Positions 1-64,000 of a stretch of DNA of 64,000 nucleotides are shown in pieces. Position 1 is the first letter of the stretch; every line of letters begins with the position of its first letter. Source of the stretch: an uncultured Poribacteria bacterium (GTDB lineage: Bacteria; Poribacteria; WGA-4E; WGA-3G); NCBI GenBank assembly GCA_958296135.2, contig CATQHZ020000001.1:2656001-2720000 (forward strand). Reading direction: 5' to 3'. The position numbers and the translations under genes were made by a program. The notes beneath the pieces were generated by a model that was given only the letters and a program-made list of their open reading frames with translations, was not told the DNA's origin and made no database searches.

Positions 1-354
1 CTCGTCGCACCGACGAGCCCACCAGAACGGATGCAACGCATCGCATCTGTCAGCACCGGGTTCGTCTATTGCGTTTCGTTAACGGGGGTAACGGGGGCGC
101 GGGCAATGCTGTCGGAAGAAGTCGCGCCGATGATAGCCGAACTCCGCAACCACACGGACAAACCCATCAGCGTCGGCTTTGGTGTCTCCACACCGGAACA
201 GGCGACGCAGGCAGCGCAAGTCGCCGATGGAGTCATCGTCGGCAGTGCCATCGTCAACGTGATTGAAAAGCATCAGGACGATGAGGAGGAACTGCTATCG
301 GCAGTGAAGGCGTTTGCATCAGAGCTGGCGGCAGGGGTTACATCCCGCGCGTGA
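1..354 (+). CDS. trpA: Tryptophan synthase alpha chain (3' part; gene starts before the window)
   Basis: GFVYCVSLTGVTGAR, VGFGVSTPEQ and ADGVIVGSAIV are TrpA C-terminal signatures. Confidence 0.95.
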   Translation, partial: LVAPTSPPERMQRIASVSTGFVYCVSLTGVTGARAMLSEEVAPMIAELRNHTDKPISVGFGVSTPEQATQAAQVADGVIVGSAIVNVIEKHQDDEEELLSAVKAFASELAAGVTSRA

Positions 355-1303
355 TGCCGAATTCCGCCTCAAACGCCTCCCAGATTTCAGGAGGGAGCTC
401 GGCAGTCGCGGCTTCATAGCCCTCTTCGATCTGCACCGTATCCGCAGGCCCGAACATCACAACGCCATCTATCGGCGCGGCGAGGCAAAACTGCATCGCT
501 AGATGGCGGATGTTAACGCCGCGTTCCTGACACCATTTCCACATCGCACGCGCCTTAGGCTCGGCATCCGGATTGCGCCGACGTTCATCTTCAACGTTCG
601 GCTCCGCGCCGGTTAAACTTCCCATCCCCAACGGGCTCGCGAGGATGATGCCGATGTCATGTTCGCGCGCCAACGGCAACGTCGTCTCTGCAACCGATTG
701 CGACAACAGCGTATAGTCCAAAAAGGTGAGGATGATGTCAATATGCCCTGTCTCAATGAACTCCCGATGAAAATCGTGTGAACGCACGCCGGCACCGATA
801 TGCCGAATGTAGCCTGCCGCTTTCATCTCCACCAGCGTATCCAACGCGCGCCCCGGGGCCAACACACTCTCCATGTCAACAGCATCGTGAATTAACACCG
901 CATCCAGATAATCGGTGCGGAGGTGCTTGAGGCTGTTCATGACGCTCCACCGCGTTCCATCCGCCGAGAAATCTTTCCGTCGTTCCGGGTGCGTGCCAAC
1001 CTTCGCCTGCAAGTAAATCTGAGCACGCAACGTCCCAGTAGCAGGGCTCTCCCGGTCCCGACTCCCCTGGGTACCGGTGGGAGCAACTCCCCAGTCCCGA
1101 TGCTCTGATAAAGCCGCCCCCCAAAGATGCTCAGCATGGCCCGGATAGGTGTCAATATAGTTAATCCCGAGTTCAATCGCGCGTCGGATGCCGCCGATGA
1201 CTTCGGCATCGGGTTTCTGCCATAACCATGCCGCGCCGAGCGCAAGCGAATTTGGACGCATCTCGGTGCGCCCGAGGCGGCGTTGCTCTAATTTTGAGGA
1301 CAT
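338..1303 (-). CDS. Aldo/keto reductase with an in-frame REP-derived insert
   Basis: RRLGRT, GINYIDTYP, SLKHLRTDYLDAVLIHD, LAMQFCL; start MSSKLEQ follows a GAGGAG RBS. Confidence 0.88.
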   Translation of the reverse strand: MSSKLEQRRLGRTEMRPNSLALGAAWLWQKPDAEVIGGIRRAIELGINYIDTYPGHAEHLWGAALSEHRDWGVAPTGTQGSRDRESPATGTLRAQIYLQAKVGTHPERRKDFSADGTRWSVMNSLKHLRTDYLDAVLIHDAVDMESVLAPGRALDTLVEMKAAGYIRHIGAGVRSHDFHREFIETGHIDIILTFLDYTLLSQSVAETTLPLAREHDIGIILASPLGMGSLTGAEPNVEDERRRNPDAEPKARAMWKWCQERGVNIRHLAMQFCLAAPIDGVVMFGPADTVQIEEGYEAATAELPPEIWEAFEAEFGITRGM

Positions 1304-1328
1304 CAGCCTATCTCCTCGCAATATGAAC

Positions 1329-1355
1329 GGGCGGATAGAGACATCCGCCCCCTAC
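1329..1355 (-). repeat. GTAG-REP family C: GTAG, G-run, then the GCGGATGTCTCTATCCGC hairpin
   Basis: Palindrome with a GTAG foot; related copies near 3775, 5028, 5141 and 31662. Confidence 0.75.
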
Positions 1356-1531
1356 AAAACTAATACCAAATGAGGTTGATTCGTCTTTCTCTGTAGGTTA
1401 AGAGCTCCCAAACTTGACCCGAGTGTCATACAGGGAATGGCACTGAGCTATTCCCAGCTCAGCGCCAGGCTCCCGATGTCACTAATATCGGAGGGTTGCG
1501 AGCCCGAACAACAGACATTAATCTGATATTA

Positions 1532-2149
1532 TCAAGATTCTGTGGCGAGCGCGCGTCTTAATTTATGCGTCGACTCGGCAAGCGACTCTTGCAAATACGG
1601 ATACGGAAAACCACCCCACCGGTCTGGCGGTGGCTCCGCCGCTTCCGCAATCTTTAGATTGACAAAGACGGGGCCCGCTTCCTTCTCACGCCTACCTTTC
1701 AGGATTTTCGGGAGAGCGGTATCAAGCGCGTCCGCCTCCTCAAATTCATAAACCTGCTGAAAACCGACACCTTTGGCAACCGTTGGCCAACTAAAACCAC
1801 GGTTGCCGGGGACAGGTTGATTCCCCGTAACCTCATACGTGCCGTTGTCGCACACGAACAGCGTATAGTTAGAAGGCGGCGTGCGCAGCCCCGTAATCGT
1901 CGCCAGCGTGCCGAGGCACATCAACATGCTTCCATCGCCGTTCAGCACGATAACCTCTCTCTCCGGCCTCGCCAGCGCGATGCCGAGCGCAAAGTCGGCG
2001 GCGTGTCCCATCGCACTGCCCACGGAAGCATAGTCCAGCGGATGTGTTGACAATTTTGCCCACGGCACGGTTAATCCCATCGTCGTGACGACAACCTCGT
2101 CAGCCCGATGTTTGGCGATAAGGCGTAGACATTCTTCTTTTTGCAGCAT
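1532..2149 (-). CDS. Thiamine-diphosphate-binding enzyme subunit (sulfopyruvate/phosphonopyruvate decarboxylase beta-like)
   Basis: GSAMGHA and the TPP motif GDGSMLMCLG...DNGTY; start MLQKEEC follows GGAGA. Confidence 0.8.
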   Translation of the reverse strand: MLQKEECLRLIAKHRADEVVVTTMGLTVPWAKLSTHPLDYASVGSAMGHAADFALGIALARPEREVIVLNGDGSMLMCLGTLATITGLRTPPSNYTLFVCDNGTYEVTGNQPVPGNRGFSWPTVAKGVGFQQVYEFEEADALDTALPKILKGRREKEAGPVFVNLKIAEAAEPPPDRWGGFPYPYLQESLAESTHKLRRALATES

Positions 2150-2228
2150 TGATGTTTCTCCAATTTGCAATTTGCGGTAGGCGCGCCCTCCCGGTCGCGA
2201 CGTACTCGTATCAAGACTGGGATATCCG

Positions 2229-3662
2229 CTATTTTTCTTCTGGCGGCAAGAACTTGATTTTCGGAGGTGTCTCCATCGCGGTGGCGGTAATCTGGACATG
2301 CTGCGCGAATTCGGTTTCAGTCTCGATTCCATCAGTGCCGCCACCCCAGATAGCAAACGCGCGATAACTGAACCGCCCCTCCGCATCGGGTTCCAAAGTC
2401 AACGACAAAAGGGGGCCCTCTTCGGATACGGAATTGTCGCCCTCAGTTGTCGGATAAATCAGTGCCACGCCGAGCGGGGCTAAGCCTGCCGGATCTGTGC
2501 CCCAACTCCACAGCCACCCCTGTTTCTCGTTGGAATCCGCTGCGCTACCCAAATTCGGAATGCCTGTGACGATAGCGTAATCCGTTGGCAACCCTTTCAC
2601 ATAGATGTGATGTTCAAGCCACGGCAAGTCGCCATAAATAAACACGGTTGACGTGAGTTGGAACGTTTCACCGTTAAACTGCAAGTTCGGAAAAATCCGT
2701 TGCACAATCGATCTGATGGCTCCGTTCGCGAGGATTCGGACGTAGTCGCCTTCCGCCGGAATCGGAATCAGTTCCGATTTCGCTTTATCCCACAGCGCAA
2801 ACCCGCCGCACCCAATGAGCCCATCCCACGGCGTTAACGCAACCAGATTGCCATCCCCGGTAGGCGCGCTTTTCAAGCGCGCAAGCGCGTTCAGTGACAA
2901 CCCAATCGATTTGGAAAAGTTGAGCTGCTCCTCGGATTTGCGGACAAAGTAGGGCTGTCGATTCTCAAGATCCGTCAACACCCACTGCTCCTCCGGTTTC
3001 TCAACCGATATCTCAATCTGCTGGCCGAGAGTGATATCATTGCTCTCAAAATGGAGACGAAACTCTGGTGAAAGCGGGTGCTCATAGTCCAATTCACTCT
3101 GGAACACCGGATCAACGCTGAACAATTCCGCGCGCTTCTTGCCATACGCGACAATCGCGCCATCGGGTTTCAACACATACGCGATGCGGTTGGATTCCAT
3201 CGCCGCCACGGCACCCAACTCAGGAAAGATACCTGCCCGCGTCTGTTTATTGAGTACCAAGGTTAATTCCGCCTTCACGTTTGCGTCGTAGAGAATGGAG
3301 AGTTCTTTCGTCTCATCCGGCTCCAAATCCAGCAAGAAACTGAGCCGGTCGCGCTCGCCATCGTAGTCCAAGTCATCGGCTTGCGAGGGAAGCATCGTCT
3401 CCCGCGGTGCCTTGCCGGCAACTACCGAATATGCCTTAAAGGAGAAATCCCGATTGACTTTTCGGAGCTGCTCCGCTGTCAACACTATCGGGACATTTTT
3501 CCGGTGGATAGGCAGCGTATTTTGGACAGAAAGGCGAATCTTGCTAATCTTCTGGTTACCGCCCGGCACCGTGCAACTGCCAAGCATCAGCAGAAAACCC
3601 AGAATAATCCACAAAGAGGCGCGAGCATAACCTTGAACGTTATTTTGTGTCTGTCTAATCAA
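2229..3662 (-). CDS. Lipoprotein, DUF4861-like
   Basis: Signal peptide with lipobox LGSC; SQADDLDYDG, MESNRIAY, GCGGFALW, ANGAIRS. Confidence 0.55.
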   Translation of the reverse strand: MIRQTQNNVQGYARASLWIILGFLLMLGSCTVPGGNQKISKIRLSVQNTLPIHRKNVPIVLTAEQLRKVNRDFSFKAYSVVAGKAPRETMLPSQADDLDYDGERDRLSFLLDLEPDETKELSILYDANVKAELTLVLNKQTRAGIFPELGAVAAMESNRIAYVLKPDGAIVAYGKKRAELFSVDPVFQSELDYEHPLSPEFRLHFESNDITLGQQIEISVEKPEEQWVLTDLENRQPYFVRKSEEQLNFSKSIGLSLNALARLKSAPTGDGNLVALTPWDGLIGCGGFALWDKAKSELIPIPAEGDYVRILANGAIRSIVQRIFPNLQFNGETFQLTSTVFIYGDLPWLEHHIYVKGLPTDYAIVTGIPNLGSAADSNEKQGWLWSWGTDPAGLAPLGVALIYPTTEGDNSVSEEGPLLSLTLEPDAEGRFSYRAFAIWGGGTDGIETETEFAQHVQITATAMETPPKIKFLPPEEK

Positions 3663-3864
3663 TTTTTCCCTTTCCTTTGTTCCGATTTTGACGCAGTGCT
3701 GTTCTGTTTACAGAACAGCACATCTTCGGCAGGGTTTGGCTTTGCAAACCCTGCCTACGTCAAAATCGGCGAAGGGCGGATGTCTCTATCCGCCCGTTCC
3801 CATTTTCCGTTGGATGTGTCGTTTTCAGACGGTTTCTTTTCAAAAATCCACTGCCGATTTTATC

Positions 3865-5040
3865 TCATAAAACCGGGAGCACTTCAAGCAAACGATTTAT
3901 TTCCAATTCCGTGTTGTAAAAATGCGGTGAGACTCTCACACCGCTACCGCGCTCCGCCGTGATAATGTTGTGGACATGGAGCAACTCGTAAATGTCGGCA
4001 GGTGAATACCGAGGGCTCTCAAAGATGACAATCCCCGCCCGCGCCGCATCCTCTTTCGGTGTGATGACGCGATACCCTTTCGCCTCTAACCCCGCCATTA
4101 AATGTGCAGTGAGCCCCAAAACGCGCGCTTCAACGGTAGCGAGGCCCACCTCTAGCAACAACTCGAGCGCTGCCTTGAGCCCATACAAACCAACGCTGTT
4201 GTAAGAGCCCTCTTCAAATCGAGTCGCGTCCGGTTTTTGGGTGAGCTCATAGTTGAGGAAATCGCGCGGATTCACGACGCTTGCCCAGCCGACATTCGTG
4301 TTGATGAGCCGTTCCAATTTTCCGGCGGCACAATAGAAAATCGCCGCGCCTTCCGGTGCCAGCAGCCACTTATGTCCATCGGCAGCGAGGATGTCAATGT
4401 GAGCAGCCTTGACATCAACCGCAATTGCGCCGAGGCTCTGAATCGCGTCAACGACGAACCAGATATCGCGTTCTCGGCAGAGTTTCCCAATCGCCTGAAT
4501 GTCATTGCGGAAGCCGGAGGCGAATTCAACGTGGCTAATCGTTACAGCACGCGTGCGCGCGTCAATAGCAGCAGCAATATCCGCAACGTCGATGCAGCCC
4601 TCTCGTTCTGGCACCATGCGCGTTTCAACGCCGTAACGTTCCTTCAAACTCCACCACGGATAGATATTGGCAGGAAACTCAACTGCTGTCGTGACAACGT
4701 TGTCCCCTGCACGCCAATCGATGCCGTTCGCCGCGATGAGGATACCCTGCGTCGTGTTCTTCATGAACGCAATTTCTGTGGCATCGGCGTTGAGGAGGCG
4801 CGCGGCCGCGACGCGGCATTCTTCCGCCGCTTCTGCCCACCGTTCCGCATGGACAGCACCGTTCACGGTGGCATCTTCCACGAACCCCACCATCGCCTCT
4901 CTCACCCTACCCGATAACGGCGCGACACCGGCGTGGTTCATGTAGATGCAGTTTTCGGTTACCGGAAATTCGGCGCGCCAGGTATCAGCATGGATATTCA
5001 AAGCGTATTCCTTTCCCGCTTTGTCCGGGAGGATGTCCAT
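3865..5040 (-). CDS. PLP-dependent aminotransferase class V (cysteine desulfurase-like fold)
   Basis: YMNHAG, VDAIQSLG, DGHKWLL (PLP lysine), RVSPHFYN; true start may be a TTG near 5001. Confidence 0.9.
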   Translation of the reverse strand: MDILPDKAGKEYALNIHADTWRAEFPVTENCIYMNHAGVAPLSGRVREAMVGFVEDATVNGAVHAERWAEAAEECRVAAARLLNADATEIAFMKNTTQGILIAANGIDWRAGDNVVTTAVEFPANIYPWWSLKERYGVETRMVPEREGCIDVADIAAAIDARTRAVTISHVEFASGFRNDIQAIGKLCRERDIWFVVDAIQSLGAIAVDVKAAHIDILAADGHKWLLAPEGAAIFYCAAGKLERLINTNVGWASVVNPRDFLNYELTQKPDATRFEEGSYNSVGLYGLKAALELLLEVGLATVEARVLGLTAHLMAGLEAKGYRVITPKEDAARAGIVIFESPRYSPADIYELLHVHNIITAERGSGVRVSPHFYNTELEINRLLEVLPVL

Positions 5041-5198
5041 ATCCGCCCCGTTCCCCCGGAACCAGCGGCCAGCAGAAGCATTCAGTTGTCCCGTTTCTGT
5101 AGTTCGGAATGAATTCGCCGCCGCCCGGACTCGCAGTGTCCGGGCGGATGTCTCTATCCATCCAAAACACGCACGTAGACGACTATAGAAAACAGCTC

Positions 5199-6488
5199 TT
5201 ACAGCAACGTTTTCACCTTGTAATCCTTCACTTTATCGGCGTTCGCAAACGCGACGAGCTCACCCAATATACCGAACCAGAACACCAAGGCACCACCGTG
5301 CATTAAAATCTGCACGAGGTGCATTAACAGAAGCGTATAGAGGATCATATCCCAGTATAGCAGTAGGAGGATGCCGCTTGACGCTAGCATCAACGCGCCG
5401 ATGGGACCGAAAATTCTTATCGGGCGTCGCCTACAGACGAACATGAAGAACCACGCGAGTTTGCCCAAATCTGCGGATTGCTGCGCATGCACAATAGCAC
5501 GTGCTGTCATCCACCCCATGCCTAGTGCGGCCAGTCCCAAGCCTAAACTGATGAATGCCGAGCGCGTGAAAAGCGCGTCTTGAGTCACGAGGAGAATACC
5601 GCCGAAAGCCAAGAAAGGAATACCAAAGCCCCTAGAGTAACTCAACGCAGTCTCTTTCGGATTGTTGCGCTGCTTTCCATCGCGTTTCGGTTTTTCCCTG
5701 AGCCTCGGCGTAAAGCCTGTCAGGATAAACGAGAATGCAATCAAATCCAGCAGCACACGCCAAATCCTGCCAAGCCCATATTTACTTGTCCCGAAACGGC
5801 GTGGATGGTGCGTGACTACCACTTCGGTGCTGAGTGCAAGGACTACCCTAGACATTACCGGAATAAATCGGTGCATCTCGCCGTAAAGCGGCACCTGCTT
5901 AATCATCGCCGCCCGATAGGCCTTCAGCGAACACCCGGTGTCGTGAATCGAAATACCTGTCACCTTGCGGATGAGCCAATTGGCAACGACAGAAGGCACA
6001 CGCCGCGTCCAGAGTTTATCCTGCCGGTCCTTCCGCCAGCCGCAAACCAGGTCATAACCGCGGTCAAGTTGTCTAAGTAACCGCGGGATATCGCCCGGGT
6101 CATTCTGCAAATCGCCGTCCATGCTGACGATGTACTCGCCGCGGGCGTATTCAAACCCCGCCGCCATCGCCGCTGTCTGCCCGGCATTCTTTTCAAACCG
6201 GATAACGCGTAAGGCACCGCGCTTGGAAATCGCGCCGACAGGGCGAGATTCACCAGTAGACTCGTTTTGGCAACGCGCACACAGTTCCTCGTGCAATGCA
6301 GAAAGCACCGCGAACGTGTCGTCCTGGCTGCCATCGTCTACGAATAGCACTTCGTATGTTACGTAGATTTCCTCGCACACCGCGTGAATCTTCTCAAACA
6401 GCGGACGAACGTTCGCCTCTTCGTTGTAAACGGGCACGACGATTGAGAGAGATGGTGTTTCGTTTTGAATCTCAGCTGCTGTTTCCAA
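5199..6488 (-). CDS. Glycosyltransferase family 2 (DPM1/ArnC-like) with C-terminal TM helices
   Basis: SIVVPVYNEE, VDDGSQD, MDGDLQNDP, DTGCSLKAYR, GEMHRFIP. Confidence 0.92.
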   Translation of the reverse strand: METAAEIQNETPSLSIVVPVYNEEANVRPLFEKIHAVCEEIYVTYEVLFVDDGSQDDTFAVLSALHEELCARCQNESTGESRPVGAISKRGALRVIRFEKNAGQTAAMAAGFEYARGEYIVSMDGDLQNDPGDIPRLLRQLDRGYDLVCGWRKDRQDKLWTRRVPSVVANWLIRKVTGISIHDTGCSLKAYRAAMIKQVPLYGEMHRFIPVMSRVVLALSTEVVVTHHPRRFGTSKYGLGRIWRVLLDLIAFSFILTGFTPRLREKPKRDGKQRNNPKETALSYSRGFGIPFLAFGGILLVTQDALFTRSAFISLGLGLAALGMGWMTARAIVHAQQSADLGKLAWFFMFVCRRRPIRIFGPIGALMLASSGILLLLYWDMILYTLLLMHLVQILMHGGALVFWFGILGELVAFANADKVKDYKVKTLL

Positions 6489-6546
6489 ATCTATTCCCTA
6501 TAAACATTCCACCCCTAAAGCGGTTTTAAAGGAATGGGTGCTTTCC

Positions 6547-7302
6547 CTAGCCCAAAAGAATGTGATGCGCCTCGGTCAGCGCGTCAAAAGTGCCCGCGTC
6601 AACCCACTTCCCCTGCACGATGCTATATTCAAGCACCCCGCGGCGGATATACACGTTGTTGACAGCAGTTATCTCGTATTCGCCGCGCGCGGAGGGCTCA
6701 ATCATGCGGATAATGTCAAACACGGCTGCATCGTAAAAATAGACACCTACCACAGCGTAATCGCTTTTCGGGTGCTGCGGTTTCTCCTCAATCGCAACGA
6801 TGTGGTGGCTTTCCAAAGTTGCCACACCGTAACGCTGCGGATCTGGCACCTGTTTGAGCATCACGCGGGCACCCTCGCGCTGCGCTTGGAAATCAGTAAT
6901 CGCGGGCTGAATAGGCGATTCAAAAATGTTATCGCCGAGGAGGACGACACTCTTGCCGCCAGCAGCGAATCCCTCCGCCAACGCGAGCGCGTGCGCAATG
7001 CCTTTCGCCTCATCCTGCACCCGATAAGTGAACTCACACCCGAACTCGGCACCGCCGCCAAGCACCTTCACAAAATCGCCGACATACTGCGGATTCGTCA
7101 CGATGAGGATATCCGTAATCCCCGCTGACGTGAGCTGCTTAACGCAGTGAAAAATCATCGGTTCATTGCCTACCGGCAGCAGGTGCTTACTCGTCACTTT
7201 GGTGAGCGGATGGAGACGGGTGCCTAACCCACCTGCAAGGATTACGCCTTTGAGTTTTTCGTCTCTCGCAATGCGTTCGGCGGACATTTGTTGTAGTTTC
7301 AT
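6547..7302 (-). CDS. Sugar-1-phosphate nucleotidyltransferase (short RmlA/SpsI-like)
   Basis: KGVILAGGLGTRLHPLT, SARGEYEITAVN, WVDAGT. Confidence 0.9.
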   Translation of the reverse strand: MKLQQMSAERIARDEKLKGVILAGGLGTRLHPLTKVTSKHLLPVGNEPMIFHCVKQLTSAGITDILIVTNPQYVGDFVKVLGGGAEFGCEFTYRVQDEAKGIAHALALAEGFAAGGKSVVLLGDNIFESPIQPAITDFQAQREGARVMLKQVPDPQRYGVATLESHHIVAIEEKPQHPKSDYAVVGVYFYDAAVFDIIRMIEPSARGEYEITAVNNVYIRRGVLEYSIVQGKWVDAGTFDALTEAHHILLG

Positions 7303-7370
7303 GTCCCTCCACTAGTGCTGTTTCTGTCGTTTGGGCGTTACCAAACACGGCAAGAGCTGCCGAACGCGCC

Positions 7371-8276
7371 CTACTTAGCACTTTCTCCTCGGCCAGGAAA
7401 CGTCAACTCGGCGACACCCGACTTATCCAATTCACCCAAACCCAATTCGATCATCTTGTCATACTGCGCTTTCGTCGCCTGCGCTAACGGAAGGGCAATG
7501 CCGGCCGCGCCCGCTAAATCCAGTGCGATGCCCGAATCTTTCGATGCATGCGCCGCCGAAAAATAGCACTCGTGGTCCCGGAGCTGCATGTCTTCGCCAT
7601 CTGTCTCCAACACGCGAGAATTCGCCCCGGTTTGCGCGAAGACCTCCTGCAATATCTCAAGATCGAGTCCGAGTGCCGCACCCAGTCCGAGTCCCTCCGC
7701 GAGTCCAGCCGTGTTGATGTTCATCACCATGTTGACGAGTGCCTTGACTTGCGCTGCCTGTCCCGCCGGCCCGATGTAACGGAGGGAGATGCTCATCGAA
7801 TCAAGAATAGCACGAGCCCTGTCAAACGTCTCTTTTTTCCCGCCGCACATCAGATAGAGCTTGCCCTCCCGTGCCTGCGTAATGCTACTCGCCATGCACC
7901 CTTCCAAGCTCTCCGCCTCATGCTTTTCCGCGAGTTGTTCTACCTCAACGTGGACATGAGGACTAATCGTGGCGCAGTTAATGAAAAGTTTACAGCACGC
8001 GCCAGTGAGCAGGCTGTCCTCCGCATCTTCTGCGAAGACCTGGCGCATCGCCGCGTCGTCCGTGACAACGGTGATAATATAGTCGGCGTTCGCCGTAACC
8101 TGCGCCAATTTATCCGCCGCGACCGCGCCGAGTTCCGTGGCGAGCTCCTGTGCGCGTTCGCTTGCTACATCGTAAACGACGGTGACGTTGAACCCATCAT
8201 CGTTCAGGTGCCGAGCGATGTTCGCGCCCATCCTCCCGACACCCACAACGCCAATATTGTACGCACTGTTTTCCAT
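7371..8276 (-). CDS. NAD(P)-dependent beta-hydroxyacid dehydrogenase (3-hydroxyisobutyrate/6PGD family)
   Basis: GVVGVGRMGANIA Rossmann motif; start MENSAY follows AAGGAGG. Confidence 0.88.
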   Translation of the reverse strand: MENSAYNIGVVGVGRMGANIARHLNDDGFNVTVVYDVASERAQELATELGAVAADKLAQVTANADYIITVVTDDAAMRQVFAEDAEDSLLTGACCKLFINCATISPHVHVEVEQLAEKHEAESLEGCMASSITQAREGKLYLMCGGKKETFDRARAILDSMSISLRYIGPAGQAAQVKALVNMVMNINTAGLAEGLGLGAALGLDLEILQEVFAQTGANSRVLETDGEDMQLRDHECYFSAAHASKDSGIALDLAGAAGIALPLAQATKAQYDKMIELGLGELDKSGVAELTFPGRGESAK

Positions 8277-8363
8277 AATTTGCCTCCTTGTGGTTAAGAT
8301 ACCTCTATTTTGACATATTTTCAGAAAATTGTCAAACCTATTTTTTGGCCCCTGGGCTGCGGA

Positions 8364-8520
8364 CGTTTCTCGTGTCAGACAAGAGCTCGCGGAGGACAGG
8401 CCCCCGCGCCACGGCAGCGAACAAGAAATCGCCACGAAAACCATAGGGCGAGGGACAGGCCCTCGCCATGCCTCGGTCCGGTTGTCTGTCTGAATCGCGG
8501 ATTTGCAGGATTATAGGCAC
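8364..8520. repeat. REP-like cluster (CGCGAGG/GACAGGCCC family)
   Basis: A segment of about 50 bp (8364-8413) recurs at 10709-10759; palindromic GCGAGGGACAGGCCCTCGC. Confidence 0.65.
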
Positions 8521-8583
8521 CTGGTCTCCAACGGATGCTGCGCAGCGAGAAAAACACCGCTTCAGGTCCCTGATTAAAAAACG

Positions 8584-8612
8584 TTGACAAAAAGATCAAA
8601 ATTTGATACCAT
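8584..8612 (+). promoter_or_regulatory. Sigma70-type promoter of the WD40 gene
   Basis: TTGACA-17 bp-TACCAT with an extended TG. Confidence 0.6.
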
Positions 8613-8745
8613 AAATTCAGCTTTGAACGTTTTTAGCGATTTTTCGTGTGAATTTGGCTTTTCCGCGATTTTTGCGGATTGTGTCTACTGCTTTTCCTAA
8701 TTGACATTTCAAAGCATTCTCAGGCAAATGCAAAGGAGAAAGACA

Positions 8746-10389
8746 ATGAAAAATTCAACGGTTTTCATCTTGGTACTGCTGTTAGCCGCGATGCCTGCTC
8801 TGACGACAGCAACTGCCCAACAGTACAGCCACACGGCTACACTGACGGCCAGTTATTCTTCCAATCGCGTAGCGTTTAAGGATAACGAGACGCTTATCAG
8901 CGCGGATTCATCCAGGAACCTTCGCGCCTGGGATGTCAATACCGGTGCGGAGCAATGGAACGTGAAACTTGGCAATCGCATTTCTGCCATTGCGCTGCCA
9001 ACGCATGACCCGAGTTTCGTTGCCTACGGCGGCGGGGCTACCTACATAATTAAGAATGCGGATTTTACGATACAGGGAAATAGTATTCAAACGCGGCACA
9101 CAAGCAACGGTAAATGGCGCGCCAAGGTTGGATGGAAAACTCAAGAAGTCTCCGCTTTAGCCTTCAAACCTAATAGTTATCTGCTTGCTAGTGGTTACTA
9201 CGATGGAAGCATTCGCATTTGGAGCGTGAAACCGGGTAACAACGAACAACTGTTGCACATCCTAGACAGCCACACACGGCAAGTCCGTTCGCTAGCGTGG
9301 AGCCCTGATGGACGCACGCTTGCTAGCGGCAGCACCGACGACACCGTACGGTTGTGGAATCCAGATACCGGTGCCAACCTCGCCGTGCTCAGAGGCCATG
9401 ACAGGGCTGTCCGGGCGGTGGTATGGAGCCCGAACGGACAAACGCTCGTCAGCGCAGGCAACGATAACACCGTCCGCATCTGGCACCCCGATACCCACGA
9501 AACCCTGCGCGTCCTGAGAGGACACACCGGCGATGTCAATGCGTTAGCCTTTCACCCTGATGGGCAGACGCTAGCGAGTGGGGGCACCGACCGAGCCATC
9601 CGCTTGTGGAATCCGAACAACGGTAACCTTAAAAACATTTTGAGAACAACCCGACGCGTCCAATCGTTAGTTTTTTCACCCAACGGACAGACTCTCGCAG
9701 TAGGCACCGATACGAATAGGAGCGGCGAGGGCATCCAATTGTGGACAAGGCTCATCGTGGATGTCACCGGCGATGGTAGTGTCACCTTCGAGGACCTCAT
9801 CGTCGTGTCAAGGAACTACGGCAAAACCGTCGCAGACGGGGCAGATAGCAATGCGGATGTTAATAAGGATGGAAAGGTGGATATTGACGATCTGGTTGCT
9901 GTGGCAAAGGGTGTCGATGCCGCTGCAGCACCTGTAGGCATCAACACCGGGAGGGCTCGCCTACAAGCGGCGGATGTGCATCAGTGGCTCCGCGATGCAA
10001 AGCAGGCCAACACAGCTCCAGAGGGAATTGCCGCACTAGAGCGGCTCTTGGCAGCATTAACGCACGTTGAAGCACCGCCGAAAGAGACAGCACTGCTTGC
10101 CAACTATCCGAATCCGTTCAACCCGGAAACGTGGATACCCTTTAGGTTGGGCTCGCCTGAGCCCAACACCTTGACAGATGTCACCCTTTCCATCTATACG
10201 GCGGATGGGAAGTTAGTTCGCACGTTGGATTTAGGGCAATTGCCGGCGGGTGTGTATCAGACGAAGGCACACGCCGCGTATTGGGATGGCCGGAATGCAC
10301 AAGGCGAACCGGTTGCAAGCGGTGTCTATTTCTACACGCTGATGGCAGGAAATTTCACAGCGACGAAGAATATGGTGATACGGAAGTAG
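8746..10389 (+). CDS. Secreted WD40-repeat protein with dockerin-like and C-terminal FlgD/secretion-tail-like domains
   Basis: Signal peptide; repeated GH..V..LAxSPDG..LASG..D..RxW; DVTGDG/DVNKDGKVDIDD; NYPNPFNPETWIP...ASGVYFY. Confidence 0.88.
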   Translation: MKNSTVFILVLLLAAMPALTTATAQQYSHTATLTASYSSNRVAFKDNETLISADSSRNLRAWDVNTGAEQWNVKLGNRISAIALPTHDPSFVAYGGGATYIIKNADFTIQGNSIQTRHTSNGKWRAKVGWKTQEVSALAFKPNSYLLASGYYDGSIRIWSVKPGNNEQLLHILDSHTRQVRSLAWSPDGRTLASGSTDDTVRLWNPDTGANLAVLRGHDRAVRAVVWSPNGQTLVSAGNDNTVRIWHPDTHETLRVLRGHTGDVNALAFHPDGQTLASGGTDRAIRLWNPNNGNLKNILRTTRRVQSLVFSPNGQTLAVGTDTNRSGEGIQLWTRLIVDVTGDGSVTFEDLIVVSRNYGKTVADGADSNADVNKDGKVDIDDLVAVAKGVDAAAAPVGINTGRARLQAADVHQWLRDAKQANTAPEGIAALERLLAALTHVEAPPKETALLANYPNPFNPETWIPFRLGSPEPNTLTDVTLSIYTADGKLVRTLDLGQLPAGVYQTKAHAAYWDGRNAQGEPVASGVYFYTLMAGNFTATKNMVIRK

Positions 10390-10830
10390 CACGCTTTCAA
10401 AGCACCTACCGGTTGGTGCCCGTAGCGTGAGGGCCGTCACGGGCACGCCTACAGAAAAAGTGCGTGTGTCGCCCCGCGTCAGCGCGGTCACGTCTACAGC
10501 AAACGTGTTTACGGTAGGGAAACCGTCGAACTGACAAGGCAGCTCGCCTGTCTTGATAGACGTGACCGGTGCTTCGCAAAAACAAACTACCTTTGTCCCT
10601 CGCAAGGCTGGCGCGTTACAGAAGACATCCATGGCCCCGGGCTGCAGGCGTTTTCCATTGTGCTTGAGGGGTCGCGGAGGAAAGGCCCCCGCGCTACGGG
10701 CCACGGGGCGTTTTTCGTGTCAGTTGAGAGCTCGCGGTAGACAGGCCCCCGCGCTACGGTAAAAAGACGTTCGCATCAACAAGATGCCCCTAATCCTGTT
10801 AATCCTTTAATCCACGATTCAGACAACAAA
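10390..10830. repeat. Intergenic cluster of REP-like palindromes
   Basis: Several GTAG/CTAC-footed palindromes such as GGCCCCCGCGCTACGG. Confidence 0.55.
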
Positions 10831-10862
10831 AAATCCGCGCGCGAGAAAAATCAAAAAATTTC

Positions 10863-10890
10863 TTGACATTTTTTGCGAATTTGGTATAAT
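10863..10890 (+). promoter_or_regulatory. Consensus sigma70 promoter
   Basis: TTGACA-16 bp-TATAAT with an extended TG. Confidence 0.75.
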
Positions 10891-11012
10891 ACTAAAAATA
10901 ATGAACAGAATGCCGTGATAATTTGATGAGCCAGCTTAAAAAGGCTGGCACCGGATGGGCGCGCGGCCGAAAGCGTGCCTTATCCACACATTTCTATCCA
11001 AGGAGGATAACG

Positions 11013-12383
11013 ATGAACCGGTTTACCCCCATTTTCCTCGTCTTCGCGCTACTGACAGCGACGATTTTCGTCGGTTGCGGGCAAGGCGGAATTAGCATCA
11101 TCCCACTCGGCGCGAAACTTCAGAACGCCGACAACGCCTTTAACGAGGCGGAACTGATGAAGGTGCGGGACGATGACCCGGAAAAAATGAAGAAAAACCG
11201 TGCCGAGCAGCAGAAAGGCTACGATCGCGCGATGAAGCTCTACCTCGAAGTCATTGAACGCGATGCGAAGGGCAAATACGCCCAGCGCGCGCATTACCAA
11301 ATCGCCGAAATCTATAAGCGGAAATACGAGTGGGATAAAGCCACCGAGCATTATCAGGCAATCGTTGAGATTGCACCCACCGGCTACTACGCGAACGAGG
11401 CGAAAAGCGGCACGGCGAACATCCGGAAGAACCGCCAAATCATTAAGGATAAGCGTGCTGAGTACCAGAACTACAAGGCACTCTACGACGCAGATCCGAA
11501 GGACGAAACCTTCAACATCGCCGCAGGAGCACTCTACGAAGTCGCGCGCGCTTATGAAGGCCTGGAAAACTACCCCGAAGCCATCCGAAATTATGAACGA
11601 ATGGTGGAGGAGTTCTCCGCACACTCCAAGGCACCGCAGGCACAGTTCCAGATCGGCAACATCTATTTTTACGAACTCTACGATTACACCGGCGGCTGGC
11701 CCGCATTCGTCGCTGTCACCGAGAAGTTCCCCGATTCTTACGAAGCCTCGCAAGCCTCAACACTGCTGAAACAGACTGCCGACATCCTCACCGAGATTAA
11801 GCAGCTGATGGACGAAATCGACCAGAATCGCAGTAAGAAAGCCATGGAATACGAAGAATCCGGCAGAAAGATTACACCCGCCGACAGATGGAGAATGGGC
11901 ATGGCGGACCTCGTCGTACAGAGCTTCCAACAGGTCGCGAACGACTGGGAGAAACTCCGCAACTACCCGAGGGCGATTCAGGCATACGAAAAACTCGCAT
12001 CGGACGTGTCGCACAAGAAGTTCGCCGCGGCAGACGCACTCTACCGGGCAGGAACCCTCTACCAGCAAAATGGTGAATACGAACGCGCAATTCAGGCATA
12101 CAACCGCCTCTTTGAAAACGCCCCAGAATCCACATGGCGCAACGAGGCAGTTTACCAGCAGGCAGTCTGCTACCGCGCCATTCGGGAATTCGGCTCCGCT
12201 TATGAAGGATTCAAGGCGTATATGAGCATCACAAAGGGGGACACGCCTTACCTACGCGAAGCAGAGCAGATTGTCCGCCAATTTGAACTCGACCAGGACC
12301 AGGACGGATACCCCTTCTACAAAGAACAGGAAGAAGGCACATCCGACCAGGACGCGAATTCATACCCTGGCAGCGGCAGCTAA
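11013..12383 (+). CDS. TPR-repeat lipoprotein (BamD/CpoB-like)
   Basis: AAGGAGG RBS; lipobox FVGC; multiple TPR helix pairs. Confidence 0.8.
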   Translation: MNRFTPIFLVFALLTATIFVGCGQGGISIIPLGAKLQNADNAFNEAELMKVRDDDPEKMKKNRAEQQKGYDRAMKLYLEVIERDAKGKYAQRAHYQIAEIYKRKYEWDKATEHYQAIVEIAPTGYYANEAKSGTANIRKNRQIIKDKRAEYQNYKALYDADPKDETFNIAAGALYEVARAYEGLENYPEAIRNYERMVEEFSAHSKAPQAQFQIGNIYFYELYDYTGGWPAFVAVTEKFPDSYEASQASTLLKQTADILTEIKQLMDEIDQNRSKKAMEYEESGRKITPADRWRMGMADLVVQSFQQVANDWEKLRNYPRAIQAYEKLASDVSHKKFAAADALYRAGTLYQQNGEYERAIQAYNRLFENAPESTWRNEAVYQQAVCYRAIREFGSAYEGFKAYMSITKGDTPYLREAEQIVRQFELDQDQDGYPFYKEQEEGTSDQDANSYPGSGS

Positions 12384-12389
12384 TACCAC

Positions 12390-12568
12390 ATTAACCCGTG
12401 TAAAGCGAGAGCACTTGTTCACCAGAACGATTTAGTTCTCCGAAACCTCTGTCGTTTGAGAACACCTGAGCACAAATAGGTAGGGATCTCCCGAGCCCTA
12501 CCTACAAAGGACAGAGGAACATTTGAAAACTAAATCGTTCTCCCCGCGCCCACTTTACACGGGTTAAT
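12390..12568. mobile_element. MITE-like nested inverted repeat
   Basis: 16-bp perfect terminal inverted repeat ATTAACCCGTGTAAAG/CTTTACACGGGTTAAT plus three inner complementary pairs. Confidence 0.6.
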
Positions 12569-12596
12569 TTTAACGGGCAATAGAGAGGAAACGCTC

Positions 12597-13343
12597 ATGT
12601 TAACCCTGAAAACCACTGGCTTTTTTATCTTCTGCCTCGCCATGTCGTTCAACATCGCTACCGCCGCGGACTTGCAAGACGGCCTTGTCAACTATTGGCC
12701 CCTTGATGGCGATGCCACCGATAGCATCGGCAAAAACGATGGCGAAACCGTTGGAAAACTGACCTGGGTAGACGCGCGCGTCGGAAAAGGCGCAAAGTTC
12801 GATGGCGGTTCACAGAAAATCCAAATCCCAGACTACAAATTCATCACTACCACGACGACTTATGCCGCGTGGATCAACGGCTGGAAAGCCAGTGCCTGGG
12901 CAGGCATCGTCGGCTCGCGCACACCAACTGCCACTGAACTCATTTTCGGAGACAACGATTTCCTCCACTACGTCTGGAATAACAACGCCGCTGAAACATG
13001 GCGGTGGGATGGCGGACCCGAAATTCCGCAGGACGAATGGGCCCTCGCCGCAATGACAATCGAAACCAAGCAGGCGACGCTCTATATCTATACCGATGCC
13101 GATGGATTGGATAAAGGGATAAACGATATCCCGCATGTTGAACAAGAAATCGGACCGCTGAATATCGCGTGGGTGGATTGTTGCGGCGGAAATCGCTATT
13201 TCAAAGGGATCATTGACGAAGTGATGATATTCGACCGGGCGTTGTCTGAAGATGAGATTCTGCAACTCGCAACGCAAGGGCTCGCTGTCGAAGCAACACA
13301 TAAACTGACAACGACGTGGGGCAAAATTAAACGTGCCCGTTGA
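12597..13343 (+). CDS. Secreted LamG-like jellyroll protein with a TTWG tail
   Basis: Signal peptide; LVNYWPLDG, FKGIIDEVMIFDRALS; ends LAVEATHKLTTTWGKIK. Confidence 0.85.
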   Translation: MLTLKTTGFFIFCLAMSFNIATAADLQDGLVNYWPLDGDATDSIGKNDGETVGKLTWVDARVGKGAKFDGGSQKIQIPDYKFITTTTTYAAWINGWKASAWAGIVGSRTPTATELIFGDNDFLHYVWNNNAAETWRWDGGPEIPQDEWALAAMTIETKQATLYIYTDADGLDKGINDIPHVEQEIGPLNIAWVDCCGGNRYFKGIIDEVMIFDRALSEDEILQLATQGLAVEATHKLTTTWGKIKRAR

Positions 13344-13529
13344 GTCGTCTCCGGCAGCAGAGATGTCACGACCGGGATGTCGCGCCTACCGGAAGAAGTT
13401 CAGCCCTATTAGGGCAAGATGAGTTTGCCCTATCTTGATTTGTTTGCGCGCGGGCGAACGCAAACTACAAAGACAGGATAACTAAAAACCTCAGAGGTGA
13501 ATTGGTTCTTATTCTGTGTTCCTCTGTCT

Positions 13530-14351
13530 TCAGAGGAACAACTTCACGCGCGAACGTTCCCTCGCTGGCAAACGGCTGTAGACTGTCTGCCGGATGAGTT
13601 CTGGCGTATAGCGGCGGGAGAAGTGCGTTAGCACGATATGCTCACTTTCAAGCTCAGCTAACATCGGCATTAACATATCAAGATGCAGGTGCATCGTCTT
13701 TTTGGCGCGCGCGCGATGCTCGGGCAGGACAAAGGTGCATTCGCAAATCAGCACATGGCACTGTTTGAGCAACGGGTGCGCATCAAGCGGAATACCTCGC
13801 GTATCCCCAAGATAGGCGATCAGCGGCAACTGTACCTCTGTCGTCACCTCTGTCCCTGACTGCTTGAGTGCCGCAATCTCATGCCCCGGCAGCTCATGGA
13901 ATTCAGGCTTCAGTTTTTTGCGAACCTCGCAAATGAGGTAAGAGACAGCAGGAACACTATGGTTGCCCGGCAGAACGTGCGCGACCAGATTCTGGCGAAA
14001 CGGGACCGCATCGCCAACATGGACTGGCGTGATGCGATACGCCCACCGCCCCCCCATATCCAACGCGGAGATCTTATCCAAAATGTGCGTCAACTGTCGA
14101 AAACCGCTTGAGGGCACATAGATATTCCCCGGCGGTATATCGGAAAGCCAGCGTTGGCTGATATAGATGGGGAGCCCGAAATAGTGGTCCAAGTGAAAAT
14201 GCGAGATGAAGACGTTGTCTGTGCCGATAAAATTCATCGGGCACCGGCCTAAATCAAAAACCAGATCGAGCTCTTTCACCCGGATGTAGGTAGCCACAGC
14301 GGAGCTAGATTTTCCCTCAAGTGTTAAATTTCCACAGTGCAACAGTGCCAT
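13530..14351 (-). CDS. Metallo-beta-lactamase-fold hydrolase, short RNase Z-like
   Basis: SHFHLDH, KKLKPEF arm, GDT, ECTF, HLH, THFSRRY. Confidence 0.8.
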   Translation of the reverse strand: MALLHCGNLTLEGKSSSAVATYIRVKELDLVFDLGRCPMNFIGTDNVFISHFHLDHYFGLPIYISQRWLSDIPPGNIYVPSSGFRQLTHILDKISALDMGGRWAYRITPVHVGDAVPFRQNLVAHVLPGNHSVPAVSYLICEVRKKLKPEFHELPGHEIAALKQSGTEVTTEVQLPLIAYLGDTRGIPLDAHPLLKQCHVLICECTFVLPEHRARAKKTMHLHLDMLMPMLAELESEHIVLTHFSRRYTPELIRQTVYSRLPARERSRVKLFL

Positions 14352-14364
14352 ATTTCATTTCTCA

Positions 14365-14470
14365 GTAGGAGGGACCTCCCGGTCCCGATGGGTAGGAAGC
14401 CCCTCCCAGTCTCAATTCGTAGGAGGAACCTCCCGGTCCCGATGGGTAGGAGGGACCTCCCGGTCCCGAT
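14365..14470 (+). repeat. Four tandem GTAG-REP units with a 27-bp period
   Basis: GTAGGAGGGACCTCCCGGTCCCGAT-like units at 14365, 14392, 14419 and 14446. Confidence 0.85.
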
Positions 14471-14511
14471 ACGAAGGAACTCCCAGCCCAAACGCTTTTT
14501 TTGGAGAACGT

Positions 14512-15375
14512 ATGTCTATTAAAATCGGAATTATCGGCGGCAGCGGCTTTTATCAGATGGACGGTTTAACCGACATCAAAGAAATCGAGGTAGAAACCCC
14601 CTTCGGGAAACCGAGCGACGCGCTCATCCTCGGCACCCTTGAAGGAAAACAGGTAGCTTTTCTCCCACGACACGGTATCGGGCACCCGCTACTGCCCTCA
14701 GAACTTAACGCCCGCGCTAACATTTACGCCTTGAAATCCCTCGGCGTGGAATATCTCATCGCCGTCAGTGCCGTCGGCAGTCTGAAACAGGAGATCGAAC
14801 CGCGTCAGTTCGTCGTCCCGGAGCAACTCTATGACCACACGAAGGACAGGAACAGCACCTTTTTCGGTGATGGCCTCGCCGTGCATGTGAGCCTTGCACA
14901 TCCCTTCTGTCCACACCTAAACGAGTTCTTACATACCGCCGCACTTGAAGCCGGCACAACCGTGCATCGGGGCGGCACCTATATCTGTATGGAGGGCCCC
15001 GCTTTTTCAACGCGCGCCGAATCCCAGGTATACCGGCACCTCGGCTTTGACATCATCGGGATGACTGCGGCACCGGAAGCAAAATTAGCGCGCGAAGCGG
15101 AAATCTGCTACACGCTCCTCGCCTGCATTACCGATTACGACTGCTGGCACCCCGAACACGATGCCGTCACCACTGATATGATTCTGGACAACCTCCGTGC
15201 CAACGTCGAAGCATCAAAACAGACAGTGCGAAACGCCGTGGCGAAGATTGCCGACGTTCCCCGAACGTGCAGCTGCGCGAACGCGCTTGAAAACGCGATT
15301 GCTACACATCCCGATAAGATTCCGCCCACAACGCGACATCGGCTAAGTTTGCTGCTCGATAAATACCTCGCGTAA
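14512..15375 (+). CDS. mtnP: S-methyl-5'-thioadenosine phosphorylase
   Basis: IGIIGGSG, TPFGKPSD, RHG, EGPAFSTRAES, GMT, TDYDCWH. Confidence 0.93.
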   Translation: MSIKIGIIGGSGFYQMDGLTDIKEIEVETPFGKPSDALILGTLEGKQVAFLPRHGIGHPLLPSELNARANIYALKSLGVEYLIAVSAVGSLKQEIEPRQFVVPEQLYDHTKDRNSTFFGDGLAVHVSLAHPFCPHLNEFLHTAALEAGTTVHRGGTYICMEGPAFSTRAESQVYRHLGFDIIGMTAAPEAKLAREAEICYTLLACITDYDCWHPEHDAVTTDMILDNLRANVEASKQTVRNAVAKIADVPRTCSCANALENAIATHPDKIPPTTRHRLSLLLDKYLA

Positions 15376-15428
15376 CGCACCGATTTGCCCGTAGGCGCGC
15401 TTGAAAAGCGCGCCTATCTCAGGTTAGG

Positions 15429-16781
15429 TTACCCTTGATTCACAAGAACGTCGCGGAGCGTATCAAAAATTCTATCCGCCTCAGCCTCCGTGAGAATAAG
15501 CGGCGGGGCTATCAAGATGATATTCTCCGGCTCGTCCATGGCGTGGCCAATCTTGCCGACGATAACGCCTTTCTCTCTTAATTCGCCGACAATTCGGTTC
15601 GTGTGTGCTGTTTCCAGATGCGCGCCATCAGCCCGAATTAATTCTACCGCCAGCATCAGTCCTTTGCCGCGCACATCGCCAACGATAGGCAAATCTTTCA
15701 GCGGATCCAACTTCTCAAGGAGGTAACTCCCCACCTTCTCGGCGTTTTCCCAGAGACGTTCTTCCTGCAAGATTTTCAGGTTCGCCACACCGGCGGCGCA
15801 AGCGACAGGATGGCCGCCATAGGTGCAAACCTGTGCGAACTCGTTATTTTCATCGGGCCCACCGAGGAACGCCTCAAATACCTTCGTGGAGGCGACACAT
15901 GCGCCAAGAGGAACATAGCCGCTCGTCAATCCTTTGGCAAGCGTGATAATATCCGGTTGGACACCCCAATGCTCACACGCAAACATCTTCCCGGTCCGGC
16001 CAAAACCGGTAATCACTTCGTCAAGGATGAGCAGCAGCCCGTAAGCATCGCAGATTTCGCGGAGTTTCGGCAGATATTCATCTGGCGGCACAATCACGCC
16101 GCCCCCACCGATGATAGGCTCCGCGATAACGGCAATCACCGTCTCGGGGCCCTCGGATTGAATTATCCGCGCGATGTCCTCGGCGCAACCCACATTGCAG
16201 GTAGAAGCCGCTAATCCTAACGGGCACCGATAACAGTAAGGCGGATGCGCATGGTGAAAACCGGGGACGAGCGGTTCAAACGCCTTCCGCCGCCGCGCCT
16301 GTCCCGTCGCCGACAACGCGCCGTAGGTAAACCCGTGATACCCGCGATACCGACTGATGATTTTATAGCGATTCTCACCCGGATAGTGCTGTCTGCCGTA
16401 TTGGCGTGCAATTTTAATCGCTGTCTCGTTCGCCTCAGAACCGCTGTTGCAAAAATAGACGTGGTTCAAATCACCCGGCAGGCACGCCGCTAATTGCGCC
16501 GCTAGCACCGTCGCCGGTGCATTAATCTGCGAGTGCGGATAGTAGGGCAACCGCTGAATCTGCGCGTAGACAGCATCCGCAATCTCCTGCCTGCCATAGC
16601 CGACGTTGACGTTCCACAGTGCCGAATAGGCATCCAGATATTCTCTGCCTTCTTCGTCCACGAGCGTTGTCCCGTGCGCCGATTTGAAAACGAGCAACTC
16701 TGTCTCATCAAGCCGCCGATGTTGAAAAAGCGGGTGCCACACATGCGCCTTATCGACAACTCTATAGTCTATTGTCTCCAT
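15429..16781 (-). CDS. Aminotransferase class III (BioA/omega-amino acid transaminase-like)
   Basis: [27 protein letters not shown]. Confidence 0.92.
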
Positions 16782-16971
16782 TTGTGGATTTTCTCCCTCC
16801 TGAAGCGACATTTGGTATAATCCTAAATTCACCGCTATAGTTCGGGCTCGCAAGTCTCCGATGTTAATGACAATGGCTTCCGCCCGTAGCCCGAGAAAAA
16901 TTAGCCATCTATGTATTTATCTTCATGCGAACGCCACCTACAGAAGTGAGACGAATCAACGTCATTTGGCA

Positions 16972-18687
16972 TTACATCCGTTTCTCCAGCGCGGAAATAC
17001 CCAACAGTGCCAACCCGTTTTTCAACACCGTCTGCACCGCGCGCGTCAAGACAAGCCGCGCCTGTGTCCGTTCTTGGTGCGCGGCATCCAGCACCCGATG
17101 CTGATTATAGTAGGGATGGAATAACCCCGCCAACTCATGCAAATAGTGCGCGATGCGATGAACCTCGCGCGCCTCTGCACTGAAAAGCACCAATGCCGGA
17201 AATTCCGACAACTTCCGGATTAACTCATGCGCCATCGGCTCCGTCAGCAGCTCCAAGGAAACCTTGTCAATCCGCCGCGGCGTAATCCCGTGCTCGGCAG
17301 TCTTTTGGAGAATGCTCCAGCACCGCGCGAAGGCATACTGAATGTAGAAGACCGGATTTTCATTCGCCTCCGTAATTGCCAATTCCAGATTGAAATCGAG
17401 GTGCGTGTTATTGGCGCGCATCAGAAAGAAATAACGCGCAACATCCACAGCGAACCGCTCGCCGATGGCACCCGCGAGTTCGTCAACGAGCGCGTCCAAC
17501 GTCAAGAACTTCCCACGCCGTTTTGACATGTCCTCCCGATGCCCCTCGGCATTCACGAAGTTCACCTGCTGAATAATAGAAATTTCCAGCCAGTCATCGG
17601 GCAAACCGAGGGCCTTCACAAAGTTGTGGAGGCGACTGACGTGCCCCTGATGGTCTGGGCCGAAAAAGTTAATGACTTGATGAAATCCCCGGTCAAACTT
17701 ATCGCGATGATAAGCGGCATCCGGCACGAAATAGGTGTACTCGCCATCACGCCGAATGACAACGCAATCCTTGTCGTCCCCGAAGGCTGACATCCGGAAC
17801 CACGTCGCATCTTCTGCCTCGTAGAGATACTGCTTGTCGCGAAACAGCTGGAGAATCTCCTCCGGTTTCCCGCTGTCCCGAATTGCCTTCTCGCTTGTCC
17901 AAACATCAAACTGAACGCCGAAACGTTCCAAGGATGCCTCTTGTTGCGCCAGGATGTGCGCGATGCCCCTGTCGCGGAAGAGAGATACTCGTTCCGCTGC
18001 ACCCAACTGCAGGTACGTGTCACCCTCCGCATCCGCGATGGCCTGCGCGAATTCCCGGAGGTACTCACCCTCGTAACCGCCCTCGGGGATTTGCAATCCT
18101 GTCTCACCTAACGCCTGCCGATAGCGGACATCAATAGATGTGCCGAGCCGCTCAACTTGCCCACCCGCATCGTTGACGTAGAACTCGCGGATAGCCTGAT
18201 AGCCGACAGCGTTCAGCAGATTGACGAGGGTATCGCCGACAGCCGCCGCTCGGCCGCTGACAATGTTCAGCGGCCCCGTCGGATTCGCACTGACAAATTC
18301 AACTTGAACGCGCTGGCCAGCACCCTTGTCGCAGGTGCCATAAGCATCTCCCTCGGCGACAATCGTGCGCAAGGTCGCGTAAAGCCACTCATCCGAAAGA
18401 TGGATGTTAATGAACCCCGGCCCAGCGATGTCAATCTGGCGAATCTGCGGATGTGCCGCCACTTCAATATGCGCGACAATCGTATCCGCAATCTTGCGTG
18501 GCGGCAGCTTGGCCTGTTTTGCCAACCCCAATGCTACCGGCGTAGCGAAATCGCCGTGCTCCGGCGTTTTCGTCGGGGAAAACGGGATATCGGGAACGTC
18601 AGGTATAGAGAGCTCTCCCGCCGAAATCGCCGCGCGAATCGCCGCTTGTAAAATAGCGTGAATTTCGGATTGAATCGTGTCTGTCAT
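16972..18687 (-). CDS. argS: Arginine--tRNA ligase
   Basis: VEFVSANPTGP, MSKRRG, ENPVFYIQYA, C-terminal ALEKRM; ATGA overlap with the upstream gene. Confidence 0.95.
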   Translation of the reverse strand: MTDTIQSEIHAILQAAIRAAISAGELSIPDVPDIPFSPTKTPEHGDFATPVALGLAKQAKLPPRKIADTIVAHIEVAAHPQIRQIDIAGPGFINIHLSDEWLYATLRTIVAEGDAYGTCDKGAGQRVQVEFVSANPTGPLNIVSGRAAAVGDTLVNLLNAVGYQAIREFYVNDAGGQVERLGTSIDVRYRQALGETGLQIPEGGYEGEYLREFAQAIADAEGDTYLQLGAAERVSLFRDRGIAHILAQQEASLERFGVQFDVWTSEKAIRDSGKPEEILQLFRDKQYLYEAEDATWFRMSAFGDDKDCVVIRRDGEYTYFVPDAAYHRDKFDRGFHQVINFFGPDHQGHVSRLHNFVKALGLPDDWLEISIIQQVNFVNAEGHREDMSKRRGKFLTLDALVDELAGAIGERFAVDVARYFFLMRANNTHLDFNLELAITEANENPVFYIQYAFARCWSILQKTAEHGITPRRIDKVSLELLTEPMAHELIRKLSEFPALVLFSAEAREVHRIAHYLHELAGLFHPYYNQHRVLDAAHQERTQARLVLTRAVQTVLKNGLALLGISALEKRM

Positions 18688-19505
18688 TTGTTTTCCCGCC
18701 ACTGCGCAAAGTCCGCCTCAATCTCTTCAGACCATTTTCGATCAATCTCGCCGGGGGTATACTGCCCTTCCCGCAACCGTTGGTGCCCAAACCGGTCGCG
18801 GAGCTGCACCTCCTCGCCGCGTTCAACCACTTGCTGCGCAAAGTGCGGCGGAATAAAAATGACACCGCCGCGCCTACCTAACACCACGTCACCCGGCAAA
18901 ACAGTCGCTTCCCCAATACGGATAGGCGTGTTAATCCCAGTCAACGTGACGTTCGCAATCCCCGTCGGATCGACCCCGCGCACGAAGGTTCCGAAGTCCG
19001 GCAATCCGTAGATGCCATCCAAATCACGGATACCGCCATCGATTACCATCCCGGTCCCAGTTTTCGCATAGATGGAGTTGCCGAGGTTATCGCCAGCGAA
19101 CGTGCCCTCCTTGACTTTGCCGAACAAGTCGACGACGATGACATCATCGCGAACAAGCGTATCGATTACCCACGAGTTTTGTCCACCGACGCGCCCCTCT
19201 TTTTCACCCTGCGCCGAAACTGCATCGTTGAAGTCGGGACGGATAGGCACGAAGGCGCACGTCACTGCCCTACCGACGAGAACACGCTCAGGGTGCAGGT
19301 TCATCCAATCGCCAGCGAATTGGTATGGGTAGCCGTTGCCGTGGAGAACACCCCATGCTTGCTCAATGCTAATTGCCTGCATACGCTGGAGAATATCATC
19401 CGAAACCCGCGGGCGGCCATCGGGAAACCTTTCGCCTTCCCATTTGTGCGTCATCGCGAGGATGCTGTCTTTGTTGATAAGTTGCACGCGAATTCTCTCC
19501 CCCAA
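18684..19505 (-). CDS. RraA/HMG aldolase family protein
   Basis: GRAVT, GDNL, IDGGIRD, VLPGDVV. Confidence 0.82.
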   Translation of the reverse strand: MGERIRVQLINKDSILAMTHKWEGERFPDGRPRVSDDILQRMQAISIEQAWGVLHGNGYPYQFAGDWMNLHPERVLVGRAVTCAFVPIRPDFNDAVSAQGEKEGRVGGQNSWVIDTLVRDDVIVVDLFGKVKEGTFAGDNLGNSIYAKTGTGMVIDGGIRDLDGIYGLPDFGTFVRGVDPTGIANVTLTGINTPIRIGEATVLPGDVVLGRRGGVIFIPPHFAQQVVERGEEVQLRDRFGHQRLREGQYTPGEIDRKWSEEIEADFAQWRENK

Positions 19506-19556
19506 TAAATAGCCCCTACCGGGACTCCGCGATTTTCGCGTAAATCCTATGCCTTC

Positions 19557-20414
19557 CTACAACCCAGCGTTTTCCCACACCTGCACTAGCGATGCAGCCG
19601 TGGCTTTCGCAGCGGCAGCAGGTTCCATCGCGTTCACCGTTTTGCTGAAGGGTTCCGGCGTTACCGGGCCTTCATAACCGATGTCAGTGAGAACGTGCAT
19701 CAGCTCGGTGAGCGGAATCACGCCGGTTTCAGCGGGGAGGCACCGGATGTTGTCAATCTGTTCGTCCGCATCGATGCCCGCAGGCGCATCGTTGATATGC
19801 ACATAGACGACATCCGCTATGGACAATTTCCGCACATCGTCAATGGTGGAACGGCAGGTATACCAATGCCACGTATCAAACAACAAGCCGACGTTGCCGG
19901 TGCCGACCGCGGCGGCGAGCCCTAACATCGCATCCATTGAATAGGCGAACAGGTGCTTGGCCGCCTTCCGGCTTGTCGCCGGTCCGATGAACTCAAGCCC
20001 AAGCGAATGCCCATAGTCCTTGAGAATCTCGGCGACAGGACGGAGCCGCTTGACAGAAAAATCCCAATTCTCCTGATACGTCATCTCGTTTGAGGCGGGG
20101 CCAACGACGGTAGTCGTGCGGTAGCAGCCGAGCTCGGCCGCCAGTTCGGCGCGCGCTGGTAATTGCGCCAAGCCCGCGTAGTAATCGGCATCGGAACCGC
20201 GCCAATTCACGCCAAATCCCCATCCGCCCATTTTGATGCCGGCTTCTGCCCAGAGTTCTTTGACGAATTGGACAGAGTGTTCTTCCGCAAACTGGCCTGC
20301 CTCGTCGATGCCCAAGTCGAATCCTTCAAAGCCGGCTGCTTTTGCTAATTCCAAGCCTTCTTTCATGTTCGCCCGGATGCCGATGGCACCGGTGCTTAAG
20401 TTTTTAAACATCAT
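19557..20414 (-). CDS. Sugar phosphate isomerase/epimerase (xylose isomerase-like TIM barrel)
   Basis: LGLEF, FDTWHW, VHIND, YEGPVTPE. Confidence 0.85.
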   Translation of the reverse strand: MMFKNLSTGAIGIRANMKEGLELAKAAGFEGFDLGIDEAGQFAEEHSVQFVKELWAEAGIKMGGWGFGVNWRGSDADYYAGLAQLPARAELAAELGCYRTTTVVGPASNEMTYQENWDFSVKRLRPVAEILKDYGHSLGLEFIGPATSRKAAKHLFAYSMDAMLGLAAAVGTGNVGLLFDTWHWYTCRSTIDDVRKLSIADVVYVHINDAPAGIDADEQIDNIRCLPAETGVIPLTELMHVLTDIGYEGPVTPEPFSKTVNAMEPAAAAKATAASLVQVWENAGL

Positions 20415-20420
20415 CTCTCC

Positions 20421-21140
20421 CTATTTTTCTATTCGTTTTTCACCGCGCACAACTTTCGCGGCAACTGCCCAAGGATAGTCATTGTCCTCGGCGTTTGCAG
20501 CCCGATAGGTGGGAATCCAGACCCAGCGTTCAGCACCAGAACGGTTCGGATGGCTGGCGTGAAGCGTCAGATCGTGGAAGAAGACAGCACCTCCAGCCTC
20601 CAATTCTGCTGTCACCGCTCGCGTTTCATCCACCGCATCGGGACGGAGACGATTGCCAAAGCCGTGCCCATCACTCGCATCGCCATCGTGGACAACCGCG
20701 GCCTTGTGTGAACCCGGAAACAACTTGAGGCAGCCGTTTTCCACAGTAGCATCATCAAGTGCTACCCAGATGGAGACTTTGTGCGCGCCGTGCCAGTAGT
20801 GCCAATCTTGGTGCCATGGACTCGCGAAATCCATGGATGCGCTCTTGAAGACGAATTTGTCGCTCAAGAATTCAATATCCGGCGCGAGAATGCCCGCTAA
20901 AATATCAATTAACCGCGCATCGCCGATCGCCCCCTGAAAGACAGGGCTCCGTGCTGCCAAACCGACGTAAACGCCATGCCCGGCGACAGCGTCCACACCT
21001 GTTTCTGCCTTGACTACCTCCAGAATGTTGACACACTCCGATTTCAGCCGTTGGACTTCGGCACGCGTGAACAGATTCGGCACGATGGCGAAACCAGTCT
21101 CGGTAAAACTATCGCAAAGCGTTGGTATATCAGGATGCAT
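20421..21140 (-). CDS. PhyH-family 2OG-Fe(II) dioxygenase
   Basis: PWHQD, WVALDD...NGCL..PGSH, LHAS..N. Confidence 0.9.
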   Translation of the reverse strand: MHPDIPTLCDSFTETGFAIVPNLFTRAEVQRLKSECVNILEVVKAETGVDAVAGHGVYVGLAARSPVFQGAIGDARLIDILAGILAPDIEFLSDKFVFKSASMDFASPWHQDWHYWHGAHKVSIWVALDDATVENGCLKLFPGSHKAAVVHDGDASDGHGFGNRLRPDAVDETRAVTAELEAGGAVFFHDLTLHASHPNRSGAERWVWIPTYRAANAEDNDYPWAVAAKVVRGEKRIEK

Positions 21141-21195
21141 TGTTATGCCTCTATAGACATTGCAGTCTCAACAGACCGCTAGCGGAATAGTGATA

Positions 21196-22260
21196 TCAAA
21201 CGTCAAGTTGCACTTCGCGCCCGGTCTCCGCGCTTTTGAGCAAGCCCTCCATCATCTGCTGGACAATCAGCCCATGGCGGAGGGGGGCCTTGCACGGCAC
21301 GTCGTCGAGGATGCATTCAATAAAGTGCGCTGCGATAGCATCCCACGCCTCTTTATATTTCCCCGGCGGCAGATTCACGTTGATATCCTCGGAGATGCCA
21401 GCATCGTCCGTGCGGAAGAGGCGCAGCGGGCTCAGCGTTGCCCCCGCCTCCGTGCCGAACAGCTCTATCTGAAATTCGTCTGGTTGGTGCGATGCCCAGA
21501 AACTCTCCACTTGCAAGCCGAGCCCGTTCTCAAACGTGATAAAACCGCCGGCGTAGTCGTCCGCCGCATATTTCTCGTAGGTGTCTTTCGGTGGCCGGGT
21601 TCGATTCCAGTAGCCGCGCCCGAGCGGGCCAAACTTCGCGCCAGCCGCACCGAGCACCGCGATAGGCTTTGGCAACCCCAAGAGCCACCAGACTGCATCC
21701 AGCACATGCACACCCATATCACGGAAGGCACCGCCGCCTTTCTGGATGAAACCGAGGTTCCAAGCCGGGATGCCGTTGCGGCGGACGCTGCGCGCGCGGG
21801 CATAGTAGAGCTCACCAAAGTAATCATCGCGCGCGAGGGTGCCAAGATACTGGCAGCTGTCGCCGAAGCGCGTGGAGAGGGACATCATGTTGACAACTCC
21901 CGCCGCCTCCGCTTCGGTTACCAACTGTCGCGCCGCTGCCTCCGAATCCGCGAGCGGTTTTGTTACCATGACGTGTTTGCCGTTGCGCACTGCCTCCAAC
22001 GCAATCGGCACGTGCCACTGATTCGGCGTACCCACGAAGACAGCGTCAATGTCGTCTGCCTGGCACATCTTCTTGTAATCGGTATAAAATGTGACTTCGC
22101 CGGGTAAATCGGCGGCGAAGGCTTGCATCCGGTCTTCAACCAGATCGCAGAGGGCAACTACCTGGCCTCGCGGATTCCGTGAAAGCGCGGCACCGTTCGG
22201 CCGGCCGATGCCCATGCCGACAACCGCGATGCGCGCTGTCCCCTTTGTTTTTGATGTCAT
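21196..22260 (-). CDS. Gfo/Idh/MocA oxidoreductase
   Basis: TPNQWH, GKHVMVTKP, DMGVHVLD. Confidence 0.9.
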   Translation of the reverse strand: MTSKTKGTARIAVVGMGIGRPNGAALSRNPRGQVVALCDLVEDRMQAFAADLPGEVTFYTDYKKMCQADDIDAVFVGTPNQWHVPIALEAVRNGKHVMVTKPLADSEAAARQLVTEAEAAGVVNMMSLSTRFGDSCQYLGTLARDDYFGELYYARARSVRRNGIPAWNLGFIQKGGGAFRDMGVHVLDAVWWLLGLPKPIAVLGAAGAKFGPLGRGYWNRTRPPKDTYEKYAADDYAGGFITFENGLGLQVESFWASHQPDEFQIELFGTEAGATLSPLRLFRTDDAGISEDINVNLPPGKYKEAWDAIAAHFIECILDDVPCKAPLRHGLIVQQMMEGLLKSAETGREVQLDV

Positions 22261-22391
22261 AAAAATTCTCCAAATTTAATAGCACCGACGCAGAACAAAC
22301 CCGGTAGGCGCGGTTTTCAACCGCGCGTCTTATCCCACGCGCTTACCAGAGATGCCGGAAAACATTCTTGCGATTCTTGCGATTATCCTGT

Positions 22392-22955
22392 TTAATACGG
22401 CCGGCCTCGCTGATTGAGCGCGGGGCTCACCTCATTTTTAACAGACTTAATCGTGCGGAGATACGCCCAAATTGCCCCGAGGTCTTCGTCCGACATTTCG
22501 GCGTAGTGCTTAGTCGGCATCGGCGGCAGAATCTTCCGATTGGTTTGCTCGCCTTGATGGTGCCCGGTGCGCATCGCACCGATGAACATCGCCTCTGTCC
22601 ACTCGCCGAGCCCTGTTTCGTTATCGGGTGTCAGGTTTGAGGCGAAACTCGTTCCAAAGGGGCCGGAGAAGGCACTCATCGTCGGAGCCGTCAATAAAAA
22701 AATGCCTTGTCGCATCATGCTAAAATCGTAGCGCGGCGCGGGCGCGTTCGCGGGGTGCCCAGCGAGATACATATCCATATTAAAAGCCGCGCCTGCGCGT
22801 GGCGTGTGGCAATGTCCGCACGCACCCACGGTATCAACGAGGTATTTCCCCTTCGCCACTCCATCACTTTGACTCTGGGCACGATTGATGCTCAAAGCAA
22901 TCAGCCCGCCGATAAAAAGTAGCGTTATGCAAAAGATGAGGCTATTTCGATTCAT
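22392..22955 (-). CDS. c-type cytochrome
   Basis: Signal/TM segment; CGHCH; NLTPDNETGLG, PPMP. Confidence 0.85.
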   Translation of the reverse strand: MNRNSLIFCITLLFIGGLIALSINRAQSQSDGVAKGKYLVDTVGACGHCHTPRAGAAFNMDMYLAGHPANAPAPRYDFSMMRQGIFLLTAPTMSAFSGPFGTSFASNLTPDNETGLGEWTEAMFIGAMRTGHHQGEQTNRKILPPMPTKHYAEMSDEDLGAIWAYLRTIKSVKNEVSPALNQRGRPY

Positions 22956-23293
22956 TTCTCTTCCTAGCAGTGTAAATTTAGTCCATTTTAGCATATTGCG
23001 TAAATAGATGCAATAGTTTTGTCGGGAGAAAAAAAGGTTGACCAGATTTATGTTAAACTTTTACAGGAATAACCTATAGGGCATCTTATCACTAGACTTA
23101 TGAAGATTAAGGAAATAACCGGGTTATTTCTGGCACCGGCTACAAGCGGAAACCATAGAAATCCGCCCTTACAGTCGCTGGGCGTGCATGCTCTCCGAAA
23201 AGTATCCGATTTAATACTGAAACTTCAGACGAGCTGCACCTACAGATGCGAGCCATCAATCTAATTTGGTATAATATCATAGAGGTGAAAACT

Positions 23294-23734
23294 ATGTTCA
23301 TGCTGATAGAAAAAAGCGTGCTAACGCTACTCTTGCTCGGGATAGCGTTTTGCATGCAGGGATGCGAGCGAGCTCCCGACATGCTACCGCCTCCCGTAAC
23401 CCAAGACATCTCTTTCACGAACGACATTTTGCCAATCCTCACGGCGCGATGCGCGCTCTCCGGATGCCACGTTGAGAATGGCCCTGAGGACGTAGATCTC
23501 CGCTCCTACGAGACGATGAGCCAAGGCGGCGAACACGGAGCACTCTTCATCCCCGGCAACGCGGAAGAAAGTGAAATTGTCGAGGAAATCGTATCCGGCG
23601 AAATGCCGCTGGGCGGGCCGCCTTTGGAACCCGCACAGATTCAACTCTTCATCAATTGGATTAACGCCGGCGCAGTCGATGATACACCTGCGGTGCAACC
23701 GCCACCCGCTGTTGAGGAAAAAGATGAGGTTTAG
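23294..23734 (+). CDS. Lipoprotein with a planctomycete cytochrome c (PSCyt1-like) domain
   Basis: Lipobox MQGC; ISF..DI.PIL..RCALSGCH...MP...WI..GA. Confidence 0.75.
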   Translation: MFMLIEKSVLTLLLLGIAFCMQGCERAPDMLPPPVTQDISFTNDILPILTARCALSGCHVENGPEDVDLRSYETMSQGGEHGALFIPGNAEESEIVEEIVSGEMPLGGPPLEPAQIQLFINWINAGAVDDTPAVQPPPAVEEKDEV

Positions 23735-23951
23735 CCTCGCCGGGGTGCCTCCTGGTAGGCGTGCTTTGAAAGCGCACCTACCAGAGCCGCCCGCTACAAC
23801 CTTTTTTTAATTCTCATAGGGCGCACACAAACCAATCGGGTAACTTGCTCCGCTTCTTGTTTAGAGAACCCTTTTGAGATGTCTGTCCAGACGCGCTCAT
23901 ACCTCTCCGCGATTTCGCTGTCATCACCGTGAAAGAGACGCTCTTCGCGAA

Positions 23952-25223
23952 TTACCACTGCGCAGGCACCGGTGCCTCCTGTGCCTGCGCAAATAATTTT
24001 GCCCACGCATCAGAACCATCATTGAACGTCAATTCCAAGCGCGCGCCCGCTACCTGCGCCTCGCCGTTGCCAGCGTTGAAATAACTCAACCCATCACCCG
24101 CCATATGGATGCAACTTCCATCGGGATAAACAGCGGTTTTGATAATCTCCGGCACCGGATGAATTGTGTAACCTTCCGCATCCAATCTTTCAGCAGGCAC
24201 GCGGAAGCGTTCAACAGCGTCTTCGTCCACCTCAACGCCTAACCCCGGCACATCGAGGATTTTGTGGCACCCCTCCGAAACCTGAACCGGTCGCGTGAGA
24301 AGGTGCTCACCGTAAAGATTGATACAGGTAATCGCCGGCCAGGTGGCATGCGTCAGCACACTGCCCAAATGCCCAGCCCACGTCGTGGTTAAACCGTTGC
24401 CGACGATTTGGAGCCAGAACGGCATAGCCGCTTCGGCACTGAGATGCCCCTCGCGCATCACCTGCGACTTCCCACCGCCGATGACAAAGCCACTACACAC
24501 ATCATCACGGACACACGTAGTATAAGGCGGCGAACCGAAGTGCATCGCAATCGGCCTGTCAACGGCCCGGCGAATCTGCTTATTTCCCGCCACATCGTTC
24601 TGTGGAATCGGTGTCTCGAACATCGCCACGTTCGGATAGGCTGCCAATTTCTGCAAAATTGGGATAGCAGTGACGGCATCGCGCAGGGAACTGTTCGGAT
24701 CCAGATCCAACTTGAAATCGGCAGGCACGACTGCCGCGACTGCCTCCACCTGCGCAATAATATCCCACCACGGGCGAGGTTTGTTCTTGAAACTAGTGTA
24801 GCCGTGCGTAACGGCATCCGCCGCCTCCGCCGCCCAATTCTCAGGCGAGGCATCAATGCTCCACCACGAAATAGGCACAGCATCGCGACACTGCATGCCG
24901 AGCAGCCGATACACCGGCACCTCTAAAATCTTACCTACCACGTCGAAAAGTGCCATCTGCAAACCGGCACCGAGTGAATCATCGTTCATGAGGGCGGCGG
25001 GGCTCTGTCCAAGCACGCGCGCCACGCTCTCATCGCTCACACGGCGATAGGTGTAGTGGATAACCGTCTCTCCCCAACCCACATGCCCGGTATCTGTCAT
25101 CACCTTGCACAATTCAAGGAGAGACCAGTTGTAAACGGTGGAGACACTCTGCGTGGTAATCTGTTGTTGGCGCGGGGTGAAGGGGACATCTACGAGGATA
25201 CGTTCAACGTTTGTAACTTTCAT
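23952..25223 (-). CDS. Mandelate racemase/muconate lactonizing enzyme (enolase superfamily)
   Basis: GHVGWGE, ALFDVVGK, KNK, DPN, PGLGVEVDE. Confidence 0.85.
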   Translation of the reverse strand: MKVTNVERILVDVPFTPRQQQITTQSVSTVYNWSLLELCKVMTDTGHVGWGETVIHYTYRRVSDESVARVLGQSPAALMNDDSLGAGLQMALFDVVGKILEVPVYRLLGMQCRDAVPISWWSIDASPENWAAEAADAVTHGYTSFKNKPRPWWDIIAQVEAVAAVVPADFKLDLDPNSSLRDAVTAIPILQKLAAYPNVAMFETPIPQNDVAGNKQIRRAVDRPIAMHFGSPPYTTCVRDDVCSGFVIGGGKSQVMREGHLSAEAAMPFWLQIVGNGLTTTWAGHLGSVLTHATWPAITCINLYGEHLLTRPVQVSEGCHKILDVPGLGVEVDEDAVERFRVPAERLDAEGYTIHPVPEIIKTAVYPDGSCIHMAGDGLSYFNAGNGEAQVAGARLELTFNDGSDAWAKLFAQAQEAPVPAQW

Positions 25224-25403
25224 GGTTTTTTGTCCTGACGCAAAGCGTTCGATAAACATTGTTGGTGCAAAAGAGAAACCTACGTCATCCGTCATTGACG
25301 TTGTCAATGACTACATTTTCAGCCGAAGTCCGGTCGTTTTTTCTTTTCGGCAGGAAATGCGCGAGGGACAGGTTTTCCCTCGCGCTACGAGTAGAGGCAC
25401 GTC

Positions 25404-26231
25404 CTAATACCCGGTCTTGACATCACCCCATGTCGTCGTCAACTTGTCCTTGACATGGACATCGAAGCCGCTAGCGGTTGTGACGAGGATGCTATCCACG
25501 CGTCCCATGCCCCAACTTTCGTGCCAGATGCCGACTTCGCCAGCCGACTTGTTCGTCGCCTTGTCCGACTCAAGGATAGGATCCCCGAGGTCTTCGGAAG
25601 AAGCATAGAGGTCCTTGACTTCCTCAAGCTTCATATACCAGACTTTGACGTTGTTGCCCTTTACCTCAACGCGCCCAAAATAGGGGACAGCGTTCGTCTG
25701 GTCCAACCCACCGCCTAACCCGTGGGGAATACCTAGTATCTCCTTGCCGCCATTCTCGCAGCCGCACATGTCCAAGCAGTTGCCAGAAGGACAACATCCA
25801 TCGGCGAGGTCCGCGAAAATGACATGCGGCGTTTCGTTATAGCCGAAAACGACAAGGTACCCTTTATCATCGCCCTTTCTGCGGAATTGCACGCCGAAAC
25901 TATCGTCATCCCCAAACGAGAAGATGACCTGGACGATGCCATCGGTGAAGTCTGTAACGCCGGGCAGCGGCGTATTCCCAGAGATGCCGCAGCCCTCGGC
26001 GGTTTGCGCCATCGCATTTTTCCCGCCAAGCTTACCGCCGTTGAAATCCGCTTCGGCCCAAACGGTGCCCGCGTTCTCCGGTTTATACCGCTTGATGTCG
26101 TTCACAGCGGCACTCGGTTTCGCTTCGTTTGAGCCAGGCTCAAAATCCGCATAGAAGGCGATCTGGGCACCAGCACCAAAAGAAAGAAGTAGCACTAAAA
26201 TCGGAATCGAAAAGATGAGTTGCGTCTTCAT
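25404..26231 (-). CDS. Secreted Cys-rich lectin-like protein with a TTWG tail
   Basis: Signal peptide; DGCCPSGNCLDMCGCENGG; ends KLTTTWGDVK; paralog of the next gene. Confidence 0.7.
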   Translation of the reverse strand: MKTQLIFSIPILVLLLSFGAGAQIAFYADFEPGSNEAKPSAAVNDIKRYKPENAGTVWAEADFNGGKLGGKNAMAQTAEGCGISGNTPLPGVTDFTDGIVQVIFSFGDDDSFGVQFRRKGDDKGYLVVFGYNETPHVIFADLADGCCPSGNCLDMCGCENGGKEILGIPHGLGGGLDQTNAVPYFGRVEVKGNNVKVWYMKLEEVKDLYASSEDLGDPILESDKATNKSAGEVGIWHESWGMGRVDSILVTTASGFDVHVKDKLTTTWGDVKTGY

Positions 26232-26376
26232 GAAATCTCTCCTTTATATGTCAGGAAGGACGGCACGAAAACATGCCGTGTTCAGGTTCAGGCGAATGTG
26301 GAACGATATCCGCCGTTTCTTGCAGTAGATAGGCGCGCTTGGAACGCGCGCCTACCGGGACTGTCGCGGACAGAAC

Positions 26377-27210
26377 CTAATAACTGCTCTTCACATCGCC
26401 CCACGTCGTGGAGAGTTTGGCGCGCGGATCGACTGCCGTAGTAGCGAAGCCATCCGGGCCGGTGACAAGCAAGCTTCCAACGCGCCCGTTGCCCCAACTC
26501 TCATGCCAAATACCGACGCTACCGGGGCCCGCGTGGTCTGCCCCGTCAAACTCCGCAACCGGGTCGCCGAGTTCACCGGAATCCACGAACAGATCTGACA
26601 CATCTGCGAGCGGCATATACCAGACCTGGATGAGCGTGCCGGTCACTTGAATGCGGCTAAAATAGGCGACAGAGTTGTCTTGGGAGAGTCCTTCGCCCAA
26701 GCCGTGGTCCACGCCGACGAGCTCATTGCCGCCGTTTTCGCACGTGCACTGATCGAGACATTGCCCGGAGGGGCAGCATCCGTCTGCGAGGCTGCCGATG
26801 ATAATCTGCGGTGTCTCGATATAGCCGAAAGCGACGAGGTAGCCTTGATCTTCGCCGACGCGGCGGAATTGGAAGCCAACGCCATCGTCATCTTGCCACG
26901 AGAAGACACCCTGGATGATACCGTCGGTGAATGCATCAACGCCCGGTAATGGCGTATTGCCGGAGTTGCCGCAGCCTTCCACGGTCTGGTGGAGCGCGCC
27001 ATCCCCGCCTTCGGGGAAATCTGATGCGGCGGCCCATGCCATGCCAGGGTTTTCCGGCTCGTAACTGCCCGGGTCATTGACGCTGGCATCCGGGACAGCC
27101 TCGGAAGAATCGGCTTCAAAGTCAGCATAAAAGATAATCTGCGCGCTCGCATGGGTGATAAGCATCATCGAAAACAGCGCGATGAGCGTCAGCAGGTAGG
27201 TTCGTTTCAT
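26377..27210 (-). CDS. Secreted Cys-rich lectin-like protein with a TTWG tail (paralog)
   Basis: Signal peptide; DGCCPSGQCLDQCTCENGG; ends KLSTTWGDVK. Confidence 0.7.
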   Translation of the reverse strand: MKRTYLLTLIALFSMMLITHASAQIIFYADFEADSSEAVPDASVNDPGSYEPENPGMAWAAASDFPEGGDGALHQTVEGCGNSGNTPLPGVDAFTDGIIQGVFSWQDDDGVGFQFRRVGEDQGYLVAFGYIETPQIIIGSLADGCCPSGQCLDQCTCENGGNELVGVDHGLGEGLSQDNSVAYFSRIQVTGTLIQVWYMPLADVSDLFVDSGELGDPVAEFDGADHAGPGSVGIWHESWGNGRVGSLLVTGPDGFATTAVDPRAKLSTTWGDVKSSY

Positions 27211-27427
27211 GATTATGTTGCTCCTTTAGGTTAGTAATATAAGTAGTACGCAAGTTGAGGTAACCTGCACCAGAAAAGGGGATTCTGCTAATGTGATTAT
27301 CTAGCGGAATCATTCTTTATTTAATTTAGCAAAACTGCACATTTTTGTCAAACAAAAAAGCCGCTATTGTGTTTTCACAATAGCGGCTCCAAACGTTTTA
27401 ACTCTCCTGTTCCAATAAACTCGGTTC

Positions 27428-27545
27428 CTACAATTGCAACCGAAGCACACCGCGCCCCTCTGTGCCCACATACAGCACATCACCATCGACAACCAGCGAA
27501 GTCACGCCCACCGGCAGGGCAGATGCAGCCTCCTCCCACGTCAGC
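27428..27545 (-). pseudogene. Remnant 3' end of a paralog of the ECF sigma/beta-propeller gene
   Basis: 27434-27545 matches 28648-28759 over 112 bp with 6 mismatches, and is followed by its own TAG stop. Confidence 0.75.
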
Positions 27546-27578
27546 CTTTACCGGAACGAAAACGAAAAGACCGTGGGG

Positions 27579-28367
27579 TTAGTGCACATCAAGTTGATTA
27601 CACTCTCCATCAACCCAACGCAGGAAAATGTCTGTATCCGGAAAATCGTTCAGGATGTGCCCGATTAAAACAGGTTCGCGGAGTGCAAGCCATAACATTC
27701 CCGAATCCCTACCATATTGCTCAAAGTATTCTCGGATACCTGCCTGATCTTCGCTTTCAATTTTTTTGACGAAATCGGCCATAGCCACGCTGAAGAGCTC
27801 AATACCCTCTGGTTCCTGATTTCCAAAGCGGAAGGACATCCATTTGTCGATGTGCTCATCGTCATCAGACACCTGCCCAAATTCGTTCAGAATCCGAAAA
27901 ATGTCCTGAGGGTTCGCGCACAGCCGCGCTAACATGTTGCGCGTATAGATTGTCATGCGATGCATGCCGACTACGTCTATTTCACCGGGGTTCTTAAAAT
28001 GTTCCTCCAAAAACGGCAAGTAACGCGCCGTGGGTGGAGGAACGACTTCTAACAGTTGATCAAAATCCTGAACCGTTTTGTCAAGCGAATTCTCCCGCCG
28101 TAGAAAATCAAGATAGGTTTTTGAGTTGACGATTTTCCGGAGCGTTTGGAATTCGGCATCGAAAACGCCTGGAAACGCGGTCTGCAGCTTTGCAAATGTT
28201 TGCTCGGGCGTTGGCGTAGTCGCAGCATCTGCGGATTCCGCTGTCTCAACCGGCGAGTCCGCTGCCTCAACTGTCAGATCAACTACGTCACTGGGCCGGT
28301 CCAGACACCCCGAATTAAACAAGAGGCAAACGAGCGTCCACACGGTTAACATCTGAAAGAGCTTCAT
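27579..28367 (-). CDS. Hypothetical lipoprotein
   Basis: AAGGA RBS; signal peptide with lipobox NSGC. Confidence 0.65.
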   Translation of the reverse strand: MKLFQMLTVWTLVCLLFNSGCLDRPSDVVDLTVEAADSPVETAESADAATTPTPEQTFAKLQTAFPGVFDAEFQTLRKIVNSKTYLDFLRRENSLDKTVQDFDQLLEVVPPPTARYLPFLEEHFKNPGEIDVVGMHRMTIYTRNMLARLCANPQDIFRILNEFGQVSDDDEHIDKWMSFRFGNQEPEGIELFSVAMADFVKKIESEDQAGIREYFEQYGRDSGMLWLALREPVLIGHILNDFPDTDIFLRWVDGECNQLDVH

Positions 28368-28614
28368 TGGGTTATTCCTTATGACATTACGAAAGGCGGT
28401 TCCTGCCCAGAGTCGTTGGGCAGGAACCGGACACCGGGTTAGCAACCCGCTAATTTTACCGACAACCAGGCGGCTGCACACATGGCACCCGAAAGGTTGC
28501 ATAAAATGCGGTTTTTCTTAAAAATTCAGAACACACTTGACCGGATTGGATCAAAGTCGCAGTATAAACAAGTGCATAGTCCCACCCAATGCGGAAGTCA
28601 CGACTAGGCGAGAA

Positions 28615-31521
28615 CTACCTGTCTATCTCCTTGTAGCGGTTAACCCTTTGCAACCGAAGCACCCCGCGTGCCTCTGTACCCACATACAGCACATCGCCAT
28701 CAACAACCAGCGAAGTCACGCCCACCGGCAGGGCAGATGCAGCCTCCTCCCACGTCAGCGTCTCGCGCTTCAACCGATAGACAGCCGCCGCAGCGGCACC
28801 ATAAACACGAGAGCCGTCCACCGCCAACTCGTGCATAACGATAGGCACTTCCACTGCATCGGTGATGAGATGCCAATTTTCGCTATCGCTTGAGGTGACG
28901 ACCCCCGCGTTTGTCGCGACGAACACCGTCGAACCGGCGAACACAATCTTCTGAATGCTGCCAAACGCCGGAAGGTTCGCGGTGATGTCTCTCCACGTGT
29001 CTCCGCTATCCCGCGATTGGAAGAGGTGTCCATCATCTTTTCCAACATAGACAACGTCACCGGCAGCGGCTAACCGGAAGCCGTCGTAATCGTCAAGAGA
29101 AAGGGCGCGAGCATCTTCCAGGCCCGTGTCATGCCACTCACTCTCGCCAAGCCGCCGTCGGAAGAGTTTCCGCTGTTCGTCTTCAAGGTAGAACGTCTCC
29201 CCACTGACAGCAAATGCACCGGCTCGCGCATTTTTCTGAAATGCCCGTCGGGTCCGCCCCATGAGCTCGTTCACCGCCTTGTCATCAAGGCCCGTCTTGG
29301 AGAAAATTTCCGCATTCTTCCTTAACCACTCACGATACTCTTCTCCAAAGGGTGGAATGCCTTCAACCGGCACCAACACATTGCCATCCGAAACTAACTC
29401 TAACAGGTAGCCTTCGGTTAAGTGATGCCCTTTGACATAAAGCGTGCCGGCCGCCGTTACCATTTTCGGATAGGCTATCTTGCTCTCCGAACGTGAGGGT
29501 AGCCCGGCGATGTCAACTTCCATCCACCGCTCACCACCGTTTTTGGATTGGACAATCCCATCACCGGTTGCGGCGTAGAGGACGTTGTTAACCTGTGCCA
29601 AGTCTGTGACCCGGGTCTGCACCATGCCGTTCATCAATTTATGCCATGTGCGGCCGCCATCGGTTGAACGCCTGACTCCCATTGGCCCCGCTAAGAAGAA
29701 AGTCTTTTCGTCCAACGCTACAGCCGGGAACATCGGGAGGGTAAACGCACCCCGGTGAAAACCGAGGTATGTCCAAGTGTCTCCACTATCGGTAGAACCT
29801 ATCATACCGGCACCGAGTCCCAAGACCGTTTTCCCCACGCCTACTAATTTGACACCTCCGACGGTGAGTGGTGTCATCCTCTGCCGGAGCTCAGGCGTAA
29901 TCTCGTCCCACGAATCTCCGAAATCGGTTGAAACAAAGAGCAGCGACGAAGGCTCGCCGTCCTGTTTGTCAGCACAAAAATAGATGCTGTTTTCAACAAC
30001 CGCGATGGAAGAGATGGTTCGAGTGCCTGCAACCGGCAATTTCTCCCACACCTCCCCATCGAGGCGAAGGCGATAGAGTCCTTGGCTTGTTCCTGCAAAC
30101 ACTGTGTTTTCAACGACAGCGGCTGACAAGATGGCAGTGTCTGTCAACGGATGACGCACTTGCAACGGCTGCGCTAACCCCTCATTAAAGGGAATCCACG
30201 TCTTGCCTTCATCGGTGGAACGGAACATGCCACCCTCTGCTAGCGCGAGATAAAATGCATAGTCGGTGATGAGCAAGGCTATCGCACGCCGGTCTAGCGG
30301 ACGTGGCGCGACAACATCCCACGTTTCACCACCATCGGTTGACGAAAACAATTCTGATTCGCAGGCGATATAGAGCGCGTCGCCTCGCGCTGCCATCGGC
30401 GGACTGAAATTGTCAATAGGCAAATCGCTGTTGACGAAAGTCCAGGTATCTCTATCGGCAGCCAACTTGAAAAGTCCACCCTTGCCGACAGCGTAGAGTT
30501 CATTGCCAGGGGCAACAAAAAGCGTGGTGACAGCACCGCCTGAAGGCCCATTGGTTTGATGCCACTGCGGTGTGGCGTTCGCAATCGGTTCTTCATCCGC
30601 ATCCGCCACTGCCGCGAGCAGCGCATCCGCCTGTGAACCGGCCCCGCCGCTTTTATCGGGCTCAGCAGCACTGCCGAGTTGCGTCCGCACAGCTGGCTTC
30701 GCTTCCAGCGCAAGAGTCACCGGCGCATCCACAAGCTCCACCGTCATCTCCGAGTTTGCCTCAAAACTATAGGGCTGCTGGAAGCGGAGCAGGTGCTGCG
30801 CGCCGAAACCGGCTATCAAAATGAGCAACACCGCCGTTGAAAGCGACACCACCCACGGCATCAACGGTTTACCGCCGCTCGGCACAGGAGGTGTGACGCG
30901 GGCGACTTTGCGCAGGATATCCCCGGTGAACGTCACAGGGAGTTGGAAATCACCCAACGCCTCGCGGAGCGCGTCTGCTTCTTCTCTCAATCGTTTCCGA
31001 GCGCGGTGCAGACGACTCTTGACAGTGTTCGCCGACACGCCGAGGGACTGGCCGACTTCCTCGCAAGACATCTCGCCCAGATAGTGGAGCGTCACGACGG
31101 TGCGTTCACTCTCCGGCAATCGCTGGAGAATCTGCTTGATAGCCTCGCGCCGCCGGGCCGCAGCAGCCGATTGCCGCTCTTCCGTCAAGTGTTCGGAGTA
31201 ATAGTGTGCCTCTATTTCCTCGGGGGCCATCGCCTCCAGGGATTGCATCGGAACGCGCCGCTCGCGATGCCACTCAATGCAGAGCCGATTCGTGATTACG
31301 TAAAGCCACCCCGCAAACTGGTTCGGGTTCTTGAGCGTGGATAACTTGTTATACACCTTCACGAAAGCATCTTGCGTGATTTCCTCGGCGGCCTGAAAAT
31401 CGCCTACTTTCCGCCAAGCGAGCGCGTGGACAGCCTTTTGATGCTTCTTCACCAATTCGGTGAAAGCACTTTCGTCACCGTCCAAAAAGCGTTCAATGAG
31501 TTCAGCATCTTCGTTTTTCAT
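28615..31521 (-). CDS. ECF sigma factor fused to a TM helix and an extracellular BNR/Asp-box beta-propeller
   Basis: Sigma regions 2 and 4 (AEEITQDAF, FAGWLY, TVKSRLHRARKRL); TM segment; repeated S.D.G.TW boxes; GGAGG RBS. Confidence 0.9.
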   Translation of the reverse strand: MKNEDAELIERFLDGDESAFTELVKKHQKAVHALAWRKVGDFQAAEEITQDAFVKVYNKLSTLKNPNQFAGWLYVITNRLCIEWHRERRVPMQSLEAMAPEEIEAHYYSEHLTEERQSAAAARRREAIKQILQRLPESERTVVTLHYLGEMSCEEVGQSLGVSANTVKSRLHRARKRLREEADALREALGDFQLPVTFTGDILRKVARVTPPVPSGGKPLMPWVVSLSTAVLLILIAGFGAQHLLRFQQPYSFEANSEMTVELVDAPVTLALEAKPAVRTQLGSAAEPDKSGGAGSQADALLAAVADADEEPIANATPQWHQTNGPSGGAVTTLFVAPGNELYAVGKGGLFKLAADRDTWTFVNSDLPIDNFSPPMAARGDALYIACESELFSSTDGGETWDVVAPRPLDRRAIALLITDYAFYLALAEGGMFRSTDEGKTWIPFNEGLAQPLQVRHPLTDTAILSAAVVENTVFAGTSQGLYRLRLDGEVWEKLPVAGTRTISSIAVVENSIYFCADKQDGEPSSLLFVSTDFGDSWDEITPELRQRMTPLTVGGVKLVGVGKTVLGLGAGMIGSTDSGDTWTYLGFHRGAFTLPMFPAVALDEKTFFLAGPMGVRRSTDGGRTWHKLMNGMVQTRVTDLAQVNNVLYAATGDGIVQSKNGGERWMEVDIAGLPSRSESKIAYPKMVTAAGTLYVKGHHLTEGYLLELVSDGNVLVPVEGIPPFGEEYREWLRKNAEIFSKTGLDDKAVNELMGRTRRAFQKNARAGAFAVSGETFYLEDEQRKLFRRRLGESEWHDTGLEDARALSLDDYDGFRLAAAGDVVYVGKDDGHLFQSRDSGDTWRDITANLPAFGSIQKIVFAGSTVFVATNAGVVTSSDSENWHLITDAVEVPIVMHELAVDGSRVYGAAAAAVYRLKRETLTWEEAASALPVGVTSLVVDGDVLYVGTEARGVLRLQRVNRYKEIDR

Positions 31522-31559
31522 GCGATTCCTCCAAAAAAGTTTACCTTCATTATATAAAG

Positions 31560-31600
31560 ACGCGAATTCGAGAGGAAAAGGTTGCATAAAATGCAATTTT
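31560..31600 (-). promoter_or_regulatory. Putative ECF-type (autoregulatory) promoter
   Basis: Minus strand TGCAACC, about 17 bp, then CGTCT, upstream of the ECF gene. Confidence 0.45.
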
Positions 31601-31794
31601 TTGAAAAAAACGCCCAATGAAACTAAAAAAAATAACTCGGGTCGTTTTGCGCAACCGAAACGGGCGGATAGAGACATCCGCCCTGACGATTTCTAGCAGC
31701 CTCGTCCGAGACCCGAGCGATTCAGGTGCTTGACACAGAAATCAAAAAATGCTATGCTCAAAAAATGCTATGCCCCAAAAATGCTATGATTAGA

Positions 31795-32337
31795 CTAATT
31801 GTCCTCGGCACCTTCATTAATCCAATCGATGAAGAGTTGAATCTCCTCGTCATTGAGAGCCGGCGGAATAGGGGGCATGCCGCCGCCATCAATCCGCTTG
31901 ACAACAAGACTCCCGTCGCCATCATCGGCGACAAAGGCGGGGCCGTTATTGCCGCCTTTCTTGAAGGTGTCGTATTGACTGAGGTCGAGCCCAGCCGCGC
32001 CGCCCGCGACATGGCACCCCGGAATCGCGCAGCGCGCCTCAAGGATAGGTGAAATGTCGTCCTGAAACGAAACTTTTGGCTCTTCAACTACGGGTTCAAC
32101 AACATCAGGCTCTTCAACGCCCGGCTCAACAGCAGGTTGGACAGGCGGCACCGGCACTGGCGGTGGCACTGACGGTGGCGGTGGCGTAACAGGCTGGACG
32201 ATATCCGTCACACCGCCCGGTTCTTCCTCAGCCAACTCGCCTTCGTCACCGCAGCTGAGCATGAAAACGGCGAGGCAGAGGCAGAGCAGAACTCGCCAAA
32301 CGGAACAAAATGGATAAGTTAAACGTGAATGAATCAC
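31795..32337 (-). CDS. Lipoprotein with a Pro-rich linker and a PSCyt1-like cytochrome domain
   Basis: Lipobox MLSC; RCAIPGCH; similar to the 23294 gene; GTG start after AAGGAG. Confidence 0.72.
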   Translation of the reverse strand: MIHSRLTYPFCSVWRVLLCLCLAVFMLSCGDEGELAEEEPGGVTDIVQPVTPPPPSVPPPVPVPPVQPAVEPGVEEPDVVEPVVEEPKVSFQDDISPILEARCAIPGCHVAGGAAGLDLSQYDTFKKGGNNGPAFVADDGDGSLVVKRIDGGGMPPIPPALNDEEIQLFIDWINEGAEDN

Positions 32338-32506
32338 AAGTAGTGTTCTCCTTTTTTGTAGCACCAAACCGGTAGGCGCGGTTTTCAACCGCGCGCTTCA
32401 CGAAACGTGCACGCTTACAAGGCGCGCCTACCGACATTTATGGATTTTCAAGCGTGTTGTCAATTTGGTCTCATATAGTATACCACCAAACGGAGGAGAT
32501 ATCCAG

Positions 32507-33451
32507 ATGAAAATTATGATTAACACCGAGATAACCTCGGAACACCAGCAGCAGATAGAGGCGGTTTCCGAGCAGCTGCACCTCGTGCATCCACAGAATG
32601 GGGCAGAGGCACTCAGCGAAATTGGCGATACCGACATCGTCTTCGGCGGTTTCAACCGCACACTATTCGAGAATGCCAAGCAACTCAAATGGGTGCAGGT
32701 GCTTTCCGCTGGCGTTGATGGCCTCCTGTTCCCCGAATTCGTCAAGAGCGACGTTATCTTAACGAGCGCAAAAGGGTTCGTCGGACCGCATCTGGCAGAC
32801 CAGGCGTGGGCATTAATCCTCGGCTTGCTCCGGGGCATCGGACGCTCCGTGCGCGAACGGACATGGGACAACCGCATGGCCATCAGACTCGCAACATGGG
32901 AACTGAGCGAACGCACCCTCGGTATCGTCGGACTCGGCGGCACAGGGATTGACGTTGCGCGCCGCGCGCAAGGGTTTGACATGCACGTCATCGCCGTAGA
33001 CCCGGAGACAGTCGAGGCACCCGCCTTTGTCCACGAAGTGTGGCAGATGGAGCGGTTCCATGAACTCCTCGCGCAATCGGATGTCGTCGCTATCTGCGCA
33101 CCGCTGACACCGGAGACGCACGGCATGTTTGACGACGCAGCATTCCAAGCGATGCAAGCGCACGCGCTGCTCGTCAACGTCACGCGCGGCAAGATTATCG
33201 ACGGACCGGCACTGCTCCGCGCGCTTAACAATGGAAGCATCGGCGGCGCGGGGTTGGATGTTACACCCGAAGAACCGCTGCCAGCGGATAGCCCGTTGTG
33301 GGATATGCCGAACGTGATTATCACGCCGCACGTCGCCGGTGGTTCGCCGATTCGGCTAGACCGGACGGTGGGACTTTTCTGTGACAACCTCGAACGGCTT
33401 TTGGTTGGGAAACCTCTCCTCAGCGTCATTGACAAGGAGAAGGGGTATTAA
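32507..33451 (+). CDS. D-isomer-specific 2-hydroxyacid dehydrogenase
   Basis: GIVGLGGTG, NVTRG, LDV..EEPL, TPHVAG. Confidence 0.92.
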   Translation: MKIMINTEITSEHQQQIEAVSEQLHLVHPQNGAEALSEIGDTDIVFGGFNRTLFENAKQLKWVQVLSAGVDGLLFPEFVKSDVILTSAKGFVGPHLADQAWALILGLLRGIGRSVRERTWDNRMAIRLATWELSERTLGIVGLGGTGIDVARRAQGFDMHVIAVDPETVEAPAFVHEVWQMERFHELLAQSDVVAICAPLTPETHGMFDDAAFQAMQAHALLVNVTRGKIIDGPALLRALNNGSIGGAGLDVTPEEPLPADSPLWDMPNVIITPHVAGGSPIRLDRTVGLFCDNLERLLVGKPLLSVIDKEKGY

Positions 33452-33454
33452 TGC

Positions 33455-33630
33455 CAACTGCAGCGCGAGGGTCTGGCCCTCGCGACTAAACCTTGAGTCT
33501 GTAACGCGAGGGACAACCCGGCGATCTCGAATCGCCGAGGGTTCCCCTCGCGAACCCTTCAGCCACGAAAACCGCAGCAGAAACAACTGTTAGGGTGCGT
33601 ATCACGCCACTGCCCTCGCCCTACGGGGTA
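33455..33630. repeat. REP-like palindrome cluster between convergent genes
   Basis: GCGCGAGGG...CCCTCGCG units; similar cluster at 35755-35870. Confidence 0.6.
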
Positions 33631-33636
33631 ATTTGC

Positions 33637-34647
33637 TTAACTCGGTTCAGCAATTTTCACTAACTGTTTGCCGATATTGCCGCCCTTTAGCATGCTAATA
33701 AACGCAGCCGGTGCCGCTTCAATTCCGCCTTCTTCAATCGTCTCGCGGTATTTCAGTTTGCCTTGCTGCACCCATTCGCCCATCTGGACGAGAGCCTCGG
33801 CGTGCCGGTCGGCGAATTCAAAGACGAGGAATCCCTCAATCCGCGCGCGCTTCGTGATAAGATGCCACAAGAAACGCGGCCCCATCTCCGAGTTCTCCAA
33901 GTTATATTGCGAAATCTGTCCGCAGATCACGACGCGGCCCTTAAGACGCAAATTCGGAAAAACAGCATCCGTGATGCGCCCGCCGACGTTGTCAAAATAG
34001 ACATCGATGCCATCGGGACAAAGCTCTTCCAGTTTCGCCCCATAATCGCTCACGTTTTTGTAGTTAAAAGCGGCATCAAAACCGAGTTCGTCAAGGATAT
34101 AGGCGACCTTCTCGTCGCTCCCTGCGGTGCCGATGACGCGGCAGCCCTTAATCTTCGCAATCTGCCCAACGACAGAACCTACCGCGCCTGCCGCACCGGA
34201 GACGAACACCGTCTCGCCATCTTGCAGTTTGCCGACTTCAAGCAGCCCGAAGTAGGCAGTCAAACCCGGCATGCCCAGAATGCCGACACCTGTTGAGATA
34301 GGCGCGAGGCTCGGGTCGATTTTGCGAAGAGCATCGCCGCTCGCGACACCGTATTCCTGCCAGCCAATGTGCGCGTTCACAATATCGCCAACCTGAAAAT
34401 CGGCATGCTTCGACTCAACGACTTCGGCGGCGACTCCGCCTACCATAACTTCGTTGAATGCCACGTTGGCGGCGTAAGAACGCGCTTGGTTCATCCGGCC
34501 CCTCATATAGGGGTCGACAGAAAGGTAAAGGGTTTTGACTAACACTTGTCCGTCTTCCGGCGTAGGAATCGGGGCTTCTACCAACTTAAAGTCAGATTCT
34601 TTCGGGTAGCCGACAGGACGTGCGGCTAAGGTAATTTGTCTATTCAT
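33637..34647 (-). CDS. NADP-dependent alkenal reductase (CurA/PTGR-like MDR)
   Basis: LSVDPYMRGRM, GMPGLTAYFGL, VSGAAGAVGS, GQISQYN. Confidence 0.92.
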   Translation of the reverse strand: MNRQITLAARPVGYPKESDFKLVEAPIPTPEDGQVLVKTLYLSVDPYMRGRMNQARSYAANVAFNEVMVGGVAAEVVESKHADFQVGDIVNAHIGWQEYGVASGDALRKIDPSLAPISTGVGILGMPGLTAYFGLLEVGKLQDGETVFVSGAAGAVGSVVGQIAKIKGCRVIGTAGSDEKVAYILDELGFDAAFNYKNVSDYGAKLEELCPDGIDVYFDNVGGRITDAVFPNLRLKGRVVICGQISQYNLENSEMGPRFLWHLITKRARIEGFLVFEFADRHAEALVQMGEWVQQGKLKYRETIEEGGIEAAPAAFISMLKGGNIGKQLVKIAEPS

Positions 34648-34677
34648 ATTAGTCTCCTATAGACTGTTCATCAGCAA

Positions 34678-34938
34678 CCGTAGGAGAGACCTCCCGGTCT
34701 CGATGCACGAACCGTAGGAGAGACCTCCTGTCTCAAACCGTAGGAGAGACCTCCTGGTCTCGATGCACACATAAACCGTAGGAGAGACCTCCCGTCTCAA
34801 ACCGTAGGAGAGACCTCCTGGTCTCGATGCACGCATGAACCGTAGGAGAGACCTCCTGGTCTCGATGCACGCATGAACCGTAGGAGAGACCTCCTGGTCT
34901 CGATGCACGCATGAACCGCAGGAGCTCGCTCCTACCGG
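34678..34938 (+). repeat. Tandem GTAG-REP array (7 units plus 1 variant)
   Basis: CCGTAGGAGAGACCTCC units at 34678, 34712, 34738, 34776, 34802, 34840 and 34878. Confidence 0.9.
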
Positions 34939-35654
34939 GTGTTGAATTGAACGGCATCTTCGCCGTGGATGACGACGAGTTCGTGCAACGGCGCATCCCA
35001 CTCCAGCACTTTGACAATCGGGACGATGACGCGCACCGCCAAGCCGATGCGCCGTTTATCGGAACAATTCGCATCGGAATGATGCAGCGTCCGTTCGTTG
35101 AAGAGCACAAATTCGCCGGGTTGCATCTCCAGATTAACGCAACTGCTGGTGTCAATGAACCCCAAATCGCCCATCTGGTTGAATGCCATCTCGGATGTCG
35201 CCTTCACGTGCGGCACCACCTTGCGGTGTGAACCCGGGAGAATCTGGAGGCAACTATTTTCTAAGGTCGCGGCATCGATGGCAATCCACGCCGAGATGAT
35301 AATGGGCGGCTCAAGGGGCCAGTAGTTAAAGTCTTGGTGCCACGGAATTTCCTTCGCGCCCGGCTCCTTGACGAAGAAATTGGTGCGCCAGAGCAGCAGA
35401 TCTGGCCCGTAGAGGGCCGCCATCCGTGTGACAATAGCAGGATGCGTAGCAAACTCGTGAATCAACCGATGATCGAGATGGCGGTTATGTTCTCTCACTT
35501 TATGATCGGGTGCATCCGTTTTCAGCACCTTCTCAATTTCGGGTTGCATATTCCGCATCTCGTCAGGGCTGCAGAGGGTGTAAGGACCGAGGTAACCCTG
35601 CTTCCGAAACTGGTCCATCTCCGCGCAGCTTAACTGATAGTTTGTATGTGGCAT
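34932..35654 (-). CDS. PhyH-family dioxygenase
   Basis: IPWHQD, ILPGSH, LHHS..N. Confidence 0.9.
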   Translation of the reverse strand: MPHTNYQLSCAEMDQFRKQGYLGPYTLCSPDEMRNMQPEIEKVLKTDAPDHKVREHNRHLDHRLIHEFATHPAIVTRMAALYGPDLLLWRTNFFVKEPGAKEIPWHQDFNYWPLEPPIIISAWIAIDAATLENSCLQILPGSHRKVVPHVKATSEMAFNQMGDLGFIDTSSCVNLEMQPGEFVLFNERTLHHSDANCSDKRRIGLAVRVIVPIVKVLEWDAPLHELVVIHGEDAVQFNTR

Positions 35655-35881
35655 AGCGTGTTATCCTCACTCATCTCTCGGGAGGCGCGCTTACAAAACG
35701 CAACGACTCCGTGGTTTCAGTATATCATTAAAACTATTACGTGTCAAATCAGCCGGAGCACGGCGAGGGAAACCCTCGGCGATTCGTGATCGCCGGGCCC
35801 TCGCCCTACGTGCCGCGGACGGTTTTCGGGATGACCGGAGCACGGCGAGGGACAAGCCCTCGCCCTACGGTTACGATGTGT

Positions 35882-36916
35882 CTACTGACAGACATGCACC
35901 TTAATCGCGCCAGAGGTTTTATCGGCGGAGACGCGGAACGCCTCCTCAATCTCATCAAGCCGGTAATGGTGCGTTACCAACTTTGTCGCATCAACCTTCC
36001 CCGAAGAGATGAGTTCGATCGCCGCCTCAAAGTCAGTCTCCATCCCACTATAGCCGTAGCAGTTCGAGCCGGTGATAAACGCCTCTGACCAGACGATAGT
36101 GGAGAGGTTCACCTCCAGCGGTTTGTAATACCCCGCGACGAGGACGACAGCCCCCTGCTTCCGCACGATAGTCGTGGCGATATTGAAGTTCTCCGCGCCG
36201 CCTACCGTCTCTATCACCGCGTCAAAACCGATACCGTCCGTGATGTCCTTGACATATTCGCGCACATCGGTGTTACCGACGTTAACAACGTGGTCCGCGC
36301 CGAGAGTCTTCGCTAATTCCGCCTGCTGTTCATATTTTACCGTGATCAACGTCTCCTTAATCCCCGCGGCGACTGCATCGGCTAGGCAAAATTGCCCGAT
36401 GGTGCCGCCGCCAATAATGGCGATGCTGTCGCGCGAATTCGCACCGGTACGCGCAACTGCACGGTGTGACACAGCCAACGGTTCAACCAGCGCGCCCTCC
36501 TCAAACGTCATCGTACCCGGCAGTTTAAACAGCCCAGAGTGGTGCGTCGCGGTGTATTCGGCGAAACCACCGTGCATATTCGGGGAGATCCACGCCCGGT
36601 TACCGCACAGATTATACTGCCCGGTCTCGCAATATTTGCACGTGCCGCAGTGCGAGAAACATTCCACCGCGACTTTGTCCCCGATTTCAAAATCGGTAAC
36701 GCCATCGCCGAGTTTCATGACTGTACCGCAGGTCTCGTGGCCAGCGGCGTGCTCATGCGACTGTCCCCAATGCCCAAAGTAACTGTGCAGGTCGCTGCCA
36801 CAAATGCCGGTCTGCCTGGTATCAACAAGCACATAGCCGGGAGGGGGTTCGTTCCGTTCGACTTCTCGAATCGCAATCTGCTCAATGCCGGTGTAGATAG
36901 CGGCTTTCATTTTCAT
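35882..36916 (-). CDS. Zinc-dependent alcohol/polyol dehydrogenase
   Basis: GICGSDLH, GHE, CGTCKYC...C, LVEPLAV. Confidence 0.92.
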   Translation of the reverse strand: MKMKAAIYTGIEQIAIREVERNEPPPGYVLVDTRQTGICGSDLHSYFGHWGQSHEHAAGHETCGTVMKLGDGVTDFEIGDKVAVECFSHCGTCKYCETGQYNLCGNRAWISPNMHGGFAEYTATHHSGLFKLPGTMTFEEGALVEPLAVSHRAVARTGANSRDSIAIIGGGTIGQFCLADAVAAGIKETLITVKYEQQAELAKTLGADHVVNVGNTDVREYVKDITDGIGFDAVIETVGGAENFNIATTIVRKQGAVVLVAGYYKPLEVNLSTIVWSEAFITGSNCYGYSGMETDFEAAIELISSGKVDATKLVTHHYRLDEIEEAFRVSADKTSGAIKVHVCQ

Positions 36917-36969
36917 GAGCGGTTCCTCCTTTTTTGGCAGGCGCGCTTTCAAAGCGCGCTTACAAGGAT

Positions 36970-38625
36970 TTACGATAACTCTAAAACTCGTTTCCGGATC
37001 TCTCGCTTATCGGATTTTCCAACGCCGGTCTGCGGGATTTCATCAACAAAGATAAACCGGTCCGGGATCCAAAACTTCGGGAACTGTTTGGCGAGGCGCG
37101 CTTTCAATTGCGCAGGCTTGATTTCCGCTTCGTCCGGTTCACAGACAACAACGGCAACGGGACGCTCGCCCCACTTCTCGTCAGGAACACCAAGAACGGC
37201 GGCATTGAGAACCTGTGGATGCGCCATCAACGCAGTCTCCAGCGCGACGCTTGAAATAGACTCGCCGCCGCTCCGAATCAGTGCCTTTGCTCTATCAACA
37301 ATCTGCACATAACCCTCGGCATTGATAGTCGCAATGTCACCGGTGCGTAACCACCCATCTGCCGTGAAATGTTCCGCTGTCGGCTCTGTTTTGTAATAAC
37401 GACTCACTGTCCATGGACTTCTCACTTGCAGTTCGCCTATCGTCTCGCCATCCCAAGGTAGTTCCGCCGAGGAAGAATCAGCACTCACCGTAGGCGCGGT
37501 TTGCAACCCTGTTACTTCTGCAAGCCGAATCTCCACACCTGGCACCGGTCTGCCTTGCATCGCTTTTACCTTCCACTTTTCAGCTTCCGACAGGTTCTGG
37601 TGTGCACGGCGTAGCATTGATAGCGTCCCGGTGGGCGACATCTCTGTCATCCCCCAGGCGTGGCGCACCTCAACCCCAAGTTCCTGTTCGTAGGCCTCGA
37701 TGAGCCTCGGCGGCATCGCTTCGCCGCCAACGATAATTTGCCGCAGTGAGGCACTATCCTGCGCGCGGCTTCGCAATTCGGGATACGCTTGTCCCCAGAC
37801 AGCGGGCACCCCCGCCGCAACGGTTACCCCTGTTTCAGCGATGAGATGCGCAATCCGCGCAGGTTTGGCACCGCCAGGCAGCACCAGATCTGCGCCTGCA
37901 AATAGGGCGGCATACGGCACGCCCCACGCCATCGCGTGGAACATCGGAACAAACGGCATCACGACATCTGCCTCCGTGAATCCAAACACATCTGCCTGAT
38001 TGACTGCCATCGTGTGGAGGAACATGGAACGGTGCGTGTAGAGGACACCGCGCGGTTCACCACTCGTCCCGCTCGTGTAGCAGAGCCCCATCGCCCAGTT
38101 TTCGTCCCGAATATCCCACGCGTCAGTTTCATCTGCTGCAGCGATAAGTGCCTCATACTCGTCTGAATCGGATGCCTGCTCAGGCGAACCCGAGCCCCTA
38201 AAAAAGATACTGGGCAGGCAGCCGATTTCTTTCTGCAATCCTTCAAACCGCGAGGCAAATCTGCCATCCACAAAAATGAGTTTATCCTCCGCCTCGCGCA
38301 CAATCTCGGCGAGTTGGGCAGCGGCGAGACGCACATTGAGCGGATGAAGCACCGCGCCGATGCACGGAATCGCGTAATAGAGCTCTAGGTGCTGATATGT
38401 GTTCGCGGCGTAAGTCGCCACCCTGTCGCCCGGCCGGATGCCGAGTTGGACGAGAACGTTCGCCAACCGCCGGACGCGGCAATAAAACTCGGCGTAGGTA
38501 TAGCGATGTTTGGGCTCAGGCGAGCCCGAACTACACGCCGTCACGCCTTTATCACCGTGGATGCGGTGTGCATGTTCTAAAATCCGCGCGAGTGTCAATG
38601 GATAGTTCATCATCGAGCCGTGCAT
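36970..38625 (-). CDS. Fatty-acid--CoA ligase (AlkK/DmdB-like) with REP-derived inserts
   Basis: YTSGTSGEP, PMFH, WGMTEMSP, GWLRTGD; GAGGAG RBS. Confidence 0.9.
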   Translation of the reverse strand: MHGSMMNYPLTLARILEHAHRIHGDKGVTACSSGSPEPKHRYTYAEFYCRVRRLANVLVQLGIRPGDRVATYAANTYQHLELYYAIPCIGAVLHPLNVRLAAAQLAEIVREAEDKLIFVDGRFASRFEGLQKEIGCLPSIFFRGSGSPEQASDSDEYEALIAAADETDAWDIRDENWAMGLCYTSGTSGEPRGVLYTHRSMFLHTMAVNQADVFGFTEADVVMPFVPMFHAMAWGVPYAALFAGADLVLPGGAKPARIAHLIAETGVTVAAGVPAVWGQAYPELRSRAQDSASLRQIIVGGEAMPPRLIEAYEQELGVEVRHAWGMTEMSPTGTLSMLRRAHQNLSEAEKWKVKAMQGRPVPGVEIRLAEVTGLQTAPTVSADSSSAELPWDGETIGELQVRSPWTVSRYYKTEPTAEHFTADGWLRTGDIATINAEGYVQIVDRAKALIRSGGESISSVALETALMAHPQVLNAAVLGVPDEKWGERPVAVVVCEPDEAEIKPAQLKARLAKQFPKFWIPDRFIFVDEIPQTGVGKSDKREIRKRVLELS

Positions 38626-38654
38626 GTCTCTCCTCGGACAAAAAAAATCAAAAT

Positions 38655-38683
38655 TTGACATTGGCACTTTTGCAAGGTATAAT
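38655..38683 (+). promoter_or_regulatory. Consensus sigma70 promoter of the TonB receptor gene
   Basis: TTGACA-17 bp-TATAAT. Confidence 0.75.
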
Positions 38684-38769
38684 TTATCATAACACAAAAC
38701 GATGATGATGTGTAACAAAAAATCGTTACCATCCTCATATCACCTGATTTGAAACATGGAGGACATATT

Positions 38770-41559
38770 TTGGAAATACTCAATAAATGCCATTGGTGCG
38801 TTTTCGCCATTTTGTTGTTCGGACTCGCATCAGTAATGTCACCGACTGCCAGCGCAGATGCACTCAAGGTAGTCGTGCAAGACCAGGGTGGCAGTGCTAT
38901 CTCCGGCGCGAAAGTCACCGTAGGTTCCGAAACACAAACAACAGACGATGACGGTGCCGCGACGTTCAGCGACGTGCTCGGGGCACAGACATTGATGGTT
39001 ACCGCTGTTGGATTCTCCAGCGAGCGGCTTAACTTTGCCGCCGGACAGACTGAAGCAACAGTCAGGCTCTCGCCTATCCAGACTGTGCAATCGGTTGTCG
39101 TGGTAGGCACCCGGAGCATCGGGCGTCGCGCGTTGCAGGCACCCGTGCCGATTGATGTCGTGAACCGCGAGCAACTCAGCCTCACCGGCCAATCCGAAAC
39201 CGGCAGAATCCTGCAGATGTTAGTGCCTTCCTTTAACTTTTCCAGCTCAACTATCAGTGACGGCACGGACGCGTTGCGTCCTGCAACTTTGCGAGGCTTA
39301 GGCCCAGATCAGACGCTGGTCCTCATCAACGGCAAACGCCGCCACAAAAGCGCGCTGCTTCACGTCAACACGTCCGTAGGCCGCGGCACAGCGGGGACAG
39401 ATTTCAACGCTATTCCGGCATCCGCGATTGAGCGCATCGAGGTGCTACGCGACGGTGCAGCCGCACAATACGGCTCCGATGCCATTGCAGGTGTCATTAA
39501 CATCGTGCTGAAAGACGCGGTGGATACAGGCGATGCCAACGTCTACTGGGGACAAACTTATGAAAGCGACGGCGATACGTGGATCGGGAATGCCAACTAC
39601 GGCATGAAAGTCGGCGAATCCGGTTTCATCAATCTGACAGCAGAATGGCGCGATAGAGTCCGCACCAACCGCGCAGGCCTCACCGGCACGCAACAATACG
39701 ACTGGGTTGAAACCGACCCGGGCAGACCGGCAGACCACATGCTTGAAATCGAAAACGATGACGGCACCGTAACAGCAAAGCCGGTCTGGTTCGACTCGCG
39801 CGAATACACGTTTGAACGGCAGAACTTCCGCATCGGCGACGCGGATGCCTCACAGAAAGTCGGGTTTTACAACTTCGGACTGCCGCTGCTGGAAGGATTG
39901 GAGCTCTACTCGTTTGGTGGCTACTCCACCCGCCAAAACAATAGTGCAGGCTTCTATCGCCGAGCCAATCAAGCAAGCCGAACCGTCACGGAGATTTATC
40001 CAGACGGATTCCTGCCAGAGATTAACACGGATATTGAAGATGTCTCCGTCGCTTTAGGCATAGCATGGGAACACGAAGAGTCAAACTTGGGCGTAGACCT
40101 CAGTCTCAATCACGGGTTGAACACGTTTGACTTTTTCATCTCCAACTCGCTGAACGCCTCCTACGGGCCCGGCAGTCCGACTTCCGCTGAGGCAGGCGGT
40201 TTTAGCCTCTCCCAGACCGCGTTTAACTTGGATGTTACCTATCCGCTAGCGTATCAATCCTCGCTTGTTAATTTGGCCGGCGGTGTGGAATTCCGGCGCG
40301 AAGGGTACGGCATCCACGCGGGGGAACCGCTCTCGTGGATTAATGCCGGGCGCGGCGTTGATAGCGCGGCGAGCGGCATCCAGGTATTCCCCGGCTTCCG
40401 CCCTGATAACGAAGTCGATGAAAGCCGCACGAATATTGCCGGATACGCCGATTTTGAATCGTATCTCAGCGGTGTGCCAGGCACAGGCGTGCTTGTCGGC
40501 GCGGCAGTACGCGGTGAACAGTACAGCGACTTCGGCACTACCGTCACGGGTAAGGCAACCGCACGCTATGATATGACACAGCAAGTTGCCGTGCGCGCCG
40601 CGGGAAGCACCGGCTTCCGCGCGCCTTCACTGCAACAACTCTACTTCAACAACATTAGCACGCAGTTCAAGGTAGATGCCGATGATGTTGATGGCGATGG
40701 CAACACCGATGAGCTCATCGCGCTTGAAGTCGGCACGTTCCGTAACGACAGTGATGCAGCACGAGCCCTCGGCATCCCCGAACTCAAAGAGGAAACCGCG
40801 TTCAACGTCTCCGGCGGTGTCGTCTTAAAACCGGTTCAGAATCTGTGGGTAACTGTGGATGGCTTCCTGATTCAAATCGATGACCGGATTGTCATCAGTA
40901 GCAGTTTCAGCGCGGATAAGGTTCCCGCGCTAGCGGCCGCGGGGGCCAGCAGCGCGCAGGTTTTCACGAACGTCGCGCAAACCCGGACGACTGGCGTGGA
41001 CTTAGCCGCCGGCTACCTCTACGCTTTTGAAAATGAGAATCTGTTGAATCTGAAAATCGCCGCAACGTGGGCTGACACCCAAGTCATCGGTGACGTGGAT
41101 GCACCGCAAATTCTCGTTGGACTTGAGGATACGCTCTTTCCATCGCAGGAACGCTCCATGATAGAGGAATGGCAGCCGAACACGCGCATTAATCTCAGCG
41201 CGGATTACATCGTCGGCCCCCTCACAATTGGCACTGCATTGCGTTACTTCGGGAGTTACACTGTCCAAGAAGGAAGTGGCGATGACCCGGCCCGTCAAAC
41301 CTACGGCGGCAAATGGCTCACCGATATCCAGACGAACTACCGGTTGAACGAAGGCTTGTCGCTGACTATCGGTGCCAACAACCTGTTCGATCAGGTACCC
41401 GACTTGAACGAGATCGGTCAGTCGCGAGGTGGCACGTTAACGGACAGCACTGGGCATGTCATCGTTGATTCGCCGGGTGTGTTCACTTATTCGCGTCGTT
41501 CTGCGCCGTTCGGTTTCAACGGCGGGCTTTACTACGCGAAGTTGTCGTATAACTTCTAA
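38770..41559 (+). CDS. TonB-dependent receptor
   Basis: Plug domain LRGLGPDQTLVLINGKR, IERIEVLRDGAAAQYGSDAIAGVINI; ends YNF. Confidence 0.95.
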   Translation: MEILNKCHWCVFAILLFGLASVMSPTASADALKVVVQDQGGSAISGAKVTVGSETQTTDDDGAATFSDVLGAQTLMVTAVGFSSERLNFAAGQTEATVRLSPIQTVQSVVVVGTRSIGRRALQAPVPIDVVNREQLSLTGQSETGRILQMLVPSFNFSSSTISDGTDALRPATLRGLGPDQTLVLINGKRRHKSALLHVNTSVGRGTAGTDFNAIPASAIERIEVLRDGAAAQYGSDAIAGVINIVLKDAVDTGDANVYWGQTYESDGDTWIGNANYGMKVGESGFINLTAEWRDRVRTNRAGLTGTQQYDWVETDPGRPADHMLEIENDDGTVTAKPVWFDSREYTFERQNFRIGDADASQKVGFYNFGLPLLEGLELYSFGGYSTRQNNSAGFYRRANQASRTVTEIYPDGFLPEINTDIEDVSVALGIAWEHEESNLGVDLSLNHGLNTFDFFISNSLNASYGPGSPTSAEAGGFSLSQTAFNLDVTYPLAYQSSLVNLAGGVEFRREGYGIHAGEPLSWINAGRGVDSAASGIQVFPGFRPDNEVDESRTNIAGYADFESYLSGVPGTGVLVGAAVRGEQYSDFGTTVTGKATARYDMTQQVAVRAAGSTGFRAPSLQQLYFNNISTQFKVDADDVDGDGNTDELIALEVGTFRNDSDAARALGIPELKEETAFNVSGGVVLKPVQNLWVTVDGFLIQIDDRIVISSSFSADKVPALAAAGASSAQVFTNVAQTRTTGVDLAAGYLYAFENENLLNLKIAATWADTQVIGDVDAPQILVGLEDTLFPSQERSMIEEWQPNTRINLSADYIVGPLTIGTALRYFGSYTVQEGSGDDPARQTYGGKWLTDIQTNYRLNEGLSLTIGANNLFDQVPDLNEIGQSRGGTLTDSTGHVIVDSPGVFTYSRRSAPFGFNGGLYYAKLSYNF

Positions 41560-41766
41560 AAAGTTTCTACGGCTATCCGGCCTGCTGGTGAGTGGGCCGG
41601 ATAGCTTCCTCTTCCTGCTCACCAACTTCCCTATCTCACACCGTAGGGCGAGGGACTGTCCCTCGCCGAGTGCCGTTTTCCCAGAAACCGTTCCTCAGTC
41701 CGCAGATAGACTGCCATGAAATCGTAACTTTTGGTAGTCACGCTTTCAAGCGCGGCGCGCGTGCCG

Positions 41767-42033
41767 TTACAAAACGCGGACTTCTTCCGGAAGCACGCCG
41801 ATGGAGAGAAACACGTGCTTCCAGTCCGCCTGGGACAGATGCTTTTCCAATTCGTCCCAGATAATATCGCCCCGCCTCCAACGATTGTAGCCCGCAAACT
41901 TCCGGCTGACGACGACAATATGAACACTATCATCGCCAGAACCGTTGGAGACATCAACGTAGTCTTTTTCGTCGTTGAAGTATCCATCCTTGAGCGTCTC
42001 GTAAATGCGATGCTTTACCATTTCACAAGCCAT
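41767..42033 (-). CDS. Small BolA-like protein, partner of the HEPN gene
   Basis: VHIVVVSRKFAG...R...IW..L...PEE pattern; GGAGG RBS just after the HEPN stop. Confidence 0.55.
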   Translation of the reverse strand: MACEMVKHRIYETLKDGYFNDEKDYVDVSNGSGDDSVHIVVVSRKFAGYNRWRRGDIIWDELEKHLSQADWKHVFLSIGVLPEEVRVL

Positions 42034-42047
42034 CAATAAATCCTCCG

Positions 42048-42512
42048 CTAGATGTTATTGTCTATCCAGCGCATAACCTTGTCAACAGAATCAATAAACT
42101 CTGTTGCCTCGTCACGGGTCACTTGCCTGGGAGCGTAACGCCAAATTGGTGTCCACTTGTTGACCTTGTTGCTAAACAGACGACGCGTTTCACGATTTTG
42201 CATCAACCTGTCCCAGCCCGGTGCGAGTCTGAGCAAAAATTCCAATTGATGCGTAAAGACGGTACTGGCCTCTGGCAGGATAGCGCGTCGTTGAAGTTCC
42301 TCCTCCAACTCGCGTAAAGTTTGACACCGATAGATATGCATCAATTTTGTTTTTAAGAGGCACTCCACGGCGTAGCCTGCTATATACATCGCGCCCTGCC
42401 ACCGAGAGGCATCCAACAGGGCTCGCGCATCGGCGAAACGGTGCCGACTCGCCCGCGCAAGTTCGCTGATGCCATTGTGCAAATTGTTATTCATCTTTAT
42501 AGGGTACCACAT
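42048..42512 (-). CDS. HEPN domain protein
   Basis: DARALL...AMYIAGYAVECLLK...THQL...WRY. Confidence 0.75.
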   Translation of the reverse strand: MWYPIKMNNNLHNGISELARASRHRFADARALLDASRWQGAMYIAGYAVECLLKTKLMHIYRCQTLRELEEELQRRAILPEASTVFTHQLEFLLRLAPGWDRLMQNRETRRLFSNKVNKWTPIWRYAPRQVTRDEATEFIDSVDKVMRWIDNNI

Positions 42513-42619
42513 TTACACTTGCATTGCAAATTGAATTCTGTTATCATCAAAAGCGTTGAATTCTCCAGAGAAGTTGTCAGGGAAAATGATGCCACACACT
42601 AACGATAATCGAGCAACCG

Positions 42620-44548
42620 ATGGAATTTAAACCTGCTCCACAACAGCGAGCCCTCACATGGCGCGTCGTGCTACTCTTCGCTATCACCGCGCCTATCAAC
42701 TGCTATTTTCTCATCCAGATGGAATTGGTGCGCTATACCTTCCCGACGTGGGTGGTGCCGCTCTCCAACGTCATTTTCATCCTCACCGCAGTGATGCTGA
42801 TTAACGGGGTTATCCGCTTATTGAAAAGCAGCATCGCACTCGGACAAGGCGAACTGCTATTCCTCTATGTGACGCTCAGTCTCGCCACGACGCTAGCCGG
42901 ATGTGATGTCCTGCAAGCCATCTTGTCCGTGCTTGGACACAGCACGTGGTTCGCCACGGAAGAGAACGAATGGCGGACGCTGTTTTGGCACCATCTCCCA
43001 CAATGGCTCACCGTTTCAGATAGAGACGCGTTGCGCGGTTACTACCTCGGCGAGTCTAGTCTGTATCTACCGAAGCACTTGCGGGTATGGGGGCCGGTTG
43101 TTGCAGCGTGGATATTGCTATTCCTCGTCACAGCGTTCATCTTTCTCTGCCTCAATACGATTTTGCGCCGACAGTGGACAGAACGAGAACGCCTCACTTT
43201 CCCTATCATCCAACTGCCGCTCGCAATGGCAAATCCTACCTCCCGCTTCTTTCGGAATAAGCGGATGTGGATAGGGTTCGCAATCGCCGCCGGCATCAGC
43301 CTGTTTAACGGGCTAAGCCATCTTTACCCGGTGATTCCGCACATCCCGGTTACGCGCCGATTCTTCACGTTTCACGAACCGCCGCTTAGCCTCTACGGCA
43401 CGATTATCACAGCCTTCTATCCGTTCGCCATTGGCATCATGTTCCTCATGCCGTTAGATGTGCTGTTCTCAACCACCTTTTTCTATGTCCTCTATCGGAA
43501 CGAGGTCGCATTAGCAAAAGCAGTAGGGTGGCATAGCATCCCGAACTTCCCCTATCTCAACGAACAGACTATCGGCGCGTTTATCGGGTTATGCCTTTTC
43601 TTCGCGTGGACAGGCAAACGCCACTTTCGCGCAGTGTTGAGAAGCGCGCTGGCTTCTCGTGGACAGAGGGCTCACTCGGGAGCCCCCGATGAACCGATGT
43701 CGTATCGGATGGCAGTGTGGGGATTTGTGCTCGGTATCCTGCTGTTCGCATTCTTGCTCTACAAGGCAGGAATGGCGATGTGGCTCGCGCTCGTGTTCGC
43801 CGTGCTGTTCCTCATCACGCCGCTCGTCACGACACGCATCCGCGCAGAATCCGGCATCTTCGTTCACGCTTACCACTGGCAGGCCCCGCGATACATCTTA
43901 AACACCGTGTTAGGCACGCATCGCCTCGGCGCGCGGAACCTCACCGCACTCTCAGTCTGCTTTTTCAACCGAGACTATCGCCCGCAACAGATGCCGCATC
44001 AACTGGAGGCGTTCAAGATTGCCGAAGTCGCGCGCATCTCGCAACGGCGGATGCTCTGGACAATTCTTATTGCAACCGTATTCGGTGCACTCGTCGCCTT
44101 CTGGGTGCAGCTGCATTTCTATTACCAATTCGGCGCAGATTCCGGTTACTTCGGGCCCTGGTCACTCGGCTACGGCCGCGAGTATTTCGGGCGGTTGACG
44201 AATTGGATAACCTACCCACTTGATACAGACTGGATAGGCGTTATCTTCATCGGCATCGGGTTTACGGTGATGATGGCGTTGTCCTATCTGCGCGTGAAAT
44301 TCTTCTGGCTGCCGTTACATCCCCTCGGCTACGTCATGGCAAGCAACCAAGAGATGTCCGATCTCTGGATACCGCTCGTCATCGCCTTGTCGCTCAAATG
44401 GCTAATCTTGCGCCACGGCGGCATCCAGAGTTATCGGCGCATGATTCCGTTCTTTTTAGGGCTCGTCCTCGGCGATTACCTCATGGGCAGTATGTGGAGC
44501 TTGCTGAACGTCCTCTTGAATACGACGATGTATCAGTTTTATCCATAA
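42620..44548 (+). CDS. Polytopic membrane protein (DUF6785/DUF6784-like, putative transporter)
   Basis: Many TM helices; QWTERERLTFP, RIRAESG, WLPLHPLGY. Confidence 0.7.
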   Translation: MEFKPAPQQRALTWRVVLLFAITAPINCYFLIQMELVRYTFPTWVVPLSNVIFILTAVMLINGVIRLLKSSIALGQGELLFLYVTLSLATTLAGCDVLQAILSVLGHSTWFATEENEWRTLFWHHLPQWLTVSDRDALRGYYLGESSLYLPKHLRVWGPVVAAWILLFLVTAFIFLCLNTILRRQWTERERLTFPIIQLPLAMANPTSRFFRNKRMWIGFAIAAGISLFNGLSHLYPVIPHIPVTRRFFTFHEPPLSLYGTIITAFYPFAIGIMFLMPLDVLFSTTFFYVLYRNEVALAKAVGWHSIPNFPYLNEQTIGAFIGLCLFFAWTGKRHFRAVLRSALASRGQRAHSGAPDEPMSYRMAVWGFVLGILLFAFLLYKAGMAMWLALVFAVLFLITPLVTTRIRAESGIFVHAYHWQAPRYILNTVLGTHRLGARNLTALSVCFFNRDYRPQQMPHQLEAFKIAEVARISQRRMLWTILIATVFGALVAFWVQLHFYYQFGADSGYFGPWSLGYGREYFGRLTNWITYPLDTDWIGVIFIGIGFTVMMALSYLRVKFFWLPLHPLGYVMASNQEMSDLWIPLVIALSLKWLILRHGGIQSYRRMIPFFLGLVLGDYLMGSMWSLLNVLLNTTMYQFYP

Positions 44549-44559
44549 GCCCGCCGCGC

Positions 44560-45156
44560 TTACGGCGACACTTCCTGCAGCCGACTATCCACCATTTTAA
44601 AACGTATCTCTACCGCCTTGCTCGGGTCGTACACACCGTAGTCTCCCCGCGCAAGATAGGTGATAGCCACACTGTCGCTGCGAGGCGAAGCCAACGCAGC
44701 CTTTTGGACTCTCACCCGGTCACCTAGGTCAGCTTCACTGACGCTTTTGAGCGTGGCTTTATCCACCGCCGTCAGAAAGAAAAAAGTCCCTGAGCCGCCC
44801 CAATTATAGCCCACCGGCACGAAAAGGTAACGGTTCCCTTCCACAGCGTATTGGCTCAGGAGTGTGTACCGGAATCCGTGGGTTTCACCGCCACCGATAT
44901 CGTACATCCCTTCCCCTGTAAAGGCAGCCCCAACGACAACCTCAATGGGTGTGCCGCTCTCGTCACCGCTCATCTCTGGCACAATCAGCGTGACTTTCGC
45001 CAGCGCATCTTCCAGTGAAGTATTCAATTTCACAAACCCCGCGCCGGTTTTTTGAGTCGCAGTGCGCTGATTGCACCCCGCCGCGAAGACAATCGCAACA
45101 GAGAACAACGAGAACGCGAGGGTTCTCAAAATGCTTTCGACACTTGGACGTAACAT
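44560..45156 (-). CDS. Hypothetical lipoprotein
   Basis: GGAGG RBS; lipobox AAGC; NWGGSGTF, LGDRV. Confidence 0.65.
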   Translation of the reverse strand: MLRPSVESILRTLAFSLFSVAIVFAAGCNQRTATQKTGAGFVKLNTSLEDALAKVTLIVPEMSGDESGTPIEVVVGAAFTGEGMYDIGGGETHGFRYTLLSQYAVEGNRYLFVPVGYNWGGSGTFFFLTAVDKATLKSVSEADLGDRVRVQKAALASPRSDSVAITYLARGDYGVYDPSKAVEIRFKMVDSRLQEVSP

Positions 45157-45308
45157 CTTTTCGTTCCTCCACCCTCTAAAATAGTTGCAAATTACTATTA
45201 TTATTGCATGAACTGTACCGACATGTCAAGGAAAACGCCCGTTCTGCAAAAAACTTGACCTTAAATTCGAAATACGTTAAAATAATACGAAACAGAGGAG
45301 AAAAACTT

Positions 45309-46466
45309 ATGAAAACCTATCGCGTTGCTATTTTAGGCTGCCGCAGCCGCGGCACATCGGCGGCGAAAGCATACCACGCACATCCACGCACAGAAATCGT
45401 CGCACTCTGTGATCTGGTGCAAGAACGTTTAGCCGCGCTCGGCAACATCGTGAACGTCTCCGCACATTTCACCGATTTAGATGAGATGATCCGGCAGACT
45501 TCTCCAGACATCGTCGCCATTCCGACAGCAACAGACGCGCACTACCCGCTCGCTATGCGCGTGCTAGAACACGGCGTGAACATCGAGGTAGAAAAACCTA
45601 TCTGCGGAGATCTGGTTGAAGCGGATGCAGTGCTGGCGAAAGCGAAGGAGAAAAACGCGCGCGTCGTCGTGCATCACCAACGGCGCGTTAGCCCCACGAT
45701 GCAGGCTGTCGCCAAAGTGCTCAACGAAGGCAAGATCGGCGAGCTCCGATATATTTACGCCAGCGGCAAAGGCTATTACGCCGGCTATGGGCTCATGAAC
45801 ATCGGCACGCATGTCATCAACAACATGCTCCGTTTCGGCGGGCATTGCCGAAGCGTTGTAACACAAGCGACAACCGGCGGACGCACCATCACGCCAGAGG
45901 ATGTGCTTCCCTCACCGAGTGGGATGGGCATCATCGCAGGCGAATACGTCACAGCAACGCTGCAATTCGATGGCCATATCACCGGCACGCTTCTCCAACA
46001 CCGGTGCCCGAAAGTGGATAGCGATGCCTATGCGATGGAACTCTACGGCACCGAGGGCCGACTCTTCTGGTCTGAACTGAGAGGCGCATGGCGGTTACCA
46101 ACACCGCATTTTGTGCCAGACGGCACACACGACAGATGGGAAAAACTCGCACCTATCTATCCGGTCCACTTTGAGGCCGCCAGCGGTGCGGATGCAGACG
46201 ACTATTGCGTCGTCGAGGAATATGTCAACGCGCTTGACGAAAACCGAGAGCATGAATGCAGCGGCGAAGAAGGACGACACGTGCTTGAGGTGCTCATGGG
46301 CATTTTCGAGTCAGCTGTCCGCGGCACCCGTGTCGCACTACCTCAGAAAAATCGCGAGCATCCGTTATTGCAGTGGCGCGCCGAAGCCGGTTTGGGGGAC
46401 ATGCCAGAAATGCCCCGCGACTACGGCACATGGCTAGCGAAAGAAACAGAACGCCTGAATTCCTAA
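45309..46466 (+). CDS. Gfo/Idh/MocA oxidoreductase
   Basis: VAILGC, VEKP, GTH; upstream TTGACC-17-TAAAAT promoter. Confidence 0.88.
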   Translation: MKTYRVAILGCRSRGTSAAKAYHAHPRTEIVALCDLVQERLAALGNIVNVSAHFTDLDEMIRQTSPDIVAIPTATDAHYPLAMRVLEHGVNIEVEKPICGDLVEADAVLAKAKEKNARVVVHHQRRVSPTMQAVAKVLNEGKIGELRYIYASGKGYYAGYGLMNIGTHVINNMLRFGGHCRSVVTQATTGGRTITPEDVLPSPSGMGIIAGEYVTATLQFDGHITGTLLQHRCPKVDSDAYAMELYGTEGRLFWSELRGAWRLPTPHFVPDGTHDRWEKLAPIYPVHFEAASGADADDYCVVEEYVNALDENREHECSGEEGRHVLEVLMGIFESAVRGTRVALPQKNREHPLLQWRAEAGLGDMPEMPRDYGTWLAKETERLNS

Positions 46467-46513
46467 GGCAGAACCGGAAATCCACCGGCAAGTATCGCAA
46501 ATAGGAGAAACTT

Positions 46514-47320
46514 ATGCCAAACCCAACGACGAACGCGGACAACTTACCCCCGATGCCGCTGTCAGAGGAACAACGGTATCTCTTTGATACCCGCGGCTGG
46601 CTTCTGATACCGGCGGTGCTGAGTGAAATAGAAATTCAGGAGATGCGCGAGTTCTGTTACCAACTCAAGCAAGAACCATTAGCAATTCCAGAGCACCACC
46701 GTTCTTCAATCGGCGGCCCCTTGGAAACGCTCACCGATCATCCCGTTGTGCTCGGGTTCATGAACGAATTTTTGGCATCCGGATATGCTAACGAGAATTG
46801 CTACGGCTTTCGGTTGGAAGGCACGTTCCTCACGATTCGGGAGAACGGACATGATAACTTCCGGCCTCACGGCGGCCGCGGGATGCTTAACTTTCCCGGC
46901 AATTCACATACGTACCATCTGCATCATGACAAGGCGCACAGCGGGTTGACGCGTGTCGTTTGGGAACTGAATCCCGTGAAAAAAGGCGGCGGCGGCACCA
47001 TGTTCCTCACGGGAAGCCACAAAGGCGCATTCCCCGCACCGAAATCCACAGAGAACCGAGATTCGCCGCTGTGGGAGGACTACACCTGCCCAGCCGGCTC
47101 CGTGCTGATGTTCACGGAGGCGATTACGCATACCGGCGCGAGATGGACAGATGACAAGGCAGATCGCGTCGCAATTTTCCACTGCTACAATACGGTCGGT
47201 AACAAGTGGCACAAGTGGGAACCGCACCCACAGCATATCGCGGAGATGCCGTTTAAACGCCAGACACTCTTCCGACCGGTTTATTGTCAGGACAACGTCC
47301 CAACGCTGGCGGCAGTGTAG
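46514..47320 (+). CDS. PhyH-like dioxygenase
   Basis: YLFDTRGWL, GSHK, PAGSVLMFTEAITH. Confidence 0.75.
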   Translation: MPNPTTNADNLPPMPLSEEQRYLFDTRGWLLIPAVLSEIEIQEMREFCYQLKQEPLAIPEHHRSSIGGPLETLTDHPVVLGFMNEFLASGYANENCYGFRLEGTFLTIRENGHDNFRPHGGRGMLNFPGNSHTYHLHHDKAHSGLTRVVWELNPVKKGGGGTMFLTGSHKGAFPAPKSTENRDSPLWEDYTCPAGSVLMFTEAITHTGARWTDDKADRVAIFHCYNTVGNKWHKWEPHPQHIAEMPFKRQTLFRPVYCQDNVPTLAAV

Positions 47321-47337
47321 GCGCGAACATTTGAAAA

Positions 47338-47567
47338 ATGCCAAAGCGCACCCGGAAGCGGCCCAGTTGGAAACAACTTCGCAATTCGCGCCGAATGATT
47401 CAACAACTCAAACGGAAGGATGGTTTCAGCATCGCATTAAAGGATCTCACTATCAATTCAGACACACCGACAAGCCGGGCACAGTCTCTGTTCCACATCC
47501 AAACAAAGACATAGCGATAGGAACAGTGCGAAGTATCTATGAACAGGCCGAATGGGAGTGGAACTAA
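47338..47567 (+). pseudogene. hicA: HicA toxin with a frameshift
   Basis: N-terminal RNSRRMIQQLK and C-terminal EGW..RIKGSHYQFRH..KPGTVSVPHP.KD lie in different frames; one extra A at 47410-47412 joins them. Confidence 0.75.
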
Positions 47568-47638
47568 AATAACTGATGAGAGCTCTCTACCAAATTGTCC
47601 ACCTTAAGACAAGAGGTTAGAAAATTGGAGTTGGATCC

Positions 47639-48367
47639 ATGAAAACTCTTATGCAATATCCTGTTGTGATTTTCAAAGATCCGGATAGCATCTACGGCAT
47701 CGTTGTCCCAGACTTACCCGGGTGTATTACCGCCGGAAACACCGTCGAGCATGTGCTGACGCAAGCCGTGGAAGCCATTAAATGTCATCTGAGTGGCATC
47801 TTGACTGATGGAGAACCGATTCCGGAACCCAAGGACATCGCCTACCATCAGAACGACCCGGAATATGCCGATGCACTTCAGTGGGACACCGTGACGATAA
47901 CGCTGCCCGAACTCCGCCACTATCCGGTCCTGATATCCCGAAAACGGCGGAAGCACTACCGGCTCATCGTCCCAGACTTGCCCGGCTGTGTCGTGCGCGG
48001 CAAGACAGCACGCAATGCACTCGCGAAAGCAGGACTCGCCATCGAACGCTATATGGAAGCAAGAGTCCTTAAGGACGAAACAATACCCGAACCCAAACCC
48101 CTCGCGCACCATCGCGATAACCCCGCGCAGCCGGCGGGACAATGGGACTCGGTGCCGATTATCGTGCCGGAAATCAAGCATCTCCTCATCGCGCGCCCGG
48201 GACGCATCTCCCGCTTTTTCCGAGGGCTCGGGTTCACACGCTTTCCGTGGGAAGCACGCCCGCACCCCTGGATTCGCGGCGCGCGACCGCCGGAATGGCA
48301 AGAGGACAACACGCAAACAAAAGCGGCAGCGTTGAAAACGACACCGCAATTCGCGCAAACTGATTAA
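47639..48367 (+). CDS. hicB: HicB antitoxin with two tandem HicB domains
   Basis: YPV...VPDLPGC...G.T...L..A..AI...IPEPK occurs twice. Confidence 0.85.
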   Translation: MKTLMQYPVVIFKDPDSIYGIVVPDLPGCITAGNTVEHVLTQAVEAIKCHLSGILTDGEPIPEPKDIAYHQNDPEYADALQWDTVTITLPELRHYPVLISRKRRKHYRLIVPDLPGCVVRGKTARNALAKAGLAIERYMEARVLKDETIPEPKPLAHHRDNPAQPAGQWDSVPIIVPEIKHLLIARPGRISRFFRGLGFTRFPWEARPHPWIRGARPPEWQEDNTQTKAAALKTTPQFAQTD

Positions 48368-48396
48368 ACCGTTAACTTTTATCGGGAGGAAAATTG

Positions 48397-49533
48397 ATGA
48401 AAATTACTAACGTCAAATCATTTGTATCGGCATCCGGACATTTCTTCGTCAAGGTAGAAACGGATGCCGGCATTTACGGAGTCGGTGAGGGCGGCCTAAG
48501 ACGACGCGCCCTCGCCCTCGCCGAAGTTGTCCGCTCGTTTGAACCATTCCTCATCGGCGCAGATCCCTTTCGGATCGAGCAACTATGGCAAGTCATGTTC
48601 CGCGGCGGCTTCTTCCCCGGCGGGGTTGTCCAATCCGCCGCTGTCAGTGCTGTCGATATCGCACTCTGGGACATCAAAGGCAAGGCTCTGAACGTCCCAG
48701 TCTATGAACTCCTCGGCGGCCGGACGCGCGACAAAGTCGTCTGCTATCCGCACAACGGCGGTGGCACAATCGAGGCACTCGTTGAAAGTTGCCGCAACAC
48801 TCATGCAGCTGGCTGGAAATTCGTCCGATGGGGCCTCGCCGATGACACCGGTGCCACAGGCAACTTTGAACCGCGACGCGCCGTGCAGCACGGACTCGCG
48901 CAGGCGCAAGCAGTACGGCAAGCACTCGGCGACGATGTGGAGATACTCATCGACGTGCATACGCGCCTCGACCCGGCGGATAGCCTCGAATTTTGCAACA
49001 AGGTGGAGCCTTACCACCCCTTTTTCATCGAAGACCCGCTCCGCAGCGAAAACCCTGCCAGCCTCAGGCGCATCCGACAGCAAACCTCGGTCCCGATTGC
49101 CGTCGGCGAACAATTTGACAGCAAATGGGCATTCCGAGAGGTAATTGAGGCAGACCTGCTGGATTACTGCCGCGTCGACGTGTGCATCGTCGGTGGGTTG
49201 ACAGAGGCGAAGAAAGTTGCGGGATGGTGCGAGACGCACTACATCCACCTCGCACCGCACAACCCGTTAGGACCGGTCTCCGCCGCGGCGTGCCTGCATC
49301 TCTGTCTGTCATCCTCACTCGTCGGCGTGCAGGAATTGCCGCGCGCACCGATGTCCGATCTCACCGATGTCTTCCCAGTGCAAGTACCGTTTGAATCGGG
49401 ACATCTCTTGCCGCCCGAAGTCCCCGGACTCGGCATTGAATTCAACGAAGACGCACTCACGAACGTCACAACCCAAGAATATGGACCGCCGCACGGCTAT
49501 CAACGCGACGACGGTGCCTATACCAATTGGTAG
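48397..49533 (+). CDS. Galactonate dehydratase-like enolase superfamily enzyme
   Basis: DIALWDIKGK, DVHTR, EDP, GE, APHNPLGP. Confidence 0.88.
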   Translation: MKITNVKSFVSASGHFFVKVETDAGIYGVGEGGLRRRALALAEVVRSFEPFLIGADPFRIEQLWQVMFRGGFFPGGVVQSAAVSAVDIALWDIKGKALNVPVYELLGGRTRDKVVCYPHNGGGTIEALVESCRNTHAAGWKFVRWGLADDTGATGNFEPRRAVQHGLAQAQAVRQALGDDVEILIDVHTRLDPADSLEFCNKVEPYHPFFIEDPLRSENPASLRRIRQQTSVPIAVGEQFDSKWAFREVIEADLLDYCRVDVCIVGGLTEAKKVAGWCETHYIHLAPHNPLGPVSAAACLHLCLSSSLVGVQELPRAPMSDLTDVFPVQVPFESGHLLPPEVPGLGIEFNEDALTNVTTQEYGPPHGYQRDDGAYTNW

Positions 49534-49550
49534 AACTTAGCACATGTTTT

Positions 49551-49685
49551 GTAGGAGGGACCTCCCGGTCCCGAAGGAGAACCTGCTCGGCGTTCAATCT
49601 GTGTAGGAGGGACCTCCCGGTCCCGAAGGAGAACCTGCTCAGCATTCAATCTGTGTAGGAGGGACCTCCCGGTCCCGAAGGAGAA
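49551..49685 (+). repeat. 52-bp tandem repeat containing a GTAG-REP (2.6 copies)
   Basis: Units start at 49551, 49603 and 49655. Confidence 0.9.
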
Positions 49686-49691
49686 ACTTTT

Positions 49692-50882
49692 ATGACAACC
49701 GCTGAAATTAAAACGATGGCGACAGAATACATTATTAACACCTACGGCGACAGAAACCTCGCCTTCGTCAAAGGCGAGGGACCTTATCTCTGGGATGCCG
49801 AAGGCAAGCAGTATCTTGACTTCCTCGGCGGGCTCGCTGTCAACGGACTCGGGCACTGCCATCCGAATGTCGTCGCCGCCATTCAGGAGCAGGCAGGCAA
49901 ACTGCTGCATACCTCTAACCTCTACTACATCCAACCGCAGGCAGAATTGGCGAAAATGTTGGTAGAGAATTCCGACATGGACCAGGCATTTTTCTGCAAC
50001 AGCGGCGCAGAGGCGAACGAAGCAGCCATTAAACTGGCGCGCAAGTTCACCAAAGACAGCGGCCGGCCGGATGCCTACGAAATCATCACGATGGACGATT
50101 CGTTCCACGGACGAACGATGGCAACCATCACCGCCACGGCGCAGACAAAATACCACGTCGGGTTTGAACCGATGCTGGAAGGCTTCACCTACGTGCCGTT
50201 TGATGATTTGCCTGCAACCGAAGCCGCCATCAACGAGCAGACCTGCGCGATTTTGGTAGAACCAATTCAATCCGAAGGCGGAGTCAACATCCCTAGCGAC
50301 GGCTACCTGCAGGGACTCCGCGCGCTGTGCGACAAACACAACCTGCTCCTCATTTTCGACGAGGTGCAAACGGCGATGGGGCGGCTCGGCACCTTCTTCG
50401 GCTATCAGAGTTACGGCGTTGTCCCCGATGTCATCACAATGGCGAAGGCACTCGGCAGCGGTGTGCCTATCGGTGCGATGCTCGCGAAGCGTGAGATAGC
50501 AGCGAGTTTCGTCCCCGGCACGCACGCGGCGACGTTCGGCGGAAACCCGCTCGTCACAGCAGCGGCCCGCGCAACCGTGAAAACTATCTTAGACGAAAAT
50601 CTCGCCGTGAACGCCGTTAAGATGGGGAATTATCTCGCCGGCGGGTTGATGGAACTCAAGGGCAAATATCCTATCAAAGAGGTGCGCGGGAAGGGCCTGC
50701 TCCGCGGGCTCGTGATGGATGTCGATGCCAAACCACTCGCCGCGAAGTGCATCGAAAACGGGCTCGTCACCATCTGCACCAACGATTATGTGCTCCGGTT
50801 TTTACCGCCGCTCAATATCAACACGGGACACGTTGAGGAGGCGGTGAACATCGTCGAAAAATCGATGGGCGAGGTTTTTTGA
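49692..50882 (+). CDS. argD: Acetylornithine aminotransferase
   Basis: HTSNLY, NSGAEANEAAIKLARK, SFHGRT, DEVQT, HAATFGGNP. Confidence 0.9.
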   Translation: MTTAEIKTMATEYIINTYGDRNLAFVKGEGPYLWDAEGKQYLDFLGGLAVNGLGHCHPNVVAAIQEQAGKLLHTSNLYYIQPQAELAKMLVENSDMDQAFFCNSGAEANEAAIKLARKFTKDSGRPDAYEIITMDDSFHGRTMATITATAQTKYHVGFEPMLEGFTYVPFDDLPATEAAINEQTCAILVEPIQSEGGVNIPSDGYLQGLRALCDKHNLLLIFDEVQTAMGRLGTFFGYQSYGVVPDVITMAKALGSGVPIGAMLAKREIAASFVPGTHAATFGGNPLVTAAARATVKTILDENLAVNAVKMGNYLAGGLMELKGKYPIKEVRGKGLLRGLVMDVDAKPLAAKCIENGLVTICTNDYVLRFLPPLNINTGHVEEAVNIVEKSMGEVF

Positions 50883-50889
50883 CTGCAGA

Positions 50890-51075
50890 TGGCCCTTTCG
50901 GCCGCAGCGCGAAGACCTGGCCCTAGATGCCCCTTACGTCCGTAGCGCGAGGGCCTGTCCCTCGCAAAGCATTGACTGTAGAAAACAGCGGGCAGCGCGA
51001 GGGCCTGTCCCTCGCCATGCATCAAGCAGCCACAATACCGTAGCGCGAGGACCTGGCCCCCGCGCTACGGGCCAC
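50890..51075. repeat. REP cluster GTAGCGCGAGGGCCTGTCCCTCGC
   Basis: Copies near 50942, 50993 and 51040. Confidence 0.7.
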
Positions 51076-51103
51076 ACAGCAGTTCTTATATTCACGATGT
51101 CAC

Positions 51104-51133
51104 TTGACTCAACATCCGCTTATTCTGTATAAT
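51104..51133 (+). promoter_or_regulatory. Sigma70-type promoter of the methyltransferase gene
   Basis: TTGACT-18 bp-TATAAT. Confidence 0.55.
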
Positions 51134-51225
51134 GTGAAAAACCTTAAAGAAGCGTCAAGACAGTCTAGTCATTCACACCCACTGAAACCCAGAAGCCCTA
51201 ACCAAACGCTTCGAGAAAAACAAAA

Positions 51226-54200
51226 ATGCCGACACCCGAAAACACCGAACGCATCTTACACCTATTACAAAACCTCCGCGGCCTCGAACCCCTGCGCGAA
51301 CTCTTCTGGCGAGAACTCAACTATACCCGCATCGATGAGCCTATCGCCGAACTGCCCGATTCTCGCACCCAGTGCCTCGCTGAACCACCGCGCCGATTTG
51401 CCGCCGCCGGCAGAAACAACGATTTTCACATCCTCTACGCGCACCTCAACACCGAAAAACTTCGGAAAACCGATGAACGCCAACTCATCGCGCACCTGCA
51501 GACGCGATTCTCGCACGCGCTCTACATTTTTAGCAATGCTGCGCAAGACCACTGGCACTTCGTCAACGTCACACTCGTTCGAGAGGCACGCGAAAAACGC
51601 AAGGCCCGCCACCGCTACCGGCGCATCACTATCGCACCCGACGCAAGACTCCGCACCGCCGCCGAACGCATCGCAATGCTCAAGCTGGAAACACTCGGCA
51701 CCGATGGGCTCTTTGAAAACCTCGACCACCTGACACCGCTGGACATTTCCAACCAACACGAGGCCGCCTTTGATGTCGATGCAGTGACAGCGCAGTTTTT
51801 CGCCGACTACCAGCGCGTCTTCAAACGCCTCCACACCGAATTGGAAACGCAAACCGCTGATAAAAAGTGGGCGCACGATGCCGCGCAACAATTCCTCAGC
51901 CGCTGTCTCTTCCTCTACTTCCTCCAGCGAAAGCGGTGGTTGGGAGACAATCCGGACTTCCTCCGGACGTTTTGGGAAGCGTATCAACGCCATCGACACC
52001 GGGAGGGCTCTCCTACCGAAAAACATCAAAAACCGGCGGGCGCGACACCGGGAGAATTTGTCGACAAGTGGCTCAACGTCCTCTTCTTTGCCGCGTTTAA
52101 CAAGCGATTTCATGGCGGGTATCGCTATTTCCCACACGACATCCGTGACACACTGCAACACGCTCCCTATCTCAACGGCGGGTTGTTCCGAGAAAATGAA
52201 TGGGATACCGAGTATGCAACAACCATTCCTGATACCCTCTGGCTAGAGATATTCACCTTCTTTGAGGGATATAATTTCACCATCGCCGAGGATACACCCT
52301 TGGAACAGGAAGTCGCCGTAGACCCCGAGATGATCGGCAAAGTCTACGAGAGTCTCGTCAGTGTCTCCGCCGAAACCGATGAACGCGGCGATGCCGGCAT
52401 CTTCTACACGCCGCGCATTGAAATCGACTTGATGTGCCGCCTCGCGCTCGTGGATAACCTCACAAATCACATCGGTGAAGCACACAAGCATAAACTTTAC
52501 GCGGCACTCTTCACGTTTGACGAGACAGAGAAGGCAGCCGCCGATGCACAACTCGCCGAGCAGTGGGGCAACATCGCGGCGCATCTCAACCGCATCACTG
52601 TGTTGGATCCGGCGTGTGGGAGCGGTTCGTTCCTCGTCGGCATGCTCCACATTCTCGATGACCTGGGTGAACGCGCCGCGCGGCACCTCGGCGCGTCTGT
52701 CCCCTCCCGTTTTGAACGCCGCAAGGCCATCATCGGGAAGAATCTCTACGGCGTGGACGTGATGCCGTGGGCCTGCAAAGTCGCCGAGCTCCGCCTCTGG
52801 CTCGCGCTCATCATTGAGGCGGAGATTCGCGAGGCAGAACTGCAGATTCGCGAGGCACCGCTGCTCCCTGATTTTTCGTTTAACCTTCGGCACGGGGATA
52901 GTCTGGTGCAGGACATCGGCGGGATGAACCTCGCGCAGACGCGCGCATTGGGCAGTGGCGTGCCGAGTGCCATCAAACGGAAGATAACGACGCTGCAGAC
53001 AGAGAAACTCAAGTTTTATCACAACGAGCGCGAGCGGAAATATGCGGAGAAAGCGGATGTCCAACGCGCCGAGAACGCGCTCTTCCGAGAGATATTAACG
53101 GCTTACGAGATGCAGTTGCCGAGGCAGATCGACTCGGTCCAGGCGTTGCTGAAGGCTCTCACTGCGGAACAGTTGACGATTGCAGAGGTGGGCAAACCGG
53201 TGGACACGCGGCTTGACGCGCTGACGCAGCAGAAGCAGGCGGAATTAGCACGGCACGAGGCGAACCTCGCGCAGGTGAAGCGGGCCCTCGGTGCGTTGAA
53301 GTCTCACACTGCGCCGCCGTTTGTGTGGGACATTGCCTTCGTCGAGATTTTCAATCAATACGGTGGGTTTGACATTGTCATCGAAAACCCGCCTTACGTC
53401 GGGCAACAAAAAATTAGCAGCCCGATCCTTCCACGCGTAAAAGTGACACGAGCCAACAAGCAAGAATATAAGGCGAAGTTAGCGCGTGCCGCCTATCAAG
53501 CCTTTCCAGAATTTTTCGGTTACCAACTGCACAAAGACACCCAACCGGAAAAGCCTGCATCTGCTGTAGAGAGTCGGCTAGATTCCCAAAGCGACCTCTA
53601 CATCTACTTCTACTTTCACGGGCTCTCGTTGCTGAACCCAAAAGGCACTTTCTGCACCGTTACTTCTAACTCGTGGTTGGATGCAAGTTACGGAAGAAAT
53701 CTCAAGGAGTTTCTGCTCAAGCAGTGCCATCTCAAAATGATTTTGGACAACGCCGTGAAACGTTCTTTCAAGGATGTTGATGTGAATACCGTGATTTGTC
53801 TCATCTCAGCACCGGGTGAAAATCAAGAACCCGGTTTGCAACACACAGCGCGGTTTGTCAATTTCACTGAACCGTTTGAGGCAATTCTGGATCCGGTGAT
53901 TTTCTACGAGATCGATACCGCAACGGCGCGTGTCAGTACACCCGAGCACAAGATCTATCCTGTCACGCAGCAAACACTGCTCGCCAATGGAACAGAAAAG
54001 GCGAAATATGCTGGTGACAAATGGGGCGCAAAATATCTTCGTGCTCCCGATATCTACTGGACCGTTTTGGAAAAAGGATCGGATAAATTGGTGCGCTTGA
54101 AAGATGTCGCCAAGGTTCGGAGAGGATTCCGAACAGGCGCGGATAACTTCTTCGCACCTAATCGGGAGACAATCGCAAAGTGGAACATTGAAGACGAATT

Positions 54201-54877
54201 TCTTCGCGCGGTTGTCACCAATTCAGAAGACGTAAAGAGTCTTGTTATTGCCTCTGCACAACTACCACGTCAAGTCTTTTTTTGCTCAAAAGAGAAGGCA
54301 TCCTTGACTGGAACATCCGCGCTTGCCTACATTGAATGGGGTGAGGCGGAAGGTTTTGACCAGAGGTTAACATGCCGCAGGAGGAGTCCGTGGTATGCTA
54401 TGGGCGGAGATCGGCCCGCCCCATATCTCTGTTTTCCGCTCCTAATTTCTTCGACAACCGCGAAAACCCCCTATGCATCCGAAGGTTGCTACGGTGTCGG
54501 CAATTTCATGGAAATTGACACGTCCAAGGAGTTGGCATTACCGCTCTGTTTTTCCTTGAATTCTACCCTTTTTCAGTTGATGGTGAATGTGAACGGCCGT
54601 TTGAACCGCACGTGGACATTGGAAATCCAGCCAACTGATTTGTCTAATTTGTTATGTGTTAGTCCTGAGTTAACACAAATTAAGTGGAGGGGGGGGGCGG
54701 TTGGACGCATCCCTCCTCGCATCCGAAGAATGGGACGTTTTATCGCCTGCCCCGGCGCGCATCGCAATTGACAACGTCATCTTTGACATCTTGGAATTGA
54801 CGCAAGGCGAGCGCGATGGCGTTTACGAGGCGGTTAGAGACCTCGTCGAAACCCGTCTGAGGAAGGCGCGGAGTTGA
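51226..54877 (+). CDS. Large N6-adenine DNA methyltransferase (Eco57I/type IIG-like), frameshifted at G9 54689-54697
   Basis: GIFYTP, LDPACGSGSF (motif I), ENPPY (motif IV). The ORF as read stops at 54771, but the +1 frame encodes a typical family C-terminus ending at 54877. Confidence 0.88.
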
Positions 54878-54933
54878 AAAACTAGGTTTTTGGCATGCAT
54901 TAGCCCGGCGGAGCATCAATTATAAAAAATTCC

Positions 54934-54963
54934 TTGCACGAACCCGTTGAAGTATGGTAAACT
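54934..54963 (+). promoter_or_regulatory. Putative promoter of the coiled-coil/helicase pair
   Basis: TTGCAC-18 bp-TAAACT with an extended TG. Confidence 0.45.
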
Positions 54964-54996
54964 TATACATAGCAACAAATTTGAAAGGAAAAAACG

Positions 54997-57441
54997 ATGA
55001 AAACTACTGATAATCAACGTCATAATGATTCGGAGTCTACGCGTTCCGCTAACAATACTCGGTTGGATAGGATCGAGAAGTTACAAGAACGCGGTGCTGA
55101 ACTGCAAATAAAAACGGACACGCATCTTGCTGCGAGTGTTGAACGCGACGCTGCACACGCCGCTCGTTTGGACAGTATGGAGGAACTGCTCCCACACATT
55201 GTAGAACTCCAAGTGCAAACAAACGCGCGCCTCACCGCCAACGAGGCACTGGATGCCGAACGCGATGCCCGCTTAGATAGTTTTGACGAACTGTTTCGGC
55301 GGATAGGGGAGTTCCAAGCGAAGACAGAGGCACTTCTCGCCGCCAGTGCCGAACGCGACACCGCGCGCGAGACACGCCTAGAGAGCATCGAGGAATCGTT
55401 CCAACGTATCGGAGAATTCCAAGCTAAAACGGAAGCACTTCTCGCCGCAAATGCCGAACGCGACACCGCGCGCGAGACACGCCTAGAGAGCATCGAGGAA
55501 TCGTTCCAACGTATCGGAGAATTCCAAGCTAAAACGGAAGCACTCCTCGCCGCAAATGCCGAACGCGACACCGCGCGCGAGACACGCTTAGAGAGCATCG
55601 AGGAATCGTTCCAACGCATCGGAGAATTCCAAGCGAAGACAGAGGCACTTCTCGCCGCAAATGCTGAACGTGAGGCAGAACGCGAGACACGCTTAGAGAG
55701 CATCGAGGAATCGTTCCAACGCATCGGAGAATTCCAAGCGAAGACAGAGGCACTTCTCGCCGCAAATGCTGAACGTGAGGCAGAACGCGAGACACGCTTA
55801 GAGAGCATCGAGGAATCGTTCCAGCGCATCGGAGAATTCCAAGCCAAAACGGAAGCACTCCTCGCCGCCAGTGCTGAACGCGACACCGCGCGCGAGGCAC
55901 GCCTAGAGAGCATCGAGGAATCGTTCCAGCGTATCGGAAAATTCCAAGCCAAAACGGAAGCACTCCTCGCCGCCAGTGCTGAACGCGACACCGCGCGCGA
56001 GGCACGCCTAGAGAGCATCGAGGAATCGTTCCAGCGTATCGGAGAATTCCAAGCCAAAACGGAAGCACTCCTCGCCGCCAGTGCTGAACGCGACACCGCG
56101 CGCGAGGCACGCCTAGAGAGCATCGAGGAATCGTTCCAGCGTATCGGAAAATTCCAAGCCAAAACGGAAGCACTCCTCGCCGCCAGTGCTGAACGCGACA
56201 CCGCGCGCGAGGCACGCCTAGAGAGCATCGAGGAATCGTTCCAGCGTATCGGAGAATTCCAAGCGAAGACAGAGGCACTTCTCGCCGCCAGTGCCGAACG
56301 TGAGGCAGAACGCGAGGCACGCCTAGAGAGCCTCACGAACGTGCAATCCAAGATGGAGGCCCTTCTCGCTGCCAATGCGGCGCGCGATACTGAACGCGAG
56401 ACACGCTTGGAAAACCTGGAGGACCTGTTCCAACAGATTGGCGCGTTCCAATCAAGGACAGAGACACTCTTCGCCGCTAGTGCCGAACGGGACGCAGCAC
56501 GCGAGACACGCTTGGAGAATATTGAAGCATGGCATCAGCAGACAGCTGAGTTCCAATCAAAGACAGAGGCACTCTTCGCCGCTAGTGCCGAACGGGACGC
56601 AGCACGCGAGACACGCTTGGAGAATATTGAAGCATGGCATCAGCAGACAGCTGAGTTCCAATCAAAGACAGAGGCACTTCTCGCCGCCAGTGCTGAACGG
56701 GACGCAGCACGCGAGACACGCCTAGAGAGCATTGAGGAATCGCTCCGCCGCATCGGAGAATTCCAAGCCAAAACGGAAACCCTCCTTGCCGCCAGTGCTG
56801 AACGCGATGCAAAACGCGATGCACACTTGGAAAGCATTGCAGCGTTCCAAGCCAAAACAGAGGCGCACTTTGCCATGAGTGCCGAACGAGACGCAGCACG
56901 CGAGACACGCCTAGTGAGCATCGAGGAATCGCTCCGCCGTATCGGAGAATTCCAAGCCAAAACGGAAGCACTCCTCGCCGCTAGTGCCGAACGTGATGCT
57001 GAACGCGATGCACGCTTGGATAGTATTGCAGCGTTCCAAGCCAAAACGGAAGCACTCCTCGCCGCTAGTGCCGAACGTGATGCTGAACGCGATGCACGCT
57101 TGGATAGTATTGCAGCGTTCCAAGCCAAAACGGAAGCACTCCTCGCCGCTAGTGCCGAACGTGATGCCGAACGCGATGCACGCTTGGATAGTATTGCAGC
57201 GTTCCAAGCCAAAACGGAAGCACTCCTCGCCGCTAGTGCCGAACGCGATGCCAAACGGGATAAGCAGCTGGAGGGTATGAATGAAAAGGTGGCGAACACT
57301 GAAAAATCCGTTGAGGCATTGAAGGGCGCGCTGACCCCCTGGAAACTTGTCCTCGGCGGAATCGTTAGTATCATCTTTGCCATGGTTTTGTCTGTGCTCG
57401 GCGCAAAAGGCATGGAGGTACTCCTAGACCTCTTCAAATAA
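54997..57441 (+). CDS. Tandem-repeat coiled-coil protein with a C-terminal membrane anchor
   Basis: About 22 units of 35 or 28 aa; TM segment LVLGGIVSIIFAMVLSVLGA; AAAGGA RBS. Confidence 0.85.
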   Translation: MKTTDNQRHNDSESTRSANNTRLDRIEKLQERGAELQIKTDTHLAASVERDAAHAARLDSMEELLPHIVELQVQTNARLTANEALDAERDARLDSFDELFRRIGEFQAKTEALLAASAERDTARETRLESIEESFQRIGEFQAKTEALLAANAERDTARETRLESIEESFQRIGEFQAKTEALLAANAERDTARETRLESIEESFQRIGEFQAKTEALLAANAEREAERETRLESIEESFQRIGEFQAKTEALLAANAEREAERETRLESIEESFQRIGEFQAKTEALLAASAERDTAREARLESIEESFQRIGKFQAKTEALLAASAERDTAREARLESIEESFQRIGEFQAKTEALLAASAERDTAREARLESIEESFQRIGKFQAKTEALLAASAERDTAREARLESIEESFQRIGEFQAKTEALLAASAEREAEREARLESLTNVQSKMEALLAANAARDTERETRLENLEDLFQQIGAFQSRTETLFAASAERDAARETRLENIEAWHQQTAEFQSKTEALFAASAERDAARETRLENIEAWHQQTAEFQSKTEALLAASAERDAARETRLESIEESLRRIGEFQAKTETLLAASAERDAKRDAHLESIAAFQAKTEAHFAMSAERDAARETRLVSIEESLRRIGEFQAKTEALLAASAERDAERDARLDSIAAFQAKTEALLAASAERDAERDARLDSIAAFQAKTEALLAASAERDAERDARLDSIAAFQAKTEALLAASAERDAKRDKQLEGMNEKVANTEKSVEALKGALTPWKLVLGGIVSIIFAMVLSVLGAKGMEVLLDLFK
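55351..57250 (+). repeat. Intragenic 105-bp and 84-bp tandem repeats
   Basis: Nine near-identical 105-bp units at 55351-56295, then mixed 105-bp and 84-bp units. Confidence 0.95.
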
Positions 57442-57451
57442 AGGAGGACAC

Positions 57452-60400
57452 ATGCCTCAAGATATCATTGACAACCGCAACGAAAAACTCATTGACAATG
57501 TCAATCTCATCTTGGATGAGACAGAGCGGGCCCGCTTCGCTGTCGGCTACTTCTTCCTCTCCGGGTTTACCGGCATCGCCGAGGCACTGCAAAACGTCAC
57601 TGAGCTCTGTCTCCTCATCGGGAACACGAGCACACGCGAGACTATTGAGCAGCTCGCCGCAGGGTATCAGCAGCTGGAATCTGTAGCGGAGATTCACTCG
57701 GCACACCGCTATTCACGAGACGTTGAACGCAGGGCACGCGCTCGTGAAACCGCGCAGAACCTCCGCGCGTGCATTGAATTCATGCCTCAGACAAATGCCT
57801 CGGAGCAGCTCATCAGAACCCTCGTTGAGATGATTGCCCGCGGACAGTTGAAAGTGAAGCTCTATACGAAGGAGCGTCTCCACGCAAAAGCCTACATTTT
57901 TGATTACGAGCAAAATGCGCGGTTTGAATCCGGCATCTCTATCGTCGGCTCATCTAATCTCACCTTGGCAGGGTTAACGAGCAATACCGAATTGAACGTC
58001 GTGGTTCACGGCAATGCCAATCAGGAGCAACTCCGCGACTGGTTTGACGCGCTGTGGGAAGAGGCAGAAGATTTTGACAAGGCCTTGATGGAAGAGATGC
58101 AAACCTCCTGGGCCCTCGCGCCTGTCCGGCCTTACGATGTCTACATGAAAACGCTCTACGAGTTGGTAAGCGACAGAGTGGCGGCGGATGAAAGCCGCAT
58201 CGCTCCAGCAGACGAGTTGACAACCCAACTCGCGGATTTCCAACAAGTTGCGGTTTCCCAAGCAATTCGGATTATTGATGCATACGGCGGTGTCTTCATT
58301 TCCGATGTCGTCGGTTTAGGCAAGAGTTACATCGGTTCGGCGATTGTCAAGCACTTTGAGCGGGGTGAACAGGCGCGCCCGCTCATTCTCTGTCCGCCTG
58401 CGTTGATGGCAATGTGGGAGCATTACAACGCCGCCTATCAACTCCACGCGCAGGTTCTCTCCACGGGGCTTTTAAGTAGCGGTGAAGCGAACGCGAGAGA
58501 GCTGCTCTTTGAAGACGTTCGCTATCGGCACTGCGATTTTGTCCTCGTTGACGAAAGCCACAACTTCCGCAATGCGAATACGCAACGCTACCGGGTTTTG
58601 CAGGAATTTCTCATGGCGGGAGAGAAAAAATGCTGTTTCCTCACGGCGACACCGCGCAACAAAAGCGCGTGGGATATCTACCACCAACTCAAACTCTTTC
58701 ATCTCAACGATGATACGCAGCTGCCCTTGGACGCGCCAGATCTGCGCGAATATTTCCGCATGATTGAAAACGGTGAACGCAGCCTCCCCGCGCTTTTACA
58801 ACACATTCTTATCCGTCGAACGCGGAACCACATCCTGCGCTGGTACGGCTACGATGCAGAAACAGATGAACCGGTAGATGCGACGCAATTCGCCGATTAT
58901 CTGAGTCGCAACCGCCGCGCTTACGTTCGCGTCGGCGATACCAAGCAGTTCTTTCCAAAGCGAACCCTCAAGACGATTGAATACAGCATTGAAGAAACCT
59001 ATCAAGGGCTCTACGCGCAGATTCGCGATTGCCTCGGTAAATCGCAATCCGCCGCGCAGTTGACTTATGCCCGTTATGGCCTCTGGCACTATGTGAAGGA
59101 GGAGAGACAGGATGTCCATCCGTATCAGGAGCTGCAGAGCGCGGGCAGAAACCTCCGCGGGCTGATTCGCATCCTGCTATTCAAACGTTTTGAATCCAGC
59201 GTGCATGCTTTCAAAATGACTATCTCTCGGTTTCACAGCGTCCATGTCGATTTCCTTTACGCGCTAGAAAATGGCATTGTGCCAGCAGGCGACGATGCAC
59301 AGAAAATCCTCTATGAGACAACCACCGCCGACCAAACCGATATCAGCCCAGAGGAACGAGACATCGGGCTGTTTCTGGAGGAACTGCGGCGTGCCTCCGA
59401 GCAATATAACATCCTAGACTTCAACGTCCCTGAACTTCGCGATGCAATTCAGCACGACATTGACATCCTGAAGCAGATTTTAGATATGGTTCAGAATATC
59501 ACCCCGGCACAGGATGCAAAACTTCAGCGGCTGCAAAGACTGCTGGAATTGCCACCTTTACACGGCAAAAAACGGCTCATCTTTACGCAGTATATTGACA
59601 CGGCAAGTTATCTCTACGAAAACCTGCAGGCGGAGGATACCGAGGTTATCCATAGCCACGGCAGCGACAGGAAACAGCATGTCGTCGGTAGGTTTGCGCC
59701 AAACGCGAATCAATACCGCTTGAAACCGGGGGAGACAGAGATAGAGACGCTCATCGCGACTGATGTCCTCGCCGAGGGGTTGAACCTGCAAGACTGCGGC
59801 CTGCTCATCAACTACGATTTGCATTGGAATCCGGTGCGTCTCATTCAACGCTTCGGGCGCATTGACAGGATTGGCAGTCAATTTGACGAAATCCACGGGT
59901 TCAACTTTCTGCCGGAGTTGGGGATTGAGCGCAACCTCGGTTTACGCGAGAAACTCCGACACCGCATTCAGGAAATCCACGATACCATCGGCGAAGATGC
60001 AGCCATTCTGGATAACTCCGAACAACTGAATGAAAGCGCGATGTATGCCATTTATGAGCAGCACGGTGAACAGCTCAGCCTTTTGGAAGAAAGCGAGGCG
60101 CCGAGTTTCGGATTAAGCGAGGCGGAGGAGTTGTTGCGGCAATTGAAACGGCAAAACCCGCAGGAATATCAACGCATCGCCGAGCTAAGAGACGGCATCC
60201 GTACCGGCATCCCCGCCGAAGTGGAGGGCACCTACGTTTTCTGTCGCGACGAACGTAACCGGCAGCTCGTCCTGCTTAATGAAAACGGAACTGAAAAGAC
60301 TACGGATATTGCCGAGATCCTTCGGCTACTTCAAAGCAATGCTGAATTGCGCGGCAAACCTGTTTCGCCTGAGCACAACGCCCGCGTCACTGAAGTGCAG

Positions 60401-60754
60401 GAAAAGTTTGCAGGACAAATCAGAGGCGTGCAAAACGCATTTCCCAAACCGAATTTGTCCCGCGCGCAAAGATACATCTTGCAGGAGTTAAGAATGCTGT
60501 CTAGCACTTCGTCAGACAGTGTGCTAGGGCAGCTTGAGCAGGCGTTCCGCGGCCGCTTGACAGAGAGCCTCAAGCGAGAAATCACTCGTCTCCAGCGCGA
60601 GAAAATCGCGGGCGAAGCACTGTCAACGGCGTTGAAAAATCTCTATCACCGCTACAATCTGGCGGCGTTAGGCAGCGGCGAGGCACAGCCAGATAAGCCG
60701 GTCCGCGCGCCGATTAAGGTGATTTGCAGCGCGGCGTTTGTTAAATTTGCATGA
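57452..60754 (+). CDS. PLD-family nuclease fused to an SNF2-type helicase
   Basis: LHAKAY...GSSNLT...NTELN; DVVGLGKS, DESH, TATP, EGLNLQ, WNPVRLIQRFGRIDR; AGGAGG RBS. Confidence 0.9.
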   Translation: MPQDIIDNRNEKLIDNVNLILDETERARFAVGYFFLSGFTGIAEALQNVTELCLLIGNTSTRETIEQLAAGYQQLESVAEIHSAHRYSRDVERRARARETAQNLRACIEFMPQTNASEQLIRTLVEMIARGQLKVKLYTKERLHAKAYIFDYEQNARFESGISIVGSSNLTLAGLTSNTELNVVVHGNANQEQLRDWFDALWEEAEDFDKALMEEMQTSWALAPVRPYDVYMKTLYELVSDRVAADESRIAPADELTTQLADFQQVAVSQAIRIIDAYGGVFISDVVGLGKSYIGSAIVKHFERGEQARPLILCPPALMAMWEHYNAAYQLHAQVLSTGLLSSGEANARELLFEDVRYRHCDFVLVDESHNFRNANTQRYRVLQEFLMAGEKKCCFLTATPRNKSAWDIYHQLKLFHLNDDTQLPLDAPDLREYFRMIENGERSLPALLQHILIRRTRNHILRWYGYDAETDEPVDATQFADYLSRNRRAYVRVGDTKQFFPKRTLKTIEYSIEETYQGLYAQIRDCLGKSQSAAQLTYARYGLWHYVKEERQDVHPYQELQSAGRNLRGLIRILLFKRFESSVHAFKMTISRFHSVHVDFLYALENGIVPAGDDAQKILYETTTADQTDISPEERDIGLFLEELRRASEQYNILDFNVPELRDAIQHDIDILKQILDMVQNITPAQDAKLQRLQRLLELPPLHGKKRLIFTQYIDTASYLYENLQAEDTEVIHSHGSDRKQHVVGRFAPNANQYRLKPGETEIETLIATDVLAEGLNLQDCGLLINYDLHWNPVRLIQRFGRIDRIGSQFDEIHGFNFLPELGIERNLGLREKLRHRIQEIHDTIGEDAAILDNSEQLNESAMYAIYEQHGEQLSLLEESEAPSFGLSEAEELLRQLKRQNPQEYQRIAELRDGIRTGIPAEVEGTYVFCRDERNRQLVLLNENGTEKTTDIAEILRLLQSNAELRGKPVSPEHNARVTEVQEKFAGQIRGVQNAFPKPNLSRAQRYILQELRMLSSTSSDSVLGQLEQAFRGRLTESLKREITRLQREKIAGEALSTALKNLYHRYNLAALGSGEAQPDKPVRAPIKVICSAAFVKFA

Positions 60755-60775
60755 AACTTGCATTTGTGGTATTAT
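60747..60775 (+). promoter_or_regulatory. Putative promoter of the TGT-like gene
   Basis: TTGCAT-17 bp-TATTAT with an extended TG. Confidence 0.45.
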
Positions 60776-60820
60776 ATCTCTATCTACCGAATAAAGACAG
60801 ATGGGAATTAGAAAATAACT

Positions 60821-62752
60821 ATGCACACACACGAGAACGCTCGCGACACAAAAACCGACAGCGCGCCCACTATCTTCCGCACCGTCACTGCCACGGAGCA
60901 TGGACGGATCGGTGAATTGCACTTTCGCGCGGGAAACAGAAAATTGGAAACGCCGGTTCTCTACCCGGTCATCAATTTCCTCACCGGGACAAGCGCGCGC
61001 GGCGGCGGCGTTTGGAAATACATCCTCCGCAATTTCATGCAACACGATACCCCAACGCTATCCCAGGTCTTGCACTTTCTAGATTTCAACTTCACTGGGA
61101 AGTATCTCGCAAATTGGCGAAAAAAGTCGATGCGGGAGCATTACCTCGAACAGAACGGCGATTACCAAGGCGTGCTCTTTTTGGATTCGGGCGGCTTCAA
61201 ACTCCTTTACAACACGGGGTTGGATTTATCCGAATTTGGCATCCACAAAGAAACAGAGGCGGACGATATTCTCGCCATACAACTCGATTTTGATGGCGAT
61301 ATCGTCGCGTCGTTAGACTATCCTATCCCGCCGAATTTGGCGCGCGCTGAAGCAATACAACGGATGGAGAAGAGTTTTGCCAACGCCCGCCGCGTTGCGC
61401 AACAGTTGAGCGGCAAAACGGATATGCCCTACTTTTACGTTTGTTGTCACGGGCAATCCGGGCGAGATATTCAAGGCTACGTCCACAATGTCTTTGAGCA
61501 GATTGGCGAGTTGCTGCCCTCTTTTGGGTTGGCGGTCGGTTCTCTTGTCCCGTTGCGCGGCAAAAACGATTGGGCCGTCATGGAACTTCTCAACGGCGTA
61601 GTGGAGACACTCCCCGCGGCCCGGCGAGATAGCACACCGATTCACGCGTTCGGCGTGTCCGGTATGCTGACGCCTATCCTCGCTTATATCGGGGTGGACA
61701 GTTTTGACAGTTCGTCTTACGTCCAAGCCTCGCGAAGCCTCGCCTATTCGCACCCTGAAACGCTCAAGAAACTGAAGATTATGGAGATGGACGCGCTCAC
61801 TTGTGAGTGTTACATCTGCCAAGCTATCACGCTTGATGAAATCCAGCAGGGGTTCATGGAGGAGAAGAGTTATCAAGCCACCTCAACCGGCAAGTTTAAA
61901 AGCGAATACTACGCACTCCTCTCACTCCACAATTTTGAAATGGAGACGCGGCTGCTAACAGCCATGCGCGAGGCAATTCAGGCTGACGACGCGATTGAGG
62001 GGTTAACGCGACATATCGGAAAATTCCAACGCAACCGCGGCATCCGGGATGCCGTAGAATGGCTTTCCGCGAAAGATTTTGACGTGGCCACCCGGCTGAC
62101 CCGGACCTTGGTGCACATACCGATGGCCGCTGAGAAGTCAACTCGGAACCCAAATCAGTTGGAACTTTTCCCTTATGATACCTCGGAAAGTTCAACGACA
62201 CTCCTCCATGAGGACGAAACGCCGACTATCTCGCTTAACTATACGCCAGAAGATTTTCGCGTGCCAGCGGATTATCAGCCTCCGGCGGGAGTAGACATGC
62301 TGTTGGTAATCCCGTGCGCCGGACAGAAGCCGTATTCGCTTTCACGCACCCACACGTTGATGGCGAAAAAACTGCAGGAGGCATTCCCTGAAAAACATCA
62401 GCGGATTCACAAAGTCACGCTCTCCGGACTCTACGGCCCCGTCCCCGAAGAGTTTGAGGAAGAGGAAGCACTCGTTCGCTACGATTTCCAACTCGCAGCG
62501 CAGAACACCGCGCAGATACAACTCTGTGCGACGCGCCTCATTGACTATCTCCAAAAATATGGAGAGCAGTACGTCTTTACTGTCGGATATGCCACGAGCA
62601 AGGCTTACCGTGAAGTGCTTGCTATCGCCGAAAGCCGGTGCTCAAACTTCGTTTTGATGCCGAAAGTGCTCAAGCAGAAACGCTTGTCTGAATTCTTTCG
62701 GCACGTGCATTTAAACGCCTTGGTTGAGGAAGTCCAGAAAAAATTGGAATAG
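60821..62752 (+). CDS. TGT/DpdA-family guanine transglycosylase fused to an ArcS-like (DUF5591) domain
   Basis: ETP, DSGGF, LDYP, HAFG, GVDSFDS, zinc site CECYIC...HN; C-terminal PCAGQKPYSLSRTH and SGLYGPVPEE. Confidence 0.85.
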   Translation: MHTHENARDTKTDSAPTIFRTVTATEHGRIGELHFRAGNRKLETPVLYPVINFLTGTSARGGGVWKYILRNFMQHDTPTLSQVLHFLDFNFTGKYLANWRKKSMREHYLEQNGDYQGVLFLDSGGFKLLYNTGLDLSEFGIHKETEADDILAIQLDFDGDIVASLDYPIPPNLARAEAIQRMEKSFANARRVAQQLSGKTDMPYFYVCCHGQSGRDIQGYVHNVFEQIGELLPSFGLAVGSLVPLRGKNDWAVMELLNGVVETLPAARRDSTPIHAFGVSGMLTPILAYIGVDSFDSSSYVQASRSLAYSHPETLKKLKIMEMDALTCECYICQAITLDEIQQGFMEEKSYQATSTGKFKSEYYALLSLHNFEMETRLLTAMREAIQADDAIEGLTRHIGKFQRNRGIRDAVEWLSAKDFDVATRLTRTLVHIPMAAEKSTRNPNQLELFPYDTSESSTTLLHEDETPTISLNYTPEDFRVPADYQPPAGVDMLLVIPCAGQKPYSLSRTHTLMAKKLQEAFPEKHQRIHKVTLSGLYGPVPEEFEEEEALVRYDFQLAAQNTAQIQLCATRLIDYLQKYGEQYVFTVGYATSKAYREVLAIAESRCSNFVLMPKVLKQKRLSEFFRHVHLNALVEEVQKKLE

Positions 62753-62759
62753 GAAAAGC

Positions 62760-63929
62760 ATGAATAGCTACTTTTTACCGCCACGCATTGAATGTGGCAA
62801 CGGGGCAATCAAAGACTTGGCGGCGCATGTTGAACACCTCGGCGGGCGAAAACCGCTCGTGGTGAGCGATGCCGGTGTCCGCAGCGCGGGCATCCTCGCG
62901 AGAGCCATCGCGCCGTTGGAAGATGCCAATATCCCTTATGCCGACTATACTGAAATCGAACCGAATCCGACAGACATCAGCACGGAAAAAGGCGCAGCGT
63001 TGTGGCAAACGGCGGAATGCGATGTCATCGTCGCCATCGGCGGCGGCAGTGTGATGGATGCAGCGAAAGCCATCCGCATCTTGACGACGCATGAACCGCC
63101 GTTGGAGCCTTACTACGTCGATGTCGGCGGCAGGGAACGCATCCGCGATGACATGCCGCCCCTGATTTGTGTCCCGACGACAGCTGGCACTGGCAGCGAA
63201 GTCTCGCAAGGCGCAATTATCACCGATACATCGCAAAACACGACGGATAGATGGCGAAAGCGCGCAATCGTCACGCCGCTGAATATGTCGAACATCGCGC
63301 TCCTCGACCCGAGGTTAACGGTAGGAATGCCGATGCCGCTCACCGCCGCCACCGGCATGGATGCCATCACGCACGGGATTGAAGCGTATGTTGCCACGAG
63401 ATACCACCCTATCTCCGAAGGTGTCGCATTGCAGGCACTGAAGATGCTCGGCGCAAATATCCGACAAGCGTATCACCACGGCGACGATGTCGCAGCGAGA
63501 GGCGAAATGTTGCTCGGCGCAAGCATGGGCGCGTTTGCCTTTCAGAAAGGACTCGGGGCTGTCCACTCAATCGCGCATCAGTTGTCCACTGAAGCACCCA
63601 TACCGCACGGTGTCGCCAACGCGATACTGTTGCCACCGGTGATGGAATTTAACTTCTCTCATGCCGTGGACAAATACGCCGAGGTTGCCGATGTGTTAGG
63701 CGTAGACACTACCGGCATGTCTATAGAAGCAGCGGCGCGCGCCGCTATTGATGACATCCGCGCACTGAACGAGGAATTACGGATGCCAGCAGGGCTCGGT
63801 GCCTGCGGTTTAGCACGCGAAATGCTCCCCAAACTCGCCGCTGATTCTATGCTGGACCACTGCTACAAATCCAATCCGCGCCCCTGCACCGAAGACGATA
63901 TGTTGGCGTTGCTGGAAGCAGCGTTCTAA
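62760..63929 (+). CDS. Iron-containing alcohol dehydrogenase
   Basis: GGGSVMDAAK, PTTAGTGSE, GMDAITHGIE, HSIAH, HG..N. Confidence 0.93.
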   Translation: MNSYFLPPRIECGNGAIKDLAAHVEHLGGRKPLVVSDAGVRSAGILARAIAPLEDANIPYADYTEIEPNPTDISTEKGAALWQTAECDVIVAIGGGSVMDAAKAIRILTTHEPPLEPYYVDVGGRERIRDDMPPLICVPTTAGTGSEVSQGAIITDTSQNTTDRWRKRAIVTPLNMSNIALLDPRLTVGMPMPLTAATGMDAITHGIEAYVATRYHPISEGVALQALKMLGANIRQAYHHGDDVAARGEMLLGASMGAFAFQKGLGAVHSIAHQLSTEAPIPHGVANAILLPPVMEFNFSHAVDKYAEVADVLGVDTTGMSIEAAARAAIDDIRALNEELRMPAGLGACGLAREMLPKLAADSMLDHCYKSNPRPCTEDDMLALLEAAF

Positions 63930-63968
63930 TAAAACAGGCCTTACGCAAACTCCTAAAACACCTGGCCG

Positions 63969-63995
63969 GTAGACGCATTTTGTAAGCGCGTCTAC
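63969..63995 (+). repeat. GTAG-REP family D palindrome
   Basis: GTAGACGC..GCGTCTAC; relatives near 15391, 22304, 23755, 26330 and 32372. Confidence 0.7.
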
Positions 63996-64000
63996 GGGAT

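What the first reader, a model, noticed from the sequence alone, without database searches (positions are those of the whole stretch)
60821..62752. Bacterial single-chain fusion of a guanine transglycosylase and an ArcS (archaeosine synthase) domain
Seen: the N-terminal ~380 aa keep the TGT catalytic residues (DSGGF near nt 61184, LDYP, GVDSFDSS near 61691) and the zinc site CxCxxC...H (61802-61819). After a linker comes PCAGQKPYSLSRTH (62312-62353). Known: PC-X3-KPY-X2-S-X2-H is the ArcS signature. In archaea arcTGT inserts preQ0 and a separate ArcS processes it toward archaeosine, while DpdA-type TGTs insert 7-deazaguanines into DNA. No PUA RNA-binding domain is visible here. Inference: one polypeptide may both insert and further modify a 7-deazaguanine, plausibly in DNA given its neighbours, in a bacterium. 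No queC/D/E, folE or radical-SAM partner lies in the window.
Basis: partly seen in the sequence, partly recalled or inferred. Interest (0 to 1): 0.88.

Follow-up and report, generated by a model that had tools for sequence, protein, structure and literature searches.

The report
PUA-less ArcTGT/ArcS-type transglycosylase in a bacterium
This sponge-symbiont gene encodes an enzyme with an intact guanine-swapping domain and an intact archaeosine-synthase domain but no tRNA-binding module; it belongs to an uncharacterised accessory family that in other microbes sits inside 7-deazaguanine DNA-modification defence islands.

Summary
ORF 60821-62752 (+) encodes 643 aa with a Pfam TGT domain (28-392) and DUF5591, the ArcS C1 domain (480-606). 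The catalytic Asps, the Zn site and the PC-X3-KPY-X2-S-X2-H motif are all present and conserved across 31 relatives.

It is not a new fusion. It is collinear with archaeal ArcS, which is itself a TGT-like domain plus C1. Unlike ArcS, it keeps ArcTGT's complete catalytic barrel, and it lacks the C2 and PUA domains.

The organism is a Candidatus Poribacteria symbiont. The gene is accessory: it occurs in 54 of 176 phylum genomes, against 172 of 176 for canonical Tgt and 176 of 176 for QueC.

The adjacent MTase, repeat protein and HKD-SNF2 genes are shared only within the genus. A different methylase or R-M module occupies the same upstream position in another Poribacteria clade. Distant family members sit next to QueC/D/E, DpdA-, DpdC-, DpdJ- and DpdK-like genes, YhhQ, PglZ and HerA.

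The best reading is a self-contained enzyme that inserts a 7-deazaguanine and then modifies it, probably in DNA. The substrate is unproven. I rate it a new variant of a known kind, with moderately high interest.

The parts
60821..62752 (+). The TGT-C1 gene, 643 aa: an ArcTGT-like catalytic barrel, a helical linker and an ArcS-type C1 domain. It has no C2 or PUA domain.
   Evidence: ORF. Pfam TGT plus DUF5591. AlphaFold2 model with mean pLDDT 88.2 and pTM 0.87.
60902..61996 (+). N-terminal TGT (beta/alpha)8 barrel with its Zn subdomain, residues 28-392.
   Evidence: Pfam PF01702, 69.7 bits. VIA-align against ArcTGT 1iq8: Z 38.1, rmsd 2.5, 346 residues aligned, model range 15-424. Bacterial TGT scored Z 32.9, DpdA 7ui4 Z 23.8 and Cap10 9ntn Z 19.8.
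61184..61198 (+). DSGGF motif. D122, S123 and F126 correspond to Asp95, Ser96 and Phe99 of P. horikoshii ArcTGT.
   Evidence: HMM alignment to 1iq8. D122, S123 and G125 are invariant in 31 of 31 sequences. PMC4770233 (Discussion passage) says these residues are missing in ArcS.
61313..61324 (+). LDYP motif. D166 aligns with Asp130 of ArcTGT.
   Evidence: alignment. D166 and P168 are invariant. The role of Asp130 in base recognition is recalled from memory and comes from no call.
61691..61708 (+). GVDSFD motif. D296 aligns with Asp249 of ArcTGT.
   Evidence: alignment, counting residues from the printed range. D296 is invariant and D293 is at least 90 % conserved. The role of Asp249 as the nucleophile is recalled from memory.
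61802..61930 (+). Zn site: C328, C330, C333 and H370 (CxCxxC...H).
   Evidence: C330, C333 and H370 are invariant and C328 is at least 90 % conserved. They align to the CCCH motif of 1iq8. The motif is described in a PMC4770233 passage.
62111..62215 (+). Low-confidence, poorly conserved linker, residues 431-465.
   Evidence: pLDDT below 50 for residues 431-443 and 445-465. This region is gappy in the alignment.
62258..62638 (+). ArcS-type C1 domain (DUF5591), residues 480-606. By structure it extends from 477 to 643.
   Evidence: Pfam PF17884, 51 bits. NCBIfam ArcS model positions 284-405. PDB profile hit to AF0587 2q07, 51 bits. VIA-align Z 15.8, rmsd 2.2, 135 residues aligned, model range 477-643.
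62312..62353 (+). PCAGQKPYSLSRTH, the ArcS signature PC-X3-KPY-X2-S-X2-H.
   Evidence: Seen directly in the sequence. It aligns to LLPCSARKPYSKSRTH of the genuine ArcS P0265. The motif is quoted in PMC10516641 and PMC5699537. P504 and Y505 are invariant, and C499, K503 and S508 are at least 90 % conserved. The final His is not on the list of conserved columns.
60746..60775 (+). Sigma-70-like promoter match in the 66-bp gap upstream of the gene (TTTGCA, 18-nt spacer, TATTAT, with an extended-10 TG).
   Evidence: This is only a consensus match at 9 of 12 positions. The region gave 13 such sites against 7.9 +/- 3.0 in shuffles.
57452..60754 (+). Context gene, not a conserved partner: HKD (PLD) nuclease fused to an SNF2 helicase, 1100 aa.
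   Evidence: Pfam PLDc_2, SNF2-rel_dom and Helicase_C. PADLOC 'HKD+Snf2' PDLC01075, 267 bits. It lies upstream of TGT-C1 only in the genomes of the same genus: L002/L130 at 82 % identity and L001 at 86 % identity by tblastn.
54997..57441 (+). Context gene: an 814-aa tandem-repeat, coiled-coil-like protein with a hydrophobic C-terminus.
   Evidence: a 105-bp unit in 9.7 copies at 94 % identity, plus 84-bp and 189-bp arrays. No credible Pfam or PADLOC family.
51226..54771 (+). Context gene: a 1181-aa Eco57I-type (type IIG-like) N6-adenine DNA methyltransferase.
   Evidence: Pfam Eco57I, 99.8 bits. PADLOC REase_MTase_IIG, 161 bits. Shared only with L002/L130 at 70-72 % identity.
62724..63929 (+). 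Downstream Fe-dependent alcohol dehydrogenase. It is the conserved downstream neighbour within the window's Poribacteria family.
   Evidence: Pfam Fe-ADH and ADH_Fe_C. This is cluster c10, which lies next to TGT-C1 in the window, L001-L003, L013, L126, L129, L130, L133 and L139-L141. L002/L130 and L003/L129 are the same genomes fetched twice.

Best explanation
The gene encodes a third kind of enzyme in the archaeal ArcTGT/ArcS lineage, which I call TGT-C1.

Its N-terminal barrel keeps every element that ArcTGT uses to swap a guanine for a 7-deazaguanine base, most likely preQ0. These are the equivalents of Asp95, Ser96, Phe99, Asp130 and Asp249, plus the Zn site. Its C-terminal C1 domain keeps the ArcS catalytic signature. 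ArcS uses that domain to add an amine (lysine or ammonia) to the nitrile of polymer-bound preQ0.

The inferred mechanism is that one polypeptide inserts preQ0 into a nucleic acid and then converts it in place to an amidine-type derivative, either G+-like or a preQ0-amino-acid adduct. That second step would also block the reverse exchange.

The protein lacks the C2 and PUA tRNA-binding domains. The gene is accessory and patchily distributed. Distant members of the family are embedded in Dpd-like and BREX-related (BRC-type) islands. For these reasons the most likely substrate is DNA, either as a self-mark or as an orphan epigenetic mark.

In this Poribacteria genome it is a solo gene. The MTase, repeat protein and HKD-SNF2 module just upstream is a genus-specific neighbour, not an obligate partner.

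Shown here: the architecture, the residue conservation, the fold, the distribution and the gene contexts. Inferred: both activities, the identity of the base, and DNA as the substrate.
For: **Architecture and residues**
- Domain hits. Conservation in 31 of 31 relatives.
- Residue mapping onto ArcTGT 1iq8.
- Fold: ArcTGT Z 38.1 for residues 15-424 and AF0587 Z 15.8 for residues 477-643, on a model with pLDDT 88.2.

**Relation to ArcS**
- The protein is collinear with a genuine ArcS, P0265, which scores 443.5 bits on NF040592 against a cut-off of 440. The aligned region is residues 247-606.
- P0265 has no DSGG or LDYP element. This matches the PMC4770233 statement that ArcS lacks Asp95, Ser96 and Phe99.

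**Not housekeeping**
- The genome has a canonical tgt scoring 532 bits.
- In the phylum, TGT-C1 is in 54 of 176 genomes: 44 of 133 high-quality genomes, 0 of 40 in one genus and 16 of 20 in another.
- Canonical Tgt is over its cut-off in 172 of 176 genomes, and QueC is in 176 of 176.
- The DUF5591 model hits only 3 of 14 control genomes, all euryarchaea.

**Link to 7-deazaguanine and DNA systems**
- 105 loci fall into 34 groups at 70 % identity.
- 12 of the 29 non-Poribacteria groups have QueC, QueD, a QueE-like gene, a DpdC-like (DUF6884) gene or a short DpdA-like TGT within 10 kb.
- 8 more have only DpdJ-like, DpdK-like, STAND or c16 genes.
- L018 reads YhhQ, TGT-C1, PglZ-like, further genes, then HerA. 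This matches the BRC system, whose 'TGT' component was predicted to insert dPreQ0 into DNA (PMC12839542 section 36).
- Two haloarchaeal megaplasmids carry the gene next to helicase, PLD, DUF6884 and TGT genes.

**Recurrent DNA-methylase neighbours in Poribacteria**
- An N6/N4 methylase lies directly upstream on the same strand in 8 of 20 fetched loci. 2 of those 8 also have a MutH/MvaI-like endonuclease.
- The type IIG-like MTase and HKD-SNF2 module lies upstream in the window's genus.

**Precedents**
- Phage nt-1 ArcS2, which consists of C1 only, made dG+ in DNA when co-expressed with DpdA2 in E. coli (PMC10516641 Table 3 passage).
- Lysine transfer by ArcS prevents the reverse exchange (PMC11298593 passage).
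Against: - No biochemical data exist for any member of the family that I could find.
- In Poribacteria, 0 of 5 sequence groups have any 7-deazaguanine or Dpd gene within 10 kb. About half of the fetched loci have only metabolic neighbours.
- The closest sister loci, L014 to L017, lie among ABC-transporter, sigma-70 and Lon genes.
- Absence of PUA does not exclude tRNA. PUA-deleted P. furiosus ArcTGT is still active and site-specific (PMC4770233 passage).
- T. kodakarensis ArcS is inactive without its radical-SAM partner RaSEA (PMC11298593 passage). No such partner is adjacent here, and I did not search the genome for one.
- The base-binding Gln169 of ArcTGT is a near-invariant His (H210) in this family, and Gly196 is Ser (S241). 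The base may therefore not be preQ0.
- The barrel is structurally closer to the tRNA enzymes than to the DNA enzyme DpdA: Z 38.1 and 32.9 against 23.8.
- In the megaplasmid-type loci a separate DpdA-like TGT sits beside TGT-C1. There the insertion step may belong to that other enzyme.
- No relative was found in phage records or viral contigs.
Confidence: 0.45

Rival explanations
1. It is an RNA enzyme: a bacterial archaeosine-type tRNA or other RNA modifier. It would insert preQ0 and amidate it in tRNA, independently of the canonical Tgt/queuosine pathway.
For: - Its nearest solved relatives are tRNA enzymes: ArcTGT Z 38.1 and bacterial TGT Z 32.9, against DpdA Z 23.8.
- The best NCBIfam hits are TgtA and ArcS.
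- PUA is dispensable for ArcTGT activity (PMC4770233 passage).
- ArcS acts even on a preQ0 nucleoside 5'-phosphate (PMC11298593 abstract and passages).
- In Poribacteria the gene forms one clade (13 of 13 rows, SH-aLRT 100) and often lies among metabolic genes. This looks more like a domesticated cellular function than a mobile defence gene.
Against: - It is present in only 54 of 176 phylum genomes, while Tgt is in 172 of 176.
- It has no C2 or PUA domain.
- In 20 of 29 non-Poribacteria groups it lies beside 7-deazaguanine, Dpd-like or BREX-like genes, which act on DNA.
- The haloarchaeal copies are on megaplasmids. That haloarchaea already have ArcTGT and ArcS for tRNA is supported only indirectly, by the DUF5591 hit in the H. 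volcanii control genome.
Confidence: 0.2
2. Only the C1 domain is catalytic. The barrel serves just to flip out and hold a preQ0 base that another enzyme inserted, either a DpdA-like TGT or the host Tgt. On this reading the protein is an ArcS2-like dPreQ0 modifier and not an insertase.
For: - About 37 megaplasmid-type loci carry a separate short TGT of about 415 aa directly beside TGT-C1. It gives weak DpdA hits in PADLOC and NCBIfam.
- ArcS itself uses a degenerate TGT-like domain.
- Phage ArcS2 needs DpdA2 to make dG+.
Against: - D122, S123, D166 and D296 are invariant in 31 of 31 diverse members. ArcS has lost the D122 and D166 region entirely. That pattern argues for retained glycosyl-transfer chemistry.
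- Many loci have no other TGT nearby: L018, L019, L023 and all the Poribacteria loci.
Confidence: 0.15
3. It is a defence effector or sensor aimed at phage DNA that carries 7-deazaguanines. It would bind, swap out or covalently trap on the modified bases, instead of marking self DNA.
For: - It sits next to R-M or defence modules in two Poribacteria clades and in many distant loci.
- Defence glycosylases that target 7-deazaguanine-modified phages exist (bioRxiv 10.1101/2025.10.29.685425 passages).
- The same assembly has a phage-like contig carrying FolE, QueC and QueD.
Against: - QueC, QueD, QueE-like and YhhQ genes next to distant members indicate that those loci make or import the base, which fits writing a mark better than erasing one.
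- The conserved ArcS-type C1 chemistry has no obvious role in an eraser.
Confidence: 0.08
4. It is a protein-modifying TGT like Cap10 of type IV CBASS, conjugating a 7-deazaguanine to a partner protein.
For: Cap10 is a remodelled TGT-family enzyme (bioRxiv 10.1101/2025.04.06.647259, abstract seen in the listing). Cap10 9ntn appears among the structural hits at Z 19.8 and among the sequence hits at 25.3 bits.
Against: - It is the weakest of the TGT-family matches.
- No CD-NTase or Cap9/QatC-type partner was seen in the window ORFs I annotated, nor among the recurrent neighbour clusters.
Confidence: 0.04

Closest known systems
Archaeosine tRNA-guanine transglycosylase (ArcTGT/TgtA; PDB 1iq8)
   Same: It has a complete (beta/alpha)8 catalytic barrel with the equivalents of Asp95, Ser96 and Phe99 (D122, S123, F126), Asp130 (D166) and Asp249 (D296), plus the CCCH Zn site. 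ArcTGT is the best sequence hit (119 bits with the family profile) and the best structural hit (Z 38.1).
   Different: It scores only 87.3 bits on TIGR00432 against a cut-off of 350. ArcTGT's small C1, its C2 and its PUA domain are replaced by an ArcS-type catalytic C1, and the protein ends there. Gln169 is His and Gly196 is Ser. It is bacterial and accessory.
Archaeosine synthase ArcS (TgtA2; NCBIfam NF040592)
   Same: It is collinear from the second half of the barrel through the Zn site and helical linker into C1 (hhalign probability 99.7, residues 247-606). The PC-X3-KPY-X2-S-X2-H motif is identical in pattern.
   Different: It scores 78.7 bits against a cut-off of 440. ArcS lacks the N-terminal 70-130 residues with Asp95, Ser96 and Phe99 (PMC4770233 passage; P0265 sequence) and carries C2 and PUA. 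This family has the full barrel and no C2 or PUA. No RaSEA partner is adjacent.
Minimal ArcS-like proteins: AF0587 (PDB 2q07) and phage/virus ArcS2 (C1 only)
   Same: The C1 domain has the same fold (Z 15.8, 25 % identity over 135 residues). ArcS2 sets the precedent that a PUA-less C1 works on DNA-borne preQ0, producing dG+ (PMC10516641 passage).
   Different: Those proteins have no TGT barrel and need a separate DpdA. I did not align any ArcS2 sequence here.
DpdA, the DNA preQ0 insertase of Dpd systems (PDB 7ui4; NF041059)
   Same: It belongs to the same superfamily. Distant TGT-C1 loci contain Dpd-type partners: DpdC-like DUF6884, DpdJ-like, DpdK-like and QueC/D/E genes.
   Different: No DpdA model hit was listed for the window protein. 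Similarity is much weaker (20.7 bits, Z 23.8). No DpdB was detected next to it. In the megaplasmid-type loci a GHKL ATPase sits where DpdB would be.
The 'TGT' component of BREX-Related Capture (BRC) systems (NAR 2026, PMC12839542 section 36)
   Same: L018 (YhhQ, TGT-C1, PglZ-like, further genes, HerA) and the HerA-adjacent L091 match the described gene set. The paper predicts dPreQ0 insertion into host DNA.
   Different: Section 36 names only 'TGT' and says nothing of an ArcS-type C1 domain. Its supplementary tables were not available to me, so the identity of the two is inferred. The window itself has none of the BRC genes.

Membership tests
Pfam TGT (PF01702) superfamily | Score over the gathering threshold, with a TIM-barrel fold | tested here: met
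   69.7 bits against a cut-off of 26.3. Z 38.1 to 1iq8.
Pfam DUF5591 (PF17884), the ArcS C1 domain | Score over the gathering threshold, with the PC-X3-KPY-X2-S-X2-H motif | tested here: met
   51 bits against a cut-off of 26. The motif lies at residues 498-511. Z 15.8 to 2q07.
Bacterial queuine Tgt (TIGR00430) | Equivalog score of at least 306.75 bits | tested here: not met
   37.8 bits. A separate canonical tgt is present at G000:C1:4111780.
ArcTGT / TgtA (TIGR00432) | Equivalog score of at least 350 bits | tested here: not met
   87.3 bits.
ArcTGT / TgtA | Catalytic Asp95 and Asp249 equivalents and the CCCH Zn site | tested here: met
   D122, D296, C328, C330, C333 and H370 align to 1iq8 and are conserved.
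ArcTGT / TgtA | C2 and C3 (PUA) tRNA-binding domains | tested here: not met
   No PUA hit, and the protein ends at residue 643 after C1. 10 of 10 longer family variants also show only TGT plus DUF5591.
ArcS (NF040592) | Equivalog score of at least 440 bits | tested here: not met
   78.7 bits. The genuine ArcS P0265 scores 443.5 bits.
ArcS | Truncated N-domain lacking Asp95, Ser96 and Phe99, plus a C-terminal PUA domain | tested here: not met
   The window protein keeps DSGGF and LDYP and lacks PUA.
ArcS | Works with the radical-SAM partner RaSEA | not tested
   None of the window ORFs I annotated is a radical-SAM enzyme. I had no RaSEA model accession and ran no genome-wide search.
DpdA (NF041059; PADLOC DpdA) | A hit to the family model, and a DpdB partner | tested here: not met
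   No DpdA model was listed at E <= 0.01 for the window protein. No neighbouring gene hits DpdB.
Dpd system or BRC system, as a locus | Co-located DpdB-K genes, or PglZ, DUF6079, STAND, DUF4007 and HerA | tested here: not met
   The window neighbours are an Eco57I-type MTase, a repeat protein, HKD-SNF2 and Fe-ADH. Such genes do occur beside distant family members.
Cap10 (type IV CBASS) | Cap10-like remodelled pocket, with CD-NTase and Cap9 neighbours | tested here: inconclusive
   Weak similarity only: 25.3 bits and Z 19.8. No CBASS gene was found among the neighbours I annotated. The pocket itself was not examined.

The most novel reading that the evidence does not exclude
TGT-C1 is a self-sufficient two-step DNA hypermodification enzyme. 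It exchanges guanine for preQ0 in double-stranded DNA and converts the inserted base immediately to an archaeosine-like amidine, either dG+ or an amino-acid adduct such as dPreQ0-Lys. On this reading it writes an orphan epigenetic mark in Poribacteria chromosomes. The same enzyme would be the previously unrecognised modification module of BRC and Dpd-like defence islands in other bacteria and in haloarchaea.
Probability: 0.3. Interest if true: 0.8.

Novelty: new variant of a known kind. Interest (0 to 1): 0.62.

Why it matters
Archaeosine chemistry (the ArcS C1 domain) is regarded as archaeal and tRNA-specific, with one phage exception. The DUF5591 model hits none of the ten bacterial control genomes.

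This is a rare but widely scattered family: 97 cluster representatives at E <= 1e-30 among 1.84 billion proteins. It joins an intact base-exchange barrel to that chemistry, drops the tRNA-binding domains, and sits in 7-deazaguanine and BREX-related islands.

If it acts on DNA, three things would follow:
- It would add a one-enzyme route to dG+-type DNA marks in cellular genomes.
- It would explain the 'TGT' of BRC systems.
- It would provide a compact tool for site-directed 7-deazaguanine labelling.

If it acts on RNA, it would be the first bacterial archaeosine-type modification. Either outcome can be tested by a simple expression and LC-MS experiment.

Tried and rejected
**Obligate operon with the upstream genes.** I rejected the idea that the MTase, repeat protein, HKD-SNF2 and TGT-C1 genes form an obligate four-gene system. 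Among 106 loci only the same-genus genomes share these neighbours.

My first count wrongly said L001 lacked HKD-SNF2. My ORF filter discarded ORFs containing runs of 10 or more X, and a 163-N stretch hid that gene. tblastn corrected this. Other loci with N-runs could be affected in the same way.

**Housekeeping Tgt.** Rejected.

**Dependency test.** I asked whether carriers of the gene also have QueC. The test is uninformative, because QueC is in 176 of 176 genomes.

**Extra fused domains.** I looked for GNAT or PUA in longer family variants. None was found in 10 of 10.

**Phage origin.** There was no match in 50,697 phage records. In IMG/VR, 132 pattern hits yielded 0 confirmed relatives.

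**Expression.** No RNA holder was listed. I did not use read laying, because the holders are kept only as contigs.

**Tree.** The careful treekit search did not finish within 300 s, so the quick IQ-TREE tree (SH-aLRT only) is what I report.
- Rows shorter than 560 aa and near-duplicates at 85 % identity or more were dropped before the tree. 56 representatives of 105 loci were kept, plus ArcS as an outgroup on a very long branch.
- The context labels on the tree came from BLAST clusters. Because of this, L018 and L091 are labelled 'none' although Pfam shows YhhQ, PglZ-like and HerA neighbours.

**Foldseek 'pdb' search.** It listed only TGTs among its top 50 hits. The C1 match appeared only in the wide VIA search.

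**Things I could not do.**
- I could not inspect model coordinates, so I made no statement about electrostatics or how the two domains face each other.
- Supplementary files of PMC12839542 and PMC10516641, which may list accessions or architectures of the BRC 'TGT' and of ArcS2, were not available.

**Claim that the family is not in print.** This rests on full-text searches for:
- 'DUF5591' (2 records of one work)
- ArcS, transglycosylase, defense system and 7-deazaguanine
- TgtA2 to TgtA5
- DUF6884, PDC-M57, DpdA, haloarchaea and archaeosine synthase
- ArcS2, ArcS-like, TGT-ArcS, ArcS homolog and ArcS domain

Subscription-only papers are not covered. Phillips et al. 2010 on ArcS and Thiaville et al. 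2016 on dpd are examples, which I know only from recall and reference lists.

Full report
**What is there.**
The ORF 60821-62752 (+) encodes 643 aa. Pfam finds TGT (PF01702) at residues 28-392 (69.7 bits) and DUF5591 (PF17884) at residues 480-606 (51 bits), and nothing else.

In NCBIfam the best models are archaeal: TgtA at 87.3 bits and ArcS at 78.7 bits. Both are far below their equivalog cut-offs of 350 and 440. The bacterial queuine Tgt model gives only 37.8 bits against a cut-off of 306.75.

- DSGGF at 61184
- LDYP at 61313
- GVDSFD at 61691
- CxCxxC at 61802-61819, with H370
- PCAGQKPYSLSRTH at 62312-62353

**Conservation and fold.**
A word-indexed search found 428 clusters, and the 120 listed all carry TGT plus DUF5591 at about 580-665 aa. 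An exhaustive HMMER search of 1.84 billion representatives found 553 hits at E <= 1e-3 and 97 at E <= 1e-30.

In an alignment of 31 full-length members at 28-72 % identity to the window protein (A1):
- D122, S123, G125, D166, H275, G278, D296, C330, C333, H370, P504, Y505, G539, P542 and R597 are invariant.
- D293, C328, C499, K503 and S508 are at least 90 % conserved.

The family profile hits P. horikoshii ArcTGT 1iq8 (119 bits) with its N-half and AF0587 2q07 (51 bits) with its C-half. DpdA 7ui4 gets 20.7 bits and Cap10 9ntn gets 25.3 bits. Counting along that alignment:
- D122, S123 and F126 correspond to Asp95, Ser96 and Phe99.
- D166 corresponds to Asp130.
- H210 sits where Gln169 is, and S241 where Gly196 is.
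- D296 corresponds to Asp249.
- The Cys and His residues correspond to the CCCH Zn site.

The AlphaFold2 model is confident (pLDDT 88.2, pTM 0.87), with a disordered linker at residues 431-465. A search that does not depend on Foldseek gives the following:
- ArcTGT: Z 38.1, residues 15-424
- bacterial TGT: Z 32.9
- QTRT2: Z 29.3
- DpdA: Z 23.8
- Cap10: Z 19.8
- AF0587: Z 15.8, residues 477-643

**Relation to ArcS: not a new fusion.**
The papers I read describe ArcS as already a TGT paralog with four domains: Nt, C1, C2 and PUA. C1 carries the PC-X3-KPY-X2-S-X2-H motif (PMC10516641 and PMC5699537 passages). ArcS has lost ArcTGT's N-terminal 70-130 residues, including Asp95, Ser96 and Phe99 (PMC4770233 Discussion passage).

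I found a genuine ArcS among the distant hits. P0265 scores 443.5 bits on NF040592 against a cut-off of 440 and has a PUA domain. The window protein and the family profile align to it collinearly, residues 247-606 against 161-472 (hhalign probability 99.7). P0265 has no DSGG or LDYP element.

So this family combines ArcTGT's complete barrel with ArcS's catalytic C1 and stops there. 10 of 10 longer variants have no additional Pfam domain.

**Organism and distribution.**
The nearest relatives are Candidatus Poribacteria MAGs. The window's genome has:
- a canonical tgt (532 bits) and a third, short TGT paralog
- QueC twice, QueD twice and FolE twice, all outside the window
- only this one DUF5591 gene

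Across 176 genomes of the phylum:
- TGT-C1 is in 54. That is 44 of 133 high-quality genomes, with 0 of 40 in one genus, 12 of 65 in another and 16 of 20 in a third. A few genomes have two copies or broken copies.
- Canonical Tgt is in 172.
- QueC is in 176.

It is therefore an accessory gene in a phylum where the precursor pathway is universal. The Poribacteria copies form one clade (13 of 13 rows, SH-aLRT 100). That clade nests in a 24-row clade (SH-aLRT 97) that I take to be bacterial, judging from the neighbouring genes. This is a quick tree, not a finished search.

**Gene neighbourhoods.**
I compared 106 loci:
- the window
- 80 metagenome loci
- 20 Poribacteria loci with about 14 kb of upstream flank
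- L001-L003
- two haloarchaeal megaplasmids

I called ORFs and clustered them by BLAST. Two pairs of loci are the same genomes fetched twice (L002/L130 and L003/L129).

*The window's own neighbours.* These are the Eco57I-type MTase (51226-54771), the repeat protein (54997-57441) and HKD-SNF2 (57452-60754), annotated. They recur only in the same genus. L002/L130 has all three. L001 has HKD-SNF2, and its contig ends before the MTase would appear.

*Conserved neighbours within Poribacteria.* In the window's Poribacteria family the conserved neighbour is the downstream Fe-ADH. In two other Poribacteria families an N6/N4 DNA methylase (PF01555) lies directly upstream on the same strand in 8 of 20 loci. 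A MutH/MvaI-like endonuclease lies between the two genes in 2 of those 8. The rest of the Poribacteria flanks are metabolic genes.

*Outside Poribacteria.* The picture changes. 105 loci with a focal gene fall into 34 groups at 70 % identity, and 29 of these are not Poribacteria.
- 12 of the 29 have QueC, QueD, a QueE-like radical-SAM gene, a DpdC-like DUF6884 gene or a short DpdA-like TGT within 10 kb.
- 8 more have only DpdJ-like helicase, DpdK-like PLD, STAND NTPase or c16 genes.
- 9 have none by these labels.

Of those 9:
- L018 is actually YhhQ, TGT-C1, PglZ-like, further genes, then HerA.
- L091 has HerA directly upstream.
- L027 has a large helicase and a protein with an MrfA Zn-binding domain.
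- L014 to L017 are among housekeeping genes.
- The rest were not annotated or have very short flanks.

The clade that includes the megaplasmid copies (23 rows, SH-aLRT 100) shows a recurring cassette. It consists of a DUF6884/DpdC-like gene, a short TGT and a GHKL ATPase beside TGT-C1. It is often accompanied by QueD, QueE-like and QueC genes, a GIY-YIG nuclease, and PglZ/BrxC-like or STAND modules.

The equation of DUF6884 with DpdC comes from a bioRxiv passage (10.1101/2025.02.24.639861).

The BRC system of PMC12839542 (section 36 read in full) lists PglZ, DUF6079, STAND, DUF4007, HerA, GNAT and 'TGT'. It predicts dPreQ0 insertion into host DNA. L018 fits that description, but the section does not mention a C1 domain.

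**Interpretation.**
Both active sites are under strong purifying selection across the family. ArcS has lost exactly the barrel elements that this family keeps invariant, which argues that the barrel still performs base exchange. The C1 signature argues for ArcS-type addition to the preQ0 nitrile.

ArcS's lysine transfer makes ArcTGT's exchange irreversible (PMC11298593 passage). That gives a rationale for having both steps in one chain.

DNA is favoured as the substrate for four reasons:
- The C2 and PUA domains are missing.
- The gene is accessory.
- Distant members sit in Dpd-like and BRC-like contexts.
- DNA methylase or R-M modules recur upstream in Poribacteria.

There is also the precedent of phage ArcS2 making dG+ in DNA.

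Against this:
- The Poribacteria loci contain no 7-deazaguanine genes.
- PUA is not essential for ArcTGT activity.
- T. kodakarensis ArcS needs RaSEA.
- The pocket differs from ArcTGT at two positions (Gln169 to His, Gly196 to Ser).
- The fold is nearer to the tRNA enzymes than to DpdA.
- No viral homologues exist.

I put the 'insert and modify a 7-deazaguanine, probably in DNA' model at 0.45. The RNA alternative is at 0.2. 'C1 only is catalytic' is at 0.15. An effector aimed at modified phage DNA is at 0.08. A Cap10-like protein modifier is at 0.04.

**Novelty.**
I found no paper that describes this family. Subscription literature and supplementary files were not visible. The domains and the chemistry are known, and the locus type (Dpd, BRC) is known. 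The combination, its bacterial occurrence and its solo, vertically kept state in Poribacteria are new. I therefore rate it a new variant of a known kind, with interest 0.62.

Noticed in passing
window 54997-57441 (+): An 814-aa protein built of near-perfect tandem repeats: a 105-bp (35-aa) unit in 9.7 copies at 94 % identity, plus 84-bp and 189-bp arrays. It has a hydrophobic C-terminus and is wedged between the type IIG-like MTase and HKD-SNF2. Its same-genus homologue is only 386 aa at 52 % identity, so the repeat number varies. No family was assigned.
   Followed up: partly
G000:C1:951488-952534 (-), locus L142: A third, short TGT paralog (348 aa; Pfam TGT 59.7 bits; weak TgtA and DpdA hits). 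It lies next to a 530-aa protein with no family, a HerA/DUF87 ATPase and a nucleotidyltransferase/HepT-like protein. This may be another TGT-containing defence module in the same genome.
   Followed up: partly
G000 contig C2 (143,886 bp), about 69-100 kb; locus L143: A second set of FolE, QueC and QueD genes sits on a small contig, among many short same-strand ORFs and a phage-type RNA ligase (PHA02142 OB-fold). No PF01702-detectable TGT is on that contig. It looks like a phage or plasmid element carrying a 7-deazaguanine pathway.
   Followed up: partly
L123:5981-7622 (-) and the equivalent positions in L124, L125, L127, L128, L132, L137 and L138: An N6/N4 DNA methylase lies directly upstream of TGT-C1 on the same strand in 8 of 20 fetched Poribacteria loci, across two families at 72-100 % identity. 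Its MutH/MvaI-like endonuclease partner survives in only 2 of them, so the methylase is mostly an orphan that stays paired with TGT-C1.
   Followed up: partly
metagenome loci, for example L033, L054, L078 and L087: A Dpd-like cassette in which a GHKL (HATPase_c_3) ATPase of about 516 aa sits where DpdB would be, beside a DUF6884/DpdC-like gene and a short DpdA-like TGT. A BREX-like block (BrxC-like protein of about 1242 aa plus PglZ-like) lies in the same island.
   Followed up: partly
window 42048-42512 (-) and 47639-48367 (+): A HEPN-domain protein and a HicB-like antitoxin lie among metabolic genes upstream of the island.
   Followed up: no
genomes G031, G055, G056, G057; G070, G151, G037: Some Poribacteria genomes carry two full TGT-C1 copies in different contexts. 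Others carry split or truncated copies, for example 363 aa plus 309 aa with an in-frame TGA in G070. This suggests ongoing duplication and decay.
   Followed up: no
residues H210 and S241 (nt 61448-61450 and 61541-61543): The base-contacting Gln169 and Gly196 of ArcTGT are replaced by a near-invariant His and Ser in this family. This is unexplained and may signal a different base or a different protonation chemistry.
   Followed up: no
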